The notes under the pieces were generated by a model, which worked only from the letters and a program-made list of their open reading frames with translations, did no database searches and was not told where the DNA came from. Below are positions 1-6,096 of a DNA stretch of 6,096 bases, in pieces. Position numbers and translations under genes: made by a program. The DNA lies in assembly GCF_000142905.1 (NCBI RefSeq), contig NW_013657623.1, positions 1 through 6,096 on the forward strand, read 5' to 3'. Source of the DNA: Thecamonas trahens ATCC 50062. Its lineage: Eukaryota > Protista > Apusomonadida. Every line of letters starts with the position of its first letter. Within the stretch, counting starts at the first letter, position 1.

Positions 1-1
1 C

Positions 2-145
2 AACGACGTCGGCCGTCTGATTGCTACCGCGCCAAACGCCGTAGACGTTGTTGGAGAAGGTAACGGCCGGGCTCTCCGGAAGCGTCTCGAGCGCATCCTC
101 GATCGAGTCAACAAAGCCGACGTGACCTTGATATTCAAAGTCCAT
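2..145 (-). CDS. Possible 5' part or exon of a divergently oriented gene running off the left edge (MDFEYQGHVGFVDSIEDALETLPESPAVTFSNNVYGVWRGSNQTADVV...)
   Basis: Minus frame is open from 247 to the window edge with an ATG at 145 and protein-like composition. No recognisable motif. Confidence 0.35.
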   Translation of the reverse strand, partial: MDFEYQGHVGFVDSIEDALETLPESPAVTFSNNVYGVWRGSNQTADVV

Positions 146-762
146 GATGGTTGTCAGCGCAGCTGTGCATGTATGTAAGGCGGCCTTGAACGTAGGCGAG
201 CTGTGGTTCTCGCCACATCGCACAGAAGGAACCGAACAAGGTGAGACTCAGCAATGCAAGCACCTCTATCCCACTCACAGATCAGAGCCCACTCACAGTC
301 GCAACCCGACGGAAGCAGCCACGTCTTGCCTCAATCACCCGATCGCCATCTCCTGGTCGGAACCCATTCTGCGACCGCTCTGCGCCCTCGCCCTCCACCA
401 CATGACTACCACGCACACTCTCATTCATCGAATGCGTTCATCCTATGCTGAAAATACCCGATCCCGTCTCGCTCTCGGAAGTCAAGCAGCATGAGGCTTG
501 GTTAGTACTGTGGTGGGGGACCACACGGGAATACCGAGTAACGCATTCTTTCTTCTTTTTGCCCAACTACACACCCTCCTTGCATGCATGCACCCACCCA
601 CCCTGGCCCCACCATCACCACATCAATCATTTCTCGTTCAATTAATCATGCCCAGCCCCATCAATTAACACTCGCCCGATATCCAAAAAATCGCCCAAAC
701 ACCACCTGTCGCCCTCGCCGTCACACTCACCGCACACTCCGCACACCCCTCTCACTGTGCCC

Positions 763-3700
763 ATGGACCCCGCTCCAGGGGGCACAGGGGACCCCCTGCG
801 CCCTGCACACACACCCGTGCAGCACAGGGGACCCCCCGCTCCCTGCACACGCACCAGTGCAGCAGGGTTCTGCCAAGCGCCCCCGCCCGCTGCTCACCGC
901 CAACGCCAGCTCGGCCAGCTCGGCCACCCCTTCCTCCGCAGTCCCCCAGAACATGCATATCGAAGCGACGTCATCGTCACCAGCCGGGCCGTCCTCCACC
1001 AAGTCATACGATGTCTTCCTCTGCCACGGCTCCAACGACAAGGGGCTCATGCTCTCGCTCCGCGACAAGCTCGTTGCCCTCGGTCTGCGCGTCTTTCTCG
1101 ACGTCAAGTCGCTCGACGCCATGATTGTCCAAGATCCCGCAGACTGCGCCCGGCTTGCCCGTGACTCACACGTTGTGGTCGTCGTTGTCTCAAAGTACTC
1201 GATCGTCACACGGTGGGCCATCGCAGAGGCCGACGCAGCCCTCGCTGATCCGACTTGCAAGGTCTTTCCGGTTTTTGCCGACGCTGAGCTCTCGCTCGAG
1301 ACCGTCTCGTCGCCGGCATGGCGTGACGGCCCGCGGGATGCCAGCCATCCTCTACTGGCGTACATGGCGGTGGCTTTCCCGCCGCAGATCCCGAACAACC
1401 GTCGACTCATGGAGCTGTGGGAACACGATGAACTCACGCCCGAGCTCAAAGTCGCCCGCATCGGCACTCTCTTCGCCCTCCTCGAGCGCGGCCTCGCTCC
1501 GTACTCGCCGGCTCGCGTTAGCGTGTTTTTAGATGGTCGACGATCTTGTTTTATCCGCATTCCAGGCCATTGTTCCCAGTTCACCCCTCCGCCCCTCACC
1601 CATGCCACCGCCACTCAATCCACCCGAGTACCACCCGCTCCCTGTTACTCGTGATGCGGTCATTAATGTCCTTCTTGGTTGCGAACAACGTCTCAGTCGT
1701 CGGTGTCAACGGGCTCGGCGGCGTCGGCAAGTCGTTCACTCGCAGCCGATGTCGCCATCCATCCCGCCATCACCTCGGTCTTCTCCGTCTTCTGGGCTCT
1801 CGCTTGGTGAGGACCAATACGTCCAACCCAGCTCTTGCCAGCCGCATGTCTTACTTTCTCAAGCAGGGTCTGAGCTGCACAGTCGATACTCAGGCCAACC
1901 TCAATGACCTCCAACCCATTCTTGCTGCCAAGACCCGGGCCCTCGCCAATGCCAGGACTCGCATTCTGCTCATCCTCGACGACGCGTGGGACACCCGCCA
2001 GGCCTCCGTATTCGCCAACCACATCGCAGCCCCGCATGCCGTCCTCGTCACCTCGCGCAACGCCGCCTTTGCTACCAACATCGCCACTTCCATTGAGCTC
2101 GGTACGTTTGACACGGACGACGCTGCTGTTGTCCTTCGCAACTACCTCGCCAAGGGCTCACCTGAGTGGGCAAATACCCTTGCACTCAACGATTCCCGCA
2201 TCGTCTCCCTCGCGACCTTTTGCCGCGGCCATGCCCTCGCCCTTGCCGTCCTTGGCTCGTCCATATCTGGCGAGGCTGCACTTGACGCCGCTGTTGAGGA
2301 CGCTGCAGATGCAACTGAGCTTGCCATGGATGAGCACCGCGATGGTTGCGGCGGATCGGACGCCAAGTACGCCCACATCTTTGACATCATCACTTGGACC
2401 CTCGGCGGTGCCATCCCCAAGCATGTCCGCAAGGTGGCGCTGACTATTTACGCCATGCTCGCCGTCTTTCCATCAGACGCGCCCATCGACGTCGCCAACT
2501 TCCGCTCCGCGATCGACGCAAGCAATATCAAGTTTGCTAGGGCCCTCGATGCCCTCGCCAACACGTCGTTGCTGCGCGTCGTTGCCACGGATGGCGCACC
2601 ATCACTGTAATCGAGATGCACGNNNNNNNNNNNNNNNNNNNNNNNNNNNNNNNNNNNNNNNNNNNNNNNNNNNNNNNNNNNNNNNNNNNNNNNNNNNNNN
2701 NNNNNNNNNNNNNNNNNNNNNNNNNNNNNNNNNNNNNNNNNNNNNNNNNNNNNNNNNNNNNNNNNNNNNNNNNNNNNNNNNNNNNNNNNNNNNNNNNNNN
2801 NNNNNNNNNNNNNNNNNNNNNNNNNNNNNNNNNNNNNNNNNNNNNNNNNNNNNNNNNNNNNNNNNNNNNNNNNNNNNNNNNNNNNNNNNNNNNNNNNNNN
2901 NNNNNNNNNNNNNNNNNNNNNNNNNNNNNNNNNNNNNNNNNNNNNNNNNNNNNNNNNNNNNNNNNNNNNNNNNNNNNNNNNNNNNNNNNNNNNNNNNNNN
3001 NNNNNNNNNNNNNNNNNNNNNNNNNNNNNNNNNNNNNNNNNNNNNNNNNNNNNNNNNNNNNNNNNNNNNNNNNNNNNNNNNNNNNNNNNNNNNNNNNNNN
3101 NNNNNNNNNNNNNNNNNNNNNNNNNNNNNNNNNNNNNNNNNNNNNNNNNNNNNNNNNNNNNNNNNTTCGCTTTGTTGGCTTGTCCGGCAAAGTCATCAAC
3201 ATCGGTGGCTCGCTGGTTGCTGGTGGATGTAGGAACAATGTGGACGTACTTGACGTGCTAACTGTGAACGCGTGGAGGTGCTGGAGGGCCACACCGACTG
3301 TGTGAATGGTGTTCTTGCGCTGCCGAGTGCGGATGGCCAGCTGCCTGTCCTGGTCTCGTGGTCGGAGGACAACACGATCCGGGTGTGGCATGCTGCGGAC
3401 GACGGGACGGGCGCCATGCGGTACACCGCGGACACTGCCTCCTGCGAGGTGCTGAAGGGCCACACCAGCCTTGTGCGGGGTGTGATTGCGCTGCCGAGTG
3501 CGGATGGCCAGCTGCCTGTCCTGGTCTCGTGGTCGGAGGACAAGACGATCCGGGTGTGGCATCCTGCGGACGACGGGACGGGCGCCATGTGGTACACCGC
3601 GGACAGCGCCTCCTGTGAGGTGCTGGAGGGTCACACCGGTGATGTGAATGGTGTGATTGCGCTGCCGAGTGCAGATAGCCAGCTGCCTGTCCTGGTCTCG

Positions 3701-5332
3701 TGGTCGTGGGGCAACACGATCCGGGTGTGGCATCCTGCGGACGATGGGACGGGCCCCATGCGGTACACCGCGGACAGTGCCTTCTGTGAGGTGCTGGAGG
3801 GCCATGCCAATATTGTGGAGGGTGTGATTGCGCTGCCGAGTGCGGATGGCCAGCTGCCTGTCCTGGTCTCGCGGTCTGGCGACCGGACGATCCGGGTGTG
3901 GCATCCTGCGGACGACGGGACGGGCCCCATGCGGTACACCGCGCACAGTGCCTCCTGTGAGGTGCTGGAGGGCCACACCAAGTATGTAGAGGGCGTGGTT
4001 ACACTGCCGAGTGCGGATGGCCAGCTTCCTGTCCTGGTCTCGTGGTCAAGGGACAGGACGATCCGGGTGTGGCATCCTGCGGACGACGGGACGGGCGCCA
4101 TGCGGTACACCACAGACACTGCCTTCTGTGAGGTGCTGGAGGGCCACACCGACGATGTTCGGGGTGTGATTGCGCTGCCGAGTGCGGTTGGCCAGCTGCC
4201 TGCTCTGGTCTCGTGGTCGAGGGACAGGACGATCCGGGTGTGGCATGCTGCGGATGATGGGATGGGGACCATTCGGTACACCGCGGACAGTGCCTCCTTT
4301 GAGGTGCTGGATGACCACACTAACAATGTGCGAGGCGTGATTGCGCTATCGAGTGCGGATGGTCGGCTGCCTGTCCTCATCTCGTGGTCGTGGGACAGGA
4401 CGATCCGGGTGTGGCATCCTGCGGACGACGGGACGGGTACCATGCGGTACACCGCGGGCAATGCCTCCTGTGAGGTGTTGGAGGGCCACACCGGTTATGT
4501 AGGCAGCTTGATTGCGCTGCCAGGTGCGGATGGCCAACTGCCTGTCCTGGTCTCGCGGTCTGGCGACCGGACGATCCGGGTGTGGCATCCTGCGGACGAC
4601 GGGACGGGCGCCATGCGGTACACCGCGCACAGTGCCTCCTGTGAGGTGCTGGAGAGCCACACCGATGGTCTTCGAGGCCTGATTGCGCTGCCGAGTGCGG
4701 ATGGCCAGCTGCCTGTCCTGGTCTCGTGGTCGAGAGACAGAACGATCCGGGTGTGGCATCCTGCGGACGACAGGATGGGCGCCATGCGGTACACCGCGCA
4801 CAGTGCCTCCTGTGAGGTGCTGGAGGGCCACACCGACGGTCTTCGAGGCCTGATTGCGCTGCCGAGTGCGGATGGCCAGCTGCCTGTCCTGGTCTCGTGG
4901 TCGAGAGACAGAACGATCCGGGTGTGGCATCCTGCGGACGACGGGATGGGTGCCATGCGGTACACTGCGGACAGTGCCTTCTTTGAGGTGCTGAAGGGTC
5001 ACACCCGCAATGTGCAGAGTGTGATTGCGCTCCCGAGTGTGGATGGCCAGCTGCCTGTTCTGATCTCTCGCACATTCTCGTACGAGACGTTCCAGTGGCA
5101 CCCTACCCCAACCGGCTACATCCTCCACGCCCGCCACGCCCCTACCTTCTGGTCCCCTCCCTCCTACTGGTTCCTCGCCCCCCACTCTACCTCCACTCAC
5201 TCATGCAGCCACACCACCCGCATCACGATCGCCAACCACGCCGGCCTCTCCATCCCCCACCCCTCCGACCCCAATCGCCTCCTCACCGTATTCTCCAATC
5301 GCCCTCCCGCCATCCTCCGCCGCCATCCATAA
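763..5332 (+). CDS. TIR - NB-ARC (STAND/APAF-1-type NTPase) - WD40 NLR-like protein, reconstructed across several frameshifts and an N gap (could be a pseudogene)
   Basis: TIR motifs, all NB-ARC motifs and WD40 repeats are collinear on one strand in canonical NLR order. Frame switches fall at ~823, ~1535, ~1680, ~1735, ~1796, ~1815, ~2600 and ~3270. Start is either ATG 763 (CCATGG context, needs a frameshift at ~823) or ATG 953. Stop is TAA 5330-5332. Confidence 0.75.
782..861 (+). repeat. 2 x 40-bp direct tandem repeat
   Basis: gcacaggggaccccctgcgccctgcacacacacccgtgca (782-821) versus gcacaggggaccccccgctccctgcacacgcaccagtgca (822-861), 36/40 identical. Confidence 0.9.
953..1654 (+). CDS. 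TIR domain-containing segment (TIR_2-like; core ~1004-1276), N-terminal part of the NLR-like gene
   Basis: Translation shows YDVFLCHGSNDK (box 1), LVALGLRVFLD, SHVVVVVVSKYS, RWAIAEA (W-x-x-x-E, Glu codon 1226-1228) and KVFPVF in typical TIR order. The last ~40 codons of this ORF are probably out of frame. Confidence 0.88.
   Translation: MHIEATSSSPAGPSSTKSYDVFLCHGSNDKGLMLSLRDKLVALGLRVFLDVKSLDAMIVQDPADCARLARDSHVVVVVVSKYSIVTRWAIAEADAALADPTCKVFPVFADAELSLETVSSPAWRDGPRDASHPLLAYMAVAFPPQIPNNRRLMELWEHDELTPELKVARIGTLFALLERGLAPYSPARVSVFLDGRRSCFIRIPGHCSQFTPPPLTHATATQSTRVPPAPCYS
1681..2622 (+). CDS. NB-ARC / AP-ATPase (STAND) nucleotide-binding domain segment
   Basis: Walker A VVGVNGLGGVGKS (1696-1734), Walker B ILLILDDAWD (1963-1992), sensor-1/RNBS-B VLVTSRN (2041-2061), GLPL-like CRGHALAL (2221-2244), winged-helix-like LAVFPSDAPI...ALDALANTSLL, and ATG CAC G = MH(D) at 2616-2622 in an adjacent frame. 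Confidence 0.88.
2623..3165. other. Assembly gap (543 N)
   Basis: Run of N characters between the MH(D) motif and the WD40 region. Confidence 1.
3272..5332 (+). CDS. WD40-repeat beta-propeller segment (C-terminal sensor domain of the NLR-like gene)
   Basis: 686-codon uninterrupted ORF with 11 repeats of the form EVLEGHT..V.GVIAL....LVSWS.D.TIRVW, retaining the GH, S, D and W WD40 signature (tetrad D absent in units 3 and 11). The GTG at 3272 is unlikely to be a true start, since a degenerate blade (SLVAGGCRNNVDVLDV) lies just upstream in another frame. Confidence 0.92.
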   Translation: MEVLEGHTDCVNGVLALPSADGQLPVLVSWSEDNTIRVWHAADDGTGAMRYTADTASCEVLKGHTSLVRGVIALPSADGQLPVLVSWSEDKTIRVWHPADDGTGAMWYTADSASCEVLEGHTGDVNGVIALPSADSQLPVLVSWSWGNTIRVWHPADDGTGPMRYTADSAFCEVLEGHANIVEGVIALPSADGQLPVLVSRSGDRTIRVWHPADDGTGPMRYTAHSASCEVLEGHTKYVEGVVTLPSADGQLPVLVSWSRDRTIRVWHPADDGTGAMRYTTDTAFCEVLEGHTDDVRGVIALPSAVGQLPALVSWSRDRTIRVWHAADDGMGTIRYTADSASFEVLDDHTNNVRGVIALSSADGRLPVLISWSWDRTIRVWHPADDGTGTMRYTAGNASCEVLEGHTGYVGSLIALPGADGQLPVLVSRSGDRTIRVWHPADDGTGAMRYTAHSASCEVLESHTDGLRGLIALPSADGQLPVLVSWSRDRTIRVWHPADDRMGAMRYTAHSASCEVLEGHTDGLRGLIALPSADGQLPVLVSWSRDRTIRVWHPADDGMGAMRYTADSAFFEVLKGHTRNVQSVIALPSVDGQLPVLISRTFSYETFQWHPTPTGYILHARHAPTFWSPPSYWFLAPHSTSTHSCSHTTRITIANHAGLSIPHPSDPNRLLTVFSNRPPAILRRHP
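3275..5103 (+). repeat. Coding tandem array: 10 full 171-bp units plus one degenerate 11th unit
   Basis: Unit starts (GAG GTG CTG/TTG) at 3275, 3446, 3617, 3788, 3959, 4130, 4301, 4472, 4643, 4814 and 4985, an exact 171-bp period with no indels between units. Confidence 0.97.
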
Positions 5333-5598
5333 CACCTCCGCCACTCCCACCGCCTTTACTCCCCTGAGCACCGCGCCCGCAACCTCGCCGCCCCCAGCAC
5401 ATCCACAGCCTCCTGCGCCATGGGCCTCACCAGCGGATCGACCGACCAAGACTGGTGAATCCTGCACAGGAAAGAATGGGATTGACAAGAAGAAGACCAG
5501 TGGCGAACCAGGTAGCAGTATCCTTGGCCATAGTCTACTCCGTTGGGGGGCGAGAGGTGTGGCCAGGTTGTGATGGGCCGTGCTTGCTGCGCTGATTG

Positions 5599-5949
5599 CT
5601 AGCGCTCTGGGAAGCTACACAGCTGGCACATCTGCTGAGAAAGTGCCGGCATCAAAGGCCTGAACCCCTCGAGCAGCAGCCATCCGATGCTGCCTCCTCC
5701 GTCGGTGACTCCGTCGCCTTCCTCAACCGCGGCCAAGCAGCCTACCAAGCGGTGTCTGAGCTTGAAGTGTCCTGGTTTGACCTCGATCGCGTCCTCGATC
5801 GCGTCCTCGAGCCCGCACACGCCGTACTCATCGCCCAGCACACACACGGCCTCGGCCTCCTCCTGACGGTGGCTATGGGCGCAGACGGTAGCCACAAAGC
5901 GAGGGGCAGCCACGAGGCCGTGCGCAGTGTGACAGAGCTTAGCGCCCAC
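5599..5949 (-). CDS. Hypothetical ORF or gene fragment, convergent with the NLR-like gene
   Basis: 116-codon ORF with an acidic, protein-like core (EEAEAVCVLGDEYGVCGLEDAIEDAIEVKPGHFKL). No recognisable domain and no ATG start. Confidence 0.25.
   Translation of the reverse strand: MGAKLCHTAHGLVAAPRFVATVCAHSHRQEEAEAVCVLGDEYGVCGLEDAIEDAIEVKPGHFKLRHRLVGCLAAVEEGDGVTDGGGSIGWLLLEGFRPLMPALSQQMCQLCSFPER
5781..5810. repeat. 2.5 x 12-bp tandem repeat (cctcgatcgcgt)
   Basis: cctcgatcgcgt cctcgatcgcgt cctcga; encodes EDAI-EDAI-E on the minus strand. Confidence 0.85.
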
Positions 5950-6096
5950 GCCACCGTCCCGGCGGGGCTTGTCGTCCTGCTCGGCCTTGCCTCGTGCGTC
6001 GTCGGCATCCCGGGCTACTTCCCAGGCAGCGACACGATCTGCTGGCGCCGGAGACCTTTGCGCGTTACGGCGGGTTGTACAAGCTGTACCGGATCA

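What the first reader, a model, noticed from the sequence alone, without database searches (positions are those of the whole stretch)
763..5332. Hidden TIR-NB-ARC-WD40 NLR-like immune/cell-death receptor with a diversifying sensor
Seen: TIR, NB-ARC and WD40 motifs in order on one strand, split across three ORFs by the ORF caller. Established: STAND proteins of the form effector-NTPase-repeat act as oligomerising receptors (APAF-1 = CARD-NB-ARC-WD40, plant TNL = TIR-NB-ARC-LRR, Podospora HET-E = HET-NACHT-WD40). Inference: this locus joins a TNL-like TIR/NB-ARC module to an HNWD-like homogenised, hypervariable WD40 sensor, suggesting a non-self recognition system in a probable microbial eukaryote. 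TIR-STAND-WD40 architectures exist in prokaryotes, so the novelty depends on the host lineage.
Basis: partly seen in the sequence, partly recalled or inferred. Interest (0 to 1): 0.85.

Follow-up and report, generated by a model that had tools for sequence, protein, structure and literature searches.

The report
Protist TIR-NB-ARC-WD40 receptor gene copy
This small scaffold of the marine flagellate Thecamonas trahens carries one copy, broken by single-base errors or mutations, of a roughly 20-copy family of immune-receptor-like genes. The sensor repeats of these genes are nearly identical except at five surface positions, as in fungal self/non-self genes.

Summary
TIR (Pfam 1.3e-9), NB-ARC (2.3e-10) and WD40 (1.9e-43) lie in order on the + strand. 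The host is Thecamonas trahens ATCC 50062, an apusomonad.

Gap-free paralogues encode the same three domains in single ORFs of 1,415-1,622 aa. The window copy is split by seven one-base homopolymer length changes. Five are +1 insertions clustered in 289 nt, and two are -1 deletions within 100 nt of the N-run.

The N-run (543 nt) equals exactly the spacing of its flanking motifs in 5 of 5 paralogues, and the reading frame is the same on both sides. NB-ARC and WD40 are therefore collinear and in frame. A scaffold chimera between paralogues cannot be excluded.

The NB-ARC has a P-loop, Walker B and an MHD motif at the gap edge. The TIR models as a plant-TNL-like fold, and its catalytic-position Glu is invariant in 16 paralogues. 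Ten and a half 57-aa WD40 repeats vary mainly at codons 8, 9, 11, 31 and 33, in the loops that form the canonical top face of a WD40 propeller.

Most likely this is an oligomerising NLR-type receptor with TIR output. Whether this copy is intact or a pseudogene is open, because reads were not obtainable. The scan already found this family on other scaffolds of the same genome. I found no paper describing it.

The parts
430..549 (+). 5S rRNA gene inside the duplicated unit, about 400 nt upstream of the receptor's ATG
   Evidence: Rfam RF00001, 104.9 bits, E 5.6e-23, full length. The same arrangement is found upstream of at least 11 family copies.
782..864 (+). 40-nt tandem duplication in the leader. 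C59 and C22 lack the extra copy. It shifts the frame between ATG 763 and ATG 953.
   Evidence: TRF period 40, 2.1 copies; alignment A3.
953..955 (+). Probable start codon (MHIEATSSS...), the start used by NCBI's models of the paralogues
   Evidence: P0001 and P0002 start with the same residues.
1007..1492 (+). TIR domain (frame 2)
   Evidence: Pfam TIR_2 1.3e-9. AlphaFold2 model pLDDT 79.8. Top Foldseek PDB matches are the plant NLR TIRs RUN1, RPV1, RPS4, SNC1 and Roq1, E about 1e-6.
1226..1228 (+). GAG codon for Glu at the TIR catalytic (NADase) position, in the W-x-x-x-E motif of helix alphaC
   Evidence: Aligned to the corresponding Glu position of the AbTIR and BtpA/TcpB chains; that this is their catalytic residue is from my knowledge of those proteins. 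Invariant (E92) in 16 T. trahens TIR paralogues at 27-97% identity.
1526..1814 (+). Cluster of five +1 single-base insertions (1526 T, 1679 T, 1735 T, 1794 G, 1814 C). They move the frame 2>3>1>2>3>1.
   Evidence: Nucleotide alignments with C59, C64, C22 and C97.
1623..2622 (+). NB-ARC nucleotide-binding module. P-loop GLGGVGKS at 1711-1734, Walker B ILLILDDAW at 1963-1989, 'LVTSR' and 'CRGHALAL' motifs, and MH(D) at 2616-2622 at the gap edge.
   Evidence: Pfam NB-ARC 2.3e-10. phmmer against PDB with the paralogue gives NRC2/NRC1 at 3e-8 with motif-by-motif alignment. MHD read.
2596..2597 (+). Site of a one-base deletion relative to all paralogues. It creates the false stop TAA at 2608-2610.
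2623..3165 (.). N-run of 543 nt. In paralogues this stretch is 181 codons of the helical linker between the MHD motif and the first WD blade.
   Evidence: Exactly 543 nt between the same flanking motifs in C59, C64, C22, C97 and C67. Frame 3 on both sides.
3166..3271 (+). Pre-array segment (FRFVGLSGKVINIGGSLVAGGCRNNVDVLDV...), frame 3, with a one-base deletion at 3263/3264
   Evidence: 81-84% identical to paralogues; indel shown.
3275..5071 (+). WD40 array, frame 2: ten complete 57-codon repeats (3275-4984) and a partial eleventh. Hypervariable codons are 8, 9, 11, 31 and 33 of each unit.
   Evidence: AlphaFold2 model pLDDT 77.8, all-beta, four strands plus an extra hairpin per unit. Best Foldseek match is 2ymu, 'highly repetitive propeller', 9e-24.
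5072..5332 (+). C-terminal tail and stop codon (5330-5332), shared with paralogues C59 and C64. NCBI's C59 model splices this tail out.

Best explanation
The window is one locus of a Thecamonas trahens-specific family of about 20 loci. The genes encode NLR-like STAND receptors built as TIR - NB-ARC - helical linker - WD40 beta-propeller.

Shown here:
- The three domains and their order.
- Collinearity and frame across the N-run.
- NTPase motifs: P-loop, Walker B, MHD.
- A TIR fold with the catalytic-position Glu conserved.
- WD40 units that are 92-94% identical at scaffold codons within and between loci, but differ at five codons. These lie in the D-A loop / start of strand A and in the B-C turn, the loops that form the canonical top (ligand-binding) face of a WD40 propeller.

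Inferred by analogy with plant TNL resistosomes, Apaf-1, bacterial TIR-STAND/Avs proteins and fungal HET-E/D/R:
- The propeller binds a non-self or altered-self ligand.
- Binding releases the ADP-locked NB-ARC.
- The protein oligomerises.
- Clustered TIR domains consume NAD+ or make a nucleotide signal, which stops or kills the cell.

The frame breaks of this copy are most likely sequence-quality errors (my odds about 60:40 against real decay). All seven are one-base homopolymer length changes. Five sit in 289 nt, and the other two lie within 100 nt of the N-run.
For: - Domains. Intact single-ORF paralogues with TIR_2, NB-ARC and WD40.
- Gap: 543 = 543 in 5 of 5 paralogues.
- NB-ARC motifs aligned to NRC2/NRC1.
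- TIR: fold matches to RUN1, RPV1, RPS4 and Roq1; Glu at the aligned AbTIR/BtpA position and invariant in 16 paralogues.
- Hypervariability: entropy is 2.5-3.1 bits at codons 8, 9, 11, 31 and 33. Of the other 52 codons, 51 are at or below 1.1 bits and codon 54 reaches 1.7, across 56 units from 7 loci.
- Per-codon pN is 0.58 at those five codons and 0.06 elsewhere, while scaffold pS is 0.12. Variation sits at codon bases 1-2, not base 3.
- 54 distinct five-residue combinations occur in 56 units, and 33 of 56 units have their nearest neighbour in another locus.
- Secondary structure places the variable codons in the D-A loop and B-C turn.
- Indel clustering: P about 4e-5 per 289-nt window, about 6e-4 after allowing for about 13 windows.
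Against: - One transcript, expression and the intactness of this copy are therefore untested.
- As assembled, the copy has seven frame breaks. It also has a 40-nt tandem duplication in the leader that is not a typical sequencing error.
- The base at the paralogue's annotated 3' splice donor differs.
- A scaffold joining halves of two paralogues would give the same collinearity.
- NADase activity, oligomerisation, ligand and biological role are all by analogy. No close relative has been studied.
- dN/dS within the hypervariable codons is saturated. The selection argument therefore rests on comparing their pN with scaffold pS.
- Mean amino-acid identity between the window's repeats is 78%, lower than the 85% typical of fungal HNWD repeats.
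Confidence: 0.7

Rival explanations
1. This copy is a decayed pseudogene of the family. The seven indels and the 40-nt leader duplication are real mutations, and the locus makes no full-length protein.
For: There are seven frame breaks in 3.8 kb of readable coding sequence. The 40-nt tandem duplication is absent from C59 and C22. Other copies also show breaks, for example C71 and the out-of-frame array ends of C97 and C22. Pseudogenes are common in large receptor families (general knowledge).
Against: There is no in-frame nonsense substitution in any piece. All breaks are +/-1 in homopolymers. Five of the seven fall in 289 nt, and the other two lie 27 and 98 nt from the N-run. That pattern fits local low read quality better than random decay. 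The TIR is 99% identical to several copies.
Confidence: 0.35
2. The scaffold is a chimera. Mate pairs joined the TIR-NB-ARC half of one paralogue to the WD40 half of another across the N-run.
For: The family has about 20 loci that are 85-99% identical. Many lie at scaffold ends or on tiny scaffolds. Best-matching paralogues differ left (C38, C97, C59) and right (C22, C97) of the gap. All paralogues share the same 543-nt spacing, so the length match cannot tell copies apart.
Against: The best partner changes all along the unit, also where there is no gap, so the mosaic is a family property. The exact length and frame fit continuity. Either way the genome holds gap-free genes of this architecture.
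Confidence: 0.15
3. The family is real but works differently from an NADase-type pathogen receptor. It could be a conspecific (allorecognition or mating/fusion) system as in fungi. Alternatively the TIR could act only as an adaptor that recruits other TIR proteins.
For: The closest functional parallel for homogenised, hypervariable WD40 arrays is fungal heterokaryon incompatibility (PMC4986451). T. trahens has many other TIR proteins, including TIR-carrying TKL kinases, that could be partners.
Against: The Glu at the catalytic position is invariant over 16 diverged paralogues. The best structural matches are enzymatically active plant TIRs. Cell fusion or allorecognition is not documented for Thecamonas, as far as I know.
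Confidence: 0.25
4. It is an ordinary housekeeping WD-repeat protein, as the public names of the paralogues suggest ('ribosome assembly protein 4', 'WD repeat protein').
For: Names given by NCBI/UniRef. Rsa4/Nle1 structures appear among the Foldseek WD40 matches.
Against: Those names reflect generic WD40 similarity. The proteins carry TIR and NB-ARC domains above Pfam cut-offs. They are multicopy and species-specific, and they have hypervariable repeats.
Confidence: 0.02

Closest known systems
Plant TIR-NLRs (TNLs: RPP1, ROQ1, RPS4, RUN1)
   Same: N-terminal TIR followed by an NB-ARC with P-loop, Walker B, 'TSR' and MHD motifs. The TIR model matches RUN1, RPV1, RPS4 and Roq1 TIRs best. The NB-ARC's best solved-structure matches by sequence are plant NRC helpers. 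The catalytic-position Glu is present.
   Different: The sensor is a WD40 propeller, not LRR plus C-JID. Sequence identity is only about 20-30%. The host is a heterotrophic flagellate related to Opisthokonta. No EDS1-type downstream pathway was looked for.
Fungal HNWD / NWD NLRs (Podospora HET-E, HET-D, HET-R)
   Same: STAND NTPase plus WD40 repeats that are highly alike and differ at a few positions on the propeller's interaction face. Repeat number varies between paralogues. Repeats are shared between family members, a sign of concerted evolution (PMC4986451).
   Different: The NOD is NB-ARC, not NACHT. The effector is a bona fide TIR, not HET. Repeats are 57 aa with an extra beta-hairpin instead of 42 aa. 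Internal amino-acid identity is 78% in this copy, against about 85% in the fungal repeats.
Apaf-1 / Dark / CED-4 apoptosome proteins
   Same: NB-ARC followed by a helical domain and a WD40 propeller sensor. Activation by oligomerisation is expected.
   Different: The effector is TIR instead of CARD. It is a multicopy hypervariable family rather than a single conserved gene. Identity is low.
Bacterial TIR-/SIR2-STAND proteins with WD40 or TPR sensors (AP-ATPase and Avs-like defence proteins); cyanobacterial highly repetitive WD40 (PDB 2ymu)
   Same: The same three-part architecture exists in bacteria. Next-nearest NB-ARC relatives include NB-ARC-WD40 proteins from metagenomes, a TIR-NB-ARC-FGE-sulfatase protein and a Pirellulales SIR2-NB-ARC protein at 27-33% identity. 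The best structural match of the array is 2ymu.
   Different: The family is encoded in a eukaryotic nuclear genome beside 5S rRNA genes, on about 20 scaffolds. There is no close bacterial homologue, so recent transfer is not indicated.

Membership tests
NB-ARC / AP-ATPase clade of STAND NTPases (Pfam PF00931) | Profile match above the curated cut-off | tested here: met
   40.6 bits against a cut-off of 23.5 for the window ORF. Intact paralogues score 52-59 bits.
NB-ARC / AP-ATPase clade of STAND NTPases (Pfam PF00931) | P-loop GxxxxGK[ST] and Walker B hhhhDD | tested here: met
   GLGGVGKS at 1711-1734 and ILLILDDAW at 1963-1989, aligned to the NRC2 motifs through the paralogue.
NB-ARC / AP-ATPase clade of STAND NTPases (Pfam PF00931) | MHD motif at the end of the winged-helix domain | tested here: met
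   ATG CAC G at 2616-2622 in the true frame. Paralogues read VIEMHDLHLEY. The Asp codon is cut by the N-run.
TIR domain (Pfam PF13676 TIR_2), NADase-type | Profile match above the cut-off and a flavodoxin-like TIR fold | tested here: met
   39 bits against a cut-off of 28. Model pLDDT 79.8. Foldseek probability 1.00 to plant and bacterial TIRs.
TIR domain (Pfam PF13676 TIR_2), NADase-type | Catalytic glutamate in helix alphaC (W-x-x-x-E) | tested here: met
   Glu codon 1226-1228 aligns with the corresponding Glu position of the AbTIR and BtpA chains. That this Glu is catalytic in those proteins is from my knowledge. It is invariant in 16 paralogues.
TIR domain (Pfam PF13676 TIR_2), NADase-type | NAD+ cleavage activity | not testable with these tools
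   Needs an enzyme assay.
Plant TNL | LRR sensor (with C-JID) after the NB-ARC | tested here: not met
   No LRR was found. The C-terminal part is WD40. A TIR-NB-ARC-LRR relative does exist in a probable apusomonad metagenome contig.
Fungal HNWD family (HET-E/D/R) | HET effector and NACHT NOD | tested here: not met
   Pfam finds TIR_2 and NB-ARC, with no HET or NACHT.
Fungal HNWD family (HET-E/D/R) | WD repeats with high internal conservation (about 85% amino-acid identity) | tested here: inconclusive
   Mean identity is 78% (range 72-91%), or 83% without the five variable positions. Scaffold nucleotide identity is 92-94% family-wide.
Fungal HNWD family (HET-E/D/R) | Variation focused on a few codons of the propeller's interaction face, with repeats shared between paralogues | tested here: met
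   Codons 8, 9, 11, 31 and 33 lie in the D-A loop and B-C turn. 33 of 56 units have their nearest neighbour in another locus.
Apaf-1-type apoptosome protein | CARD effector; single conserved orthologue | tested here: not met
   The effector is TIR, not CARD. There are about 20 paralogous loci.
Intact protein-coding gene (this copy) | One uninterrupted reading frame from start to stop | tested here: not met
   As assembled there are seven one-base frame breaks and a 543-nt N-run.

The most novel reading that the evidence does not exclude
A unicellular relative of animals and fungi maintains a germline-diversified repertoire of TIR-NB-ARC receptors. About 20 copies sit near scaffold ends, each embedded in a unit with a 5S rRNA gene. 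They exchange WD40 repeat cassettes and are selected for new binding-loop combinations. A sister lineage pairs the same TIR-NB-ARC module with LRRs. On this reading, TNL-like immune receptors and HET-E-like sensor diversification are not plant and fungal inventions. They would be older, or repeatedly assembled, features of eukaryotic cell-autonomous immunity.
Probability: 0.3. Interest if true: 0.75.

Novelty: new variant of a known kind. Interest (0 to 1): 0.55.

Why it matters
NLR-type receptors with rapidly diversifying sensors are well studied in plants, animals, fungi and now bacteria. For free-living protists there is almost nothing, and I found no paper on Thecamonas NLRs.

Apusomonads branch next to Opisthokonta. 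A TIR-NB-ARC family there, with a fungal-style hypervariable WD40 sensor, gives a testable case for two questions: how old cell-autonomous immunity of this design is, and how such repertoires diversify in a single-celled eukaryote.

For this particular window the practical message is narrower. It is a further copy of a family the scan already met, and its breaks are probably assembly-quality artefacts.

Tried and rejected
- **Reads and transcripts:** The frame breaks and the gap could therefore only be judged against paralogues.
- **Handling of the broken pieces:** I searched and folded the pieces separately, or used intact paralogues by reference.
- **Telomere repeats:** I searched for TTAGGG, TTTAGGG and TTGGGG in the fetched scaffold ends and found none. 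'Subtelomeric' is therefore not shown.
- **Flanking ORFs:** Pfam on window 2-145(-) and 5599-6090(-) gave nothing.
- **dN/dS inside the five variable codons:** the value was 0.58 but pS is saturated, so it is uninformative. I used their pN against scaffold pS instead.
- **Word-indexed protein search:** it found only T. trahens paralogues and one pine TNL. The exhaustive phmmer search was needed for distant relatives.
- **NB-ARC phylogeny:** I did not build a tree against named Apaf-1, plant, fungal and bacterial references. Origin (vertical or ancient transfer) is left open.
- **Sequencing platform:** a literature search did not settle it.
- **Introns as the cause of the frame changes:** rejected. 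The paralogues are uninterrupted at those places, and the differences are single bases.
Full report
**What is in the window**

The window is the whole of scaffold C57 (6,096 nt) of a 28.7-Mb, 131-scaffold genome. Three + strand ORFs carry, in order:
- TIR_2 (1.3e-9), in ORF 584-1654.
- NB-ARC (2.3e-10), in ORF 1546-2610.
- WD40 (1.9e-43), in ORF 3272-5332.

All three score above Pfam's curated cut-offs. The WD40 part is a 171-nt unit repeated 10.5 times without indels.

**Whose genome**

Paralogues of the gene are public proteins of Thecamonas trahens ATCC 50062, named 'WD repeat protein', 'ribosome assembly protein 4' or 'NB-ARC domain-containing protein'. They lie on contigs whose lengths equal those of G000 scaffolds. 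Earlier notes of this scan gave me the species name, and I confirmed it in this way.

**The family**

The NB-ARC piece has 36 matches in the genome and the TIR piece has 33. Together with DNA matches of the flanks, this gives about 20 loci.

Three paralogues have no N-run inside the gene and have single uninterrupted ORFs:
- C59: 1,622 aa.
- C22: 1,595 aa.
- C64: 1,415 aa.

Pfam on C59 finds TIR_2 at 73-165, NB-ARC at 284-490 and WD40 from about 800 to 1,560. In those copies there is no stop, terminator or promoter between NB-ARC and WD40.

**The gap (tested first, as asked)**

- The left flank runs up to ...ACT GTA ATC GAG ATG CAC G (TVIEMH-), the MHD motif of the NB-ARC winged helix.
- The right flank starts ...TTC GCT TTG..., the (R)FRF segment that precedes the first blade.
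- In C59, C64, C22, C97 and C67 the number of bases between these two motifs is exactly 543. The window's N-run is also 543 nt.
- Both flanks are in frame 3, and 543 is 181 codons.
- The TAA at 2608-2610 is out of frame. It appears only because one base is missing after 2596 relative to all paralogues.

Other N-runs of this assembly also keep the repeat register: the C67 ORF reads through three of them. They behave like uncalled consensus of known length rather than estimated scaffold gaps. The two sides are therefore collinear and in frame.

All paralogues share this spacing, so a scaffold that joins halves of two different copies cannot be excluded.

**The frame breaks**

Against four paralogues the window has:
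- +1 insertions at 1526, 1679, 1735, 1794 and 1814.
- -1 deletions after 2596 and before 3264.
- One in-frame +3 insertion.

Every frame-breaking change lengthens or shortens a run of a single base by one. Five fall within 289 nt. The two deletions lie 27 and 98 nt from the N-run. No piece has an in-frame nonsense substitution.

The chance of five of seven random events falling in one 289-nt window of 3.8 kb is about 4e-5. It is about 6e-4 after allowing for the roughly 13 possible windows. This points to locally poor sequence rather than gradual decay.

A 40-nt tandem duplication at about 803-842 is absent from C59 and C22 and is not a typical read error. It would matter only if translation starts at ATG 763 rather than at ATG 953, the start used in NCBI's paralogue models. 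I put the odds at about 60:40 for 'intact gene, bad sequence' over 'pseudogene'.

**The modules**

*NB-ARC.* Its motifs are:
- P-loop GLGGVGKS (1711-1734).
- Walker B ILLILDDAW (1963-1989).
- LVTSR.
- CRGHALAL, in place of GLPL.
- MHD.

These align motif by motif with the plant helper NLRs NRC2 and NRC1, the best solved-structure matches by sequence (3e-8).

*TIR.* It aligns weakly with BtpA and AbTIR. Its W-A-I-A-E aligns with their W-x-x-x-E, the position of the catalytic Glu as I know those enzymes. That Glu (codon 1226-1228) is one of nine invariant columns among 16 T. trahens TIR paralogues of 27-97% identity. An AlphaFold2 model (pLDDT 79.8) matches NAD+-cleaving plant NLR TIRs best: RUN1, RPV1, RPS4, SNC1 and Roq1, E about 1e-6. 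SARM1, AbTIR and other bacterial TIRs come further down the list.

**The sensor**

Ten full 57-codon units and a partial eleventh make up the array.

- In 56 clean units from seven loci, amino-acid entropy is 2.5-3.1 bits at codons 8, 9, 11, 31 and 33. Of the other 52 codons, 51 are at or below 1.1 bits and codon 54 reaches 1.7.
- Mean per-codon pN is 0.58 at the five codons, 0.06 elsewhere, and mean scaffold pS is 0.12.
- At the variable codons, bases 1 and 2 vary while base 3 is mostly fixed. Codon 9 ends in T in 46 of 56 units and in all 11 of the window. Local hypermutation would not give this pattern; selection for amino-acid change would.
- 54 different five-residue combinations occur in 56 units.
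- Outside the five codons, units are 93.9% identical within loci and 92.5% between loci. 33 of 56 units have their nearest relative in another locus. Repeats are therefore shared across the family.

The AlphaFold2 model of the array (pLDDT 77.8) gives four strands per unit plus an extra hairpin (positions 40-50), which explains the unusual 57-aa length. It places codons 8, 9 and 11 in the D-A loop and start of strand A, and codons 31 and 33 in the B-C turn. By standard WD40 topology these loops form the top face. The best structural match is the 'highly repetitive propeller' 2ymu.

All of this parallels the fungal HNWD genes as described in PMC4986451. However, the window's repeats are only 78% identical at the protein level.

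**Relatives elsewhere**

An exhaustive phmmer search of 1.84 billion representatives found 887 proteins at E <= 0.001 but only seven at E <= 1e-30. Six of those seven are T. trahens proteins or family fragments. The seventh is P0014 (1.8e-34), an unnamed metagenome protein.

The nearest outsiders are about 30% identical:
- A TIR-NB-ARC-LRR protein (P0014).
- Two TIR-NB-ARC proteins (P0020, P0024).
- NB-ARC-TPR and NB-ARC-LRR proteins.
- A TIR-NB-ARC-FGE-sulfatase protein.
- Many NB-ARC-WD40 proteins from metagenomes.
- A Pirellulales SIR2-NB-ARC protein.

The contig of the TIR-NB-ARC-LRR protein also carries a gene 53% identical over its full length to a T. trahens gene. It probably comes from a related protist.

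Within T. trahens the same type of TIR also occurs on TKL kinases and on an Ank-TIR-NB-ARC gene. The family itself uses two TIR subtypes about 43% identical to each other. Identity to the best paralogue swings between 78% and 99% along the unit, and the best partner changes. The family is thus a mosaic. I did not build a rooted NB-ARC tree, so vertical descent versus ancient transfer from bacteria stays open.

**Mechanism**

The shown parts are the domains, motifs, order, continuity, conserved Glu and focused variability.

The rest is inferred from plant TNL resistosomes, Apaf-1, bacterial TIR-STAND defence proteins and fungal HET-E/D/R:
- Ligand binding occurs on the variable propeller face.
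- Nucleotide exchange and oligomerisation follow through the NB-ARC.
- TIR clustering causes NAD+ consumption or signal synthesis.
- The outcome is arrest or death of the cell.

Whether the trigger is a virus, an intracellular bacterium or a conspecific cell is unknown.

**Literature and novelty**

Searches for Thecamonas with NB-ARC, TIR domain or NLR, and for the string TIR-NB-ARC-WD40, found no description of this family. The only paper holding both 'Thecamonas' and 'NB-ARC' is the Acanthamoeba genome paper, which mentions them in unrelated passages.

The three-part architecture is known in bacteria, and the sensor behaviour in fungi. The combination, the 57-aa repeat and the host lineage are new as far as I could see. 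The scan had already reported the family from other scaffolds of this genome. This window adds a further, imperfectly assembled copy.

**Verdict**

The intactness of this copy is unresolved. I rate it a new variant of a known kind, of moderate interest.

Noticed in passing
window 430-549 (+): A full-length 5S rRNA gene sits about 400 nt upstream of the receptor's ATG, inside the duplicated unit. At least 11 of the genome's 24 detected 5S genes occupy this position upstream of a family copy. About half of the 5S genes are thus linked to this gene family. The ORFs 144-494 and 445-645 are translations through this region, not genes.
   Followed up: partly
window 2623-3165; also L015 (C67) N-runs: N-runs in this assembly have exact lengths. 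The run is 543 nt here and 543 nt in 5 of 5 paralogues. The C67 ORF reads in register through three N-runs. They behave like masked or uncalled consensus rather than size-estimated scaffold gaps.
   Followed up: partly
G000 scaffolds C59, C64, C22, C17, C71, C49, C79, C39, C67, C70, C38, C125: Family copies lie 0.1-13 kb from a scaffold end, with their 5' end facing that end, in at least 12 cases. No telomere-type repeats were seen in the ends I fetched. This may be a chromosome-end location, or just assembly breaks at a shared upstream repeat.
   Followed up: partly
L049 (ENA ERZ27290035 k119_959857) 2251-5478: A metagenome contig carries a TIR-NB-ARC-LRR gene (P0014), the plant-TNL-like architecture. 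It is 34% identical to the family. Next to it is a gene 53% identical to a T. trahens gene, so it is probably from a related protist.
   Followed up: partly
L051 (G000:C70:66500-71500), ORFs 2311-4992(-) and 576-2249(-): A divergent relative has ankyrin repeats, TIR and NB-ARC, followed by a separate ORF of non-homogenised WD40 repeats. This may be an older, non-hypervariable member of the superfamily.
   Followed up: no
window 782-864: The window has an extra copy of a 40-nt unit, absent from C59 and C22. C64 has a different 27-nt insertion there. In the paralogues the frame is open from an upstream ATG (window 763 equivalent) into the TIR, so the true start (763 or 953) is uncertain.
   Followed up: partly
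window 5060-5460: NCBI's model of paralogue C59 removes the 3' tail as an intron after ...GQLPVL and ends in a different short exon. At the matching donor the window has ATC instead of GTC. The unspliced tail and its stop (5330-5332) are nevertheless shared with C59 and C64.
   Followed up: no
window 2-145 (-); L012 655-972 (-): A short ORF diverges from the receptor gene (105 aa in C59, MDFE...). It is part of the duplicated unit and has no Pfam match.
   Followed up: partly
window 3275-5071, codon 9 of each repeat: The hypervariable codons vary at their first two bases while the third is mostly fixed. Codon 9 is NNT in all 11 units here and in 46 of 56 family units.
   Followed up: yes
G000: C22:455972, C97:6088, C67:160245, C17:2255, C125:2316: The family uses two TIR subtypes only about 43% identical to each other, on otherwise 70-85% identical NB-ARC-WD40 bodies. 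This suggests effector-domain swapping within the family.
   Followed up: no
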